DNA of 64,000 nt from Candidatus Latescibacterota bacterium. Lineage in GTDB: Bacteria; Latescibacterota; UBA2968. The translations under genes and the position numbers were made by a program. The DNA lies in the NCBI GenBank assembly GCA_965204745.1, contig OZ242010.1:32001-96000 (forward strand), given 5' to 3'. Positions 1-64,000 of the stretch are shown here, in pieces. The notes below the pieces were generated by a model, which had not been told where the DNA came from, searched no databases, and saw only the letters and a program-made list of their open reading frames with translations. How positions within the stretch are numbered: position 1 is the stretch's first letter; every line of letters begins with the position of its first letter.

Positions 1-931
1 ATGCGTTTTGCGGATCCACAGAGAGGTAGATGTAAAAAAGCCCGGCGTCGCTAAAGTCGATGTAGTCTGCCGAGGCTTCATCCGCGAGACCCTGTTGAAT
101 GATGGACCAGTAGAGGCGGCTGTTGCTCGCCGCGCCCAAGTACACGGCGAGCAAATCGGCTGTGGGGGCGTGAGCATCGGCCGAGGGCGGTGCTGGAAAG
201 GCGAGGGCGATGTGTTCGCGGGCCGCGTTTTCGCGTTGCACAATGCGGGTTGCGGGCTGGAAAATGGGCGTAGGTTGTTTGCGGGCCGCGGCGGATGGGT
301 GCCAGTTGCCGCAATGGGTTTCGACTGCGCGGATGATCTCTTCGCGGTCAAACGCGCCTGTAATGACAAAGGTGAGGTTGTTCGCGCCGTAGCGGCGTTG
401 GTGGTATTCTGCCATGCAATCCCGGCTGATGTCCCGCACCGTGTCCGTCGTGCCCAACACGCCTTGCCCCAAGGGGTGATCCCCAAAGGCTTCGCGGATG
501 AGGTCATCCACAATCAGCGCGTCTGGCTGGTCGTGGTACATGGCAATTTCTTCGAGAATGACCTGTTTTTCCGTGGCGAACTCGTCTGCCGGCAAGTTGG
601 CGCGCATCATGTCGCTGAGGATTTCAATGGCGTCTGTTGCGCGGTCGCGCTGCACCCAGTGAAAATACGCCGTGCCCTCCCACCACGTATAGGCGTTCCA
701 CAACGCACCTAGGTCATCTACATCGAGGGCGAGTTGTCGCCAATCGCGCTTGGGCGTGCCCTTGAAGCACATGTGTTCGAGAAAATGCGAGATGCCCAAC
801 AACTCGGGATCTTCGTCGCGCGAACCGGTTTGCACAAAAAACCCCACTGCCGCGGACCGGATGCGCGGGATGGTTTCAAAAACGAGTTTGAGACCGTTGT
901 GCAAGGTTTGGGTTGAAAAAGGTGATGCCAT
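1..931 (-). CDS. M16 (pitrilysin/insulinase) family zinc peptidase, 3' end runs off window
   Basis: Manual minus-strand translation from ATG at 931 (GAGGAG RBS): MASPFSTQTLHNGLKLVFETIPRIRSAAVGFFVQTGSRDEDPELLGISHFLEHMCFKGT, containing the inverted zinc motif HxxEH. Not in the ORF track because it is open-ended. Confidence 0.9.
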   Translation of the reverse strand, partial: MASPFSTQTLHNGLKLVFETIPRIRSAAVGFFVQTGSRDEDPELLGISHFLEHMCFKGTPKRDWRQLALDVDDLGALWNAYTWWEGTAYFHWVQRDRATDAIEILSDMMRANLPADEFATEKQVILEEIAMYHDQPDALIVDDLIREAFGDHPLGQGVLGTTDTVRDISRDCMAEYHQRRYGANNLTFVITGAFDREEIIRAVETHCGNWHPSAAARKQPTPIFQPATRIVQRENAAREHIALAFPAPPSADAHAPTADLLAVYLGAASNSRLYWSIIQQGLADEASADYIDFSDAGLFYIYLSVDPQNA

Positions 932-1059
932 GAAAAGCTCCTCGTGCGTTCTCGCCCAGGCGATCAGGATGGTCAAAAAATAAAAAGCAACGGCAATCGT
1001 ATTGCGCGGCGCGAAAAGTAAGGTGCGTTTGGCGGGTTGTCAACTCGTAGGATGGGCGA

Positions 1060-2304
1060 TCAGAATTGTCGAAAATAAAATTGCGTGCCCCATTTGTCGA
1101 GGTGTTCGGGCCAGAGGAGGCATCCGCCGCTGATGAGCGCGCCGCCCTCGTTGAGGTGATCGAGCACGGCGGCTCTCATGCTGCTGTCGCGGGGGGCCGT
1201 GGCGAGGTCGTGGACATAAGGCCCGAAGATGCGGTCGAGACCGCTGTGTTTCCCGCGCGAGTTGAGGGGAAAGAGGTAGCATTCGCGTTGAAAGCGCGGG
1301 ATGTTGGCGTTCTGGCCGAGCAATCGCCGGTAAGTGGGGTCGAGGAACCAAGAGGTACAACACACGGCTTTGAAGGGCCGGTCGGGAAAGTACTTGGGGA
1401 AAAACTCAGCGGCTTGGCGCAGGGAATCGCCGCAGGCTTCAAAGCCCATGGGGCCGTCTTCGGGGATGTGGATTTCGAGGATGGGATCGCCCTCGGCGAG
1501 GACGCAATCCCATTCGACGCGGGCAAGGCGAATGGCTCGGCGTTGGGCATGGCCGTTGGGGTGAATGGGGTTGCCGATGATGTGGGTGCGCGTTTCAGCG
1601 AGTTCGGATGTCCACGCCTGCGGGTCTTTTCGTTCGCCCGCGCCATTGTACTTGCCGTCTGTGCGAAAGGTCAATCCGGATTCGCACAGGAGCCGAATTT
1701 GCGCGGTGGCGCGATGGCGATAGGCGCGCATTTCTTGGCGATAAGGGCCGGTTTTGTATTGCAAGCGTCCTATGCGGTAGAGGTCCCCGTTGAGGTGGCC
1801 GAGTAGCCAGGGCAAGATGCGCGTGCATAATCCCCACGCGCCGGGTTGGCCCGGGTGGAAGAAGCGACCGTTTTTGAAGATGCCGATGTCGCGGTATTGC
1901 CGCGCCCAGATGTACGTGTCGCGGCAGGTTAGGCGGGTGATGCTGTCGGGGATGTTGCGCGATTGGTGGTACGTACGGAGTTGCGGGATGCCCGAGAGCA
2001 TGATGAGCAAGTAGAAGGCACCGCCGAAGTTGCCGAGTGCGGGCGTGAGGATGGGCCAGTCCCGGGCGTCCGCTCGTCGCGCGCTTTTGTCGATGAAGAG
2101 CACGCGATGGGCGTGCCATGCCCTGCGCGCGAGGTCCGGGTTTGCGGCAATGCGGTTGCCGGCCCGAATGGCAAAGTCTATGGCGTCGGGCGGCAGGTTC
2201 GCCCAGTCCCCAGTTTCGCGGATGGCTCGGGGTTGCAAAAAGGCAAGCGCGCCGGGAAATGTCGCGACTGATTTTTCCCAGTGGGTAGCGAGGTTTTTTG
2301 TCAT
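1060..2304 (-). CDS. Acyltransferase domain-containing protein (GNAT-like C-terminal, DUF5596-type)
   Basis: Long ORF with motifs YRIGRLQY, LEIHIPEDGPM, CCTSWFLDP and NIPRFQRECYLFP. Start uncertain (2304 or 2349). Confidence 0.65.
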   Translation of the reverse strand: MTKNLATHWEKSVATFPGALAFLQPRAIRETGDWANLPPDAIDFAIRAGNRIAANPDLARRAWHAHRVLFIDKSARRADARDWPILTPALGNFGGAFYLLIMLSGIPQLRTYHQSRNIPDSITRLTCRDTYIWARQYRDIGIFKNGRFFHPGQPGAWGLCTRILPWLLGHLNGDLYRIGRLQYKTGPYRQEMRAYRHRATAQIRLLCESGLTFRTDGKYNGAGERKDPQAWTSELAETRTHIIGNPIHPNGHAQRRAIRLARVEWDCVLAEGDPILEIHIPEDGPMGFEACGDSLRQAAEFFPKYFPDRPFKAVCCTSWFLDPTYRRLLGQNANIPRFQRECYLFPLNSRGKHSGLDRIFGPYVHDLATAPRDSSMRAAVLDHLNEGGALISGGCLLWPEHLDKWGTQFYFRQF

Positions 2305-2427
2305 GCGGATTTGGATATGAGATTGTCCTTGGAAATTATCCCCTCGCATGCTAATTTCTCAAAAATTGCTCCTCGTGTCAAAGTTATTTGACCGTCGGTT
2401 TTTGCCTTTCGCGTTGGGGAATCCCCC

Positions 2428-4170
2428 TTGGAACGTGTCCCACTTCGGCATTACGCCGCCCTCCTAATAAGGTATCTTCGCCCGCATTGGAAGCGCGTGG
2501 TTTGGTTGGGCGTTTTCATGGTCACGGGCATTGGCCTCAATCTGATCAATCCCCAAATCGTCCGATATTTTATCGACACGGCGCAGGCAGATGGGCCCGT
2601 GCAAAACCTCATCTGGGCTGGCGTTGCGTTTCTCGCCCTAGGCATCGTGCGGCAAGGCGTGCAAATCGCGAGTTCGTACCTCGGGCAAGACGTGGGCTGG
2701 CGCGCGACGAATCAGATGCGGAACAATTTGGCGCACCACTGCCTCAACTTGGACATGGGCTTTCACCATGAACACGCCCCGGGCGAGATGATCGAGCGCG
2801 TTGACGGGGATACGATGGCCCTGGCCAATTTCTTTTCGCAATTCGTCATTCAGGTGATCGGCAGTTCGTTTTTTTTGCTCGGGGTTCTCGCCTTGGTGTT
2901 CCGCGAGGACTGGCGCGTGGGCGCGGCCCTGACGGGTTTTTCGATGCTCGCCTTCGTCGTTTTTAATCTCACGCGCAATATTGCCGTGCCCATTTACACC
3001 CGCGAGCGCGAGCGTTATGCGCGCCTGTACGGGTTTATCGAAGAGCGATTGATCGGCATCGAGGATATTCGCACCAATGGCGCGGGCGAGTACACGCTGA
3101 ATCGGTTTTACGAGGTCAACCAAGGCGTGTTTGACCGGGTGAAGAAATCCGAGTTTATGAGCGAGGGGTTGCGCGCAATTACCGGCATCGTGTTCGCGCT
3201 GGGTTACGCGCTCGCCATGGGCATGGGGATCTGGCTTTACGAGGAGGGCACGTTCACCATAGGCGCGGTGTTTCTCGTGTTTCACTACACGTCGATGTTG
3301 CGCGAACCGCTTTTTCAAATCAGCCAGCAGATCAATGATTTGCAACGCGCCACAGCCGGGCTAAAACGCATCGAGGAGTTGCACCGCATTCAGACGCGGA
3401 TTCGGGATGGCCGGGAAAAATTGGCCGCGGGCAAGGCACTCGGCTTGGGGTTTGACCATGTGCATTTTGCGTACCATCCGGGGGACCCGGTGCTTCGGGA
3501 CGTTTCCTTCGCGCTGGCGCCGGGCAAGACCCTGGGCCTGTTGGGGCGCACGGGCAGCGGCAAGACCACGATGACGCGCTTGCTCTTTCGGCTTTACGAT
3601 GTTCAGCGCGGGCAGATTCGCATTGGGGATCAGAATATCCAGAATATCCGCTTGGCCGACCTGCGGCAACACGTGGGCATGGTGACGCAGGATGTGCAGG
3701 TTTTCAACGCGAGTGTGCGCGACAATCTCACGCTTTTTCGGCCGGGGGTGTCGGATGAAAAGATCATCGGCATTTTGGATGACTTGGGCTTGGGCGCGTG
3801 GTACGCGGCTTTGGCGGATGGGTTGGATACCGAACTCATGGCGAGCAGCTTGTCCGCAGGCGAGGCGCAGTTGCTGGCATTTGCCCGGGTATTTCTCAAG
3901 GACCCGGGCTTGGTCATTTTGGACGAACCCTCGTCGCGGCTCGACCCGGCGACCGAGCAGCAGATCAACCGCGCCGTGGAACGGTTGTTGCGAGACCGCA
4001 CGGGGATCATCATCGCCCATCGCTTGGATACGGTCGAGCGCGTGGACGATATTTTGATTTTGGACGCGGGACAGATTCGGGAATTTGGCCCGCGCGCTAC
4101 ACTTCTTGCGAACCCAAACTCGAGGTTTTCACACTTGCTCAACGCGGGCTTGGAGGAATGGATCGCATGA
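2428..4170 (+). CDS. ABC exporter, fused permease/ATPase (heterodimer subunit 1)
   Basis: TMD plus Walker A GRTGSGKT, degenerate signature LSAGE, Walker B ILDE and H-loop IAHRL. Confidence 0.93.
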
Positions 4171-5918
4171 CGATGGGACAAACCACATGGCGGTTGCTCA
4201 AGTTCCGCCCGGCCCTGTTTTTTGCCACGGTCTTTTTTCGCGGGATCGACGATGTCGCGCCCTTTCTCGTGGGCGTGATTATGAAGGGGTTTTTCGACGC
4301 GCTCACGGGGCAAGCCGAGGCCGGGTTCACGGCTTGGACCCTGGTCGCGCTGTTTGTCGCGGTTGAGATCGGGGACCGCATCGCCCTGTTTGGCTCGGCT
4401 TTTACGTGGCCGCGCTGGTGGTACGCGATAGAGACCCTGTTGCGGAAAAATCTCCTGATGGCGATTCTCGAGGTGCGAGACCCGGGGAAGATCGCCACCG
4501 CGTCTGGTGAAGTGACCAATCGGTTTCGGGACGATGTGTTGGGCATTATTCACTATATGGATCGGTATATCCACATGTGGGGCAATCTCGTGTTTGCGGG
4601 GCTGGCGATTTCCTATATGGCGAAGATCGATCCCTATATCACGGTGATTACCATCGTCCCGGCGATCTGCGTGGTGATCGTGGTGGATTTTGCGCGCAAT
4701 TACATTCACAAGTACCGCACCGCGCAGCGCGTTGCCACAGAGCGGTCCACCAATTTTATCAATGAGATGTTTCAGTCGATCCTGGCGATTAAGGTCGCCA
4801 CCACGCAGGCGCACGTTATCTCGCGGTTTCGGGTGCTCAATGATGCGCGGCGCAAATCCACGCTGATCGACAACCTTTTTACCCAGATACTCAGTTCCAT
4901 CAATTTCAACCTCGGCCACATTGCCACGGGCGTCATTCTCATCCTCGTCGCGGAGAAGATGAAATCGGGCGCGTTCACCGTCGGGGATATGGCTCTGTTT
5001 GCCACGTACGTGGGGCAGGTCGCGCGCAGCGGTTCCCTGCTCGGCACGTTGTTGACGAATCACAAGCGGGCCGAGGTGTCGTATTTTCGCATGGCCTATA
5101 CGATTGAGGATATTCCCCGAGAGCGCGTTTCCCGGCACTCGGATGTGTATCTCGATGCAGAACCCGAGGCCCCGCGGTTGCCCGCACGCGCCGAAGTGGA
5201 CAAACTCGGGGAACTCCGGGTTTGCGACCTCGGGTACACGTACCCCAAGTCTGCCAACGGCATTCGCAATATCGACCTCGTGATTCCCGCGGGGTCGTTC
5301 ACGGTGATTACCGGACAAATCGGCTCTGGCAAGACCACGTTATTGCGTGCGCTGTTGGGGGTTCTGCCGGCTGCGAGTGGAGAGATTTATTGGAACGGTG
5401 AGCAGGTCGCGGATCCCAAAACCTTTTTCGCGCCGCCGCGCTGCGCTTATACGCCGCAGATTCCGCGGTTGTTCAGCGAGTCCTTGCGCGACAATATTCT
5501 GTTGGGCCTGCCCGATGATCCGCACGCGCTCGACCACGCGCTCTACAACGGGGTTTTAGAGGCGGATGTGCCCACCCTTGAAAATGGACTGGATACGGTT
5601 GTTGGCCCGCGTGGCGTGAAATTGTCTGGAGGACAGATTCAGCGCGCGGCGGCGGCCCGCATGTTTATCCGGGAGCCCGAGTTGTCGGTGTTCGACGATC
5701 TGTCTTCCGCACTCGATGTCGAGACCGAGCGCGTGCTTTGGCAGCGCGTTTTTGAACGCCGCCGCGCCACTTGTCTCGTGGTGTCGCATCGTCGCCCCGC
5801 TCTGCGCCGCGCCGATCAGATCGTCGTTCTCAAGAACGGTCGGGTCGATTGCATAGGCACGCTGGACGAGTTGCTCGAATCGAGCGCGGAGATGCGGCAG
5901 TTGTGGGATCGGGATTGA
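4167..5918 (+). CDS. ABC exporter, fused permease/ATPase (heterodimer subunit 2)
   Basis: ATGA overlap with the upstream stop. Walker A GQIGSGKT, signature LSGGQ and degenerate Walker B VFDD. Confidence 0.92.
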
Positions 5919-6034
5919 GAGGCATATATCTTGTTTTGCGCTTTGGAATGCGTTAAGTTTTAGTAAGTCGTGTTGACATTTTATTTTTTTGACGTTGGGC
6001 ACAGATTAGCAACTGTGTTGCTTGCTCATTTAAT

Positions 6035-6282
6035 GCGTTTGGTCCTACAGCATCGTTGGTTGCCTTCGATGCCTTCGGCGACCTACTTTTTTTTTACAGC
6101 AAAAAAAAGTAGGCGAGCGGGGTACAACTGCCCCAGCAGTTCAAAAATGCCGCTCTCAAACGCCGAGGGGCTTGCACAGCGCAAATCGCTTTTGTAACAG
6201 CACGACATGCGTCAGCCTGCAAAGTGGGTTGCATAATGGATGTTGGTTGCGAGACGGCCTTGCGCGCTGTGCGTGATGGCTT
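6035..6282 (+). repeat. Dispersed ~248-bp repeat, copy A
   Basis: Near-identical to 8218-8465. Contains the CCTACTTTTT..AAAAAGTAGG hairpin and the GAGCGGGGTACAACTG module. Confidence 0.9.
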
Positions 6283-6523
6283 GATCGGAGGGGGTTTTGC
6301 GAGAGCCCTTGTTGTGATGCCCTATTTGAACTGCGGAACGTCAGGGCTTGATTTTCTCGATCAACTCCTTCACATAACGGAGAGAGGTTCTTCTCCCTTC
6401 CTCGTAGGAAAGGGGCCAGGGGGGTAGGTACCAATAAGACATGACCGAGCGGGATTGAATCCACCGAGTAGCGAAAGAACAAGCACGCGAGGGATTCAAT
6501 TATTTTCATAGGAGGAATACAGC

Positions 6524-6943
6524 ATGGCAACCACACTCGTCCACATTGGCGTGCGCGCTACGGATATTGAAAAGACCATTCGCTTCTGGCGAGATGGCTT
6601 GGGGTTGCGCCTCGTGCAGGTTCGGGATACGTGTTATGATCTCACGGATGGCTATCACAATTTCCGCGTTTTTCAGCACAATGGGCCTTCTCGCCCCGCG
6701 CATGTGAGCGGCATGTTGGATTATTTGCACGTCGGGGTCCGCGTTCCGGATTTGGAGGCCGCGGCGCAACGCTTGACCGAGATGGGCTACGAGATTTTTT
6801 CCGATGGTCTGGATGGCAAAGAGCCGCTGGCTCCGGACGATCTGGAGGAAGGTGCGTTTAAGGTGGAAGACCCCGATGGCATTACCGTGGATATTACCGC
6901 GAGCGATGATCAATGGCCGGGCACGGGCCTGACCGAGAAGTGA
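6524..6943 (+). CDS. VOC/glyoxalase family protein
   Basis: HIGVRATDIEKTIRFWRDGLGL, HVGVRVPDLE and DPDG motifs; GGAGG RBS. Confidence 0.88.
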   Translation: MATTLVHIGVRATDIEKTIRFWRDGLGLRLVQVRDTCYDLTDGYHNFRVFQHNGPSRPAHVSGMLDYLHVGVRVPDLEAAAQRLTEMGYEIFSDGLDGKEPLAPDDLEEGAFKVEDPDGITVDITASDDQWPGTGLTEK

Positions 6944-6951
6944 GTTGCATC

Positions 6952-7317
6952 ATGGCGCATCAACTTCGGCCCATTCGAGATGATGTTGATTACGAAAATG
7001 CAGTGGCAATCGCGGATCAACTCGCGGTGCTGAACGAGAGAACGCGGGATCAAGCGGACTATCTCGAAACGCTCTGCGAATTCATCGGCAAATACGATGA
7101 TCAGCAGTACGCATCGCCATTGGCTCATCTGTCTCCGGTGCAATCGCTCGCGTATCTTTTGGCGGAGAACGAAATGACCCTGCCTCAACTCGGCGAGATT
7201 TTAGGCGAACCCCTCTCGGTGGTGCAACGAGTTCTCGCTGGCGAGCGCGCGTTGAGCGAAACGCATATTTGCACATTGGCACGACATTTCAAGGTGGAGC
7301 CGGATCTGTTTGATTAA
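6952..7317 (+). CDS. HigA-like HTH antitoxin/transcriptional regulator (no adjacent toxin)
   Basis: PIRDDVDYENA...YLETLCEFIGKYD N-terminus, then a C-terminal XRE HTH (LAGERALSETHICTLARHFKV). Confidence 0.75.
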   Translation: MAHQLRPIRDDVDYENAVAIADQLAVLNERTRDQADYLETLCEFIGKYDDQQYASPLAHLSPVQSLAYLLAENEMTLPQLGEILGEPLSVVQRVLAGERALSETHICTLARHFKVEPDLFD

Positions 7318-7329
7318 AAGGAGTTTTTC

Positions 7330-8097
7330 ATGAACATCAACTTGGATGGCAAGGTCGCGCTTATTTCCGGGGCGTCTCGGGGGATTGGTCGGGGGATCGC
7401 GCTTCAGATGGGCAAGTCGGGCGCGAAGGTCGCGGTGAATTATCGCACGCATGGAGACGAGGCCGAGGCGGTTGTGGATGAGATTCGCCAAGCGGGGTCT
7501 GACGCCTTCGCGTATCGGGCGGATGTCGCGTATCGGGCGGCCGTGGATGCGATGGTCAATGCGACAGTTGAGCAATTTGGGCGTTTGGATATCGCGGTTG
7601 CCAATGCGTATTACAGCAAGCGCGAGCCTTTTCTCGATCTCGCATTAGATGCCGCGCAGCGCACGCTTGAGGTCACGTTTTGGGGGGCGTTTCACCTGGC
7701 GCAGGCCGGCGCGCGTCAGATGGTTGAGCAGGGTGACGGAGGCGCGATTCTCTTTATCAGTTCTGTTTTGGCTTGGATACCCCTGCCAGCTTCGTTGCCC
7801 TACAACGCGGCCAAAGCCGGGATCGATCAGATGTCGGCCACCATCGCCAATGAACTGACCGAGCATCGCATTCGCTCAAATGTTATCGCGCCCGGGTACA
7901 CGGATACGCCAGGGGAACGGCAATACGCGACCGAAGCGCAAATCCGCGAGGCCGCGACTGCCCTGCCGTGGAAGCGACTGGGCACGGCCGAAGATATTGC
8001 CCATGCCGCCACATTTCTCTGTTCCGATGCGGCGGACTATATCACGGGCACGGTTTTGAGCGTGGATGGGGGATATTGGTTGAAGGTAGGGAGATGA
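7330..8097 (+). CDS. SDR family oxidoreductase
   Basis: SGASRGIG, YNAAK catalytic motif and VDGG C-terminus. Confidence 0.93.
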   Translation: MNINLDGKVALISGASRGIGRGIALQMGKSGAKVAVNYRTHGDEAEAVVDEIRQAGSDAFAYRADVAYRAAVDAMVNATVEQFGRLDIAVANAYYSKREPFLDLALDAAQRTLEVTFWGAFHLAQAGARQMVEQGDGGAILFISSVLAWIPLPASLPYNAAKAGIDQMSATIANELTEHRIRSNVIAPGYTDTPGERQYATEAQIREAATALPWKRLGTAEDIAHAATFLCSDAADYITGTVLSVDGGYWLKVGR

Positions 8098-8165
8098 GTG
8101 AGAGGTGAGAGGCAAGAGGTGAGAGGCAAGAGGTGAGAGGCAAGAGGTAAGAGGCAAGAGGCAAA
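8097..8165 (+). repeat. Heptamer tandem repeat AGAGG(C/T)(A/G)
   Basis: About 9 units directly after the SDR stop. Same family at ~25931-25990, 34636-34750, 39878-39988, 42655-42712 and 58011-58045. Confidence 0.9.
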
Positions 8166-8217
8166 GGGATGAATGAGGAACAGACATTCCGTACGGATCA
8201 TGTGTTGCTCGTCTCAA

Positions 8218-8465
8218 GCGTTTGGTCCTACAGCCTCGTTGGTTGCCTCCGATGCCTTCGGCGACCTACTTTTTTTCAGCAGCAAAAAAAAGTAAGCGAG
8301 CGGGGTACAACTGCCCCAGCAGTTCAAAAATGCCGCTCTCAAACGCCGAGGGGCTTGCACAGCGCAAATCGCTTGTGTAGCAGGACGACATGCGTTGGCC
8401 TGCAAAGTGGGTTGCATAATGGATGTTGGTTGCGAGACGGCCTTGCGCGCTGTGCGTGATGGCTT
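8218..8465 (+). repeat. Dispersed ~248-bp repeat, copy B
   Basis: Direct repeat of 6035-6282. Confidence 0.9.
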
Positions 8466-8607
8466 TAGCGGATGGGCTTTTGCGATGGCCTGGGGGCAAG
8501 GGCTTCGCTGAATGACTGTGGAACGTCAAGGGGTTCGCTCGTTGTCCGCATACCGCATCACATTAGGACAACAGAAATTCAATTTGGTATGACAAAGGAG
8601 ATGACCC

Positions 8608-9933
8608 ATGCCTACGGACCTGTCTGAACACATCGCGCAAACCGCTTTGTGCGATACGCACGAGCATCTGCGGCGAGAACGGGATTGGACCGATGAGGGG
8701 CCGGATATTTTGCAGGACCTGTTTGGCAATTACGTGCCCGCGGATCTGATTGCGGCCGGGGCGTCGCCGCAGGCCCTGAGACGCCTTACCGATGCCTCTG
8801 ACCCGGATTTGGTCGGGCGGTTGCAAGGGATAAGGGCAGCGTGGGAGGCCACGCAATACACGGGATACGGCGAGGCGGTGCGACGCATGGTCACGGATGT
8901 GTACGGGTTTGACGAGTTCACGCCGGATGTGCTCGCGCCCGCGCAGGAAAAGTTGAGGGCATTTCGCAAGCCCGGGGGACGGTACGAGTTGTTGCGCGAG
9001 GTCGCCAATCTCGATCACGTTCAAACCGATGATTTTTCTTGGCCGTGCCCGCCGGACGAATCCGGCCCGGCGTTCTTTTTGTACGACCTGTCGTGGGCGG
9101 GGTTTTGCAACGGGCAGATCGATCAAAAAGCCATTGCCGAAGACACGGGCATCGCGGTCGTGGATCTCGATTCGCTGCAAAAAGCAATGGCGGCCATTTT
9201 TGAAAAACACGCGCCTTATGCGATTGCGGTGAAGGCCCAACACGCGTACAACCGCACCTTGAAGTGGCAGGCGCGTGCGCGGGGGGATGCAGAACGCGCC
9301 TTGTACGCCGCCCTCGCGTCCAACAACGAGGTTTCCGAATCGCTGCGGTTGTGCCTCGGCGACTGGTGCTGGGCACGCGGCGTGGAACTCGCGATAGAAC
9401 ACAATTTGCCCTTCAAACTCCACACGGGCTATTACGCCGGCAACAACCGCATGCCGGTGGATCGCATCAAAGCGGGCAATCTGTGCGGGCTTTTGGCCCA
9501 ATACCTCGACGCGCGGTTCGTGCTGATGCACATTGCCTATCCGTACAGCGATGAGCTCATCGCATTGACCAAGCACTACAAAAATGTCTGGGCAGATCTG
9601 TGTTGGGCGTGGTCAATTAACCCTTACGCTTCGGGCGATTTTGTGCGCCGCTTTATCCACGCCGCGCCCATCAACAAGCTCTTTGTGTTTGGCGGGGATA
9701 CGCGCTGGCCCACCAGTGCCGCGGCCTACGCATTTCAAACGCGCTTCTGGCTCACCAAGACCCTCGAGGCCGAGGTCGCTGAAGGCTATCTCACCGAATC
9801 CCAGGCCATGCACGTTGCGTCCTGTATGATGCGCGACAATCAGTACGCATGCTTTGACCTCGAAGGCACGCGCAACGCGATTAAAGCATCCACAGATACC
9901 GGTGGGGATACGGCCCCTGTGCCCGTCCAATGA
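8608..9933 (+). CDS. Amidohydrolase family protein
   Basis: DTHEH, LHTGY, LMHIAYPY and FGGD metal-binding motifs. Confidence 0.88.
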   Translation: MPTDLSEHIAQTALCDTHEHLRRERDWTDEGPDILQDLFGNYVPADLIAAGASPQALRRLTDASDPDLVGRLQGIRAAWEATQYTGYGEAVRRMVTDVYGFDEFTPDVLAPAQEKLRAFRKPGGRYELLREVANLDHVQTDDFSWPCPPDESGPAFFLYDLSWAGFCNGQIDQKAIAEDTGIAVVDLDSLQKAMAAIFEKHAPYAIAVKAQHAYNRTLKWQARARGDAERALYAALASNNEVSESLRLCLGDWCWARGVELAIEHNLPFKLHTGYYAGNNRMPVDRIKAGNLCGLLAQYLDARFVLMHIAYPYSDELIALTKHYKNVWADLCWAWSINPYASGDFVRRFIHAAPINKLFVFGGDTRWPTSAAAYAFQTRFWLTKTLEAEVAEGYLTESQAMHVASCMMRDNQYACFDLEGTRNAIKASTDTGGDTAPVPVQ

Positions 9934-9986
9934 GGCAGATGCGGACGACTAATCAAACTGAGATAAAAGCCCACAGAAAGCCCACA

Positions 9987-10907
9987 ATGCCCCCAATAGT
10001 CATTTCCACCTGGCGATTTGGCCTCGCTGCCAATCAACCCGCATGGGACATTTTGAAAAGCGGTGGTTCCGCGCTCGACGCGGTCATTCAAGGGGTTGAA
10101 GTGGTCGAGCGCGATCCGAGGGTTCGGAGCGTTGGATACGGCGGTTATCCCAATGCCGCGGGCGAGGTCGAAGTCGATGCGGCGGTGGTCGATGGGCGCA
10201 CGCTCGGGTATGGCGCAGTGGCGGGATTGAAGCGTATTGCCACGCCCACAGCGGTGGCGCGACGGGTGATGGAGAAGACCGATCACGTATTTCTCGTGGG
10301 CGAGGGCGCGTTGCAATTTGCGCGCACACAGGGTTTTGAGGAATGCGAGATGCTGACGGCGCACGGACGAAAAGCCTGGGAAGCATGGAAAAGAGCCACA
10401 AAAGGCACAAAAGGGGTACAACTGGCGCACGGAAGAGGGCAGGCAGAGGCCCCGGCAGATGTTCACGATACCATTGGCATGATCGCGCTCGACCAACGCG
10501 GCGATCTCGCGGCGGCGTGTACCACCAGCGGCGCGGCCTTCAAGTTGCCCGGGCGCGTGGGGGATTCGCCGCTGATCGGGTCGGGCCTATACGCGGATAA
10601 TGACGCAGGCGCGGCAGTGGCCACGGGACGCGGCGAGGAGATCGTCCGCACCTGCGGGTCGTATGCTATCGTGGAACACATGCGACAAGGCAAGTCGGCC
10701 CAACGAGCGTGTGAGGCGGTCGTCCAACAACTCGTTGCGCGCGTGCCCGCGGCACAACCCCACCAAATGGCTTATATCGCGCTTGACAAGCGCGGCAACT
10801 GGGGTGCTGCGGCAGCCCGTTCTGGTTTTTTTGCGGCTGTGACGAACAACGCGGAAAATCACCTTTGCGAAAGCCGATATTTTTTTGATCGCGGCGGGAT
10901 TGTCTGA
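9987..10907 (+). CDS. N(4)-(beta-N-acetylglucosaminyl)-L-asparaginase / isoaspartyl peptidase (Ntn hydrolase)
   Basis: HDTIG autocleavage site, TTSG, GRVGDSP and ATGRGE motifs. Confidence 0.92.
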   Translation: MPPIVISTWRFGLAANQPAWDILKSGGSALDAVIQGVEVVERDPRVRSVGYGGYPNAAGEVEVDAAVVDGRTLGYGAVAGLKRIATPTAVARRVMEKTDHVFLVGEGALQFARTQGFEECEMLTAHGRKAWEAWKRATKGTKGVQLAHGRGQAEAPADVHDTIGMIALDQRGDLAAACTTSGAAFKLPGRVGDSPLIGSGLYADNDAGAAVATGRGEEIVRTCGSYAIVEHMRQGKSAQRACEAVVQQLVARVPAAQPHQMAYIALDKRGNWGAAAARSGFFAAVTNNAENHLCESRYFFDRGGIV

Positions 10908-11752
10908 TGGCATTGCGTCTCCATCTCATCAACATCGTTTTTATGGTGTGCGCGATTGGTGTGCCCGTTGCTGGCGCGAATCCCGATTCCACGGCTGTTC
11001 AACCCGGCGTTTCAGCGCCCGTCAATGCGATGCCCCTTCCGACATCCCTCGCAATCGGGGATCCCTCGCAACCGCCTGCCCATTGGGTTACGCCTTTCGG
11101 GGACTCCACCTGCGTGCTCGAGTCCTTTGACTATCCTCGGTTTTTGAATACCTATCCCGACAAAATTTGGGAAGGGCGCTCGGGTTGGCGATATAGCAAA
11201 ACGAGAAAATCAGAGGTTTATTACCGGATTTTGATAGAGGGCGATAATTATTATCTCAGCGCGGAAACCCAAGGGGGGGCCGTGAACTTTGGCAGAGAAG
11301 CCAAACTCAGGTATCGCGGCGCAGAGATCAAAGCCAATTTGCGTTTGTTCCAAAAATTGCGCTGGCGCTGGCGGGTACACAGATTGCCAGAGGGATCCGA
11401 TGAAACCGACAGCGATAAAAACGACAGTGCCGCTGCCGTGCGTCTGCTTTTTGGAACCGGTGCTTTTTCGGGCAAATCACTGAAATATATCTGGAGTGCA
11501 ACCCTTCCCGTGGGCACGGTCATCGAGAGCAACCGTCAACACGTCGTCGTTTTGCGTAGCGGTGCGGACGAGTTGGGCAAATGGATTTGGGAAGAAGTGA
11601 ATGCGTACAAAGATTATCGCCGCTTGTTCGGCGGCGATCCCCGTCCGGCAGATGCGTTGGGCCTGCTGACCGATTCAAATAATACAAAGACAGTTGTCAG
11701 CGCGGATTACGACGACATCACGTTTATCATCCCGAGGCCCATAGACGAATAG
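10907..11752 (+). CDS. DUF3047 domain exported protein
   Basis: Signal-peptide-like N-terminus; LRWRWRV, KNDSAAAV, LKYIWS and LLTDSNNT motifs. Confidence 0.75.
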   Translation: MALRLHLINIVFMVCAIGVPVAGANPDSTAVQPGVSAPVNAMPLPTSLAIGDPSQPPAHWVTPFGDSTCVLESFDYPRFLNTYPDKIWEGRSGWRYSKTRKSEVYYRILIEGDNYYLSAETQGGAVNFGREAKLRYRGAEIKANLRLFQKLRWRWRVHRLPEGSDETDSDKNDSAAAVRLLFGTGAFSGKSLKYIWSATLPVGTVIESNRQHVVVLRSGADELGKWIWEEVNAYKDYRRLFGGDPRPADALGLLTDSNNTKTVVSADYDDITFIIPRPIDE

Positions 11753-11933
11753 ATGTTAAAATCAGTGGTCAGTGGTCAGTGGTCAGTTGAATCGAGTGGT
11801 TTTGCGAGGGGGACCTACCCCCTAACCCCCTTCCTAAGAGGAAGGGGGAACGGTGATGGGTCTTCCGAGGGATTGCTCGAGAGGTTTTTTGGGTTCTATG
11901 GCGTGATCCATTCGCCCAAACCCACCAAAAGAG

Positions 11934-12434
11934 CTTTACTCCCCTTTCCTCGTAGGAAAGGGGCCGGGGGATAGGTCCCCTCGGTAACGCCATCAGAGCA
12001 ACCAGAGCGAGAAGCCATCAAAGGAGCTTTACTCCCCTTTCCTCGTAGGAAAGGGGCCGGGGGATAGGTCCCCTCGGTCAACGCCATCAGAGCAACCAGA
12101 GCGAGAAGCCATCAAAGGAGCTTTACTCCCCTTTCCTTGTAGGAAAGGGGCCGGGGGATAGGTCCCCTCGGTCAACGCCATCAAAAGAACTTTACTCCCC
12201 TTTCCTCGTAGGAAAGGGGCCGGGGGATAGGTCCCCTTGGTCAACGCCACCAAAAGAGCTTTACTCCCCTTTCCTCGTAGGAAAGGGGCCGGGGGATAGG
12301 TCCCCTTGGTCAACGCCATCAGAGCAACCAACGCTAGAAGCCATCAAAGGAGCTTTACTCCCCTTTCCTCGTAGGCACAGGCGTAGCCTACAATGAGCGA
12401 AGCGAATAACGGGGCCGGGGGATAGGTCCCCTCG
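11934..12434 (+). repeat. Tandem cluster of REP-like palindromic units
   Basis: Core CTTTACTCCCCTTTCCTCGTAGGAAAGGGGCCGGGGGATAGGTCCCC starts at 11934, 12027, 12121, 12190, 12259 and 12353. Periods are 93/94/69/69/94 and the linkers are repeated, not unique. Confidence 0.92.
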
Positions 12435-12495
12435 CGCTTTGATGAACTGTTGACGCAGTTGTACCCCGTTCCCGCTAATTGACGGAGGCTATCCG

Positions 12496-13713
12496 GTGAA
12501 TGCACAACGCAAAATTTCGCGTCCATTGTCGATACTTGTCGGCTGTCTGCTCGTCGCACTGCTGAGTGTCGCATCAGCAGAGGCGCAAAACGTTTCGGTT
12601 TCCGATTACAGAGTGCCCGTGAGCCGGGCGGACAACCTGCGGATTGACGCCTTGAGTTTTAATTTTACGACTGTGGATGATGAGATCGTCACCGAACAGG
12701 GCAATGTCGGGATCGTGTACAAAAAGTTTTACAGTTCTCTGCCCTTTGCATATTCTATTGACGCGGTCGGTTCAGCCTCATACATCCGCGAACTCGAATC
12801 TACGCCCAACCCCGATGGCACTTATGGCTCCCACCGCAATGGCACGTATGACTTCTCGCTCGATATGCGGGTTCAGAAGTATTTTGTGGAGACCAACGAG
12901 TTTTTCTATTCGATCAGCCCAGACATTTTGGATAGCAGAGGCTTTGAGCGACCGCAAATAGATGTCGTTGTCGGCCTTGGGTATGGCCGCTTTATCAATG
13001 CCACCGCTTTGCGTAAAGCCGTGCGTATCGAAGAATTTTTGTTCAGAGAAGGCGTGATTAGTGATCACATGCCCAAAGACACGATGATCGATTTGGGACA
13101 CACGATAGAAAAAGAGGACGAGTACCGCGATCTGTACGGGGATCGTTCCTATCAGAACTATTGGTATGAGGATATGACCAATGAGATCAACAAGACCGGG
13201 CTCGTGACCGGGGGCGGCAATATCGGGCCTATCGGCATTTTTCGGATGCGCGAAGTGCTCACGCAAGAGCAGATCAGCGACCGCTTTTTTGGTTGGGATG
13301 CCAATGTAGGGCTTCAGTATCAAATCCAGACGCAAGCGAAAGCCATAAAACGCCCTCCCCTTGCCCTCGCCATTAGTTTGCGGTATTCCCGCCCCATCAG
13401 TTGGCGGATGCAAATTAACACCCGATTCACATCTGATACCCCATTCGAGGATTTGGGTCGCGTGTATAACGCCCGGCAGAATATCGACTTTATCTATGAA
13501 ATCACGAACAAAATTGCCTTTGTCACATCCAATACATTTTATTTGGAAAAAAAAGCCCAGCAAGAGGTTAGGTTGCGGTATGTTTCAAATATCAGTTTCA
13601 CATTTTTTGTGGAGAACAAAATCAATTTGTCGATCATCGAGCAACTTTCAAAAAATCAAGGAGCATCGTTTAGGCAGAGTTTGCATCTCGGCCTGAGCTA
13701 TCGCATTTTTTGA
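12496..13713 (+). CDS. Exported hypothetical protein, probable outer-membrane beta-barrel
   Basis: Signal peptide, amphipathic beta-strand pattern and C-terminal LGLSYRIF. Confidence 0.6.
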   Translation: MNAQRKISRPLSILVGCLLVALLSVASAEAQNVSVSDYRVPVSRADNLRIDALSFNFTTVDDEIVTEQGNVGIVYKKFYSSLPFAYSIDAVGSASYIRELESTPNPDGTYGSHRNGTYDFSLDMRVQKYFVETNEFFYSISPDILDSRGFERPQIDVVVGLGYGRFINATALRKAVRIEEFLFREGVISDHMPKDTMIDLGHTIEKEDEYRDLYGDRSYQNYWYEDMTNEINKTGLVTGGGNIGPIGIFRMREVLTQEQISDRFFGWDANVGLQYQIQTQAKAIKRPPLALAISLRYSRPISWRMQINTRFTSDTPFEDLGRVYNARQNIDFIYEITNKIAFVTSNTFYLEKKAQQEVRLRYVSNISFTFFVENKINLSIIEQLSKNQGASFRQSLHLGLSYRIF

Positions 13714-13848
13714 GGCGCGGCGCGCGTGTCAAAAGACTTGTGAACGCAAATTTTCTCTCCTATCTTAGCTTTGTCCCTCGGCTTTCGTACATCCCAAATT
13801 GCGTATTGGGAGCGGAGCCGGTTCGTTCATCCAATCGTTGGAGGCTTT

Positions 13849-14151
13849 ATGGCAAAAGAAGAAAAAGTGGTGCTGGAAGGAAGGATTGTCGATATTTTGC
13901 CCGATGGGCAATACAGGGTCGAGGTCGATGGGGGGCATCAGATCCTCGGTTATACGTCGGGCAGGATGCGCCGGTTTAATATTCGCATCGTGGTCGGCGA
14001 TACCGTGACGATTGAGACCTCGCCCTATGACCTGAACCGAGGGCGCATTACGTTCCGCGATTCCGGAACAGACGCGCCGCCGCCGAGCGCGCAATCGGCC
14101 GGGAACAGGCGCCCCGGCCGCGGAGGACGCAGACCGCGCCGCCGGCGTTAA
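13849..14151 (+). CDS. infA: Translation initiation factor IF-1 with Arg/Gly-rich C-terminal extension
   Basis: MAKEEKVVLEGRIVDILP...SGRMRRFNIRIVVGDTVTIETSPYDLNRGRITFR; GGAGG RBS. Confidence 0.93.
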   Translation: MAKEEKVVLEGRIVDILPDGQYRVEVDGGHQILGYTSGRMRRFNIRIVVGDTVTIETSPYDLNRGRITFRDSGTDAPPPSAQSAGNRRPGRGGRRPRRRR

Positions 14152-14178
14152 AGACGCACATGCAGCTATCGCAAACGA

Positions 14179-14206
14179 CCACCCGCCAAGCGGGTGGCTT
14201 TTTGTT
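14179..14206 (+). terminator. Intrinsic terminator after infA
   Basis: CCACCCGC-CAA-GCGGGTGG followed by CTTTTTGTT. Confidence 0.8.
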
Positions 14207-14269
14207 ATGGCGCGAAGGGAGATGGCCCCCCGCCCGAAAATGCAGGCGATTCGCACACTGGGAGGGATT

Positions 14270-15682
14270 ATGTCGGAAGAAGTTAGAGGGGCACAACCAT
14301 CCGATGAAAACAGCGAGAACCAGGATCTGTACGCGCTGGATCCGCACGCGATTCAACAGCCGCCGCAGGGGCTTGGGAGCACGCTGCGATTTCTCGGGCC
14401 GGGCCTGATTCTCGTGGGGTCTGTCGTGGGGTCTGGCGAGATTATTTTGACGACCAATCTCGGGTCGCTCGTCGGGTTTTCCATGCTGTGGTTCGTGCTG
14501 TTGAGTTGCTGGAGCAAGACTATCGTGCAGGCCGAGTTGGCGCGTTTTGCGGTGGGGTCTGGCGAACCGTTTTTGCACGCTTTTAACCGCTTGCCCGGGA
14601 AATTGCCGGCGTTTCGCGGGCGAAAGGTGTCGTGGTACATCTATTCTTGGTTGATCTGGATCATTCCCGGCCAACTGATCAGCGGGGGGATTTACGGGGG
14701 CGCGGGGCAGGCGATTCACACGGTATTGCCCGTTCTCGGGTCGGAATGGTGGACCGTGATTCTCGCGGGTGTGGCGTCTGTGGTCGTGCTGACCGGGACG
14801 TATCGGTTTCTCGAAAGGCTGATGACGGTGTTGGTGGTCGCGTTCACGTTTATCACGGTTGTGTGTGCGATTTTGTTGCAACTGACCGAGTACGCGATTA
14901 CCTGGGAAGAGGTGCGCGGCGGGCTGACGTTTGGGTTTCCGGCGTTTGCGGTGCTGGCCGCACTGGCGATGTACGGAGGCACGGGCGTCGGATCGGGGGA
15001 GCAAATCGCCTATACGTATTGGTGCGTGGAAAAGGGCTATGCGCGGTTTTCAGGGCCCGCGGATCGGACCGATGCGTGGGGGCAGCGCGCACGGGGTTGG
15101 GTGCGCGTGATGCAAACCGATGTGCTGTTGACGTTGGGCTTGCTCACCTGTGCGACGATTCCGTTTTACATGCTCGGCGCGGGGGTGCTCTATCGGCTCA
15201 ATCAACGCCCGGATGGGCTTGAGACGATTCCCGTGTTGTCCAATATGTACACGCAAACCCTGGGCGAATGGGCGTTTTGGCTGTTTATGGTGGGGGCGTT
15301 TTTCGTGCTGTATTCCACGGCGATTTCCGGCTTGGGCGGCGGGGTGCGCGTGTTTGCCGATGGCATGGCCGTGATGGGGTTGATCGAGCGCGATGATTAC
15401 AAAACCCGCGTCCGGGTTTTGCGCGTTTGGGCCGTGGTGTCGCCGCTGGTGACGGCGATGGCGTATTTCTTTTTTCAAAATCCGGTTTGGATGCTGACGA
15501 TGGGGCATTTGTTCGGGGCGGTCAAGTTTCCCCTGATTGCCGGGGGCACGCTGTATTTGCGGTACAAACATCTCGACCCGCGGCTGAGGCCGTCTTTGAA
15601 GACCGATCTGCTGTTGTGGTTCAGCTTTTTGCTGATGATCGGGCTGGCTGTTTATATTTTGTACACGCGCTATTTTGCGTGA
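14270..15682 (+). CDS. Nramp-like (APC superfamily) transporter
   Basis: LGPGLILVGSVVGSGE, YTYWCVEKGY and about 11 hydrophobic segments. Confidence 0.8.
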   Translation: MSEEVRGAQPSDENSENQDLYALDPHAIQQPPQGLGSTLRFLGPGLILVGSVVGSGEIILTTNLGSLVGFSMLWFVLLSCWSKTIVQAELARFAVGSGEPFLHAFNRLPGKLPAFRGRKVSWYIYSWLIWIIPGQLISGGIYGGAGQAIHTVLPVLGSEWWTVILAGVASVVVLTGTYRFLERLMTVLVVAFTFITVVCAILLQLTEYAITWEEVRGGLTFGFPAFAVLAALAMYGGTGVGSGEQIAYTYWCVEKGYARFSGPADRTDAWGQRARGWVRVMQTDVLLTLGLLTCATIPFYMLGAGVLYRLNQRPDGLETIPVLSNMYTQTLGEWAFWLFMVGAFFVLYSTAISGLGGGVRVFADGMAVMGLIERDDYKTRVRVLRVWAVVSPLVTAMAYFFFQNPVWMLTMGHLFGAVKFPLIAGGTLYLRYKHLDPRLRPSLKTDLLLWFSFLLMIGLAVYILYTRYFA

Positions 15683-15692
15683 GGAGGCGACT

Positions 15693-16784
15693 ATGGCGAT
15701 TCCCACGTATCGATCACTTGGGATGCGCCCGTTGATCAACTGCCGCGGCACCTATACGATCATCAGTGGCTCGCTGATGCTACCCGAGGTGCGCGAGGCT
15801 ATGGTGGAAGCGGCAAAGGCGTACGTGCATTTGGACGAGTTGATGGAGGCCGTGGGCGCGCGCATTGCCGAGGTGATGCAGTGCGACTGGGGGTTGGTGA
15901 CCAATGGCTGTGCCGCCGCGCTGACGCAGGTGACGGCCGGGTGCGTGGCAGGCGCCGATCCACAACAGATCGCGCAGTTGCCGGATACGACCGGGATGAA
16001 GAACCGCGTGTTGTTCCAGCCGGGGCATTTGCACGTTTATACGCACGCGATTCGGGCCGTGGGCGTGGAACTGGTGGAGGTCGAAGATCACGACGCGCTT
16101 TCCTCTGCAATAGATGATCGCACGGCGATGTTCGCGTTTTTTGGGGATCGCGGCGATGCCAGCAATATCCCCCTCGAAGATGTGGCGACGATTTGCCACC
16201 GCCGGGGCGTGCCCGTGTTCGTCGATGCCGCGGCCGAGCGGCCCGATGTGCCCAATCCGTATTTGCAAGCGGGCGCGGATGTGGTGGCGTATAGCGGGGG
16301 CAAGTGCTTGCGCGGGCCGCAGTCGTCTGGGCTGGTGCTCGGGCGCAAGGATATTTTGCGAGCGGCTTTTGCCAATGGCGCGCCGCATCATTCCTTGGGG
16401 CGGGCGATGAAAGCGGGCAAGGAAGAGGTGATGGGCTTGCTGGCAGCGGTGGAGCAATGGGTGTTGCGCGATCACGAGGCCGAGTGGGCCATGTGGGAAC
16501 ACTGGTTGCAACTGATCGCCGATGCGGTTGCGGATCTGCCCTCTGTGACGACAAAGGTTCGCATGCCCGGGCGGTCGAATGTGGCGCCGATTTTGGAGGT
16601 GCATTGGGATTGCGCGTCTTTACCTATCGCGGCCGACCAAGCGCAACAGCAGTTGTCAAACGGCGACCCGCGCATCGAGTTGTTCGCGCACGACAGGGGC
16701 GTGGAGGTGATGCCCTATATGATGGAGCCAGGCGAGGCCGCAATCGTCGCCAAGCGATTGCGCGAGGTGCTCTCTGTGGCGTAG
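15693..16784 (+). CDS. SelA-like PLP-dependent enzyme (DgaE/class V type)
   Basis: INCRGTYTIISGS, VDAAAE, YSGGKCLRGPQSSG and GRAMKAGKEE motifs. Confidence 0.85.
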   Translation: MAIPTYRSLGMRPLINCRGTYTIISGSLMLPEVREAMVEAAKAYVHLDELMEAVGARIAEVMQCDWGLVTNGCAAALTQVTAGCVAGADPQQIAQLPDTTGMKNRVLFQPGHLHVYTHAIRAVGVELVEVEDHDALSSAIDDRTAMFAFFGDRGDASNIPLEDVATICHRRGVPVFVDAAAERPDVPNPYLQAGADVVAYSGGKCLRGPQSSGLVLGRKDILRAAFANGAPHHSLGRAMKAGKEEVMGLLAAVEQWVLRDHEAEWAMWEHWLQLIADAVADLPSVTTKVRMPGRSNVAPILEVHWDCASLPIAADQAQQQLSNGDPRIELFAHDRGVEVMPYMMEPGEAAIVAKRLREVLSVA

Positions 16785-16814
16785 GTTTTGTTGCGCGTTG
16801 CGTGGAGATTTCCG

Positions 16815-17240
16815 ATGAGCAGGCAAGACATGCGTTGGATTCAGAGGGCCAAGCATTTTGACAAGGCGTTTTCTCTGTTGGAAGAGGCCGTCGAACTGGC
16901 GCGGCAACGCCCGCTCTCGAAGTTGGAGGCGCAGGGGTTGATCCAAGGCTTTGAATACACGCATGAATTGGCGTGGAATACGCTGAAGGATTTTCTCGAA
17001 GATCGCGGTGTGCAAGCCCTTTACGGGTCGAGGGATACGACCCGCGCTGCTTTCCGGACGGGTTTGATCGAAAACGGCGAAACCTGGATGGAGATGATCC
17101 AAAGCCGCAACTTGACCTCGCATACCTATAATGAGGCCACGGCTGACCAAGTCGTCGGGGCGATTCTCGATTCGTATTTCGCAGCATTTCAGGCATTGCG
17201 AACCACATTGGCAGGTTTGAAACAAGAGGACTCATCATGA
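16815..17240 (+). CDS. HEPN / nucleotidyltransferase substrate-binding protein (HI0074 family)
   Basis: GLIQGFEYTHELAWNTLKDFL and RNLTSHTY (R-x4-H). Confidence 0.92.
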   Translation: MSRQDMRWIQRAKHFDKAFSLLEEAVELARQRPLSKLEAQGLIQGFEYTHELAWNTLKDFLEDRGVQALYGSRDTTRAAFRTGLIENGETWMEMIQSRNLTSHTYNEATADQVVGAILDSYFAAFQALRTTLAGLKQEDSS

Positions 17241-17638
17241 CAACTCGTTCTCAACCCGGCTCGAGATACGGCCTGTCGGAATTGACCATCCAAAAAATTT
17301 GCGCGGTTTTTGCCCGCTATCCGCAAGTGGAAAAAGCGATTTTGTACGGATCGCGTGCCAAGGGTACCTATAAGAACGGTTCGGATATCGATCTCACCCT
17401 CTGCGGTGGTTCTGACCTGACCCTGCATACGCTGTGCCGAATCCGCGATGCGTTGGACGATTTGCTCCTGCCTTATGCGATTGACGTGTCCATTTTCCAT
17501 GACATCGGCGATCCCGATGTGGTCGCTCACATCCAGCGCGTCGGCGTGCCGATGTACGCAAAGGGAGTATCGGATGATGAGTTTGAGGCCCTATCCGATT
17601 GCGCGGTCAGCCGCGAAGGCTTGTACGAGGAGCATTGA
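17237..17638 (+). CDS. Minimal nucleotidyltransferase (MNT) antitoxin
   Basis: LYGSRAKG...GSDIDL motif; ATGA overlap with the HEPN gene. Confidence 0.92.
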   Translation: MTTRSQPGSRYGLSELTIQKICAVFARYPQVEKAILYGSRAKGTYKNGSDIDLTLCGGSDLTLHTLCRIRDALDDLLLPYAIDVSIFHDIGDPDVVAHIQRVGVPMYAKGVSDDEFEALSDCAVSREGLYEEH

Positions 17639-17685
17639 TCGTCGCGATCTGTCTAACCGATACCAGTGTTTTGAAGGAGGATGTT

Positions 17686-17874
17686 TTGAGGTGTTTTAAG
17701 ATCGTTGTTGAAAGATATCCCGATGGTTATGTGGGCTATCCCCTCGGGCTGAAGGGCGTCGTCGTTGGACAGGGAGAGACGTATGAAGCCGCATTGGCGG
17801 ACGTAAAATCTGCTGTGCAATTTCATATCGAAACATTTGGCTCAGAAGCCTGGGTTCAGCACACCCCGCGCTGA
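17686..17874 (+). CDS. HicB-like antitoxin (short)
   Basis: IVVERYPDGYVGYPLGLKGVVVGQGETYEAALADVKSAVQFHIE; GGAGG RBS before a TTG start. Confidence 0.7.
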   Translation: MRCFKIVVERYPDGYVGYPLGLKGVVVGQGETYEAALADVKSAVQFHIETFGSEAWVQHTPR

Positions 17875-17889
17875 AGCGACGGGGCGGAG

Positions 17890-18120
17890 ATGATCGTAAT
17901 GGAATGTCATATCTGCGGAGCTAATTTGGAGCCTGTTGTGACCGATTTGCCTTTTAAGGTGAGCGATGAGAAAATTGTGATCGTGGAAGACTTGCCCGTT
18001 CACCAATGTAGCCAGTGCCGCGAATTTTTGTTGGAAGATCGGGTGATGGCACGCGTCGAAACCATTCTCGAAACAACCGGTGTTGCGACGAAGTTGGAGG
18101 TCGTCAAGTACGCCGCATGA
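17890..18120 (+). CDS. YgiT/MqsA-type zinc finger protein
   Basis: CHICG...IVIVEDLPVHQCSQCRE motif. Confidence 0.82.
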   Translation: MIVMECHICGANLEPVVTDLPFKVSDEKIVIVEDLPVHQCSQCREFLLEDRVMARVETILETTGVATKLEVVKYAA

Positions 18121-18158
18121 GTGTATCATCGGACGCAACAACGGAAAGGAGAGGGCGA
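18093..18158 (+). repeat. 66-bp direct repeat, left of type III R-M
   Basis: Matches 22755-22820 with 3 mismatches. Confidence 0.9.
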
Positions 18159-18222
18159 CTCAAGTCATCGACGTTGCGAACGATTTGCACGCAATCGGGA
18201 ATTTCGCGTGATGATTTTTTGA
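18159..18222 (+). pseudogene. HicA toxin C-terminal remnant
   Basis: Translates LKSSTLRTICTQSGISRDDFL, a typical HicA C-terminus. No N-terminal part is present. Confidence 0.6.
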
Positions 18223-18234
18223 CAGGAGGTCAAC

Positions 18235-20169
18235 ATGCCAAAAGGCTTTGACGAAAAGTTGATCGCATTGCTCGAGACAGATGCCCGTTTTTTGGATGAA
18301 GAGGGCGAGTTGATCAAGGCGGCGGTGATTGATCGGGCGTGGAAAATTGACCATGACCTCGTGCGGTTGCTGATCGGGGATGCCGATATCAAGGCCAAGT
18401 TTTTTGACGAGATTGCAGGGCACTATATTTTTAATCACAACACGTTTATCGACTACGTTTCCGCCAAGGGCTTTCTCGCCAATTCCTACACCCGATTTCG
18501 CAACAGAATCGGCTTGGACATCGGCGACAAATCCATGCGAGAACGGGGCGAGGTGTCCTTGGTTTGGCCGTACAAGGATTGCGTGTTAGAGGGCGGGCAG
18601 ACCAAAGAGGAAGAGAAGCGCGAGGAGATTTTCTTCAACGAGGTGCTGGCACAGGACGAGATCGACCGCATGTTTGCCCCGAAGGTGCTGACCCACTATA
18701 AACGCCACACGGTTGATGGCGAACAAGAGGTCACAGAGATCGCACGAGACGAGGACGGGACCATTCGGGAAAACCTGCTCATCAAGGGCAACAACCTGCT
18801 GGCGTTGCACACATTGAAGAAGCAGTTCTACGGCAAGGTGAAGTTGATCTACATCGATCCGCCATACAATACGGGAAGTGATTCGTTCGGTTACAACGAC
18901 AACTTCAACCATTCGAGTTGGCTGACGTTCATGAAGAATCGGCTGGAAGTGGCGCGAGAACTGTTGCGGGATGATGGCCTGATCTTCATTCATATTGACA
19001 ACCGAGAATTAGCCTATCTCAAATGTCTCTGTGACGAAGTGTTTGGACGCAACAATTTTCGGAATGGGATTATTGTGAAGAAAGGACAAAAGAGTCTCCA
19101 AAAGCAATTTGATTCCATTGATAAATTGAATGCGGCCTACGATACGATTCTCTGTTATAGTCGGAAAAATGAAATCAAAATTCCGAATCTCTTTAAGAAA
19201 TTGAAGGGTAACCGTGCAAGTTCATGGAATAATCACTGGCGCGGCACTGACCGGCCGACGATGCGATTTAGACTTTTCGACATCACGCCGGAAACGGGAC
19301 AATGGCGATGGGCACAGCAGAGAACGGAAGATGCCGTTGAGAATTACTATACCCTTATCCGCTATATTGAAGATGCAGGTATTGTCGAAGCAGACATTAC
19401 TGATGCACATATTGATGATTATTATCATAGGTATCTTCACGAAAACAGCATATTGAAATATTCCGATTTTGAATTGGTCAGGTTGAGTAAAAACGGCCGC
19501 CCTGAGCATTACATTCCCGCTACCGATAAAATTTTGTTGAGCGAGAATTGGACAGATATTAGCGTTGCTGGTCGCTATTCAGAGTTTTCAGCAAATAAAA
19601 ATGAGGAAATCCTCAAACGCATTATAGAATGGCTGACAGAAAGCGGAGATATTGTCCTAGACTTTTTTTCTGGTTCAGGCACGACTGCCGTAGTTGCCCA
19701 CAAGATGAACCGCCAATGGATTCTAGTTGAGCAAATGGATTACATAGAAACCATCACGATGACGCGACTAAAAGAAGTGCTTGCAGGCGATCAGAGCGGC
19801 ATATCCAAAGCCGTCAACTATCGGGGCGGGGGCGACTTCATCTTTTGCGAACTGATGCAGTACAACGAAGTCTTTATGGACGAGATACAGGCCGCTGAAT
19901 CATCCGAAGAACTCGTGGCACTCTATCGGAACATAGCCGAAAACTCATTTCTCAACTGGTATGTCAACCCCAAAGTGCCGGAAGATGCGGTCGATGATTT
20001 TATTGCGATTGGGCGGGGTGAAGACGGGCTGGACAAGCAAAAAAAGTTGCTGATGGAACTCTTGGACAAAAACCAACTCTACGTCCACCTTTCGGAGATT
20101 GACGATGCAGATTTTGCGGTCGGCGATGCGGACAAGGCGTTGAATCAATCGTTTTACAGCGAGGTATAG
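18235..20169 (+). CDS. mod: Type III R-M modification subunit (N6-adenine MTase, beta class)
   Basis: IYIDPPYNTG and VLDFFSGSGTT motifs with a TRD between them. Confidence 0.93.
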   Translation: MPKGFDEKLIALLETDARFLDEEGELIKAAVIDRAWKIDHDLVRLLIGDADIKAKFFDEIAGHYIFNHNTFIDYVSAKGFLANSYTRFRNRIGLDIGDKSMRERGEVSLVWPYKDCVLEGGQTKEEEKREEIFFNEVLAQDEIDRMFAPKVLTHYKRHTVDGEQEVTEIARDEDGTIRENLLIKGNNLLALHTLKKQFYGKVKLIYIDPPYNTGSDSFGYNDNFNHSSWLTFMKNRLEVARELLRDDGLIFIHIDNRELAYLKCLCDEVFGRNNFRNGIIVKKGQKSLQKQFDSIDKLNAAYDTILCYSRKNEIKIPNLFKKLKGNRASSWNNHWRGTDRPTMRFRLFDITPETGQWRWAQQRTEDAVENYYTLIRYIEDAGIVEADITDAHIDDYYHRYLHENSILKYSDFELVRLSKNGRPEHYIPATDKILLSENWTDISVAGRYSEFSANKNEEILKRIIEWLTESGDIVLDFFSGSGTTAVVAHKMNRQWILVEQMDYIETITMTRLKEVLAGDQSGISKAVNYRGGGDFIFCELMQYNEVFMDEIQAAESSEELVALYRNIAENSFLNWYVNPKVPEDAVDDFIAIGRGEDGLDKQKKLLMELLDKNQLYVHLSEIDDADFAVGDADKALNQSFYSEV

Positions 20170-20170
20170 G

Positions 20171-22749
20171 ATGGCGGATAAGTTTTTGTATGAGACGCTC
20201 GATTCTGTTTCTCAAATGGGATTGTTGCCAACAGAAATCCCCGATTATCTCCGGGATAATCTGAATCCCCAATTCGAGTTGCGGCCCTATCAGGAAGAAG
20301 GGTTTGCGCGTTTTTTTTATTGTCTTGCCAATGATTTTCCGGGCAAAGAACGCCCGCTGCATTTTCTGTTCAACATGGCGACGGGCAGTGGCAAGACCTT
20401 GATGATGGCCGGATTGATTCTCTATCTGTATGAAAAGGGGTATCGCAATTTTCTGTTCTTCGTCAACTCGACCAACATCATCGAAAAGACGCGGGACAAT
20501 TTTCTCAATCCCGTCAGCATCAAATATCTGTTCGATGAGGACATCCACATTGCCGCCAGCCGGGTGCGAATCGCGCCTGTGGAAAACTTCGAGGCGGTTA
20601 ATCCCAACGACATCAACCTTTCCTTTACCACCATTCAAAAACTCCATTCTGACCTGACGACCGAGAAAGAAAATGCCATTACGTATGAAGACTTTCGCAA
20701 GCACGAGATGGTGTTGATCGCCGATGAAGCGCATCACATGAACGTCGCGACCAAGTCTCAGCGGGAGATGTTCGAGAGTTGGGAGAATACTGTCGAGCGC
20801 ATTTTCAAGCAAAACGAGAATAATATTTTGTTGGAATTCACCGCCACGCACGATTACGAAACCCCCGCGATGGTGGAAAAATACCGCAACAAGGTGTTGT
20901 ATCGCTACGACTTGCTCCAATTCCGCAACGACCGGTTTTCAAAGGATGTGGTCATTGTGCAATCGGATTTCGACTTGGACGCGCGCGTCCTTCAAGCGCT
21001 GATTCTCAGCCAGTACAAGCAGGAAGTGGCGGCGAAATACCTCATCGATCTCAAGCCCGTCATTCTGTTCAAAGCACAGCGCACGATAGCCCAATCGCGG
21101 GCGAACAAAGCCGACTTTCACAAACTCGTCAATGGCCTCACGGCTGCGGACATCGCCCGGATTCGCAATTCAAACATCCCGCTCGTTCAGCGGGCATTTC
21201 GCTTTTTTGACGACCACAACATCAAAGACGCGCAGTTGGCAGAACGCCTGAAGCGAGAATTTCGGGAAGACTTCTGCCTCTCGGTCAACGAGGAAAAGAA
21301 AAGGAAAATCATCAGATTTTGGTCAATACCCTCGAAGACCGCAACAACCGCATTCGCGCTGTTTTTGCGGTGCAAAAGCTCAACGAAGGGTGGGATGTGC
21401 TCAATTTGTTCGACATTGTCCGCTGTTATGAAGCACGCGATTCCGGGAAGAATAAAATCGGGCGAACGACCATGTCCGAGGCGCAACTCATCGGGCGCGG
21501 GGCGCGGTATTTTCCCTACGTCTTGCCGCACAACGCGGACCGTTTTCGCCGCAAGTTCGACGGCGATCTCGACAATGAATTGCGCGTGCTAGAAGAATTG
21601 CACTATCACAGCATCAACGATTCGCGTTACATCGCCGAAATTCGCAAAGCGCTGATCGAAGAAGGCATGCTGGACGCGCGCGAAGTGACGCGCCACCTCG
21701 CGCTCAAAGACTCGTTTAAGCAAACCGCTTTCTACAAACGCGGCGTGGTTTGGTTCAATGACCGCCGCGCCAAAAATTACCCGCATGTGCAATCGTTTGC
21801 CGATTTGGGCGTGCAAAACCGAAATTACGTCCACGTCATTGCCACGGGGCGCGGCGGCGCGCAATCCGTTTTGGCAACGGGGCAAGAGGTGGCGCAAGAC
21901 GAAACCCGGCAGGATGTGAAGGTCTGCGCCCATGAGCGCAACCTCGTTCAATCTGCCATTGCGCGCAATCCGTTCTTTACCTTTGCGTCGCTCAAACGCT
22001 ATTTTCCCAATCTCGCATCCATGCGCGATTTTGTGGTTTCTGAGGATTATCTCGGCGGCTTGGAAATCACGTATCAAGGCAATGTCTATGGGTTGGATGA
22101 GAACCGCGCTGAAAAACGCGCTGCCGTGTCGGGGTTGTTGCGTCAAGTCGAAGCCGAAATTCGCCAGTGCGCGACCAAATACGAAGGGTCACGAGAGTTC
22201 AGGCACAGTTGGGTGCGCGAAGTCTTTGGGGATAAGGTGTTGAAATTTAACGCTCAAAATCCCCTCGCTGCGGAAGACGCGCAATTTGAACATTTCGTCT
22301 CGGCCAAAGACTGGTTTGCCTGCAACACGATTTACGGCACCAGCGAAGAAAAGGCGTTTGTGCGGATGCTGGACAGGCAAATGCAGAAATTACAGCGCGA
22401 TTACGACGAGATCTATTTGCTTCGCAACGAAGGGCATTTCGAGATTTACAATTTTGACGACGGGCGAGCCTTTCAACCGGATTTTGTCCTGTTCCTGCGC
22501 GAAAAGGATGGCGACTTGTCGGTGTATCAACTTTTTGTGGAACCCAAAGGCAAGCATTTGGGCGAGCGCGACCGCTGGAAGGAAACCTTTTTGAAAGCGA
22601 TCACCGCCGAGGTTGGCGGCAAGCCCCTGACATTTGAAAACAAAAAATACCGTTTGATCGGCGTGCCGTTCTACAACAACGAAGACGAGAACCGATTTCG
22701 GGACAACTTGTTTGAGGCGTTGACCGCGAAAACGGAACGGAGTATTTAA
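20171..22749 (+). pseudogene. res: Type III R-M restriction subunit, frameshifted near 21295
   Basis: MATGSGKT and DEAH in ORF 20171-21592; KLNEGWDV, QLIGRGAR and FQPDF..VEPKG in ORF 21319-22749. The frame changes in the A-rich tract GAGGAAAAGAAAAGGAAAA. Confidence 0.85.
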
Positions 22750-22754
22750 TCTAT

Positions 22755-22820
22755 GTTGGAGGTCGTCAAGTACGCCGCGTGAGTGTATCATCGGGCGCGA
22801 CAACGGAAAGGAGAGGGCGA
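22755..22820 (+). repeat. 66-bp direct repeat, right of type III R-M
   Basis: Copy of 18093-18158. Confidence 0.9.
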
Positions 22821-22920
22821 TGACGAGGCAGGCGTATTTGGCGGAGATTAGCCGACGCGGGAGATGGTGGAGACACGGACAGTTTCGGCACGCTCAAGAA
22901 AGTGCGGCGATTGGAAATGA

Positions 22921-23916
22921 TCATCCATCAACTCGGTGAGGGCCAAGGAATTTCTCGCCATCGAAATGAATTATATGAGAAGGTTCGTCGGCAAGCCATA
23001 CTTCTGTTTCCCAACTTATCTCTACGATCCATTTTCTAAATTCCTCACGGTTCTGAAAAACACTGACGAATATCCTGCCTGCCCGGCACCTCGCAGTTAA
23101 GCGTTCCAAGTCCAAATGTCTTAATTTGCTGATTGGATTGGATGAATGGACTGCTTCGATCAAAAGAATCCAGTTTTTCTCTGGGTCGTAGGCTACGACA
23201 TCTGGCAGTAGATCGTGATTTAGATCAAAAAATCCCAACGTTTGCAAGCGTTCTTCCTGTTTGAAAAGTTGTTTTTTTATGGTATCACCCAAGTATAAAA
23301 TCTCAGAGCCAGGAGCAAAACGAGGCAAAAATTCTTCAACGATGGCCTTTTGGAGAATATTGTGGGGACCTGAAGTTAGAGATAGCTCTTGTCCTGTTGG
23401 AAATTTCACCGGTATCATTGTTCTTTGGCGATCTCTTTGTAGTCTTTTACGCAGTTCTCCACATTCAGACTTAAACCGATTGACGCACTCTTCCCATTCA
23501 AAATTTCCAAATTGGTGTAAGAGATCCAGGCCAATCTGTGATACAGCATATCGGCGAGTGGGATTATTTGTATTGGCATTTGGATCGTGGGCACTACGCA
23601 AAACCAATCCCGCTTCAACCAAATAAACGAGATTTTTTCGCCTGACGTCATCATAGGATCCCGGCGAGAGATTCAATCCGTAAAACTTATTCCAAAATCC
23701 GATAATATCTCGGGTTCGCAGCGCGTAGCCATTCCCATCCCCATGTATTTTTGCTTCCTCCCATTTCGACGAGGGTTTTATATCTGCCACTGCAAGCAAT
23801 GTAAGCGCGAGGCGGTCTTGTCGCAGTTCAGTTTTTAACTCACCTTCCCCAAGTGGGATACCTATTGCTCGGAGAATTGTGCGGGCTTCTGATATTTTGA
23901 TTTGAATGGAGGTCAT
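22921..23916 (-). CDS. BsuBI/PstI family type II restriction endonuclease
   Basis: GPHNILQKAIVEEFLPRF, LPDVV...LIEAVHS and ISWETEVW...HFDGEKFLGP motifs; low GC. Confidence 0.9.
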   Translation of the reverse strand: MTSIQIKISEARTILRAIGIPLGEGELKTELRQDRLALTLLAVADIKPSSKWEEAKIHGDGNGYALRTRDIIGFWNKFYGLNLSPGSYDDVRRKNLVYLVEAGLVLRSAHDPNANTNNPTRRYAVSQIGLDLLHQFGNFEWEECVNRFKSECGELRKRLQRDRQRTMIPVKFPTGQELSLTSGPHNILQKAIVEEFLPRFAPGSEILYLGDTIKKQLFKQEERLQTLGFFDLNHDLLPDVVAYDPEKNWILLIEAVHSSNPISKLRHLDLERLTARCRAGRIFVSVFQNREEFRKWIVEISWETEVWLADEPSHIIHFDGEKFLGPHRVDG

Positions 23917-24971
23917 GATAATTTTTTCAGATCGAATATCTCGAGTTGAGAGGATTTTGGGTATTTTCGCTTGACGCGGTTAATATCATCTCGTGAAAGT
24001 TCAGGGCCGTAATAACACTTTTGAATTTCCATTGCCAATGCCTTTGCGAGCAAAGGCGGTACAGCATTGCCCACTTGGTTGAATTGGCTGCCTTCACTCC
24101 CACAAAACTGAAACCAGTCGGGAAAACTTTGCAATCGGGCACTTTCTCTTATACTGAGCCGCCTGCGTCTTCCGTCTTTTAGTTTAATACGCATCATATC
24201 GCCCGTAGCCCCATGTAAATTTCGACATGTTATCGTTCTTGCGGGTTGGTTGAGATGAAGATCTCGAGGGCGAATACACTGAGATGCGCGTTCGTAATTT
24301 GCAACGTATTTGTCCATGTTTGGGGTTAGAAATTTGGCGTTCTCGGGGATATGATAAGCGAGTTTCTCCAGTGCTTCTCCAGCAGTAACGGGAGAAAAAA
24401 AAGTACCTTTTGGAAAACGCCAATGTCCTCGATGTGCAATGACAAAAAGTCTTTCTCTTTTTTGTGGAACGCCGAAATGGATGGCTTGTAAAATTTGAGA
24501 TTCCACAATATATCCAAGATTTGCTAAGTATTGGGTAATCTGAAAAAAATAATGGTGACCTTTATAGAGCATCCCTCTGACATTCTCAAACATAGCTATT
24601 TGGGGTCTATATCGTTCAACACACGCGAGAAAAACGGGAAATCCATCTCTTGGATCATTGCGCCCCATTTGAAGCCCTCCAACGCTAAATGGCTGGCAAG
24701 GAGGCCCCCCAATAACAATATCGGGTACGACTTTTAAGTCTGTTTCTTCTGAAAGGCGGACACAATGACAATCTCCATGAAGATTTGCAACATAAGTTTC
24801 ACAAGCGTCTTTTGCCATTTCAAAGCCAATCGTTTGAAAACCCACAGCTTCAAATCCAAGTGCCAGTCCACCGCAACCAGCAAATAGATCGACAACGATG
24901 GGTGCTGTACTGTCGGGTTTTTGGGGCGTGAGTTCTCTGTTCAAATAGTCTGAAAATTTAATGAAATCCAT
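23913..24971 (-). CDS. DNA (cytosine-5) methyltransferase
   Basis: DLFAGCGG, GGPPCQPFS, ENV, QKRER, RLQSFPD and GNAVPP motifs; low GC. Confidence 0.95.
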   Translation of the reverse strand: MDFIKFSDYLNRELTPQKPDSTAPIVVDLFAGCGGLALGFEAVGFQTIGFEMAKDACETYVANLHGDCHCVRLSEETDLKVVPDIVIGGPPCQPFSVGGLQMGRNDPRDGFPVFLACVERYRPQIAMFENVRGMLYKGHHYFFQITQYLANLGYIVESQILQAIHFGVPQKRERLFVIAHRGHWRFPKGTFFSPVTAGEALEKLAYHIPENAKFLTPNMDKYVANYERASQCIRPRDLHLNQPARTITCRNLHGATGDMMRIKLKDGRRRRLSIRESARLQSFPDWFQFCGSEGSQFNQVGNAVPPLLAKALAMEIQKCYYGPELSRDDINRVKRKYPKSSQLEIFDLKKLS

Positions 24972-25104
24972 AATTGACTCACATGATGGGAAACTGCAAA
25001 ATTCTGAATGTAGATTTGTGCAAAATATAATATCAAATGCTACGCTGTGCAAATGGGCAATACGCAGTTGCAACGATCCATTGCCTTACAGATAGGAGGA
25101 TGCG

Positions 25105-25875
25105 ATGACGGCAGAGGAGAAGTTCACATTTGATCTCGACGGGTATTTGGTGATCAAAGATGTGTTGAGCCGCGAGGAGGTGGCGGTTCTCAATGCGGTG
25201 GCGGATCGGGAATTTCCCAGGGATTACGCGGATGCGGAAGCTGATGGGGCCTTCGGCAATGCCAATGGGGTGCGCCGCGCGCCGAGTGTTGTGGAGTGGG
25301 ATGTGGCGTGTCGGAATTTGATCGATCATCCAAAGGTGTTGCCCTATCTCGTGGCATTGCTCGGGCCGAAGTTCCGCTTGGATCACGATTACGCCATTTT
25401 TATGACGAAGAATGGAAAGCGCGGGAGTTTGCACGGGGGCAAGCCGGATTTGTTCCACCACTATTACAAATACCACGATGGCACGATGCAGTGCGGCTTG
25501 TCGGTCTTGACCTATTTGTTGTCGGATGCCGATGCGGGCGATGGCGGGTTTGCGTGCGTGCGGGGCAGCCACAAGAGCAATTTCAGGATGGATTTGCCGC
25601 GCGATGTACAGCGGTTTGAGCGGGTTCCGCACTATGTTGTCCAGCCGCCGGCAAAAGCGGGAGATGCGATCTTTTTTACCGAAGCGTTGATCCACGGCAC
25701 GCTGCCCTGGCGGGCCGATCACGAGCGCAAGGTGTTGCTCTACAAATACGGACCTGGGCATTTGATTTCCGCGCCAAAGGGGTACGACGGTTCGGCTTAC
25801 AAAGGGCTGACCGAACGCCAAAAGCGCGTTCTGCTACCGCCCGGAGTACACGATAGGCCGGATGTGTTGGGGTGA
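25105..25875 (+). CDS. Phytanoyl-CoA dioxygenase (PhyH) family protein
   Basis: FDLDGYLVIKDVL, GSHK and FTEALIHGT motifs. Confidence 0.88.
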   Translation: MTAEEKFTFDLDGYLVIKDVLSREEVAVLNAVADREFPRDYADAEADGAFGNANGVRRAPSVVEWDVACRNLIDHPKVLPYLVALLGPKFRLDHDYAIFMTKNGKRGSLHGGKPDLFHHYYKYHDGTMQCGLSVLTYLLSDADAGDGGFACVRGSHKSNFRMDLPRDVQRFERVPHYVVQPPAKAGDAIFFTEALIHGTLPWRADHERKVLLYKYGPGHLISAPKGYDGSAYKGLTERQKRVLLPPGVHDRPDVLG

Positions 25876-26016
25876 GTTGTAGATGCGGTGGGGCGGCCTG
25901 ACCGCTGACCACTTGGCGCCGTTTCTCCCGTCTTGCCTCTTACCTCTTGCCTCTTGCCTCTTGCCTCTTACCTCTTACCTCTTACCTCTCCCGTCTTACC
26001 GAAGGGTCCATTTGAC

Positions 26017-27885
26017 ATGACAAAGACACGGCGATTGACGATGGCGCAGGCGATAGTGCGGTTTTTGAAGGCGCAGTACGTCTCGCGCGATGGGATGGAG
26101 CAACCCTTTTTTGCCGGGATGTCGGGCATTTTTGGGCATGGGAATGTGGCCGGAATCGGGCAGGCATTGCATCAATACCGCGACGAGTTTCGGTATTACC
26201 AAACGCGCAATGAACAGGCGATGGTGCATACGGCAGCGGCGTACGCGAAGATGAAAAACCGCTTGGGCACCTTGGCGTGTACCGCGTCAATTGGCCCGGG
26301 CGCGACCAATATGGTGACGGGCGCGGCGACCGCGACGATCAACCGGTTGCCGGTGTTGTTGTTGCCGGGGGATATTTTTGCCCGACGCAATGTCGCGCCG
26401 GTATTGCAGCAGTTGGAGTCCAATGCGTCTCAGGATATTTCCGTGAACGATTGTTTTGAGCCAGTGTCCCGGTACTGGGATCGGTTGAATCGAGCGGATC
26501 AAGCTATTGTCGCGTTGCCCGAGGCCATGCGGGTTTTGACGTCGCCGGTTGAGACGGGCGCGGTGACGCTGTGTTGTCCGCAAGACGTGCAGACCGAGGC
26601 GTTTGATTATCCCGACCAGTTGTTTGAAAAGCGCGTGTGGGTGGTGCCGCGCAACCGGGCGGATCGCGATTTGGTGGCAAAAGCCGCATCGTGGATTCGG
26701 GCGAGCAAGTGCCCGATGGCACTCGCGGGCGGCGGGGTGCTCTATAGCGAGGCGAGCGACGCGCTGGCAACATTTGTGGCGCAGACGGGCATTCCACTAG
26801 GCGAGACGCAAGCGGGCAAGGGATCGCTCAATTACGACCACGCGCACAATTTGGGCGCGGTGGGGGTGACGGGCACGCCGGGCGCGAATGCCATCGCCCA
26901 CGAGGCGGATTTGGTGATCGCGATTGGCACGCGCTTAAGCGATTTTACGACCGCGTCCAAGACGGCGTTTCAAAATCCCGATGTGAAATTCATCGCGGTG
27001 AATGTGGCGGAATTTGACGCGGGCAAACACGGCGCGCTGCCATTGGTGGGCGATGCGCGCGTGGTGCTCGAGGAACTCGCCGAAGCGGTGCAGGGGTATC
27101 GCGTGCCGCGGGATTTGACGCAGCGAGTTGCGACATTTCAGGCCGCGTGGGAGACCGAGGTCGAGCGCGTTTACAATTTGGGACACCGCCCCATTTTGAG
27201 CCAAGGGGAGGTGATCGGCGCGGTGAACGAAGGCTCTGCGCCCGAGGATGTGATGGTGTGCGCCGCGGGCAGCCTGCCGGGGGATTTGCACAAGTTGTGG
27301 CGCGCACGCGATCCCAAGGGCTACCACCTCGAGTACGGGTATTCTTGCATGGGCTACGAGATCGCCGGGGGCTTGGGGATTAAGATGGCGGATCCAGATC
27401 GGGAGGTGTACGTGATGGTGGGCGATGGGTCGTATTTGATGATGGCGCAGGAGATCGCGACGTCGGTGCAAGAGGGGCTGAAGCTGAATATCGTTTTGCT
27501 GGACAATCACGGGTTTGCGAGTATTGGGGGGTTGTCAGACGCGGTGGGCGCGCACGAGTTTGGCACGCACTACAAGATGCGCGATGCGCGAACCGGGCAG
27601 TTGGACGGGCCGCATGTGCCCACGGATTTGGCCGCAAATGCCGAGAGTTTGGGCGCGTACGTGTTGCGGCCCGAGGGCCGAGAGGGGTTGATGAAGGCGA
27701 TAGCAGAAGCGCGGCGCATAGATCGCACGACTGTGATCGCGGTGGAGGTAGATCGCGAGGTGCGCGTGCCGAGTTATGGGAGTTGGTGGGATGTGCCGGT
27801 TGCGGAAGTTTCGACTGTGGAAGCCGTGCAACAAGCGCGTGCGGAATTTGAACGCGCGGTGAAGCGAGAGCGGTATTTTTTTTGA
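26017..27885 (+). CDS. iolD: 3D-(3,5/4)-trihydroxycyclohexane-1,2-dione acylhydrolase (ThDP-dependent)
   Basis: RLTMAQAIVRFL, IFGHGNVAG, YHLEYGYSCMGYE, GDGSYLM and WWDVPVAEVS. Confidence 0.95.
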   Translation: MTKTRRLTMAQAIVRFLKAQYVSRDGMEQPFFAGMSGIFGHGNVAGIGQALHQYRDEFRYYQTRNEQAMVHTAAAYAKMKNRLGTLACTASIGPGATNMVTGAATATINRLPVLLLPGDIFARRNVAPVLQQLESNASQDISVNDCFEPVSRYWDRLNRADQAIVALPEAMRVLTSPVETGAVTLCCPQDVQTEAFDYPDQLFEKRVWVVPRNRADRDLVAKAASWIRASKCPMALAGGGVLYSEASDALATFVAQTGIPLGETQAGKGSLNYDHAHNLGAVGVTGTPGANAIAHEADLVIAIGTRLSDFTTASKTAFQNPDVKFIAVNVAEFDAGKHGALPLVGDARVVLEELAEAVQGYRVPRDLTQRVATFQAAWETEVERVYNLGHRPILSQGEVIGAVNEGSAPEDVMVCAAGSLPGDLHKLWRARDPKGYHLEYGYSCMGYEIAGGLGIKMADPDREVYVMVGDGSYLMMAQEIATSVQEGLKLNIVLLDNHGFASIGGLSDAVGAHEFGTHYKMRDARTGQLDGPHVPTDLAANAESLGAYVLRPEGREGLMKAIAEARRIDRTTVIAVEVDREVRVPSYGSWWDVPVAEVSTVEAVQQARAEFERAVKRERYFF

Positions 27886-27912
27886 TCTACAATTTACACA
27901 GCGAGGTGCGCG

Positions 27913-30462
27913 ATGACTATTCCTCCGTCTGAACATTTTGTTCCCGTGTCGCTGGCCGGGCATTACAATGTGGACCGCGGGCAGTTGGATGGGTTTTGGG
28001 GCGAGGAGTTGGGCGCGATGTACGGGAGGCAATCCGTTTTGGGCGTGCCGTTTGAACTGGGCGCGGCGGGCGAATCGAATGGGGTGTTGCTCGACCGGGA
28101 TGCGGTGCAGGTGGCTATGGGCGGCGCGATGGCGACCTATCTCTTGTTTTTGCACGCGGTTGAAAATCGCGTGACGTGTTATCAGGAGGGGTTGGCTGAT
28201 TTTTCCGTCGATGGCAATGAATTGGGCGATCACGTCTCGGATTACGCGATTCACTACGCGGATGGCGAGCGTGAGACGACGCGCATTTTGCGGCGGTTTG
28301 CGATTCAGCAACCCCATATTTCATGGGGGGCGAGCGCGTTTGCGGCCATGCCCGCGGCCAAACCCGTTGTCGTGATGGGCGCCACGGATGAACACGGCTT
28401 GGGGCGGCGGCCCGCGGCGGCGTATGGGCGTGCAGAGACGCGGCACAGTTCGGGCCGAGAGAGGGGCCGGGCAAAGCTGTGGGTGCATGCGTTGCCCAAT
28501 CCACATCCGCACAAGCCCATTCGAGAAGTGGTATTGACGCCGAAAACCGAGCGGTCCGTGGTGCTGGGGATCGCGCGTACGCAGGTGGCAGATCATCCGT
28601 TGCGCCCGGGCGTGTGCGAAAAATTGCGGTTGGATTTGCCGGCCGGGGCGCGCTTAAACGCCGTGGGCGAACTCGAGGATATCGACATCGATTTAGGCGT
28701 GGTCATGTCTGCGCGGGCCGCGTTGGATTACGATGCGGATCGCTGGTTGGGCGCAGAGGTGGATGTGCAACCCGAGCGGTCGTCTTCTGCGGTGATCGTG
28801 GAGTACATCGCCCACCCACAGGCCAAGTTGTACGTGGGGACAGACGCCGGGGAGAATGTGGGCTATGATCTGGCGCGGGCAGATGGGATCGCCGTGGTGC
28901 AACCCGCGCATCGCCCGGTCAAAATTCGCGTGGTGGAAAAGGGGACGGGATTACCGGTTGCGGTGCGGTTGCACATGCACGGGCAGGCCGGGGAGTATTT
29001 GCCGCCCAAGGGCTATCACCGCAGGGTGAACCCACACTGGTTTGAGGACAATTACGGGGAGCACGTCAATGGGCTGAATCAGTATTGTTATATCCCGGGC
29101 GAATGCGTGGCGGATTTGCCCCTGGGCGAGGTGTATGTCGATATTCAAAAGGGGTATGAGATCGCGCCTATCCGCGACGAGTTCACGGTGGGGCCGGATA
29201 CGGATGTGGTGACGTTTGAGATCGAGCGGGTGCTCAAGTGGCGAGAAAAGGGATGGGTGACAGCTGATACGCACGTGCATTTCCTAAGTCCGCAAACCGC
29301 GCGCTTGGAAGGCGAGGGCGAAGGCGTGAATGTGGTGAATTTGCTGGCGAGTCAGTGGGGGGAGATGTTTAGCAATGTGACGGATTTTGATGGGAAGACG
29401 ACTTTTGGCGCGAGGGATTTTGGCGGGGATGGCGAGTTTCTCGTGCGCGTGGGTACGGAGAATCGCATGCAGGTGCTCGGGCATATTTCCCTGTTGGGCT
29501 ATTCCGGGCAGATGATTCACCCCTTGTGTTCGGGCGGGCCATCGGAATCCGCATTGGGTGACGCGCAAGAGGTGACGATGGCCGAGTGGGCGCAGCAGTG
29601 CATCGATCAAGGCGGGTTGGTGGTGATGCCGCACGGGCCGAATCCGCAATGCGAGCGCGCGGCGGATATCGTGTTGGGCTTGATCCACGCGATAGAGATG
29701 ATGACGTTTAATCCGCACAATGCACAGATCAATCCCTATGGGATTGCGGATTGGTATCGGTATTTGAATTTGGGCTACCACATCCCGGTCGTGGGCGGGT
29801 CGGACAAGATGGCGGCCGCGTCTCAACTGGGCGGGGTGCGAACCTATACGCATTTGGGAGATCGCACATTTGACTATGAGAACTGGATGGCCGCGACCAA
29901 AGCCGGGCATACGTTTGTGACCGTGGGGCCGCTGGCAGATGTGCAGGTGGAAGGATACGCGCCCGGCTCACGGGTGCAGTTGCCCGCGTCTGGAGGGACG
30001 GTTGACGTGACGTGGCAGGTGGCGTCGGTGCGCTTACCCATCGATCAGGTCGAGGTGGTCGTGGGCGGGATAACGCACGATCAGGTCAATGTCAACAAGG
30101 CTCTGTCCGCGTCGGGAAGTGCAAGGGTGCGCGTGGAAAATTCGACGTGGATCGCCCTGCGCGTGCGCGGGAGTTACCGCGGGCAACACGGCGAGATCGC
30201 AGCGCATACGAGTGCCGTGCAGGTGATGGTGGAGGAAAAACCGATTTTTTCCCAAGCAGATGCGACGACGGTTTTGGAGCAGATCGAGGGCGCGATTGCC
30301 TATTTGGATACGCTCGCACCGCGGCCCGAGGCAACGCGCTTGAAGCAGATGCGCGCCACATTGGAAGCCGCGCACAACCGCTTGCACCAAGAGATGCACC
30401 GACACGGCATTTTTCACGACCACACGCCCCTGCACGCGCACGGACACGCACACGAGCATTAG
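27913..30462 (+). CDS. CehA/McbA family PHP-like metallohydrolase
   Basis: ADTHVH, WYRYLNLG...GGSD and AHTSAV motifs; His-rich C-terminus. Confidence 0.78.
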   Translation: MTIPPSEHFVPVSLAGHYNVDRGQLDGFWGEELGAMYGRQSVLGVPFELGAAGESNGVLLDRDAVQVAMGGAMATYLLFLHAVENRVTCYQEGLADFSVDGNELGDHVSDYAIHYADGERETTRILRRFAIQQPHISWGASAFAAMPAAKPVVVMGATDEHGLGRRPAAAYGRAETRHSSGRERGRAKLWVHALPNPHPHKPIREVVLTPKTERSVVLGIARTQVADHPLRPGVCEKLRLDLPAGARLNAVGELEDIDIDLGVVMSARAALDYDADRWLGAEVDVQPERSSSAVIVEYIAHPQAKLYVGTDAGENVGYDLARADGIAVVQPAHRPVKIRVVEKGTGLPVAVRLHMHGQAGEYLPPKGYHRRVNPHWFEDNYGEHVNGLNQYCYIPGECVADLPLGEVYVDIQKGYEIAPIRDEFTVGPDTDVVTFEIERVLKWREKGWVTADTHVHFLSPQTARLEGEGEGVNVVNLLASQWGEMFSNVTDFDGKTTFGARDFGGDGEFLVRVGTENRMQVLGHISLLGYSGQMIHPLCSGGPSESALGDAQEVTMAEWAQQCIDQGGLVVMPHGPNPQCERAADIVLGLIHAIEMMTFNPHNAQINPYGIADWYRYLNLGYHIPVVGGSDKMAAASQLGGVRTYTHLGDRTFDYENWMAATKAGHTFVTVGPLADVQVEGYAPGSRVQLPASGGTVDVTWQVASVRLPIDQVEVVVGGITHDQVNVNKALSASGSARVRVENSTWIALRVRGSYRGQHGEIAAHTSAVQVMVEEKPIFSQADATTVLEQIEGAIAYLDTLAPRPEATRLKQMRATLEAAHNRLHQEMHRHGIFHDHTPLHAHGHAHEH

Positions 30463-30463
30463 G

Positions 30464-30897
30464 TCGTGTTGACATTTCATTTTTTTTCGTTAGGCACAGA
30501 TTAGCAAATGCGTTGCTTGCTGATTTAAGGCGTTTGGTCCTTTGATGGCTTCTCGCTCTGGTTGCTCGGACCTATCCCCCGGCCCCTTTCCTACGAGGAA
30601 AGGGGAGTAAAGCTCCTTTGATGGCTTCTCGCTCTGGTTGCTCTGATGGCGTTGCGCGAGGGCATAAAGCGATTAAATATCCCTCATCAATCCCCTCGCA
30701 AAACCGCTCACTGTTCCCCCCTTCCTCGCAGGAAGGGGGGTTAGGGGGGTAGGTCCCGATAAGGAGCGACTGTCCGAATTTCTCAAACCGAGAGCATATC
30801 CTGCGATAGGGCTTGATTTTCTCGATAGACCGCTCAAGCCAGTTGTACCCCGCTCGTGCCTTTTGTGCCTTTTGTGCCTTTTGTGCCTTTTGTGGCT
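30464..30897. repeat. Composite intergenic repeat mosaic
   Basis: Head matches 5967-6045. It then holds an inverted copy of the 11934-type unit, a second hairpin at ~30715-30757 and a (GTGCCTTTT)n-GTACAACTG module. Confidence 0.85.
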
Positions 30898-30962
30898 AAA
30901 CTGCCATCTCTCGTCTCGGATTGCCATAACATTATCGAAAATCAACCGAAAGGTTTTGTGAC

Positions 30963-32345
30963 ATGACTGAGCGACTTTCGTTTCGGCCCGAGCGCAGGCC
31001 CAATGTGATTTGGATTTTTGGGGATCAGCATCGCGCCCATGCCTTGAGCTATCGGGGCGATCCCAATGTGTTCACGCCGAATATCGACAATCTCGCGCGC
31101 GAGGGGACGCGCTTTGACTGTGCGGTGGCAGGGGCACCGTGGTGTTCGCCTTTTCGCGGCGCGTTGCTGACGGGCACGTATCCGCATCAAAATGGGGTGA
31201 CGAAAACGCCATCGCCACTGCGCCCGACGATCCCGACCATTGCCGAGCCGTTCAATGATGCGGGGTATCACACCGCGTACATCGGCAAGTGGCATTTGGA
31301 TGGGGCGAACGCACGGGAACACTACGTGCCGCCCGAGCGCAGGGGGAAGTTTCAGTATTGGATGGGGTATGAAAACAACAACAACCAGAACGAGTGCTAT
31401 GTCTATGGCACGGATGGCGAAACGCCCCGGCGGTTGGACGAGTACGAAACCGATGGCCTGACCTCACTGCTGTTGGATCATCTCGCTGGGCATGTGGATG
31501 ACCGCGAAGACTATCAGCCCTTTTTCGCCGTGCTTTCGGTGCAACCGCCGCACAACCCCTACGTGCCGCCCACCAATCCACAGCGCGGGGCCAGGCGGAT
31601 TCACCCGTCCGAGATTCGGCTTCGGCGCAATGTGCCGGATGTGCCGTGGATCCGCGAGCGGGCCGCACTGGATCACGCGGGGTATTACGCGATGGTGGAA
31701 AATTTGGATGACAACGTGGGGCGGGTTCGCAACGCGCTCAAAGAAATGGGCATCGACCGCGAGACGTATTTGATTTTCTTTTCGGACCACGGGGATATGC
31801 TTTGGAGCCACGCGCAGTCGGGCAAGTCCTCGCCGTGGGAGGAATCGATCCGCATTCCGTTTGTCATCGGCAAAGTGGGCGGCAGTTACAACATGCGAAC
31901 GGGTTCGACCGATGCGGTTATCAATCACGTCGATATCGCGCCTACGACCCTGGGCCTGTGCGGCATCCCGGTGCCCGATAGCATGGTGGGGCACGATTAT
32001 TCGGGATATTGCATTCCCAATGACGCCGCAGAGTTCAAGGGCAAGCCGGATAGGGCGTCCGAACCGGACTCGGCCTATCTCCAGCAGATCCCCCGCAAGA
32101 TGCACGCGCACACAGTGAACGAGGCGTGGCGGGCCGTAGTGATGCGAGACGGGTGGAAATACGCCTGCACGCCGGGCAATGACTGGCTGCTTTTTAATAC
32201 GGCTGACGATCCCTACGAACAGGCGAATTACGTGTATAACAAGGCGTTTGAAAAAGAGAAAGCGCGTTGCCACCAACGCCTCGCGCAGTGGATTGAAGAC
32301 ACGGGCGACGATTTTGCGTTGCCGGATATTGGGTTGGATGAATAG
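30963..32345 (+). CDS. Sulfatase (Cys-type)
   Basis: PNVIWIFGDQ, CSPFR (CxPxR)...LLTG, GKWHL and SDHGD motifs. Confidence 0.95.
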   Translation: MTERLSFRPERRPNVIWIFGDQHRAHALSYRGDPNVFTPNIDNLAREGTRFDCAVAGAPWCSPFRGALLTGTYPHQNGVTKTPSPLRPTIPTIAEPFNDAGYHTAYIGKWHLDGANAREHYVPPERRGKFQYWMGYENNNNQNECYVYGTDGETPRRLDEYETDGLTSLLLDHLAGHVDDREDYQPFFAVLSVQPPHNPYVPPTNPQRGARRIHPSEIRLRRNVPDVPWIRERAALDHAGYYAMVENLDDNVGRVRNALKEMGIDRETYLIFFSDHGDMLWSHAQSGKSSPWEESIRIPFVIGKVGGSYNMRTGSTDAVINHVDIAPTTLGLCGIPVPDSMVGHDYSGYCIPNDAAEFKGKPDRASEPDSAYLQQIPRKMHAHTVNEAWRAVVMRDGWKYACTPGNDWLLFNTADDPYEQANYVYNKAFEKEKARCHQRLAQWIEDTGDDFALPDIGLDE

Positions 32346-32468
32346 AAGAATCATCGGACCCGGGGGACAACTGCGTGGCAGTTCATCGTAGAGTCAGACG
32401 AGGTTCCTTTGCAACCATCCGCCAAGTCGATCACGGATGGATGGCGCGGCTCCTGCACTCGCCCAGAG

Positions 32469-32504
32469 AAAAGGCCAGTTCCCGATAGTGGAAACTGGCC
32501 TTTT
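32469..32504. terminator. Probable bidirectional terminator
   Basis: AAAAGGCCAGTTCC..GGAAACTGGCCTTTT inverted repeat. Confidence 0.6.
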
Positions 32505-32587
32505 GTTCGTAAAAAAAATCCATGTGACAAATGGGGGTTTTTTGTTATTTTTTTGCGACCCTTTCCACCCAAACAGGAGATTGACAA

Positions 32588-33076
32588 ATGAGATACCTCA
32601 TCCCGCTGTTATTCGCGTTTGCATGGCTACCTACCGCCGATGCCCAAACGGCAAAACCGAGCGGCAGTTTGGAAGGCAGAGTGGGTAGATTAGAAGGAAT
32701 TGTCGAGCAGATTGACAAGCGGCTGACCAATATCGAGCAGGATCAACGCGAGATCTTAAAGCGCATGGAGGCCATGAGCAGTGAAATAAATACCATGAGA
32801 GGGGAAATGAATATCATGAGCAAGGAAATAAATCTCATGAGCGGTGAAATAAATACGATAAAAAGAGATATGGTCACCATGAGAAGCGAGTTGTCGAGCG
32901 AAATTAGCACCACCTTTCGGTGGCTTGTCGGGATCATCGTCACGCTTTTTCTCGGCAATGTGGGGGTGAACTGGTATTGGAACAGAAAGAACTCACCAAC
33001 CGAAGCCCCCGGTCCTGTTCCGCGTAGAGAGGAAAGTCGTCCTGCCGCCCGTCCTTCCCTTGTTGACCAACCCTAG
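32588..33076 (+). CDS. Signal-peptide coiled-coil protein with heptad repeats and C-terminal TM helix
   Basis: Signal peptide, repeats MSSEINT/MRGEMNI/MSKEINL/MSGEINT, and TM segment FRWLVGIIVTLFLG. Confidence 0.75.
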   Translation: MRYLIPLLFAFAWLPTADAQTAKPSGSLEGRVGRLEGIVEQIDKRLTNIEQDQREILKRMEAMSSEINTMRGEMNIMSKEINLMSGEINTIKRDMVTMRSELSSEISTTFRWLVGIIVTLFLGNVGVNWYWNRKNSPTEAPGPVPRREESRPAARPSLVDQP

Positions 33077-33190
33077 TGGAGACGCAAGACGGGAGACGGG
33101 AGAAGCAAGAGGGAAAGGGCAGTTCCCGCCATTCGTAAAAAAAAATAAACACATCACGAGCGGAGCCTGCAACGCATAATGTTGTGATTC

Positions 33191-34069
33191 TCATCGCGAT
33201 GTGTTGACGATAGTGATGCCGATGCCCACGAGCGCGAGGCTGAAGAGGATGCCGGGGGAGATGGGATCGCCGAGGAGGAGGTTGCTGATGATGACGCCGA
33301 CAATGGGGGTGATGAATCCGAAGACGGCGAGGCGGCTGGCTGAATGGCGTTGCAACAGGTTGGTCAACAGGATGAAGCAAAAGCCCGCGACGACAAAGCC
33401 TTGATAAAAGACCGCGCCGAGGACGCGGAGATCGAGTTGAATGAGCTGCGTTTCAAAAAGCGCGCTGAGGGCGAAAAACAGGGGCAAACTGGGTGCGGAT
33501 TGCCAGATGAGGACTTTTCCCGGGTGCATGTTTTGGGTGAGCCGCTTGAGATAGACTTGGCGTGCGCCGAGCAGAGACGCGCTGGCGAGCACGAGGACGT
33601 CGCCCAAGAGGTGTTGAAATTCGTTGAGCGCGAGGCTTTCGGCAAAGATGAGCACCACGCCGAGGAAAGACAGGATCATGCCGATCATTTTGCGCGTGCT
33701 GATTTTGTCCCCCGGGATAAAGAGGTGGGCGAACAGGGCGGTGAAGAAGGGATAGGCCGAGATGAAGATGGTGGAGCGGCTGGCCAGGGTGTACGCGGTG
33801 CCCATGTTGAGCAAGTAGATTTGCGTAAAAAAAATCACGATGAGGCCGAGGACGCCGCGCTGTTCGTCGCGTTTGAGTTTCAGGTCGAGGTCGAGGGGCC
33901 GCGTCCAAAGATAGACGACGATCCCGCCGAGCAAAAAGCGCACGCCCGCAAGGCACAGCGGCGGGATGCCTGCCAAGCCGAGTTTGATGGACGCGGAATT
34001 TCCGCCCCAGAGGATTGCCGTGAGGAGGTTGAGGAGGGTGGCGCGGGTGTCGAGGCGATCATTTTGCAC
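33191..34069 (-). CDS. DMT/EamA family transporter
   Basis: AILWGGN..IKLGL..IPP...GVRFL motif, about 10 TM segments; GTG start next to the upstream stop. Confidence 0.88.
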   Translation of the reverse strand: MQNDRLDTRATLLNLLTAILWGGNSASIKLGLAGIPPLCLAGVRFLLGGIVVYLWTRPLDLDLKLKRDEQRGVLGLIVIFFTQIYLLNMGTAYTLASRSTIFISAYPFFTALFAHLFIPGDKISTRKMIGMILSFLGVVLIFAESLALNEFQHLLGDVLVLASASLLGARQVYLKRLTQNMHPGKVLIWQSAPSLPLFFALSALFETQLIQLDLRVLGAVFYQGFVVAGFCFILLTNLLQRHSASRLAVFGFITPIVGVIISNLLLGDPISPGILFSLALVGIGITIVNTSR

Positions 34070-34071
34070 GG

Positions 34072-34626
34072 TTACGCCCCGGATTTGGAATAGGCGCGGA
34101 TGAAGACGACGAGCATGGGGATGACGAGCCAGAGGGGTTGCGCGATGGCCGCGAATGTGCCGAGCACGCCGATCAGCCCGGCGAGGACGAACCCACGACA
34201 TAAGGCCCTGCGTGCGGTAGGCGCGATGCCGGGGATGAGGTCGATCAGGCGACCGGGCAGGCCGCACGGTTGCTCATCGGCGTAATATCCGACAAGGTTG
34301 ACGGCCCAAGAGATGAGGGCGACGGGCATGCTGGATTCGGAGGATAAAATGTTCAAGTCGACGCCGAAGTCGCGCAAGTGCATGTGCAAGCACACGAGAT
34401 ACGCCCCATCGCGCAGGGGCCTCAACAAGCCCACTTCGTCGAGTTGGGCACTGCGCCGCTGTTCGGCATGCGCGATGAGTTGAAAAAATGCGTAGAGCAT
34501 GACAATGGCGATGGGATACTTAAAGACCACATAAGGTATCGCGTAGTGCAGGCGGTCGTAAGCGAGCAATGCGGTGCTGCCCGTGATCAAAAAAGCGGCG
34601 AGGGGAATGGCGTTTTGTTTGAGCAT
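34072..34626 (-). CDS. Hypothetical membrane protein
   Basis: Hydrophobic ORF starting MLKQNAIP. The upstream part of the track ORF is only heptamer repeat. Confidence 0.55.
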   Translation of the reverse strand: MLKQNAIPLAAFLITGSTALLAYDRLHYAIPYVVFKYPIAIVMLYAFFQLIAHAEQRRSAQLDEVGLLRPLRDGAYLVCLHMHLRDFGVDLNILSSESSMPVALISWAVNLVGYYADEQPCGLPGRLIDLIPGIAPTARRALCRGFVLAGLIGVLGTFAAIAQPLWLVIPMLVVFIRAYSKSGA

Positions 34627-34957
34627 AGCGGAAAAGGTGAGGCGTAAGAGGTAAGAGGTAAGAGGTGAGAGGCGAGAGGCGAGAGGTAAGAGGCGAGAGG
34701 CGAGAGGCGAGAGGCAAGAGGTAAGAGGTAAGAGGTAAGAGGCAAGAGGGGAGAGGGGTGGTCTTCTCACGTCTTGCCTCTCACCTCTCACCTTTTTGGG
34801 CGATGCCTTCGTGTTCGCCCGAAGCAATAGTCAGGGGTCAGTCCTCGCCTAAGCCGCTCCAAGCGGTCAGGGGTCAGTCCTCGCCCAAGCCGCCCCGAGC
34901 GATTTGTTTGCTGACTGCTGATTCTGATTATATCGCGTTGTGTCGGTGTTGTCAAGG

Positions 34958-36472
34958 ATGGAGGTCGTTTTGAAACAGTGGATTTTGTGTTTTGCGTTGG
35001 GGATGGCGTTTGTGCAGGTCGCGGAGGCGCGGGATTTTTTGAAGGAGATCGAGGCGCGTTATGCCGAAGGCGAGGTCGAGGACGCGCTCGCGGTGGCGAA
35101 AGCCTTTGCCGAAGCGCATGCGGATAGCATTTCTGCACACGGGTTTTTGGGCACGCTGTACGCAGAGACCGGGCAGTTGGACGCGGCTGTGACCGCGTTT
35201 CAAAAGGTGATCGCGCTGAAGCCGAGTTCTGTGCGCGGGTATCGCGATCTCGCGGTGGTGTTCGCGCAGCAGGGCGAGTTTTCACAGGCGTTTGACGCGC
35301 TGGGGCAGGGCATCGAGCAGAGCGAAGAACCGGTGCTGCTCTTGGTAGAACGCGCGTCGCTCAACCGGGATTTGGGCAAGCGCGAGGAGGCGATAGCCGA
35401 TTTTGAAGCGGCGATCAACCGCCGCCCGAATTTTATCGAAGCGTATCAAACGCTGGCACTGACCCATATCGCGTTTGGCGATACGCTCGCGGCGATAGCG
35501 GTGATGGACCGCGGGCTTGGGGCGAATCCGGACAACGTGATGTTGATGGTCAATCGAGGCGGGATTTTCCACGCCTTGGGCAGGACGCGAGACGCGCTCG
35601 CGGCGTATCGACAGGCCATTGCGACCGCGCCGGAAGACCCATCGGCCCATCGCGCGCTCGGGTTTATGGCCGCAGAGGTCGATTCGTTGGCGATAGCACA
35701 GGCCGCCTGGGAAAAGGCGCGCGAGCTCTCGCCCGATGATCTCGAGGTGCGAGACGCACTCGCGCAACTCTACGCGGCCCGGGGAAATTTTGACGCGAGT
35801 ATCGGCGAGATGCTCGGCATTTTGGAACGCGCCCCAGACGCACATCCAGTGCGTTTTCGCTTGGCCGAGGTCTATGTGGCAAAACGAGAGGTGGCACAGG
35901 CCAAGGGCGTGTTGGCGGACTGCATAGCGCGTTCTCCAGCTTGGATCGCGCCCTACAAGCGGTTGGCCTTGCTGTATTTGGGCGAAAACGCGGTCGATTC
36001 TGCCGGGGCGATTTACCACAAGGCGTTGGAGATCGATCCCAAAGATGCCGAGGTTCACAACAATTTGGGATATATTTATTCGTCTCAGGGCGATTTGGAC
36101 AAGGCGCGGCAGGCGTACGAAACCGCGATGGTCGAAAGCCAAGACCCCAATACCCTGCGAGACGCACAGGGCAATTTGGATATCATCAAGTCCATCCAAG
36201 CGGGCGAGATGCGCGTGCGCCACATCTTGGTGAAGACGGAGATCGAGGCGCAGGAGATTTTGAACAAGCTCAAAGCCGGCGAGGATTTCGCCACGCTGGC
36301 CCGCACGTATTCTATCGATCCGTCCAAGAAAAACGGGGGCAGCACGGGGTTTTTCTCCCAAGGCGATTTCCACCCGGATTTTGAGGCCGTGGTGATGAAA
36401 CTCAAACCCAATGAGATCAGCGACATTGTCAAAACCCCGCTGGGCTATCATGTGATTCTGCGGGTTAACTGA
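34958..36472 (+). CDS. TPR-repeat protein with C-terminal PpiC/parvulin peptidyl-prolyl isomerase
   Basis: Multiple TPRs, then VRHILV...FATLARTYSIDPS..NGGSTG...TPLGYHVI. Confidence 0.9.
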   Translation: MEVVLKQWILCFALGMAFVQVAEARDFLKEIEARYAEGEVEDALAVAKAFAEAHADSISAHGFLGTLYAETGQLDAAVTAFQKVIALKPSSVRGYRDLAVVFAQQGEFSQAFDALGQGIEQSEEPVLLLVERASLNRDLGKREEAIADFEAAINRRPNFIEAYQTLALTHIAFGDTLAAIAVMDRGLGANPDNVMLMVNRGGIFHALGRTRDALAAYRQAIATAPEDPSAHRALGFMAAEVDSLAIAQAAWEKARELSPDDLEVRDALAQLYAARGNFDASIGEMLGILERAPDAHPVRFRLAEVYVAKREVAQAKGVLADCIARSPAWIAPYKRLALLYLGENAVDSAGAIYHKALEIDPKDAEVHNNLGYIYSSQGDLDKARQAYETAMVESQDPNTLRDAQGNLDIIKSIQAGEMRVRHILVKTEIEAQEILNKLKAGEDFATLARTYSIDPSKKNGGSTGFFSQGDFHPDFEAVVMKLKPNEISDIVKTPLGYHVILRVN

Positions 36473-36500
36473 TGGAGGTCGGCTCAACGCCGATTGCCGA

Positions 36501-37328
36501 GTGCTTTTGTCCACTTACTTCCAAATATCGACTGTTCTGCGGCGGACGCGGGTCGAGCGCGTGTCCGCCCAATTGTTTGAACTGGGTTGTCGTGGTATCG
36601 CAGAGGAGGACGTGGGCGATGAGGCGGTTCGGATCATCGCCTATTTTGAGGCCGCGCGAGATCGAGACCCCGTGTTGCGGGTTCTCAAGTCCTGCGACTG
36701 CCGGGTCGAGGCGGTGCCAGATGAGGATTGGACGACCGCGTGGCGTGCGTTTTTCCAGCCCGTTTATCCGACCCCGCGCATCGCGGTTTGCCCGCCGTGG
36801 CAGCGCGTGCCCGATCCCCCGGGCGGTTTTGCCATTGCGATTGAGCCGCAGATGGCTTTTGGCACTGGGCATCACGAAACGACGCGCTTGGCCCTGGTGG
36901 GATTGGACGCCCGGATCGCGCCCCGGGACAGGGTGCTAGATGTGGGAACCGGGTCCGGGATTTTGGGTATTGCAGCCGCGAAGTTGGGCGCGGCAGAAGT
37001 TGTGGCGGTGGATGTTGACGCAACAGCGGTTGAGAATGCCCGCGCCAACTGCGTTTTGAACGATGTGGGCGCGCAGGTGAGGGTGGCGCAGCAGACGGTG
37101 GATGCGGTGAGCGGGGTGTTCGACGTGGTGGTCGCCAATATTATCAGCAGCATTTTGTTGCCGATGATACCGCGATTGGCAAAGCGACTGGATGGATGCG
37201 CGATTTTGGGCGGGATTCTGGCCCGCGAGCGCGAGCCGTTTTGCGCCGCGCTCCACGAGGCCGGCTTAGCAGTGGATGAGATGCTCGAAGAAGGCGACTG
37301 GATCTGCGCGATTGCCCGCAGAGAATAG
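36501..37328 (+). CDS. prmA: Ribosomal protein L11 methyltransferase
   Basis: IEPQMAFGTGHHETT, VLDVGTGSGIL and VVANI motifs. Confidence 0.93.
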   Translation: MLLSTYFQISTVLRRTRVERVSAQLFELGCRGIAEEDVGDEAVRIIAYFEAARDRDPVLRVLKSCDCRVEAVPDEDWTTAWRAFFQPVYPTPRIAVCPPWQRVPDPPGGFAIAIEPQMAFGTGHHETTRLALVGLDARIAPRDRVLDVGTGSGILGIAAAKLGAAEVVAVDVDATAVENARANCVLNDVGAQVRVAQQTVDAVSGVFDVVVANIISSILLPMIPRLAKRLDGCAILGGILAREREPFCAALHEAGLAVDEMLEEGDWICAIARRE

Positions 37329-37331
37329 GGG

Positions 37332-38726
37332 ATGGCGATGAGCGAAACGGTTAAACAACGCATCCGCGATTTTTTGGCACACCACGACGCGGGCGTGCGC
37401 GCCGAGGTGCTGGCTTATGAGGCCCTGGGCTTGCGCGGCGCAGTCGGCGCCATCGCTGACCGGGTGGTGCGCGCAGCAGTCGCGGGGGATCCCGGTTTTG
37501 TGTGCGACAGCGGGGGGATGTGGTACCTAAAATCGTCCGTGCGCGAGACCGCCCTGCGGGAGATTTCTTTTGTGTGCGTTGGGCTCGTCCCATCCGCCGA
37601 TGCAGAGGTGCATGCGCTGGCCGGGCGCAAGGTGCAGGTGGATGGGCGCGAGGCCCTGTTTCCCCCGGTGCGGATTCGCCTGGGCGAGCGTGCCGAGACG
37701 TGGGTTTCTTATGCGGAATTTGCCAAGGACGCGGTGCTGGTGGGATTTCAATGGCCCAAGGTTCAGCGGGCTGTGAACGGGTTGAGCCGCGCGGCAATGG
37801 GCGAGGCAATCGCCGAGTCGGGGATTTGTCTGTTTCGGCTGGGCCGGCGGTTTTATCCGGAGGTCAACTTGCATGGGGTTGAAGACTTGGCTGTTGCGAT
37901 GGGCCTGTCTTTTGTGGCGGATCGGGGCGCCGAAGGGGAAGCGAGTTTGCAAGCCGATGTTTTGCTACACTTATTGGGGCAGTGCGCGTCTGCGGGGATT
38001 CAGACCCTCGAGGCGCTGACCGCGGTGCTGTATCCGGACCCGGTTCCCGTGCGTTTTGATGCGTATGCGTTTGACGAGGCGTTTTTGAGCGCGTTGCCCG
38101 CATCGCCCGGGGTGTACATCATGCGCGACCGCGAGGGCCGGGCGATTTACGTGGGCAAGGCGGTGAATTTGCGGACGCGCGTGGGCAGTTATTTTGCCAA
38201 CCGGGCGGAGCGCCCGGAAAAGACCCGGCGCATTTTGGACAGAATCTGGTCGATGGAAGTGGAGACGGTCGGCTCTGAACTCGAGGCCCTGTTGCTCGAA
38301 TCCAAACTGATCGCCCTGTGCCAGCCCGAGTTTAACACCCAGGTTGACGTTCACATCCGAGAGATGGATTTGGGCGCGAACAATCAAGTGTTGATTCTGC
38401 CATCGTCCGAGCCGGAATGCGTGGAGTTGTTCTGCATTGCAGATGGCACGTCATTCCAGCAGGTGCGCGCACGCAAAGACCTGCGCGATTGGGAGGCCGC
38501 ACAACGCGGCTTGTACCAACTTTATTTTGACGCACACGTCGAACCGGATCTCGAAACGGGCGCGCCTTTTGAGATTTTGAAAAGCTGGCTCGTCGCAAAA
38601 CGCGACTCGGTAAATTGGGTGGATATGGACAGCACGGGCAGTGCGGACAACGCGCTGCGGATCGTCAGCGAATACGTACAACACTGCGAAGGCGAGGCGT
38701 GGGAAAAAATTTCGTGGCGGGTGTGA
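37332..38726 (+). CDS. GIY-YIG (UvrC/Cho-like) nuclease with degenerate DEDD exonuclease-like N-terminal domain
   Basis: LPASPGVYIM...IYVGKAVNLRTRVGSYF and ELEALLLESKLI...PEFN. Confidence 0.8.
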   Translation: MAMSETVKQRIRDFLAHHDAGVRAEVLAYEALGLRGAVGAIADRVVRAAVAGDPGFVCDSGGMWYLKSSVRETALREISFVCVGLVPSADAEVHALAGRKVQVDGREALFPPVRIRLGERAETWVSYAEFAKDAVLVGFQWPKVQRAVNGLSRAAMGEAIAESGICLFRLGRRFYPEVNLHGVEDLAVAMGLSFVADRGAEGEASLQADVLLHLLGQCASAGIQTLEALTAVLYPDPVPVRFDAYAFDEAFLSALPASPGVYIMRDREGRAIYVGKAVNLRTRVGSYFANRAERPEKTRRILDRIWSMEVETVGSELEALLLESKLIALCQPEFNTQVDVHIREMDLGANNQVLILPSSEPECVELFCIADGTSFQQVRARKDLRDWEAAQRGLYQLYFDAHVEPDLETGAPFEILKSWLVAKRDSVNWVDMDSTGSADNALRIVSEYVQHCEGEAWEKISWRV

Positions 38727-38810
38727 AGAAAGGGCAGAGTCTCGAAACGCATGGATAGTTTTAGTGAGGCGTTTAAGTGGTTTGAAAGTCTCAAAGCCAA
38801 AGCCGCGTGA

Positions 38811-39869
38811 TTACTTTAACCCGTGGCCAGTGAGGGGGGCGACGATGATCTCGTCAGTTTGAGCTGGATATTTCATAGACGCTACAATGGCCGTGGCCGA
38901 GGTGGGTTCGATGTAAAAGCCCATCTCGGCCATCTGTTTTTGGGCGCGGCGCGTTTCATCGTCTTCGACTGTGAGGATGTGGCCCCCGGTTTCGCGGATG
39001 CACTGGCGCATCTGTGCGGCGCGGGCGGGTTCGGCAATGGCAATGCCTTCGGCGATGGTCTCGAACGGGTTGCCGGACCAGTTGGGCGTCAGCGGGGCGC
39101 AATGGGCGGATTGAACCGCGATGAGTTTGGGCAGGCGGTCGATCAGGTTTTGCCTGAGCAGATCTGCAAATCCGATGTACGCGCCGATGAGCAACGTGCC
39201 ATTGCCGGTTGGGATGATGAGGGTGTCGGGTGCGTTGAACCCGCGTTGTTCCCAAATTTCGTACGCAAGGGTTTTGGTGCCGTGAAAGAAAAAGGGATTC
39301 CAAACGTGGCTGGCGTAAAAGTGCGTTCGCGCCGCGCTTTGAACGGCCCGCGCCGTGGCTTCGCGTGAGCCGGGGATTTTGTAAAGCCGCGCCCCATAGC
39401 TCTGAATTTGCGCGAGTTTTGCCGGCGACGTGCTATCGGGAACGTAGATGTCGCAGGCAATGCCCGCCCGCGCTGCATAAGCCGCGATTGCCGCGCCCGC
39501 ATTGCCCGATGAATCTTCGACCATGTGCTGAATGCCCAACGCCTTTGCATGGCTGACCAAAACAGTCGCGCCGCGATCCTTGTAAGATCCAGACGGGAAA
39601 AGGTGATCCTGCTTGACGAGGAGGGATTTGCCCGCGATAGTGATGGGCGTCAATGGGGTGAACCCCTCGCCAAAGCTGACGATATGGGCATCGTCCGCAA
39701 TGGGCATCGCCTCTCGGTAACGCCACAGCGTAGGCGGCCGGTCAGCAAGCGCGTCGACGCGCAGTTCGCCTTCAAAGACGAGATCAAAAAAACCCCCACA
39801 AGCGCAGTGCCATTGTAAGGTGTTGGGGGCGTGGGTCGTTCCGCAGAGTTGGCAGGTTAAGTGGGGCAT
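38811..39869 (-). CDS. Threonine synthase-like PLP-dependent enzyme
   Basis: GEGFTPL, PSGSYKDRG, SSGNAG, PTGNG and LTGHGLK motifs. Confidence 0.88.
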   Translation of the reverse strand: MPHLTCQLCGTTHAPNTLQWHCACGGFFDLVFEGELRVDALADRPPTLWRYREAMPIADDAHIVSFGEGFTPLTPITIAGKSLLVKQDHLFPSGSYKDRGATVLVSHAKALGIQHMVEDSSGNAGAAIAAYAARAGIACDIYVPDSTSPAKLAQIQSYGARLYKIPGSREATARAVQSAARTHFYASHVWNPFFFHGTKTLAYEIWEQRGFNAPDTLIIPTGNGTLLIGAYIGFADLLRQNLIDRLPKLIAVQSAHCAPLTPNWSGNPFETIAEGIAIAEPARAAQMRQCIRETGGHILTVEDDETRRAQKQMAEMGFYIEPTSATAIVASMKYPAQTDEIIVAPLTGHGLK

Positions 39870-40112
39870 GGTGAATAAGAGGGGAGAGGTAAGAGGTAAG
39901 AGGCAAGAGGTAAGAGGTAAGAGGCAAGAGGCAAGAGGCAAGAGGCGAGAGGCGAGAAGTAAGAGGCGAGAAGTAAGAGGTAAGAGACGAGGATAGAAAT
40001 GTAGGGGCGATGCCGCCCGAAAATGCAAGATACAAGATGGAATTAGCCACAAAAACACAAAAGGCACGAGCGGGGTACAACTGGCGCCAGCCAGTTCAAA
40101 GGCGAGCCGTGT

Positions 40113-40240
40113 GTAGGGGCGATGCCCCTGTGCTCGCCCGAAGATACAAGGAAGGGGGGCTAGGGAGTAGGTCAAAATAAAAAGACAAGGCTAAACTCCC
40201 ATCTCATATCTTCGGGCAGGCCCGAGGGTTGCTCCCCTAC
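40113..40240. repeat. Inverted pair of GTAG-type REP elements (REPIN-like)
   Basis: GTAGGGGCGATGCCCCTGTGCTCGCCC at 40113 and an inverted ...GGTTGCTCCCCTAC ending at 40240. Related copies at ~40002, 49525 and 56695. Confidence 0.65.
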
Positions 40241-40243
40241 GTT

Positions 40244-41350
40244 TCATCCGCGTTCATCGGTGGTTGCTTTTCCCGGTAGTTTAGCGATGTACTGATACCC
40301 CGGCTCCCGTGCCTGTCGCTCCAATATCTCGGCGATTTGTTTCCACGTTTCGCGCAGGCCGCGTGGGCAATCGGGCATCTCGTGTTTGATCAGCCTGTGC
40401 AGGCGACCAAGTTTATAGCACGGTACCGCGGCGTACATGTGGTGTTCGGTGTGGTAATTCATGTGCCAATAGAGAAACTGGAGCAGGGGATTGAGGTAGA
40501 TCGTGCGGCAACAGAGGCGAAAGTCCGGTACCCTGTCTTGCAAGCCGACGTGTTGCGAGGAATTGCAGAGAAAGTGCAACCAGGACCCGAACACCTTGGG
40601 AAATGTGATGACCAGCGGGACGATCCAATACCCAAACGCCACAGCTGCGCCCGCGATTGACACATGCCCGATCAGCAAGACGCGCTCCCACCGCGTGTAC
40701 GCGCGCCGCCGTTCTGGATCGCTTTCCGGAAAGAGCATCCCGATCCAGGAATTTTTCGCGTTGATATACCCCGTAAAGTTCCGAACCTTCTCCTTGAGCA
40801 GGGTATAGGGATACTTGTAATTCACAATGCCCCGCTTCCAAAGTCCCTTGAGGTCGATCTTTTGTGGCAAGACCACTTCCCGATCATCGGGCGCGTGCAA
40901 GGTGTATTTGTGATGCTCGGTGTGGCTCGCCCAAAACAGATGGTGATTGTGCCAGCCCAAAAAGGACAGAATCCGCAGGAAAAAGCGATTGAGCCACCGG
41001 GTTTTGAAGACCGAATCGTGTACCAATTCGTGAAAGCCATTGACCGAAAAATGCCAGAAGTGACCGTTGACAAAGACCAGCAACGCGGTGACGTACCACG
41101 GCCAATGGCGCGATGCGTATATGGTCGCGCCCGCACCAGCCGCCAACACCCCCAAGAACCCGAGTGTCTGCGCGAAGCCCAAGAAATCGCTGCGCTTGTT
41201 GAGTTCGCGCAAGGTCTCGCGGGTGACGCGGCAGCGATACCACCTGATTCGCGTCTTCTTCTGCGGCGCGTTGTACTTCGGCCACTCGGTCAACACATCC
41301 CGATCCGAAAGCGCGCCCTGCTCAACCACATGGTCTGTTTGTGCGTTCAT
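40244..41350 (-). CDS. Fatty acid desaturase family protein
   Basis: His boxes HELVH, HTEHH and HTEHH. Confidence 0.88.
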   Translation of the reverse strand: MNAQTDHVVEQGALSDRDVLTEWPKYNAPQKKTRIRWYRCRVTRETLRELNKRSDFLGFAQTLGFLGVLAAGAGATIYASRHWPWYVTALLVFVNGHFWHFSVNGFHELVHDSVFKTRWLNRFFLRILSFLGWHNHHLFWASHTEHHKYTLHAPDDREVVLPQKIDLKGLWKRGIVNYKYPYTLLKEKVRNFTGYINAKNSWIGMLFPESDPERRRAYTRWERVLLIGHVSIAGAAVAFGYWIVPLVITFPKVFGSWLHFLCNSSQHVGLQDRVPDFRLCCRTIYLNPLLQFLYWHMNYHTEHHMYAAVPCYKLGRLHRLIKHEMPDCPRGLRETWKQIAEILERQAREPGYQYIAKLPGKATTDERG

Positions 41351-41441
41351 CTCGTTGCTCCATATACTCCCCGAAACGGCCGGGGAGAGGTTCTGCCGCC
41401 TTGCCTCTTTGGGCGAGCACGGGGACATCGCCACTCGCATC

Positions 41442-42623
41442 TCACGCCTTATACCGATCCTGTTCTCGCTTGGCCCAGTCGGCGTTGACGAACATGTTGA
41501 GGCCGGGATCGGCGTAGATGCCGTTTATTTTTTTGCCATCGTGTTCGCGCAGGAAATCGATGTCGATTTCCACGCCCCAGCCTGGGCCCGTGGGCAATGC
41601 AAAATGACCCTCTACAACTTCGGGATACGGCGTTCCCGCGCGTTTGACGTGTTCGTCGGCAAAATCGTTGAAATGCTCGAGGACTTTGCCATTGCGTAGG
41701 GTTGCCATCAGGTGTAGGGTCGCGGCGGTGGTGATGATCCCCCCCACATTGTGCGGCGCGACCATCACGTTGTAGGTCTCGGCGGTTGAGGCGATTTTCT
41801 TGGTCTCCAACAACCCGCCACACTGGTTCAAATCCGGTTGGATGATATCCACCACGCGCATGGGAAACAGGTCGCGAAATTCCGCGGCCTTGTAGAGCCG
41901 TTCCCCGGTCGCAATGGGAATGGACGTGTGGTTGGCGACTTTGGTCAACGCGCCCAAATCCTCGGGGCGGGTCGGTTCTTCGATCCACCCCGGGCGCAGG
42001 TGTTCGATGGCGCGGGCGATCTCGATGGCCTGATGCGGCGCGAATCGCCCGTGCATTTCCACGAAAATCTGCACTCGGTCGCCCACCACCGAATGCACGG
42101 CCTCGATCAAGTCTATGGACCTGAAAAACTCGTCTCGCGTCAGTTCCAAATTGCCATTGCCAAACGGGTCGAACTTCAAGCCGATGTAGCCGCGGTCCAC
42201 CACCTTGCGCGTTGCACGGGCAAATGCCTCGGGCGTGCGCTCCACAGTGTACCAGCCATTGGCGTACGCGGGCACGCGGGATACGGTCTTGCCGCCGATC
42301 AGATTGTACACGGGCTGAGAGGTCAATTTGCCGATGCAATCCCAGCACGCCATTTCCACGAGCGCGAGGCCCGTCATTACGACTTCGCCCGGCACGCCGA
42401 AATCGAGGAGCGTGAAGCGGCGATACAGGTCCTCGATGTCGTACACATTGTGCCCGATGAAGTGATGTTGCGTGTCCTTCAAAAATTCCAGCACCGTATG
42501 CGTTTTGCCCAAGACGCGCGCTTCGCCAACCCCGCGCGTGCCGTCTGCCAGTTCGATGAACAAATACGTCAAATTGCGCCAGGGCGTCCCCAGCACGTAC
42601 GTTTCGCAGCGTTTGATTTTCAA
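41442..42623 (-). CDS. Mandelate racemase/enolase superfamily dehydratase (galactonate dehydratase-like)
   Basis: AYANGW, KFDPF, EMHGRF, WIEEP, ATGE, QPD and APHN motifs; AGGAG RBS before TTG. Confidence 0.88.
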   Translation of the reverse strand: MKIKRCETYVLGTPWRNLTYLFIELADGTRGVGEARVLGKTHTVLEFLKDTQHHFIGHNVYDIEDLYRRFTLLDFGVPGEVVMTGLALVEMACWDCIGKLTSQPVYNLIGGKTVSRVPAYANGWYTVERTPEAFARATRKVVDRGYIGLKFDPFGNGNLELTRDEFFRSIDLIEAVHSVVGDRVQIFVEMHGRFAPHQAIEIARAIEHLRPGWIEEPTRPEDLGALTKVANHTSIPIATGERLYKAAEFRDLFPMRVVDIIQPDLNQCGGLLETKKIASTAETYNVMVAPHNVGGIITTAATLHLMATLRNGKVLEHFNDFADEHVKRAGTPYPEVVEGHFALPTGPGWGVEIDIDFLREHDGKKINGIYADPGLNMFVNADWAKREQDRYKA

Positions 42624-42756
42624 GGTGATTCTCCTTTGAAAGGCGAAAAGCGGGAGGTGAGAGGCGAGAGGCAAGAGGTGAGAGGCAAGAGGTGAGAGGC
42701 AAGAGGTGAGACGTAAAACTAAGGAGGCTCGGCCATCTTACATCTGGTCTTTCGTT

Positions 42757-43794
42757 TTACACCACCAACATCGCGTCGCCGTAGCTGTAAAACCGATACG
42801 CTTCGCGCACGGCGTCGCGGTATGCACGCATCGCGAGATCGCGGCCCATGAAGGCGGCGACGAGCATGAGCAATGTCGATTCTGGTAGGTGAAAGTTGGT
42901 GATCAGGCCATCCACCATGCGAAAGTCGTAGGGCGGATAGATGAATAGGCGCGTCCAACCCGAACCGGGTTTCAGGTGCCGATGCGATTCGATTTTTACA
43001 GCCGCGGATTCGAGCGTCCTCACAGACGTCGTGCCCACGGCGATGACGCGCCCGCCGCGTGCCCGGCAGTGGTTGACGGTGGTTGCGGCGCGTTCATCCA
43101 CCTGCCAAAATTCAGCGTCCATTTTGTGATCGCGCACATCATCTGCTTTCACGGGTCGAAACGTGCCCGGCCCGACGTGGAGCAAGACTCGCGCAATGTC
43201 CACGCCCAAGGCTTTGATTCGCGCGAGCAGGTCGGGGGTGAAATGAAGCCCGGCAGTGGGGGCCGCAACCGAGCCGCGTACGCGTGCGTAAACCGTCTGG
43301 TACCGCGCTTTGTCCACTACATTATTCGGGCGACGAATATAGGGAGGCAAAGGCACCTGCCCCTGGGTTTGTATCAGATCATCCAGCGTGCCAGTGCCCT
43401 CAAAGCGCACGCGGCGGTTGCCCGAGTCCAAGATGTCTTCGACAACAGCGATCAGGTCGGATCCCTCAAATGCAACTCGTGCCCCAATTCGCAATCGCCG
43501 TGCGGGACGCGCCATCACTTCCCAACAATCGCCGTCTGGACGGAGGAGCAAAACCTCGATTGCGCCGCCCGTGCCCGGGCGATAGCCCTTGAGCCGTGCG
43601 GGAAATACCCGGGTTTCGTTCAACACCAAGCAATCGCCGGGGCGCAAAAGTTTGGGCAGGTCGCAAAATATGCGATGGGCAATCGTCTTTTGAGCGCGAT
43701 CCACCACCATGAAACGCGACCCATCGCGCTCGGGCGATGGGTGTTGGGCGATCAGGTGTTCGGGTAGGGGATAGTAAAAATCAGAACGCTTCAT
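42757..43794 (-). CDS. queA: S-adenosylmethionine:tRNA ribosyltransferase-isomerase
   Basis: LIAQHP, PLPPYI, AAPTAGLHF, VGTT, TNFHLP and YRFYSYGDAM. Confidence 0.97.
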   Translation of the reverse strand: MKRSDFYYPLPEHLIAQHPSPERDGSRFMVVDRAQKTIAHRIFCDLPKLLRPGDCLVLNETRVFPARLKGYRPGTGGAIEVLLLRPDGDCWEVMARPARRLRIGARVAFEGSDLIAVVEDILDSGNRRVRFEGTGTLDDLIQTQGQVPLPPYIRRPNNVVDKARYQTVYARVRGSVAAPTAGLHFTPDLLARIKALGVDIARVLLHVGPGTFRPVKADDVRDHKMDAEFWQVDERAATTVNHCRARGGRVIAVGTTSVRTLESAAVKIESHRHLKPGSGWTRLFIYPPYDFRMVDGLITNFHLPESTLLMLVAAFMGRDLAMRAYRDAVREAYRFYSYGDAMLVV

Positions 43795-43839
43795 CTGCGA
43801 ATCAATGGAACGGGGCCAACTGACCGGTGAACGGGCTAA

Positions 43840-44291
43840 GAAGCTGTCTTAAAATTATCGGGACCTATCTCCCTGGCCCCGTTATTCGCTTCTCTCATTG
43901 TAGGCTACGCCTGTGCCTATACCGAATTGTCCTTAGAACTTGTCCTAAAACAAACGATGGATGCCCCCTCCTCCGGCTCCTCTCCGCAATGGCGAGGGGT
44001 TCTTCCCCTTCCTCGTAGGACCTATCCCCCCGGCCCCCTTTCCTACAAGGAAAGGGGGAGCGCGTGGCTTTTTGGAGGTTTGTCTCCCTGGCTGTTCTGA
44101 TGGCTTTGAGCGAATAGATCACGCTCTGGAAACCCAAACCCCTCGCACAACCTCTCGCCATTCCCCCCTTCCTCACAGGCACAGGCGTAGCCTACAACGA
44201 AGCGAAGCGAGTAACGGGGGCCAGGGGGGTAGGTCCCAATAAATGGATTCAACTGCTTTATTCGCATTGTCAGAAATTTTAAGATGGCTTC
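43840..44291. mobile_element. MITE-like element with IS5-type terminal inverted repeats and TAA target duplication, filled with REP modules
   Basis: TAA|GAAGCTGTCTTAAAATT ... AATTTTAAGATGGCTTC|TAA, 15/17 match; no credible ORF inside. Confidence 0.7.
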
Positions 44292-44396
44292 TAATGAACC
44301 TAGAGTGTTGGGCGAGTGGGGTAGCAAGGGCAGGCTCTACGAGTGATGGGGCCGGGTGGGGGCTGACCACTGACCACTGACCACTGACTACTCCAT

Positions 44397-45182
44397 CTAT
44401 TCGCCTTCAAAAAGCGACGGGAAGTGGCGATGGGGTTCGGCTGGCTCTCGGAAGAGGATTTGCTGGCGCGGCGTCAGTGCGGTGTTGGTCGGCGGTTGCA
44501 CGCGATTGGGCCTCCACGCGGTTTGCGCCACGCAGTATTTGTAGAGCAAGGACCGGCGTTGGTGCGCGGCAGTCCACGAGGAGGTGCCGTGCGTCAGGGA
44601 CTCGGTGAACAGAATCGCAGACCCCGCGGGCGCGTGGGGGATGATCACGTAGGGCGATTCCTCGGGCGAGTCAAATATCTTTTGGGGCAGTCTGTAATGG
44701 CTTTTGTGGCTGCCGGGAATACAGCAGAACCCCCCGTGATCCGGCCCCGCGTCTGTGAGGCTCCACGCGACGACCATGAACCCGTCGGTGATTTCGTGCT
44801 TGGGAAAGTGATAGTACTCGCCCGGCGCGGAGTTGGCGATGGGCGACATCGCGCCGTAGTCCGCGTGCAGGCGCCCCCTGTTCATGCCCGCTTTCATGTA
44901 CATGCCGTAGATGCGGTCGAGGCGAAAGCAATCGCCCAATCTGAAGCGCAGAATGGGCATGATTTTCGAGTGGTCGAGGAGGTCGCAAAAGGGCTTGCCC
45001 CACTGCAAAAACCCCGGCCCATCAGGCGCGCTGCCAAACCGCTGGCCCTTTCCCGGCGGGGGCAACTGTCGCTGGTCAAACAGGGCGTTGAGCGTTGCGA
45101 CTTCGTCCGCGCTCAACACGTTCTCAACTACGAGATAGCCCTGCAAGTCGAGCAAGTACTGTTGTGTTTCGAGGTCTTCCAT
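44397..45182 (-). CDS. Phytanoyl-CoA dioxygenase (PhyH) family protein
   Basis: LDLQGYLVVENVL, LHAD, PGSHK and FTESLTHGT motifs. Confidence 0.88.
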   Translation of the reverse strand: MEDLETQQYLLDLQGYLVVENVLSADEVATLNALFDQRQLPPPGKGQRFGSAPDGPGFLQWGKPFCDLLDHSKIMPILRFRLGDCFRLDRIYGMYMKAGMNRGRLHADYGAMSPIANSAPGEYYHFPKHEITDGFMVVAWSLTDAGPDHGGFCCIPGSHKSHYRLPQKIFDSPEESPYVIIPHAPAGSAILFTESLTHGTSSWTAAHQRRSLLYKYCVAQTAWRPNRVQPPTNTALTPRQQILFREPAEPHRHFPSLFEGE

Positions 45183-45410
45183 GACATCCTCCTGTGTGTG
45201 AATCAGCGGAATGGAGTGATGAGCTTGCGCTATCTTTGGGTAGCACGTCCCTTAATAGAACGCTGTGTTTAGAATTGCACCAATGAAACAAAATAAGACG
45301 CGAGACGCAAGAAACAAAACGCAATCACATAAGAACATGGATAAGCTCGGGTTGGTCACTGAAACGAGCTATTAGCCCCGGCCTCAAAGAGAAGAGGAGC
45401 GTCCGTCAAT

Positions 45411-46205
45411 ATGAATTTTCTGTCAAAACTAAAGCACGACCAAGCCAAAGAGCCAACCCATCAGAATTGGGGGATTTTGTTTCCCCTGATTCTGCTGATT
45501 GGCGGGGGTACTGTTGCTGGCATATTATTGGAGTATCCCGATTTTCTGATCTATTTGACCAAAGTCTCACCATTTTTTGAAGCGCGATTAACGAAAATTT
45601 CACCAAAATATATTTTGCAGGTAGGAAATGATCTCATTTATCTCATTGTCGATATATCTAGTGTTATGCTCATCGGGTACATTTTGAGGGTTAGATACGA
45701 TACATCATTCGGTCAAATCGGGTTGTCCTGTTTTCAGGTAAAAAAATACTTACTCTATGGAAGTCTGATAGGTGTAGTAGAATCAACAGTGACCATCATT
45801 CCCATTCTTATGATTTGGCCGGAATATGCAGAAAGTTTTTTACATAAGAGAATTGAGTTATTCCAAGGTTTAAGTGTATTGCAGGGCTTGAGTATTTTTC
45901 TTTATTGTTTTTTGAGGTTTATCGCAGGCCCTCTCTACGAAGAAATTCTGTTTCGCAGTCTCTTTTTTTTCGCTCTTAGAAAGTACGTCAATTTGTTCTG
46001 GGCTATCCTGATTTCTGCGTGTCTATTTTCTATTCTTCATTTCGACTTTTTTCCCGCCATGATTTCTGCTTTTATATTCGCAGGATTAGTGTGTTTTCTT
46101 TATGAAAAGACCAGGTCATTGGTGTTATGTACAACCATCCATGCAGTCGGCAATGTTTTTAATAATCTATATTTTATTTTGTTCTCATTGATCATGGAAA
46201 GATAG
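45411..46205 (+). CDS. CPBP (Abi/CAAX) family intramembrane metalloprotease, low GC
   Basis: EEILFR, FSILH and HAVGN motifs; markedly AT-rich. Confidence 0.88.
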   Translation: MNFLSKLKHDQAKEPTHQNWGILFPLILLIGGGTVAGILLEYPDFLIYLTKVSPFFEARLTKISPKYILQVGNDLIYLIVDISSVMLIGYILRVRYDTSFGQIGLSCFQVKKYLLYGSLIGVVESTVTIIPILMIWPEYAESFLHKRIELFQGLSVLQGLSIFLYCFLRFIAGPLYEEILFRSLFFFALRKYVNLFWAILISACLFSILHFDFFPAMISAFIFAGLVCFLYEKTRSLVLCTTIHAVGNVFNNLYFILFSLIMER

Positions 46206-46296
46206 AGGTATCTCGATTTGGTGGGACGACCAGCCAATCTCTGCCGAATTTCGATGCCTCAATTTTTCCTCGACGTATCAGGATAGCGAATCGGTG

Positions 46297-47337
46297 TCAC
46301 CACCGAACGCCTCCCGCGAACGCCACGCTTTTGGCGCCTTTGACGATGTGTCCGATGGGGTATGCGCGGCAACCCGCGTTGTTCAGGTGTGCGAGGATCC
46401 GTGCGACAGCATCCTGCGCACAGACGAGGGTCATGCCCACGCCGAGGTTGAATGTTCGCAACATGTCGGTTTCTGCAACCGCCCCCTCTGCGCGAATCGC
46501 TTTGAACACCGGGAGAACTTGGATGGCAGACAGGTCGATCACGGCGTTGAGATTCTCGGGGAGAATGCGGGATAAGTTGTCCCGAATACCGCCGCCGGTG
46601 ATATGGGCCATGCCTTTCAAGCCCGCGTCCCGAAACAACCCCTTGACAACTTGGTAATAGCACAGGTGCGGACGCATAATCGCGTCGAGAAATGAGACGC
46701 CCCGCATCTCTCGATCTTTCAATTCCGGCGTGCGCTCCAACAGGGCACGGACGAGCGTGTACCCATTGGTATGAAGCCCGTTGGACGCGAGCGCGAGAAC
46801 TGCGTCTCCGGCTTCAATCGCGGCGCCGTCGATAATGCGATCCTTATCGACAACCCCTATCGCAGACGCGCTGAGAATGTACACCCCGTCTTCGACGACC
46901 CCGGGCTGAACAGATGTTTCCCCGCCGGTCAACGCACATCCCTGCGCGGCGCAGGCATCGGCAATACCGCGCACGAGTGTTTGGACAACAGCGGGTTCGA
47001 GTTTGCCGCAGACGATGCAATTTTGCAAATAGAACGGGTCCGCGCCCATGACGATGATGTCGTTGATCAGGTGGTTGACCAAGTCATGGGCAATCGACCA
47101 GACGCGCCCGTGTTCAAACGCCAACTTTTGCTTTGACCCTGGCTCCTCGGTTTTGAGCACGAGCACGGGGTGGTCATACCCCTCAAACCGACCATCGACC
47201 AAACTGCCGAACGCCCCGAGTGGGTTCAATACCCGTGAGTCGTTGCGCCCCACATCGGACGCCATCCGTTTTTTGACGGCATCTGTCTCGTCGATGTTGA
47301 CGCCGGTTTTCGCGTAGGATAGAGGGTTGTTCGACAC
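46297..47337 (-). CDS. purM: Phosphoribosylformylglycinamidine cyclo-ligase
   Basis: YAKTGVNID, GGET, SNGLHTNGY, AHITGGG and TFNLGVG motifs. Confidence 0.93.
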   Translation of the reverse strand: MSNNPLSYAKTGVNIDETDAVKKRMASDVGRNDSRVLNPLGAFGSLVDGRFEGYDHPVLVLKTEEPGSKQKLAFEHGRVWSIAHDLVNHLINDIIVMGADPFYLQNCIVCGKLEPAVVQTLVRGIADACAAQGCALTGGETSVQPGVVEDGVYILSASAIGVVDKDRIIDGAAIEAGDAVLALASNGLHTNGYTLVRALLERTPELKDREMRGVSFLDAIMRPHLCYYQVVKGLFRDAGLKGMAHITGGGIRDNLSRILPENLNAVIDLSAIQVLPVFKAIRAEGAVAETDMLRTFNLGVGMTLVCAQDAVARILAHLNNAGCRAYPIGHIVKGAKSVAFAGGVRW

Positions 47338-47352
47338 GCTGTTTCTCCTGCG

Positions 47353-48054
47353 TTATGGTTTTGTTCCCGAAGCGCACGGGTGTTTGTGTTGCGCGAAGTC
47401 CAATGGATTGGGGGGGTGAATGTCTATTTTGAGGACCCGATCCGCCCGGCGGCGGGATGATGCCGTTGTGTCGGATTGGGAGAAGTGACCCTGGTCGCGT
47501 CCGATCCGCAGTTCGTTTTTGCTGATGCTGAGTTGACCCGACCACCTGTCGCCGAGGACGATCTCGCCCAACTTTTTGATCAACAGGCGTTTTCTGTCCG
47601 GCCGTATCGCGGTTTGCGCGTCCCAGTCGCAACAGTCGATTCCGTAGTCGAACGCGATGGCGAGCAACATGAGGTGGGTGAACGCGGCCGAACCACCGCC
47701 CGAGTACGACGTGTAGAGCACATGAACGCCGGATTCGGTCATGCCGATGTACCGATACCCGAATCGCTGGCTTTTCTCATCGGTGTACACAAAGGGACAT
47801 CGCCCATCCATGACGCCCACATCGCCGAAGTAGCGGTTGCTCCCTTGGGCATCGCGGAGGTTGATCGCCACGACTTGGTCGCCGCGGTCACTCAGCCACG
47901 TCGAGAGATCCTGGATGATCTTTGGATGGACAAAGGGGGCGCGCACAAAGGAATATGCGTAATCGACCACCTGCACCTGCGACTCCTGCCCATTGACCGC
48001 GCAGCACAGAACAAAAAACGCACCCACAGCGCCCGCGATTCGACTCAGTGACAT
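47353..48054 (-). CDS. Exported hypothetical protein
   Basis: Signal-peptide-like N-terminus; GGAGG RBS; co-oriented between cinA and purM. Confidence 0.65.
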   Translation of the reverse strand: MSLSRIAGAVGAFFVLCCAVNGQESQVQVVDYAYSFVRAPFVHPKIIQDLSTWLSDRGDQVVAINLRDAQGSNRYFGDVGVMDGRCPFVYTDEKSQRFGYRYIGMTESGVHVLYTSYSGGGSAAFTHLMLLAIAFDYGIDCCDWDAQTAIRPDRKRLLIKKLGEIVLGDRWSGQLSISKNELRIGRDQGHFSQSDTTASSRRRADRVLKIDIHPPNPLDFAQHKHPCASGTKP

Positions 48055-48121
48055 TCGAGTACCTCCATCTCTTGGGGAAGAGACTTGCCAAGAAGCGCGT
48101 TTAGCGGTTCATTCGTTTGAC

Positions 48122-49306
48122 TCAATCCGCGGGGGAGGCCAAGTCGCCGAGTATGGCGCGGCGCACGAGGTCCATGGCTTGAATGACCAACCAGCGGCGG
48201 ATGTGATCTGAATCCTGAAACCGGCGGCTTTCGACGCAGGTTGGCGCAGTTGAGCCGGGGCCATAAACCGCCATAAATGTCGTTTGATCTTCGTACGGGC
48301 CGAGCATTGCCAGGCCCATCCCGCCTTTGGGCGCAACGGCTTTTGCCAGTGTTGAAGCCCGGGCGCGGGGATCGGTCGGCGCGTCGTCCCCCTGCATTTG
48401 CGCTGTGATCACCACTTGGCCCGCGCCACTTTCCTCAAACTCCCGCACCACTTGACCGCCTGTTAGGGTATCCACCACCCCAAGGGTCACTCCTTTTTCC
48501 CTCAACAAATTGCCCACCACCTCGGCCACAGTCTCCCTGCCAGTGCCGTAGATCGCGACGCCCAATCGCTTTCTGATCTCGGCTTCTATCGGCGCGATCA
48601 GCGCGTCGGCGTCGGCCTCTGTATCGGCTTTCGCGGTCACGCGCACGTCGGTTTGCCCGGCGTGTGCGGCCAATCCCACCGTCGGATTGCGCTCGGTCAT
48701 CAAATCGCCAATCGCGCGGTCGATGTTGCTCTCGCCCACCGCGCAGGTACGCAACACGCGCACTTTTGTCACTTTGCACCCGCCCATGCGTTGGACCAAA
48801 ATTGGGATGGCGACCTCGTACAACATGTGGTCCAATTCCCTGGGCACGCCCGGAAGCGAGATCACACAGCCGCGCCCGCGGGCGTCTTCGCTCAAAAAAC
48901 AGGGCGCCGTGCCCACGGGATTTTCCAGTGCCATCGCGCCTTCGGGAATGTACGCCTGTCGCTTGTTGTTATCGGCCATCGGTCGCCCAAAATTGCGGAA
49001 ACGAGACGCGATTTGTCGCTCCAATTCCTCGCTGTAAATCAACTTGTGCCCGGTTGCACGCGCCACGCATTGCCGCGTCATGTCATCGACTGTCGGCCCG
49101 ATGCCCCCGGAGGTCAAGATCACATCTGACCGATCCAACGCGATGTTCAAGACCTCGACGATGCGCTCCTCATTGTCGCCCACCGTGGTTTTGTACAACA
49201 AGTCCATGCCAATATCGCGCAGTGCTTTGGCAAACATCGCGGCATTGGTATCGACGATCTCGCCGAGCAACAACTCGGTGCCGATCATCACGATCTCGGC
49301 TCGCAT
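48122..49306 (-). CDS. cinA: CinA family competence/damage-inducible protein
   Basis: GTELLLGEIVDTN, VGDN, SGGIGPTVDDMT and LPGVPRE motifs; degenerate C-terminal domain. Confidence 0.88.
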   Translation of the reverse strand: MRAEIVMIGTELLLGEIVDTNAAMFAKALRDIGMDLLYKTTVGDNEERIVEVLNIALDRSDVILTSGGIGPTVDDMTRQCVARATGHKLIYSEELERQIASRFRNFGRPMADNNKRQAYIPEGAMALENPVGTAPCFLSEDARGRGCVISLPGVPRELDHMLYEVAIPILVQRMGGCKVTKVRVLRTCAVGESNIDRAIGDLMTERNPTVGLAAHAGQTDVRVTAKADTEADADALIAPIEAEIRKRLGVAIYGTGRETVAEVVGNLLREKGVTLGVVDTLTGGQVVREFEESGAGQVVITAQMQGDDAPTDPRARASTLAKAVAPKGGMGLAMLGPYEDQTTFMAVYGPGSTAPTCVESRRFQDSDHIRRWLVIQAMDLVRRAILGDLASPAD

Positions 49307-49636
49307 GAAAACCCTCCTCAATCCGTTTGGACGAAATGAAATTCTGTGTTATGTTCAGCGTTCTAAATCAAATGAAATAGAAGGTAAGACGCAAGACGTA
49401 AAAGGCAACCGCATAAAAACGCGGATAACCACGGATAAAAGGCAAAAAATAAAAGTCACTGGATGCTGACTTTCTTCAGAATGACGTTGGACGCATGTCT
49501 TGCGTCTGCCATCTCGTATCTTTCACGGGGGCATCGCCCCTCCATCTGCGCCCTCTGCATGATCTGCGAACTGCCTTTGGGCGGCGATGGGCGGGGACTG
49601 ACCACTGACCACTGACTACTGACCACTGACGACGTT

Positions 49637-52600
49637 ATGACACTTCGAGATCAACAGGCACGCGATGCGATAGCCCGAGTGTTGGATCAGAACATGATGG
49701 TCCTCGCGGGCGCGGGCGCCGGGAAAACATACGCATTGGTGCAACGGATGGTCAATGCCGTGCAAACAGGTGTAGTCGCGGTTGATCAACTGGCGGCAAT
49801 CACCTTTACGCGCAAAGCCGCGGGGGAAATGCGCGGGCGATTTTTCAGCGCGTTGAAAGCGCGGGCCGAAGAGGCAGAGGGCGAAGCATTGGGCCGCGTT
49901 CAACGGGCACTCGAAAAAATCGATCACTGTTTTATCGGCACCATTCACGCATTTTGCGGTCAGTTGTTGCGCGAACGCCCGGTCGAAGCGGGCTTGCCAC
50001 CCGATTTTTCAGAAGTTGAACAACGCGAAGAGGCGGTCATGCGCCGCGAGGCTTGGGATCGATTTGTGCAGCGTTGTTTCTTAGCAGAAGATGCACGCCT
50101 CACGCGACTTGAAGAACTCGGCCTGCGCCCGGAAGATTTGTATGGCTTTTTTCATCGACGCTGTCAATTCAGCGACGTACCGCTCGCGGCAGGGGCCATG
50201 GACAAGCCCGACCTATCGACCGCAGTTTCAAAATTTGAGACCTTCTTGGCACATGCTGGCGCGCATATCCCGAACCCATTGCCCGGCAAACGCGACCGTC
50301 TCCAAACTGCACTGACCCGCGCACGGCTGTTTTTAGCCAACCAGGGGATAAGGTCCAATGCGGACCGCATCACCCTGTTGCAAATGCTCGGCGGCAACCT
50401 CGGCGTCACGGTCAAAAGTTGGGCGCCCCATGGGGATTTTGCAAAGGTATTGCGCGATGAATTGCTACCCGAGTTCCAAACCGAAGTGCTCAACCCCACC
50501 CTCGCGCACTGGCGGCAATACGTCTATCCATTCGCCTCTGCATTCGTCGATGAAGCCGTTGGGGAATACGCCAAAACGCGCCGCGAATCCGGTCGCCTCA
50601 CCTTTCAAGACCTGCTCGAATTGGCTGCGCGATTGTTGCGCGACCACTCCGAAGTGCGCCGCCATTTTCAAGATCGCTACCGCTGTTTGTTCGTCGATGA
50701 GTTTCAAGACACGGACCCTATCCAAGCCGAAATGTTATTGTATCTCACCGGCGAGGACTTGGAAGAAACCGATTGGCGCGAACTCGCGCCTCGTCCGGGC
50801 GGTTTGTTTTTGGTCGGCGATGGCAAACAATCGATCTACCGCTTTCGCCGCGCCGATGTCGAGACCTTCGACCTCGTCCGCACGCGCATTGTCGAGACCG
50901 GTGGTCGCGTTGTCGATCTCAACACGAGTTTTCGCTCGTTCGGCAACCTCTGCGACTGGATCAACGCGGCATTTGAACCCCTGTTCGCCGCGCATGAAAA
51001 TCGCTATCAAGCCGAATTTGCTCCGCTCTTCAAATTCAAACCCGATGGTCGAGATGATTTTGCCGTGCGCCGCATTTCAATCGACAAAGTCTATCGCAAC
51101 CACCGCGGCCAAATCGCATCCCAAGATGCGGATCGGATCGCCAATTTCATCGCGGCGGCCCTCAAAGGCGAAACGGAATTTAATGGCGCGGGAGAAGACG
51201 CCGCGCTTTGCCCCAAAGCATCGCCGGGCGATTTTCTCATCTTAACGCGCACCTCGGGCTACTTGTCTGCTTACGCCCAAGCACTGGAGGAACGCGGCAT
51301 TCCCTTCGACATCACCGGGGGCAATCGCCTGGGCGAAGCCGATGTGTTGCACGCGCTCACAGACTTCTTGGAAGCGATTTACATGCCCGACAATCCGCTG
51401 CCATTGCTCGCCTATTTGCGGGGCGACCTGGTGGGCGCAGGTGACGATGCGCTGTATGCGTTCAACCGCGCCGGGGGCACGTTTAATTGGACCTGCGATT
51501 TGCCCAAAGACCTGGATGCGGCGTGGCAACCCATGTTCGAACAGGCGTTTGACCACCTCAACAAAGCGTCAAAGTGGTTGCAATCCCTGTCGCCCGGCGC
51601 AGCTGTCGCCCGGTGTGTTGACATGCTCGGCCTGTTGCCCTTTGTGCGCGCCCTGCCCATGGGGGCCACGCATGCCGGCAATCTCGTTCGCGCCATGTCT
51701 CTCATCAACGAGTGGAGCGCGGCCGGACTGCACTGGGGACAAGTGATGACAGAATTGCGCGCCCTCATCCACGATAGCGATTACAAGGTCGAGCAGATGA
51801 CATTGACCTTTGGACGAGAAGGGGCTGTGCGCCTGATGAATTTGCATCAGGCAAAGGGATTGCAGGGCAAAATCGTCTTCCTCGCGGACCCCTACGACAC
51901 GAGTTACACGCGCCATGCCCCCGAGTTTCACGTATCGCGCACAACCGAAGACCCCTTTTTGGCCCTGCCCATTACAAAACCCCGCGGCCCGTATGCACGC
52001 GAAGTCGTTGCCGAACCCGTGGATTGGGAAACCGCCGAAGCCGAAGAGGCGCGATTTTTAGCGGGCGAAGAGTTGCGATTGCTCTACGTGGCGGCAACGC
52101 GCGCAGAAAATTTGCTCATCGTCTCCACCTACGGCGAAAAGCCCGACGCCGGGCCGTGGTCCCCACTGTATCCCCATCTCAACCCTGTGCCCGAATTGAC
52201 GCGGTATCCCAAAGCAGAAGCCCCGCCGCTCAAAACGCGGTCTATCGCCATCCAACAGGACCGCGAGGCCTGGGGGCGCGCCGCGCAACGAGAATCCTTT
52301 GAGGTGGTGCAGGTAACGGATGATCGCGCAGATGTCGTGGTTACAGATTTGGATGGGGTACGCGGAAGCGCGGGCGGTGGGATTGCTTATGGCACGGCGA
52401 TTCACCGGATCTTTGACGACGCCATCAACGACCGCTTGCCCGCTGATCCGACGTCTTATGTGAAACACCGCTTGGATGAGGCGGGGGCAGGCGCCGAGTT
52501 TTTGCCGCGAGCACTGGACGCATTGCAGCATTTTTGCAACTCGGAGCTATGGGCAGAAGTGCGGAGGTCAGAAAGGGTCTATACCGAAGTGCCCTTTGCG

Positions 52601-52843
52601 ATCTCGCAACCGAAAAAAATTATTCGCGGCGTGATCGATCTGGTCTATGAGTCGCCCGAAGGATGGAAACTCGTGGATTACAAAACCCACGCGGTGAAAA
52701 CCGATCGGGACGTGCGAGCACTGTGCGAACGAGCATCCGATCAGGTGAACGCCTATGCCGAACACTGGGCGCGGTTCACCGGTGAACCGGTCGCGGCAAA
52801 GGGCTTGTGGCTGACGGAACGCCGCGAATTTCGAGGCGTTTGA
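49637..52843 (+). CDS. UvrD-family helicase-nuclease (AddA/RecB-like)
   Basis: AGAGAGKT, VDEFQD, VGDGKQSIYRFR, HQAKGL, LYVAATRA and C-terminal RGVIDL..VDYK...QVNAY. Confidence 0.92.
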   Translation: MTLRDQQARDAIARVLDQNMMVLAGAGAGKTYALVQRMVNAVQTGVVAVDQLAAITFTRKAAGEMRGRFFSALKARAEEAEGEALGRVQRALEKIDHCFIGTIHAFCGQLLRERPVEAGLPPDFSEVEQREEAVMRREAWDRFVQRCFLAEDARLTRLEELGLRPEDLYGFFHRRCQFSDVPLAAGAMDKPDLSTAVSKFETFLAHAGAHIPNPLPGKRDRLQTALTRARLFLANQGIRSNADRITLLQMLGGNLGVTVKSWAPHGDFAKVLRDELLPEFQTEVLNPTLAHWRQYVYPFASAFVDEAVGEYAKTRRESGRLTFQDLLELAARLLRDHSEVRRHFQDRYRCLFVDEFQDTDPIQAEMLLYLTGEDLEETDWRELAPRPGGLFLVGDGKQSIYRFRRADVETFDLVRTRIVETGGRVVDLNTSFRSFGNLCDWINAAFEPLFAAHENRYQAEFAPLFKFKPDGRDDFAVRRISIDKVYRNHRGQIASQDADRIANFIAAALKGETEFNGAGEDAALCPKASPGDFLILTRTSGYLSAYAQALEERGIPFDITGGNRLGEADVLHALTDFLEAIYMPDNPLPLLAYLRGDLVGAGDDALYAFNRAGGTFNWTCDLPKDLDAAWQPMFEQAFDHLNKASKWLQSLSPGAAVARCVDMLGLLPFVRALPMGATHAGNLVRAMSLINEWSAAGLHWGQVMTELRALIHDSDYKVEQMTLTFGREGAVRLMNLHQAKGLQGKIVFLADPYDTSYTRHAPEFHVSRTTEDPFLALPITKPRGPYAREVVAEPVDWETAEAEEARFLAGEELRLLYVAATRAENLLIVSTYGEKPDAGPWSPLYPHLNPVPELTRYPKAEAPPLKTRSIAIQQDREAWGRAAQRESFEVVQVTDDRADVVVTDLDGVRGSAGGGIAYGTAIHRIFDDAINDRLPADPTSYVKHRLDEAGAGAEFLPRALDALQHFCNSELWAEVRRSERVYTEVPFAISQPKKIIRGVIDLVYESPEGWKLVDYKTHAVKTDRDVRALCERASDQVNAYAEHWARFTGEPVAAKGLWLTERREFRGV

Positions 52844-52876
52844 GGTTGTCATCGCATTTTTGGATGTCCCGTTTTT

Positions 52877-53167
52877 TTAACGAGGGATCAGCCGAATGTC
52901 CAGACGACAACCGACCGCGTCTGCATATTTTTGAAGCGTGGCGAGAGAAGGGGAATGTTTTTTGTGGCGTCCAGATGCTTCAAGGCGTGCGATAGCTGGC
53001 GTTTTGGTGCCCATCTTTTTGGCGATGTCAGCTTGAGTTAAACCAGCGTTTTTTCTCGCTTTGAGCATTTCATCAAAGAGCGCGAACTCATCTGCAAGCG
53101 CGTCGTATTCCGCGACAAATTCCGGTTCTTTCATCCACTCATCGATCATTTCTCGGTGTGTTTTCAC
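52877..53167 (-). CDS. XRE-family HTH regulator/antitoxin (orphan)
   Basis: RKNAGLTQADIAKKMGTKTPAIARLE...PSLATLQKYADA; GGAGG RBS. Confidence 0.85.
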   Translation of the reverse strand: MKTHREMIDEWMKEPEFVAEYDALADEFALFDEMLKARKNAGLTQADIAKKMGTKTPAIARLEASGRHKKHSPSLATLQKYADAVGCRLDIRLIPR

Positions 53168-53310
53168 GTTTGACCTCCTCTAAAAATAAACGATTTTCCA
53201 ATCCATAACAGATATTAACAAATTTGATAAAAAAGTCAACCCGCTGAGAGAGATATTTATCCTCAATTTGCGGGCGATATTGGACTGGTTGGATCCCCAA
53301 AAAACAGGAG

Positions 53311-53942
53311 ATGATCCAAGTGTTGACTTACGATCCTCGAGAAGCCATGCGTACCTTGTGCAAAAGCGATGGCATCCTCGGTCGCCTAATCCAACGGGCA
53401 GGGCCGATAACCATCGATCTGCCCAAAAGGTTAAATCCCTTTGACGCGCTCTTGCGATCCATCATCTACCAACAACTCTCGGGCAAAGCCGCCGCCGCCA
53501 TTCACACCCGGGTGCGCGCCTTGTTTTCTGGGCAACCATCACCCCCGAGCAGATGCTCGCAATGGATGATCAGCGGCTCCGCAACGCGGGCATGTCCCGG
53601 GCAAAAGTGGTTGCGGCAAATGATCTGGCGCGAAAAACCATCGACGGCCTGATTCCCTCGGCTTCACGCCTGCGCGACCTGTCGGACGCCGATATCGTCG
53701 CCCACCTCACGCGAGTGCGCGGCATTGGGGAATGGACCGTCCACATGTTCCTGATGTTTCAACTCGGCAGGCCCGACGTGCTCCCCACAAAAGACTTGGG
53801 CGTGCGAAAGGGATTTATGCTGACTTATGGATGGGACGCGCTACCCATAGAAAGGGAATTGGCGACCTACTGCGAACGGTGGAAACCCTATCGCTCCGTG
53901 GGCAGTTGGTACATGTGGCGGGCAGTCGAGCTTTGGGGTTAG
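53311..53942 (+). pseudogene. DNA-3-methyladenine glycosylase II (AlkA-like), frameshifted near 53536
   Basis: SIIYQQLSGKAA in ORF 53311 and RGIGEWT...GRPDV...WKPYRS in ORF 53553. Adding one base restores GQPITPEQMLA. Confidence 0.82.
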
Positions 53943-54006
53943 GCCGGGCGGACTGACTACTGACTACTGACTACTGACTACTTGTAGCACTGATCGGAGG
54001 CCAAAC

Positions 54007-54651
54007 TTGAGAAAGCGCGTGACCAAAGCCGAAAAGGCCGAGGGGATCGTCCAAATTTTGAACGAATTGTATCCCCATCCCAAAGGGCCGCTACAACACG
54101 ATAGTGCTTATACCCTGCTGATCGCCGTGCTGTTGTCCGCGCAGTGTACGGATGTGCGGGTCAATCAGGTGACGCCGATGCTGTTTGCAAGGGCGGATAC
54201 GCCGCAGAAAATGGTCGCGTTGGCGGTGGAAGAAATCGAGGACGTGATCCGCTCCTGCGGGTTGGCCCCTCGGAAGTCGCGGGCGATTTGGGATTTGTCC
54301 CGCATGTTGTTGGACGAGCACTGCGGCGAGGTGCCCCAGTCTTATGAAGCCCTCGAAGCCCTGCCCGGCGTGGGGCACAAGACCGCGGCTGTGGTGATGT
54401 CCCAAGCCTTTGGGGTGCCGGCCTTTCCCGTGGATACGCATATCCACCGCCTCGCGTACCGCTGGGGCTTGTCCAGTGGCAAGAATGTGGTGCAGACCGA
54501 GCGCGATTTGAAGCGCGTTTTTCCAATGGAAATTTGGAATGACCTGCATTTGCAAATCATCTTTTTTGGGCGCGAGTTTTGCCCGGCAAGAGGGCACGAC
54601 CCGCATCGATGCCCGATTTGCAACATCTATGGGCGCAGGAGTTTGTTTTGA
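54007..54651 (+). CDS. nth: Endonuclease III
   Basis: LLSAQCTD, LPGVGHKTA, VDTH and C-terminal Cys cluster. Confidence 0.93.
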   Translation: MRKRVTKAEKAEGIVQILNELYPHPKGPLQHDSAYTLLIAVLLSAQCTDVRVNQVTPMLFARADTPQKMVALAVEEIEDVIRSCGLAPRKSRAIWDLSRMLLDEHCGEVPQSYEALEALPGVGHKTAAVVMSQAFGVPAFPVDTHIHRLAYRWGLSSGKNVVQTERDLKRVFPMEIWNDLHLQIIFFGREFCPARGHDPHRCPICNIYGRRSLF

Positions 54652-54666
54652 AAACAGGAGCGCGTT

Positions 54667-55806
54667 GTGAAAATTCGAGCGATTGAGGTGTCGGTTTTTG
54701 AGTTGCCCGCCAATACCGGGCGGTTTCAAATGGAACAAGCTGGGCTGGGCGCGCTCAAGCGATGGGTGCGCCAGGGCACCGGGCCTTCTACTGAACACAT
54801 CCACGTTTTGCACGTGAAGACCGACGAGGACATAGCGGGCATTTGCACGGTGGGCGATGCGCGTTATACGACGATGCGGGCCGAAGACTTGGCACAACTG
54901 CGGTTGCTAACGATTGGCGAAGACCCGTTTGATAGGGAACGCCTCGTTCAAAAATTGCACCGGGCAACGCGCGGCATGTTCACGCGCCCGGGTTGGTTTG
55001 GCGCGTTTGACAACTGCTTGTGGGATATCGCCGGCAAGGTCGCGGGATTGCCGGTGTGCGCCCTCATCGGCCGGGCGCGGCGCGATTGCCCTGCGTATTA
55101 CAATTTCAAGAGTGGGTCAAAAGAAGACGCCGTAGCCGATGCGACAACAGCGGTGGCACGCGGGTTTGTCGCGGTCAAGGATCACTTCGGCGGCACGGCA
55201 GACGAGAATATCGCGTGTTTCCGCGCGGTGCGCGACGCGGTGGGCGACGCGGTCGATATTTTGCACGACGCGGCCGGGTGCGATTATGGGTTGCGCGACG
55301 CGATTCGGGTGGGCAAGGTGCTGGAAGAGTTGCGCTTTGGCTGGTTTGAAGAGCCGTTGCCGGATCGGGATCAAAAGCATTTGCAGCGGTTGTGCGCCGC
55401 GCTGGACATTCCCATTTTGGCCCCCGAGACCCTGATGCACGATGTGGATCTCAGCGCGCAATGGCTGATTTCCGGCGCGACAGACGCGCTGCGCGCCAAT
55501 GCCCGGGTGGGAACGACTGGGCTTTTGAAACTCGCGCATTTGGCAGAGATGCACGGCGCGATGATCGAACTCAATGGCCCGGGCGGGTTGTTTGGGCTGG
55601 TGCATGCCCATCTGGTTTGCGCCCTGTCGAACACGAGTTATTACGAGTTTTTCCCCGGCGGCTCTCGGGATATGCGCGGTCGGGAAATTGGCCTGCAAAA
55701 TCCCCCCATGCCCGAAGATGGCTGTATCGCGCCGCCCGATCTGCCCGGATGGGGTGCTGAATGGGATTGGGCGTTTTTTGAAAAACAACGGATTGGCACA
55801 TTGTGA
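54667..55806 (+). CDS. Mandelate racemase/enolase superfamily protein
   Basis: LWDIAGK..GLPV, WFEEP and PDLPGWG motifs. Confidence 0.85.
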   Translation: MKIRAIEVSVFELPANTGRFQMEQAGLGALKRWVRQGTGPSTEHIHVLHVKTDEDIAGICTVGDARYTTMRAEDLAQLRLLTIGEDPFDRERLVQKLHRATRGMFTRPGWFGAFDNCLWDIAGKVAGLPVCALIGRARRDCPAYYNFKSGSKEDAVADATTAVARGFVAVKDHFGGTADENIACFRAVRDAVGDAVDILHDAAGCDYGLRDAIRVGKVLEELRFGWFEEPLPDRDQKHLQRLCAALDIPILAPETLMHDVDLSAQWLISGATDALRANARVGTTGLLKLAHLAEMHGAMIELNGPGGLFGLVHAHLVCALSNTSYYEFFPGGSRDMRGREIGLQNPPMPEDGCIAPPDLPGWGAEWDWAFFEKQRIGTL

Positions 55807-55816
55807 GGAGAACGAT

Positions 55817-56554
55817 ATGTTGGCGAACAAAGTCGCGGTGATTACCGGCGGCGGCACCGGTATTGGCCGGGCGTGCGCGCTCCGGCTGGCGCGAGAAGGC
55901 GCCCAAGTGGCGATCAATTACTCGCGGTCAAAAGCCGAGGCCGAGGCCACGCAACAGGATATCGAAGCCTTGGGCCGAGACGCCATGGTTTATTGCGCGA
56001 GCGTGACAGACGATGATGCGGTGCGGGCGATGATGCAGGCGACTGCGGATCGTTTCGGACGCATTGACGTGTTGATCAACAACGCGGGGATGACGCATTT
56101 TGTGGATCTCGAGGATTTGGAGGGCCTGAAAGACGCGTACTGGTTCGAGATTATGGACGTGAATGTGGTGGGGTTGTTTCGATGCGCCCGCGCCGCGGCC
56201 CCGGCATTGAAGGCCAGCGAGGGGTGCATTGTGAATATCGCGTCTGTGGCAGGTATGACGGGCATGGGCAGTTCAATCGCCTACGCCGCATCCAAAGCCG
56301 CAGCCATCAGCGTGACCAAGTCCCTAGCCCGCGTGCTCGCGCCCGAGGTGCGCGTCAATGGCATCGCCCCCGGCGTCGTGCTCACGCGCTGGGTGGATGA
56401 CCACTTGGATCACGTTCAAAAATACGGCGACGCAACCCCCTTGGGCCGCGTGGCAACCCCCGAAGACGTCGCAGAAGTCGCCTATTCGTTCATCGCCAAC
56501 GCAGGCTTAGTCACCGGCCAAACCCTCATGGTCGACGGCGGGATGTTTATGTAG
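55817..56554 (+). CDS. SDR family oxidoreductase
   Basis: TGGGTGIG, NNAG, YAASK and VDGG motifs. Confidence 0.93.
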   Translation: MLANKVAVITGGGTGIGRACALRLAREGAQVAINYSRSKAEAEATQQDIEALGRDAMVYCASVTDDDAVRAMMQATADRFGRIDVLINNAGMTHFVDLEDLEGLKDAYWFEIMDVNVVGLFRCARAAAPALKASEGCIVNIASVAGMTGMGSSIAYAASKAAAISVTKSLARVLAPEVRVNGIAPGVVLTRWVDDHLDHVQKYGDATPLGRVATPEDVAEVAYSFIANAGLVTGQTLMVDGGMFM

Positions 56555-56931
56555 GTGAGATGGAAGTTTAGCCACAAAAGGCACAAAAGGCACGAGCGGG
56601 GTACAACTGGCGATAGCCCGTTCAAAGGCAGTCAGTGTGTAGCGTACTCACCCAAAGATACAAGATGCGAGGCATGAGGCGTGAGAAGAGAAAGGTAGGA
56701 GCGATGCCCCCGTGCCAGTGGCAACAACTTGGACAAGGCTGGCTTAACGGCTATGACGATTGGGTAGATGCTTGCTTGGAATGCCTTTACCGAAGTCAGC
56801 AAAGCAGATGCTGAAGGCATGGGTTGACGTGTTTTTAGGTCAGTAGGTTTTATTTTTAGCAAGCGATCAGAGGCGGATAGGCGGGGGCGGTCGCGTGGGG
56901 TGACTCTGCGCTTCAAACTGGGCGATCAACT

Positions 56932-57939
56932 ATGGCGATCACAACGGAAAGTGAATTGATGGATCAAATGACAACGCCATCTCCCGAAGTCATGGAGGCG
57001 GTGTCAAAATTGGATGGCCCCGTGATGATTTTGGGCGTCGCGGGAAAGATGGGGCCGAGTCTGGGAGAGTTGCTACTGCGCGCGGGTGCGGGCCGCGTGA
57101 TCGGCGTGTCCCGGTTTTCCAATCCCGCGGACCGAGACGCGATAGAAGCGCGGGGCATTGCGACCATCCAATGCGATTTGCTGGACGATGAAGCCTTGGC
57201 GCGCTTGCCGCAAGTGCCCTATCTCTATTTGCTGGCCGGGCACAAGTTTGGAGCAACGGGCAACGAGCCGTTGACCTGGGCGATGAATGCGGCCTTGCCC
57301 GCAAAAGTCATGCAACGGTTCCCCAATTCGCGCGTTATTTATGTATCTTCTGGCAATGTCTATGCCTTTGCGGCCGCGACGGGCACCGGGGCAACGGAGA
57401 AAGACGCGGTCAATCCGATAGGCGAATACGCCATGTCCCGCTTGGGCGGCGAGCGGCTCGCCGAATTTTATTGCAGAGAGAATGGAACGCCGCTGGCAAT
57501 TGTGCGTTTGTTTTACGCGACCGAGTTGCGCTATGGCATCATCTTGGACATCGCCCAAAAAATCGTAGCCGAGACGCCCATCGACCTGGCGATGGGATAT
57601 GTCAACCAAATTTGGCAAGGCGATGCCAATGCGTATTTGGCGCAGATGGTTCCGCTGTGTACCTCGCCCGCACGGGTGATCAACATGACCGGTAGCGAGG
57701 TGTTGTCCGTGCGCGAGTTGGCGTTGCAACTCGGCGAGCATCTCGGCATCGCCCCCATCTTTGAAGGCGAAGAGCGCGAAACGGCCCTGTTGGGCGACGC
57801 AAGCGCGCTGTTCAAAGAACTGGGCGCGCCGCGCATTCCCATCCAAAAAATCGTCACTTGGGTTGCACACTGGGTCATAAACGCCGGGCGCACACTGGGC
57901 AAACCGACAAAATACGAGTCGAGAACCGGGGCGTTTTAA
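56932..57939 (+). CDS. NAD-dependent epimerase/dehydratase
   Basis: LGVAGKMG, SSGNVY and EYAMSRLGGE motifs. Confidence 0.85.
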   Translation: MAITTESELMDQMTTPSPEVMEAVSKLDGPVMILGVAGKMGPSLGELLLRAGAGRVIGVSRFSNPADRDAIEARGIATIQCDLLDDEALARLPQVPYLYLLAGHKFGATGNEPLTWAMNAALPAKVMQRFPNSRVIYVSSGNVYAFAAATGTGATEKDAVNPIGEYAMSRLGGERLAEFYCRENGTPLAIVRLFYATELRYGIILDIAQKIVAETPIDLAMGYVNQIWQGDANAYLAQMVPLCTSPARVINMTGSEVLSVRELALQLGEHLGIAPIFEGEERETALLGDASALFKELGAPRIPIQKIVTWVAHWVINAGRTLGKPTKYESRTGAF

Positions 57940-58093
57940 GGGATGATCCTCACAGGACACGGACAGAGCACGACACGCAGATGGGAACTGGATTGGGCGG
58001 TGGCGGGGTTGCCTCACCTCTCACCTCTCCCGTCTCCCCTCTCACCGAAGGGGGTCGGGCGGGGTGGAAACCGACTACTGCTGGAGGAACGCC

Positions 58094-59389
58094 ATGAAAG
58101 CAGCAATCACCGAAGTGAACATCACCCCGCCCGTGGGGATTTCCATGTGTGGATTTGCCGCGCGCAAGGGGCCATCGGAGGCGATCAATGACGAATTGTT
58201 CGCCCGCGCACTGGTGCTGGACAACGGCGAAACGCAGGTCGCCATTGTCGGGGCCGATGTGATCAGTTTCGCGCCGGATCTGGTCAATCGGATTCGGGAT
58301 TTGGTCGAACAGGCTGTTGGGATTTCCGGAGATTGCGTTTTGCTCAATGGATCGCATTCCCATTCTGGCCCCACGGTGATGGCGTTTCGGAGCATGGGCG
58401 ACCGCGATGCCGCGTATGAAGATATCTTGTGCCGCAAGGTGGCCGGGGCCATTGCAATGGTCGCGAAGAACGCGGTGCCCGCATCGCTCTCGCACGGACG
58501 CGCGCCTGTGCGTATTGGGCACAACCGCCGCGAAATGCGAGCCGGACGCATTGTGCTAGGCCATCATCCCACGGGCCCGGAGGCGCCGTGGGTCGATGTG
58601 TTGCGCGTGGATGCCGCAAGCGGTGAACCGATGGCGGTCGTCTTTGCAACTGCGGCGCATCCCGTGAATTTGAACGCGCTATCGATCAGCGCGGAGTTTC
58701 CCGGGTACGCCGCTGAATTTGTGCGTCGCAATTTGGCGATGCCCTTGTTTTTGCAGGGGTGTTGCGGAGACATCAATTGTTCGCCCAAGGACGGGACTTT
58801 TGAAGGAAGCGCGTTGTTGGGCACGCGCTTGGGCGCGGCAACCCTGACCGCTGCGTTGGATGCCGAAGCCGTGGAGGGCGATGTGTTGACCGTGAACAAT
58901 CGGGTCGTGAAATTGCCCTTGATGTTGCCCGATATCGATGAAGCCGAGCACGCGCTCGCAGAGGCCGAGGCGAGTTTGCAACGCGCACGCGAGGATCAAA
59001 ATATCACGCCCTATCAGTTGCGCCAACAATACGAAGGCCGAGTCGGATGGGCAAAAGACTACGTGCAGGCCGCGCGAACAGGCGGCAACCCAACCGAGCC
59101 GTTTGCCATTCAAACCGTGCGGATTGGCAATTTGGCACTGGTGAGCTATCCTGGCGAGATGTTTGTCGATTATCAGTTGTCCATGGAAGACACTTCACCT
59201 TGCGATAAAACCATCGCACTCGCCTACACCAATGGGTGCATTGGCTACGTGCCAACCGCTGACGCGTACCCGGTTGGCGGGTACGAAATCGATCAAGCGT
59301 TTAAGTATTACGGCACCTTGATGATCGGGCCGGCGTGCGAAGACATCATCAAAACGACGACGATAGACATGCTCAACGAAATCGCATAA
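58094..59389 (+). CDS. Neutral/alkaline ceramidase-like hydrolase
   Basis: ITPPVG..MCGF, SHSHSGP, AHP, QGCCGD, PGE and GYVP...GGYE motifs. Confidence 0.8.
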   Translation: MKAAITEVNITPPVGISMCGFAARKGPSEAINDELFARALVLDNGETQVAIVGADVISFAPDLVNRIRDLVEQAVGISGDCVLLNGSHSHSGPTVMAFRSMGDRDAAYEDILCRKVAGAIAMVAKNAVPASLSHGRAPVRIGHNRREMRAGRIVLGHHPTGPEAPWVDVLRVDAASGEPMAVVFATAAHPVNLNALSISAEFPGYAAEFVRRNLAMPLFLQGCCGDINCSPKDGTFEGSALLGTRLGAATLTAALDAEAVEGDVLTVNNRVVKLPLMLPDIDEAEHALAEAEASLQRAREDQNITPYQLRQQYEGRVGWAKDYVQAARTGGNPTEPFAIQTVRIGNLALVSYPGEMFVDYQLSMEDTSPCDKTIALAYTNGCIGYVPTADAYPVGGYEIDQAFKYYGTLMIGPACEDIIKTTTIDMLNEIA

Positions 59390-59500
59390 CCCGAAACCGT
59401 CCATCTATGATTATGTCCCCGTGCAACATACGACACATCGACCCCATCCCGCGCTGAACACGCGCAAAAAATGTTTGACAGGTAGCCGATATGTTTTTAC

Positions 59501-60939
59501 CTAAACAGCCCGTAAAGCCCCCATGCTTCAGCAGGAGGATATAGTGTGGCTCTGCCGCAGGCTTTAGCCCTACAAACTTTTTTTTAACAAAATGCTATCC
59601 GCAGTCGTCAAAGTAGTGTCCTCTAAAGCAAAAGCCCTTTTTTATCTGACCTACGCCCGTTTGCGGACAAGGCTTTTGCTTTGAGGACAACCGCAAGCGG
59701 GCTTTGTTTTGGTAAAAAAATGGGCTATCAAACCTACAAATTCAAGTTGTACGACAACAAGCGACGCAATGCGTTTTTGCAGGAGCGTATCTCCGCTTTT
59801 GCGCCCGTGTATAACCACATGCTTGCTTTGCGTAGCCGGTACTATCGCAGATACGGTAAAGGGCTTTCTAAAAGCCAAATGCAAGCGCACCTGACCAAGT
59901 TAAAAAAGACACAACGATTTGCATGGTGAAATACGCTCCCCAGCCAAGCATTGCAAAATGTCGTTGAACGTATTTGCTTTGGCTACGACAAGTTTTTTGC
60001 AGGACAGAACAAGCGGTTGCCGAAGTTTCGTAGTTGGTTCAAGTACAAATCGTACACGCTCAAACAAACGGGCTACGAATTTCTTGACGGCAATCGTATT
60101 GAACTTGCGTTTGGCGTGCGTGGGCGTGTTAAGCGTGTGGTCAAGTATTTCAAGCATCGAGAATTTGATGCTAAAAGTGTCAAGACGGTCACGGTCATGC
60201 GTGACCGTGCAGGCGATATTTGGTTGTGCATCACGGCATTGTTTGATCGTGAGCCAAAAGTTGTATTTAAGACGGGCAAAACCGCAGGATTTGACTTTGG
60301 GCTCAAGCAATATCTCACTGTGTCCGACGGTACAACGCATGATTCGCCTTTGTTTTTTAAGCGCGGTATTCGCAAGGTCAAAAACGCCAACCGTGACTTG
60401 TCTCGCAAGCAAAAGCACAGCAATAATTGCGGGCGGGCCCGTCTCAACTTGGCGCGTGTCCATCGCAAAGTTGCAAACGCAAGAGAGAACCACCACTGGC
60501 AACTTGCAAATGAACTGTGCAAAAAGTATGACGTGCTTTGCTTTGAGATGTTGAACCTTCAAGGGATGAAAAAACTTTGGGGGCGAAAAGTCTCGGATTT
60601 GGGCTTTGCAGACTTTTTGCAAAAGTTGCAATGGGTTGCACAAAAGCACGGCAAAGTTGTTCAGTTCATCGACAAGTGGTATCCGTCAAGCAAGATGTGT
60701 AACGCTTGCGGGACGGTCAATAAGACCTTGCACCTGCGAGACCGTGTGTTCAACTGCAAATGCGGTTGGACATGTGACCGAGACTATAACGCCGCGCTTA
60801 ATATCCACAAGGTTGGGGAGACAACCTTTGCAGGAGAGACCGTAAGACGCTTGTCTGCATGAAGGCGCAGTCTTGTCGATAGCACAACCTACGCTGAAGT
60901 GGGGCTGATGCCCTGATGCTTCAGCGCGGGGTTCTTCAC
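59501..60939 (+). mobile_element. IS200/IS605-family element, tnpB only (IS1341-like, non-autonomous)
   Basis: Left end TTAC|...AAAG-CCCC..GCTTCAGC..GG and right end GATG-CCC..GCTTCAGC..GGGG..TCAC|; no tnpA seen. Confidence 0.85.
59720..60862 (+). pseudogene. tnpB: RNA-guided endonuclease TnpB with in-frame TGA at 59927-59929
   Basis: TYKFKLY N-terminus; RuvC GFDFG, FEML and DRDYNAALNI; zinc finger CNAC..CKCG. ORFs 59681 and 59951 share one frame. Confidence 0.9.
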
Positions 60940-61020
60940 CTACCAGAGAGTTAGAAGCTGTCTTAAAACGAAATCGGATCCCTCCCCTAGCCTTATTCCC
61001 CCTTCTACCCGGAGAACGCA

Positions 61021-62208
61021 ATGCGTAGAAAAATGATCCTCCCCGTCTTGACCGCGCTGATGCCCATTTTGGCATACGCGCAATCCAATGTCGATATCGA
61101 CTTCGACGACAATGGCGTCGTTGACTTCCGCGATTTTTTGGCCTTAGTGCAAGCCTTTGGCTCGGACCAAGAACCGTATGACCTGCACCCGGATGGCGTG
61201 GTTGATTTCAAAGATTTCCTCATTTTCGCAGAGGCTTATGGTCAGCGAGACACGTCTGCGGCCGGCCCGGTTACCGAGCGGGTCGATGAGCGAGAAGCCT
61301 CTGCTCAGGTCGAGTTCTTTGAACTGTCGACGAACAGCCGCCCAAACGATTTGGCGGTTGACCCGCGAGGATATGTATGGTTCACAGAAATGGGCACGAA
61401 TGCGATTGGTCGCTTAGAGTCGAGCACGGGAGAGATTGACCGATTTCCTCTGACCACGCCCGGAGCGCAACCGCACAGCATCGTTTTGGGCAACCGAGGG
61501 CGCGTGTGGTTCACGGAAGTTGTCGCCAATCGCATCGGTCGCCTGGATTCCTTCTCTGACGAGATCCAGACCTTCACGATCCCAACCCCGGGCAGCCGGC
61601 CCACGAGTTTGCGTTTTGACGATCAAGACATGCTCTGGTTTATCGCGAGTGCCGCGGATCACATTGGCCGGTTGAATCCCACCACCGGGGCGATTGACGA
61701 ATTTCCGATCAGTGATCGAGATGTCGAGCTTTCGCAACTTCAGATCGGTCAAAATGGGCAACTCTGGTTCGCGGATCAGGTGCGAGATCAGTTGGGGATG
61801 CTCAACCCCACCAACGGACAAGTGATGACCTTCGAGCTTCCAAACGGCGGTCTCGACCTTGGGCAAATGGCATTGGCTTCAGATGGTCGGGTGTGGTTTG
61901 TAGATACGCATTTGCGAAGGCTGGGCATGTTTGATCCCGCCAATAGCCAGACGCGCTTTTTTCAGTTGCCCACAAAAATGAGATCCCCTTCTGCTTTGCA
62001 CGTCGATATGAATGACCGCGTCTGGATCGGTGGGCGGTTGTCGAAATGGTTGGTCAATTTTGATTGGCAAGATCAAAAGTTCACGGTTTACGAACTTCCC
62101 GATTCGAGAATTGCAGTCGAAAATTTGCGCGTTGACCGCACGGGGGTTGTCTGGCTCGTCGATTCAGTCGGAAATCGGATTGTACGCATTGAAACGCCGC
62201 ATTTTTGA
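61021..62208 (+). CDS. Secreted dockerin/EF-hand-like pair fused to Vgb-lyase-like beta-propeller
   Basis: Signal peptide; DFDDNGVVDFRDFL and DLHPDGVVDFKDFL; about 7 blades of the form P..L..D..G.VWF. Confidence 0.8.
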   Translation: MRRKMILPVLTALMPILAYAQSNVDIDFDDNGVVDFRDFLALVQAFGSDQEPYDLHPDGVVDFKDFLIFAEAYGQRDTSAAGPVTERVDEREASAQVEFFELSTNSRPNDLAVDPRGYVWFTEMGTNAIGRLESSTGEIDRFPLTTPGAQPHSIVLGNRGRVWFTEVVANRIGRLDSFSDEIQTFTIPTPGSRPTSLRFDDQDMLWFIASAADHIGRLNPTTGAIDEFPISDRDVELSQLQIGQNGQLWFADQVRDQLGMLNPTNGQVMTFELPNGGLDLGQMALASDGRVWFVDTHLRRLGMFDPANSQTRFFQLPTKMRSPSALHVDMNDRVWIGGRLSKWLVNFDWQDQKFTVYELPDSRIAVENLRVDRTGVVWLVDSVGNRIVRIETPHF

Positions 62209-62239
62209 CATTTACCCTTTATCGCTAAACGGAGGGTTT

Positions 62240-62485
62240 ATGGCTACTCTGACGTTTGATACCCATGCCTTTGTCAAGGAACTGACGCAGGCCGGGATGC
62301 CTGAAGAACAAGCCGAAGTGCTGGCGCGGTCTCAAGCCGCATTGATTGATGAAAAGCTGGCGACCAAGCGGGATTTGAAAGAACTGGAATTGCGGTTGAA
62401 GCACGACCTGACATTGCGGCTCGGCTCGATGATGGTCGTCGCTATCGGCGTGGTTGTTGCTTTGGTGAAACTTCTGTCAGGGTGA
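62240..62485 (+). CDS. DUF1640/CCDC90-like coiled-coil membrane protein, copy 1 (81 aa)
   Basis: FDTHAFVKEL..AGMPEEQAE head, LATKxD neck, short stalk and C-terminal TM helix; GGAGG RBS. Confidence 0.88.
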   Translation: MATLTFDTHAFVKELTQAGMPEEQAEVLARSQAALIDEKLATKRDLKELELRLKHDLTLRLGSMMVVAIGVVVALVKLLSG

Positions 62486-62551
62486 TTCTATCTAAACTGC
62501 TGAGTTCGGTCGTACTGTGCTGATGTTCATTTTTTTCAACTGGAGGATTTT

Positions 62552-62830
62552 ATGGCTACTCTGACGTTTGATACCCATGCTTTTGTCAAAGAACTGACGC
62601 GGGCCGGGATGCCGGAAGAACAAGCCGAAGTGCTGGCGCGGTCTCAAGCGACGTTGATTGATGAAAAGCTGGCAACCAAACAGGACTTGAAGGAACTGGA
62701 ATTGCGGTTGAAACGCGATATACAGGAGATGGAATTGCGGCTGAAGCACGATATGACCGTACGTCTCGGCTCGATGATGGTGGTTGCTATCGGCGTGGTT
62801 GCCGCTTTGGTGAAACTTCTGTCAGGGTGA
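62552..62830 (+). CDS. DUF1640/CCDC90-like protein, copy 2 (92 aa)
   Basis: As copy 1 plus one 11-aa stalk module. Confidence 0.88.
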   Translation: MATLTFDTHAFVKELTRAGMPEEQAEVLARSQATLIDEKLATKQDLKELELRLKRDIQEMELRLKHDMTVRLGSMMVVAIGVVAALVKLLSG

Positions 62831-62894
62831 TTCTATCTAAACTGCTGGGTTTGGTCGTATTGTGCTGATGTTCATTTCTCACCTGGAGGATTTT

Positions 62895-63227
62895 ATGGCT
62901 ACTCTGACGTTTGATACCCATGCTTTTGTCAAGGAACTGACGCAGGCCGGGATGCCGGAAGAACAGGCCGAGGTGCTGGCGCGGTCTCAAGCGACGTTGA
63001 TTGACGAAAAACTGGCGACGAAACAGGACTTGAAGGAACTGGAATTGCGGTTGAAACGCGATATACAGGAATTGAAGCGCGATATGAAAGAACTGGAGAC
63101 GCGATTGACCCGCGACATGCAGGAGATGGAATTGCGGCTGAAGCACGACTTGACCGTGCGACTCGGCTCGATGATGGTGGTTGCTATCGGCGTGGTTGCT
63201 GCTTTGGTGAAACTTCTGTCAGGGTGA
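62895..63227 (+). CDS. DUF1640/CCDC90-like protein, copy 3 (110 aa)
   Basis: As copy 1 plus 7+11+11 aa. Confidence 0.88.
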   Translation: MATLTFDTHAFVKELTQAGMPEEQAEVLARSQATLIDEKLATKQDLKELELRLKRDIQELKRDMKELETRLTRDMQEMELRLKHDLTVRLGSMMVVAIGVVAALVKLLSG

Positions 63228-63293
63228 TCCTATCTAAACTGCTGGGTTTGGTCGTATTGTGCTGATGTTCACTTTTCTCGACTGGAGGATTTT

Positions 63294-63692
63294 ATGGCTA
63301 CTCTGACGTTTGATACCCACGCCTTTGTCAAGGAACTGACGCAGGCCGGGATGCCGGAAGAACAAGCCGAAGTGCTGGCGCGATCTCAAGCGACGTTGAT
63401 TGACGAAAAGCTGGCGACGAAACAGGACTTGAAGGAACTGGAATTGCGGTTGAAACGCGATATACAGGAATTGAAACGTGATATGAAAGAACTGGAGACG
63501 CGATTGGTACGCGACATGCAGGAAATGGAAGCCAATCTCAAACGCGATATGAAAGAATTGGAAATGCGTTTGACCCGCGACATGCAAGAGATGGAATTGC
63601 GGTTGAAGCACGACTTGACCGTGCGTCTCGGCTCGATGATGGTGGTTGCTATCGGCGTGGTTGCCGCTTTGGTGAAACTTCTGTCAGGGTGA
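63294..63692 (+). CDS. DUF1640/CCDC90-like protein, copy 4 (132 aa)
   Basis: As copy 1 plus 7+4x11 aa. Confidence 0.88.
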   Translation: MATLTFDTHAFVKELTQAGMPEEQAEVLARSQATLIDEKLATKQDLKELELRLKRDIQELKRDMKELETRLVRDMQEMEANLKRDMKELEMRLTRDMQEMELRLKHDLTVRLGSMMVVAIGVVAALVKLLSG

Positions 63693-63756
63693 TCCTATCT
63701 AAACTGCTGAGTTTGGTCGTATTGTGCTGATGTTCATTTTTCGACTGGAGGATTTT

Positions 63757-64000
63757 ATGGCTACTCTGACGTTTGATACCCATGCCTTTGTCAAGGAACT
63801 GACGCAGGCCGGGATGCCGGAAGAACAAGCCGAGGTGCTGGCGCGATCTCAAGCGATGTTGATTGACGAAAAACTGGCGACGAAACAGGACTTGAAGGAA
63901 CTGGAATTGCGTCTGAAACGCGATATACAGGAATTGAAGCGCGATATGAAAGAATTGGAAATGCGATTGACACGCGACATGCAAGAAATGGAATTGCGGT
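63757..64000 (+). CDS. DUF1640/CCDC90-like protein, copy 5 (truncated by window end)
   Basis: Same RBS and head. Stalk reads RDIQELK-RDMKELEMRLT-RDMQEMELR at the window edge. Confidence 0.85.
   Translation, partial: MATLTFDTHAFVKELTQAGMPEEQAEVLARSQAMLIDEKLATKQDLKELELRLKRDIQELKRDMKELEMRLTRDMQEMELR

Follow-up and report, generated by a model that had tools for sequence, protein, structure and literature searches.

MCUR1, CCDC90B, and their yeast and prokaryotic homologs are reportedly trimeric proteins built from a head, a neck, a stalk, and an anchor, as Adlakha et al. are said to have described in Structure in 2019. Braun's lipoprotein (Lpp) and the stalks of trimeric autotransporters are likewise familiar as trimeric coiled coils that fix a distance from a membrane by their length. 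The DUF1640/CCDC90-like proteins range from bacteria to human mitochondria, and their molecular role is still debated. The roles reported for eukaryotic members include that of a uniporter scaffold and functions in proline and amino-acid metabolism. In humans, the two paralogs MCUR1 and CCDC90B assemble into a hetero-oligomer (bioRxiv 10.1101/2025.10.14.682030). At the start of the DUF1640 stalk lies a beta-layer neck with the motif [aliphatic]-A-T-K-[polar]-[DE], and such necks also occur in trimeric autotransporter stalks (PMC4786415). A more distant parallel is offered by the Bdr proteins of Borrelia, in which the number of repeats differs between paralogs and strains (e.g., about 9 versus 6 repeats in bdrT) (PMC3303823).

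Here we describe a locus of a Candidatus Latescibacterota bacterium (GCA_965204745.1) in which eight genes for small proteins, assigned to this family on the basis of their sequence, lie head to tail on the forward strand. By the window we mean the whole stretch of DNA that was analyzed, i.e., 64,000 nucleotides of contig OZ242010.1 (positions 32,001 to 96,000); features past its end are given in window-equivalent positions. The original prediction, made from the letters of the window, had noted at least five such genes, each with a GGAGG ribosome-binding site. All these elements are present, and reading on through the genome, which is a single contig of 5.48 Mb, brings the total to eight copies (window-equivalent 62240-65418), the window ending inside copy 5. 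Every copy has its own GGAGG, located 6-7 nt 5' of each of the five starts inside the window (62240, 62552, 62895, 63294, and 63757), and the open frames are unbroken in all eight.

In array order the copies measure 81, 92, 110, 132, 110, 110, 143, and 121 aa, thus showing six different lengths, with 110 aa shared by three of the eight. Copy 1 (62240..62485; 81 aa) consists of the head, a LATKR neck, one 11-residue module, and the anchor. Among the eight it diverges most (dS of about 0.37-0.49 versus the others), and the single 79-aa genes of three congeners are 90-93% identical to it. Copy 2 (62552..62830; 92 aa) contains two 11-residue modules, the second of which, DIQEMELRLKH, looks like a cross between the last module and the 7-residue one. 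Copy 3 (62895..63227; 110 aa) has the module order 11-7-11-11 and copy 4 (63294..63692; 132 aa) the order 11-7-11-11-11-11. Copy 5, cut by the window (63757..64000), is 110 aa long in the genome with modules 11-7-11-11, just as had been guessed from its visible part. Copies 6 (64156-64488; 110 aa), 7 (64555-64986; 143 aa), and 8 (65053-65418; 121 aa) lie past the window end.

Common to the copies are the near-invariant head MATLTFDTHAFVKELTQAGMPEEQAEVLARSQ, the neck LATK[QR]D (in eight of eight), and the tail RLGSMMVVAIGVVAALVKLLSG. The 19-residue hydrophobic tail LGSMMVVAIGVVAALVKLL ends 0-2 residues from the C-terminus in all copies and is helical in the monomer model. Each stalk is composed of 11-residue modules and at most one 7-residue module, and the first module, the last module, the neck, and the anchor are almost identical across all eight copies. 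The shared parts (head, LATKxD neck, and anchor), the lengths of the four complete copies (81, 92, 110, and 132 aa), and the module sums (+11; +7+11+11; +7+4x11) had all been read correctly from the window, the sums exactly so, and the heptad/hendecad quantization is real.

As judged from profile matches, the array proteins are DUF1640/CCDC90-like (PF07798). In a scan of four copies, this family scored 27.5, 29.3, 39.5, and 53.2 bits for copies 1 to 4, respectively, against a gathering cut-off of 33.5 bits; copies 1 and 2 fall under it because their stalks are short. In a genome-wide profile search, copies 3-8 were above the cut-off, either alone or with in-frame neighbors, and of the database homologs listed (at least 120), 117 carry PF07798. 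A search of NCBIfam gave no family matching the array protein. The best phmmer match among the PDB sequences is the head of human CCDC90B (6h9m; E 9.7e-4, copy residues 3-75), which shares with copy 4 the stretch LTFDTHA-V (FDTHA[FL]V). The same structure also ranked first in a fold comparison, with an E of 0.6 and TM values of 0.29/0.37 that are not significant, and the fold search gave no match at E up to 0.001. The neck, in turn, fits the published DUF1640 beta-layer motif; among 29 homologs, K43 never changes, and conservation at A41 and T42 is 90% or higher. The family assignment and the head-neck-stalk-anchor layout that had been proposed are therefore both borne out, the latter with a beta-layer neck motif.

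With the described DUF1640/CCDC90-like proteins, the array proteins share the FDTHA[FL]V head, the beta-layer neck, the coiled-coil stalk, and a single putative C-terminal membrane helix; a parallel trimer is predicted by a model. They are much smaller, however (81-143 aa versus a profile of 175 positions), and their stalks are almost purely hendecads. Moreover, eukaryotic members are encoded by single genes or pairs, whereas here 8-16 tandem copies of graded length probably form one transcription unit, and the roles reported in eukaryotes have no obvious counterpart in this setting. Lpp and the trimeric autotransporters act in the periplasm or at the cell surface, are encoded by single genes, and have one length per strain; they provide a functional analogy only. 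A literature search, in agreement with the earlier remark that no function is described for such a ladder, found no published DUF1640 length array. The array is real and its family known, the graded-length tandem array being a new form of it.

The Bdr proteins come close in general design, as both groups comprise many paralogs with a short N-terminal domain, a variable number of 11-residue-type repeats, and a hydrophobic C-terminal tail (PMC3303823). Nonetheless, we rejected Bdr as a member of the array family. For the cp32-1 Bdr, the KID repeat (PF02524) is listed at 70.6 bits and PF07798 is not; for the four scanned array proteins, PF02524 is not listed. Unlike the array proteins, this Bdr lacks the FDTHAF head and the LATK neck, and its 22% identity to an array protein (E 2e-4) is a weak, coiled-coil-like similarity. 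In addition, bdr genes are scattered over prophage-like plasmids, whereas the array genes stand together in tandem. Bdr may nevertheless be regarded as an older analogue of the array.

Structure models, both monomer and trimer, were built from copy 4. The monomer model has a pLDDT of 93.6. The trimer model reaches an ipSAE of 0.75 (median of three runs) versus 0.00 for the best control. In a calibration made with two-copy, not three-copy, assemblies, 20 solved pairs out of 30 attained the mark, as did 1 single chain out of 23. At least 96% of the contacts are shared between the runs, and the pLDDT of the partner is 86 or higher. From residue 40 to residue 131 the chains touch in register at a 3-4-4 spacing, most tightly at residues 40-43. 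A parallel, in-register trimer, matching the trimeric state that had been predicted, is hence supported by a model, and this outcome may stem from resemblance to the CCDC90B trimer, whose structure is solved. When 110 stalks from many lineages and phyla were compared, 105 of them proved to keep one coiled-coil register, with lengths congruent to 1, 5, or 8 mod 11. Given that a signal peptide is missing and by comparison with the mitochondrial homologs, the heads would be placed on the cytoplasmic side.

Of the 276 positions that the copies share, 49 vary, and most of the changes are synonymous. With a pooled pN/pS of 0.085 and a dS of 0.08-0.49 between copies, all eight are under purifying selection, which confirms the earlier impression of intact frames and mostly synonymous changes. 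The copies are also recombination mosaics. Of the 231 informative site pairs, 113 fail the four-gamete test, and the 33 modules comprise 21 distinct DNA versions, with identical modules found at differing positions in different copies. Both observations bear out the suggested recombination-driven diversification of length.

Comparison of the syntenic locus in 21 congeners shows how strongly its content fluctuates. In 17 of them the flanking genes are adjacent without any copy, and these genomes can do without an array here; one congener has a single copy. At the same place, copy number amounts to 8 in this genome and 16 in congener G016 (also a single-contig genome). All 16 frames of the G016 array are intact and represent 15 distinct lengths of 90-181 aa, following L = 79 + 11k + 7h with h = 0-2. 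Synteny and heterogeneity among relatives, named at the outset as informative checks, thus reveal variation in both copy number and module content. The median dS within the arrays (0.24 here and 0.16 in G016) is lower than the dS of 0.47 between the two genomes, which in turn matches that of the flanking genes (0.20-0.55). Some architectures are nevertheless retained, which counts for length retention: the 132-aa architecture of copy 4 recurs in G016, where a copy of 130 aa is 95% identical and has its modules in the same order, and a sister assembly keeps the 143-aa and 110-aa architectures.

The array, which spans 3.2 kb and has an ABC transporter gene on its far side, lies between a gene for a Vgb-lyase-like beta-propeller protein (61021..62208, forward strand; PF24684, 188 bits), whose stop codon lies 31 nt 5' of copy 1, and a terminator with a 10-bp stem located 31 nt 3' of copy 8. 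In array-less congeners a terminator directly follows the beta-propeller gene, and these hairpins are homologous to the one behind copy 8; their stems differ but still pair. Farther upstream, a TnpB/IS605 OrfB-type gene (59951..60862, forward strand; PF07282, PF01385) belongs to the context of the locus and was not found at the syntenic place in G016. Between the copies lie conserved spacers of 64-66 nt carrying the GGAGG (62486..62551, 62831-62894, 63228-63293, and 63693-63756, forward strand), whose divergence (mean p 0.054) is lower than that at synonymous sites (pS 0.216). We discarded the idea that the spacer is an RNA element, since it had zero Rfam matches at E up to 1 and its folding energies were no better than those of shuffles (z -0.37 to +0.62). 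A consensus scan for sigma-70-type sites found no promoter between the copies and identified none for the array, and no terminator-like sites were seen between copies. Considering the 31-nt upstream gap, the lack of terminators between copies, and the single one after copy 8, the array is probably co-transcribed as one unit.

Proteins of this type are also encoded far outside the genus. Protein identity is 85-92% between metagenome-assembled genomes labeled Latescibacterota, Binatia, Gammaproteobacteria, Acidobacteria, and Nitrospira, with head and anchor 85-90% identical across phylum labels, a pS of 0.5-0.8, and a GC3 adapted to each host. Recent cross-phylum transfer was rejected in view of this pS, the host-matched GC3, and flanks that are conserved only within lineages. 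As head and anchor have stayed so similar despite saturated silent sites, we infer that they have a conserved binding partner. No conserved neighbor or partner gene was found beside the arrays across phyla, and the top neighbor clusters considered as candidates proved to be shadow ORFs overlapping the array gene itself. In PADLOC-DB 2.0 we found no known defense family: the 132-aa copy gave weak coiled-coil matches only (LeoC at 20.6 bits and E 9.8e-5, with LmuB, LeoBC, and LeoA weaker) and the 81-aa copy no match at all, and we therefore dismissed the array as a known defense system. Because neither a conserved partner gene nor a defense match emerged, the functions originally put forward (a ruler, hetero-trimer tuning, or host/phage interaction) are still candidate roles.

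The explanation that we put forward, and to which we give an even chance, is that the eight paralogs form trimeric, tail-anchored rods of differing length that were amplified by recombination, are maintained by selection, and hold their heads in the cytoplasm at several heights. An ancestral single gene would have been inserted between the beta-propeller gene and its terminator, after which unequal recombination and gene conversion, acting on whole genes as well as modules, would have amplified and reshuffled it, while selection preserved every copy and, all the way to the anchor, the register of its hydrophobic core. Each protein consists of a 39-residue head followed by the LATK beta-layer neck, a coiled-coil stalk of alpha-helical type, and a putative membrane helix at the C-terminus. 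Every 11-residue (33-bp) module may add a step of ~1.6 nm to the rod and the 7-residue (21-bp) module ~1.0 nm. Measured from neck to anchor, the rods of this array are predicted to range from about 2.4 to 12 nm, and those of the 16-copy relative would reach ~18 nm. The cytoplasmic heads may bind one strongly conserved partner, and with chains sorting into trimers by length, the same head would be displayed at several fixed heights over the inner membrane face. Against this explanation count the length test given below, the 110 aa common to three copies, the 17 congeners that lack the array, the frameshifted copy P0106, and the search beside the arrays that gave no conserved partner gene. In its strongest form, the explanation amounts to a genetically encoded height ladder of self-sorting homotrimer rods with an invariant head, in which recombination makes the rungs and selection keeps the differing ones; this form we propose tentatively, considering it rather unlikely.

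Whether the lengths matter at all is where a rival account must be weighed, namely that more protein was favored and that the length differences are a by-product of stalk slippage with no role of their own, tolerated provided that the coiled-coil register is preserved. Such amplification for dosage is possible, if somewhat unlikely. It would fit the swings in copy number among congeners (0, 1, 8, and 16) and the three copies of equal length in this array, and the register rule (105 of 110 stalks) by itself explains quantized lengths without any graded heights. Our test for non-redundant lengths also leaves room for it: equal-length pairs within arrays number 4 of 176 versus 8.7 expected (P 0.054 by shuffling), and after thinning of related arrays P rises to 0.19. 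A first version of this test (P 0.011 and 0.007) had counted fragments and related arrays and is superseded by the cleaned one. Against dosage, however, speak copies that have long been distinct (dS up to 0.49) rather than recent identical repeats, the 15 lengths among the 16 copies of G016, and the particular architectures that persist between species, as well as 12 small arrays of other lineages in which none of the 28 within-array pairs is equal in length. Within arrays, lengths are mostly distinct, which weakly suggests that they are selected to differ (P 0.05-0.19). A phage-related membrane function (superinfection exclusion, abortive infection, or lysis control), with an arms race against phages of the host community diversifying the lengths, strikes us as quite unlikely. 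The head does match phrog_17872, a phage protein family without assigned function (E 1.3e-16), and distant homologs occur in Sodalis phage phiSG1 (56% over the head), Bordetella phages, APSE phages, and several plasmids; yet the flanks are chromosomal, syntenic across the 21 congeners, and free of phage genes, it is the stalk and not the head that varies, dN/dS is low, and the PADLOC matches were weak for the long copy and lacking for the short one.

Another possibility is that unequal chains co-assemble through their identical neck- and anchor-proximal segments, yielding many asymmetric hetero-trimers. Although the near-identity of the first and last modules, neck, and anchor in all copies would allow for this, and the human MCUR1/CCDC90B hetero-oligomer (bioRxiv 10.1101/2025.10.14.682030) sets a precedent, we deem it very improbable: if the trimer is parallel and in register as modeled, unequal chains could not align both neck and anchor unless whole modules looped out. 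Least credible of all, and close to negligible, is an assembly artefact in which a repeat stutter was generated from one or two real genes. Short-read contigs from public runs cannot confirm the copy number, since they are interrupted within the array and not one of them crosses it in full. Still, the junction between the beta-propeller flank and copy 1, array fragments, and module variants specific to single copies can all be found in contigs of runs that belong to four separate studies. The genome being one 5.48-Mb contig, the codon-aware pattern of the 49 differences in 276 positions, and the analogous arrays with their own variants in the congener, the sister assembly, and several other lineages likewise contradict it. 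That the array is neither a chance pattern nor, as had been argued from the start, a pure stutter thus follows from the divergence of its copies (dS 0.08-0.49), the 16 different copies at the G016 locus, and the contigs of the four studies.

Should trimeric rods indeed hold one head at different heights, the conserved partner, or layers of it, would be positioned at several defined depths under the membrane, making this a multi-height scaffold without a described counterpart. If height matters, it would be, to our knowledge and as far as our literature search goes, the first known graded spacer set encoded in one operon. The array also has value independent of its role, as it represents a natural isogenic series kept by selection, in which the same head, neck, and anchor are mounted on 6 rod lengths (15 in G016). 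For structural biology it supplies an off-the-shelf collection of hendecad coiled coils for which the register rule has been measured, and the conserved partner, if real, could be fished out using any copy.

Variation continues at close range. Near-conspecific assemblies contain further variants of 92-143 aa, and one frameshifted copy (P0106) was encountered in the population. Finally, in one contig of run X7, position 919 of L001 is connected to position 3010, one of the sides being 42 letters long; this may represent another module order or a repeat artefact.

The locus is a real and unusually large array of length-graded DUF1640 genes. The window covers bases 32001-96000 of a single 5.48 Mb contig; reading on past its end, which falls within the tandem array, gives eight head-to-tail genes at window-equivalent positions 62240-65418, with products of 81, 92, 110, 132, 110, 110, 143, and 121 aa in order. 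The original prediction, with 4.6 of these eight copies in view, had counted at least five genes, each with a GGAGG site and sharing a head, a neck, and an anchor around a modular stalk; that description was correct in every element, and the genome gives the same layout. A 39-residue head (MATLTFDTHAFVKELTQAGMPEEQAEVLARSQA.LIDEK) leads through the neck LATK[QR] into the stalk, where 11-residue modules fit the pattern D-[LMI]-[KQ]-E-[LM]-E-x-[RN]-L-x-[RH] and no more than a single 7-residue module (DIQELKR) occurs; the tail, D[LM]T[LV]RLGSMMVVAIGVVAALVKLLSG, comes last. Copies 1 and 2 have no DIQELKR; it is the second module of copies 3, 4, 5, and 7 but the third of copies 6 and 8. The inter-gene spacers measure 64-66 nt, and GGAGG lies 6-7 nt 5' of every ATG.

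Assignment to the DUF1640/CCDC90 family holds. All four copies scanned match the CCDC90-like family of Pfam (PF07798, former DUF1640) at 27.5, 29.3, 39.5, and 53.2 bits, the two shortest scoring under the cut-off of 33.5 bits, and the PDB sequence that matches best is that of the human CCDC90B head (6h9m, E 9.7e-4), with LTFDTHA-V in common. The neck and its following D also agree with the beta-layer motif [aliphatic]-A-T-K-[polar]-[DE], placed at the start of DUF1640 stalks by Hartmann et al. (PMC4786415). The same paper describes a coiled-coil region common to DUF1640 and DUF3782/PD-(D/E)XK endonucleases, from which the name 'predicted phage-related endonuclease', given by one source to the database homologs P0048 and P0055, is probably carried over; at 112-123 aa, these DUF1640 proteins are too short for any nuclease domain.

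The monomer model (pLDDT 93.6) consists of a short helix (residues 8-17) and a single long one (22-131), and Foldseek ranks 6h9m at the top, though at a non-significant E of 0.6. The homotrimer, whose modelling had been suggested at the outset, passes its controls, with a score of 0.75 (median of three runs) vs 0.00 for the best control; the runs show at least 96% contact agreement and a pLDDT of at least 86. The mark applied was calibrated with two copies rather than three; of 30 solved pairs 20 attained it, as did 1 of 23 single chains. The modelled chains are parallel and in register, with contacts, spaced 3-4-4, that start at residue 40 and continue along the anchor, and the model supports parallel trimers as the form of the array proteins. 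Because the solved structure of CCDC90B is itself a trimer, the pass may reflect likeness rather than independent support.

The wider family shows how stalk lengths are quantised. A scan of named genomes yielded 77 loci, in which a head profile then found 130 copies; small arrays of 2-5 copies that differ in length were seen under the record labels Binatia, Gammaproteobacteria, Versatilivoraceae, and Magnetococcales. Stalk length from neck to anchor is indeed quantised, being congruent to 1, 5, or 8 modulo 11 in 105 of 110 stalks. These values are the three hendecad core positions shifted by one, and the hydrophobic seam is therefore continuous from the neck to the membrane helix at all allowed lengths; this register rule accounts physically for the quantisation. 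Heads and anchors keep 85-90% identity between phylum labels. The pS, meanwhile, is 0.5-0.8, and GC3 tracks the host (about 0.6 in Latescibacterota, 0.9 in gammaproteobacterial records), a pattern that we read as long residence of the genes under very strong constraint rather than recent cross-phylum transfer. No neighbour gene is conserved across phyla beside the DUF1640 loci.

Within the genus, the flanks are conserved, with a ceramidase-like gene and a Vgb-lyase-like beta-propeller gene upstream and an ABC transporter gene downstream. The synteny comparison proposed in the original prediction proved informative: in 17 of 21 congeneric genomes, the propeller and transporter genes are adjacent and a DUF1640 gene is absent between them, whereas congener G001 has one 90-aa copy at the syntenic locus, this genome eight, and congener G016 sixteen. 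In G018, another congener, there is no copy beside the transporter gene, the propeller gene was not found in the 1.5 kb upstream of it, and a separate three-copy array lies elsewhere (L101); two of its copies (131 and 122 aa) carry a non-coiled stalk insert, …RSVDRPTTFAESTFRLRRQ…, then other repeat words (RQMKGMERRLR), and these stalks are outside the usual module grammar and still open frames. All 16 copies of G016 are intact (181, 119, 90, 108, 163, 170, 152, 148, 159, 126, 141, 137, 130, 101, 130, and 112 aa) and follow L = 79 + 11k + 7h, with h = 0-2. Two IS elements lie between them (L099 9258-10589 and 11903-13298), one of the IS1595/ISXO2 type with its transposase split over two frames and one of the IS4/5 type (PF13340).

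Copies differ at a median dS of 0.24 in this array, 0.16 in that of G016, and 0.47 between the two, the nearest relative of every copy lies in its own genome, and the flanking genes differ between these genomes at a dS of 0.20-0.55; amplification or homogenisation therefore mostly post-dates the species split. The 132-aa architecture also occurs in G016, as a 130-aa copy with 95% identity. A protein database search returned 1740 homologs at E <=1e-5 from 1817 candidates. Near-identical proteins among these homologs, in a sister assembly and shorter contigs, come in other module sets (92, 99, 103, 110, 114, 121, 132, and 143 aa); one copy has a frameshift.

Recombination among the copies is evident. 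Over the 92 codons common to all eight (276 positions), 49 positions are variable, with a pooled pN/pS of 0.085, as expected from the earlier reading of mostly synonymous private substitutions; dS between pairs of copies spans 0.08-0.49, with copy 1 as the outlier. The four-gamete test is failed by 113 of 231 informative site pairs, only 21 DNA modules are distinct among the 33 slots, and 33-nt modules of identical sequence recur at different positions in different copies: the copies are mosaics. The second module of copy 2 reads as a 7-residue module fused to the last module, i.e., a 21-bp deletion. Spacers differ by a mean of 5.4% vs 21.6% at synonymous sites and are either constrained or more often converted; their RNA folding is unremarkable, and Rfam gives no match. 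The array is a recombining, selected set of register-locked DUF1640 rods.

Copy 1 starts 31 nt 3' of the propeller gene's stop codon, and consensus scans of the array found no terminator-like site and no sigma-70 consensus between copies. Copy 8 is followed after 31 nt by a strong T-run hairpin, and this by TTGACA-17-TACTAT 5' of the transporter gene. Array-less congeners have a hairpin at the same position 3' of the propeller gene, followed by the same promoter-like site, so the array was inserted between the propeller gene and its terminator; from this layout, co-transcription of the array would follow. The promoter-like site is nearly invariant among these congeners. The stems of the terminator hairpin differ yet pair (GCACCC/GGGTGC, GCACTC/GAGTGC, and GCATCC/GGATGC; loci L105-L122 and, in this genome, G000:C1:97449-97520), a natural case of compensatory change.

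The evolutionary picture is well supported; as to function, we infer that the heads would face the cytoplasm, because the proteins lack a signal peptide, have a long and highly charged N-terminal part, and carry the anchor 0-2 residues from the C-terminus, and because the mitochondrial homologs face the matrix. Taking about 0.15 nm per residue of helix, stalk lengths of 16-78 residues in this array and 27-118 in G016 would put the heads at distances of about 2.4-12 nm and 4-18 nm, respectively, from the membrane. Trimers would form between chains of like length, and their heads would hold a conserved partner at several heights.

The main rival is that dosage was amplified and drift in length tolerated. 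As to whether the graded lengths are themselves selected, distinct lengths number 6 among 8 copies here and 15 among 16 in G016, and none of the 28 pairs in 12 small arrays is of equal length. Shuffling lengths among arrays, with fragments removed, gives 4 of 176 equal pairs vs 8.7 expected (P 0.054), with P 0.070 for small arrays alone and 0.19 for nine lineage-thinned arrays. Duplicates are born equal in length, so this diversity shows that, relative to sequence, length changes fast, and is no proof that selection retains the difference. The predicted recombination-driven length diversification is borne out by the mosaic copies. Mixed-length trimers are another rival; human MCUR1 and CCDC90B hetero-oligomerise according to a preprint (bioRxiv 10.1101/2025.10.14.682030). 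A phage-related role draws on a head match to phrog_17872 (E 1.3e-16) and on distant homologs in Sodalis, Bordetella, and APSE phages and on plasmids. Assembly artefact is a further rival. As to habitat, public runs labelled sponge metagenome contain 30-52% of the sampled words and runs under coded organism names 30-54%; the runs listed included no RNA run. Contigs from four studies join the upstream flank to copy 1, differing at 0-2 of about 460 bases.

The closest older analogue is Borrelia Bdr, for which PMC3303823 gives many paralogs, a small head, a variable number of 11-residue-type repeats, and a hydrophobic C-terminal tail; cp32-1 Bdr falls under the KID-repeat family PF02524 rather than PF07798 and is without the head and neck motifs of the array proteins. 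No printed description of such length arrays was found in the literature searched, a set without the key 2019 Structure paper and supplements.

Around the array, a TnpB/IS605 OrfB-type gene (window 59951-60862, + strand; PF07282, PF01385) lies between the ceramidase-like and propeller genes and is a lineage-specific insertion, because G016 has these two flanking genes about 150 bp apart and no such gene. The product of the propeller gene (window 61021-62208, + strand; PF24684, 188 bits) opens with a hydrophobic leader plus two DxDxDGxxDxxDF-like stretches, by eye similar to dockerin or EF-hand calcium sites; it has 73% identity to that of G016, vs 86-89% for other flanking proteins. PF07798 occurs in 34 of 151 sampled genomes of the phylum, mostly as one match each, with this genome (24 matches), G016 (23), and G018 (13) as outliers. 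The family is expanded in this genome beyond the array: outside the window, more distant members of PF07798, with 25-49% identity to the array and several of them arranged as tandem pairs or triplets, lie at about G000:C1 4076492-4077708, 2069530-2070195, 3903648-3904330, 4251812-4252849, 5034229-5034825, and 885640-886263. A lone stretch at G000:C1:2369758-2369853, likewise outside the window, with 91% identity to the anchor end (residues 99-130) and set in a 135-aa open frame, may be what is left of an array tail or a fusion of one.
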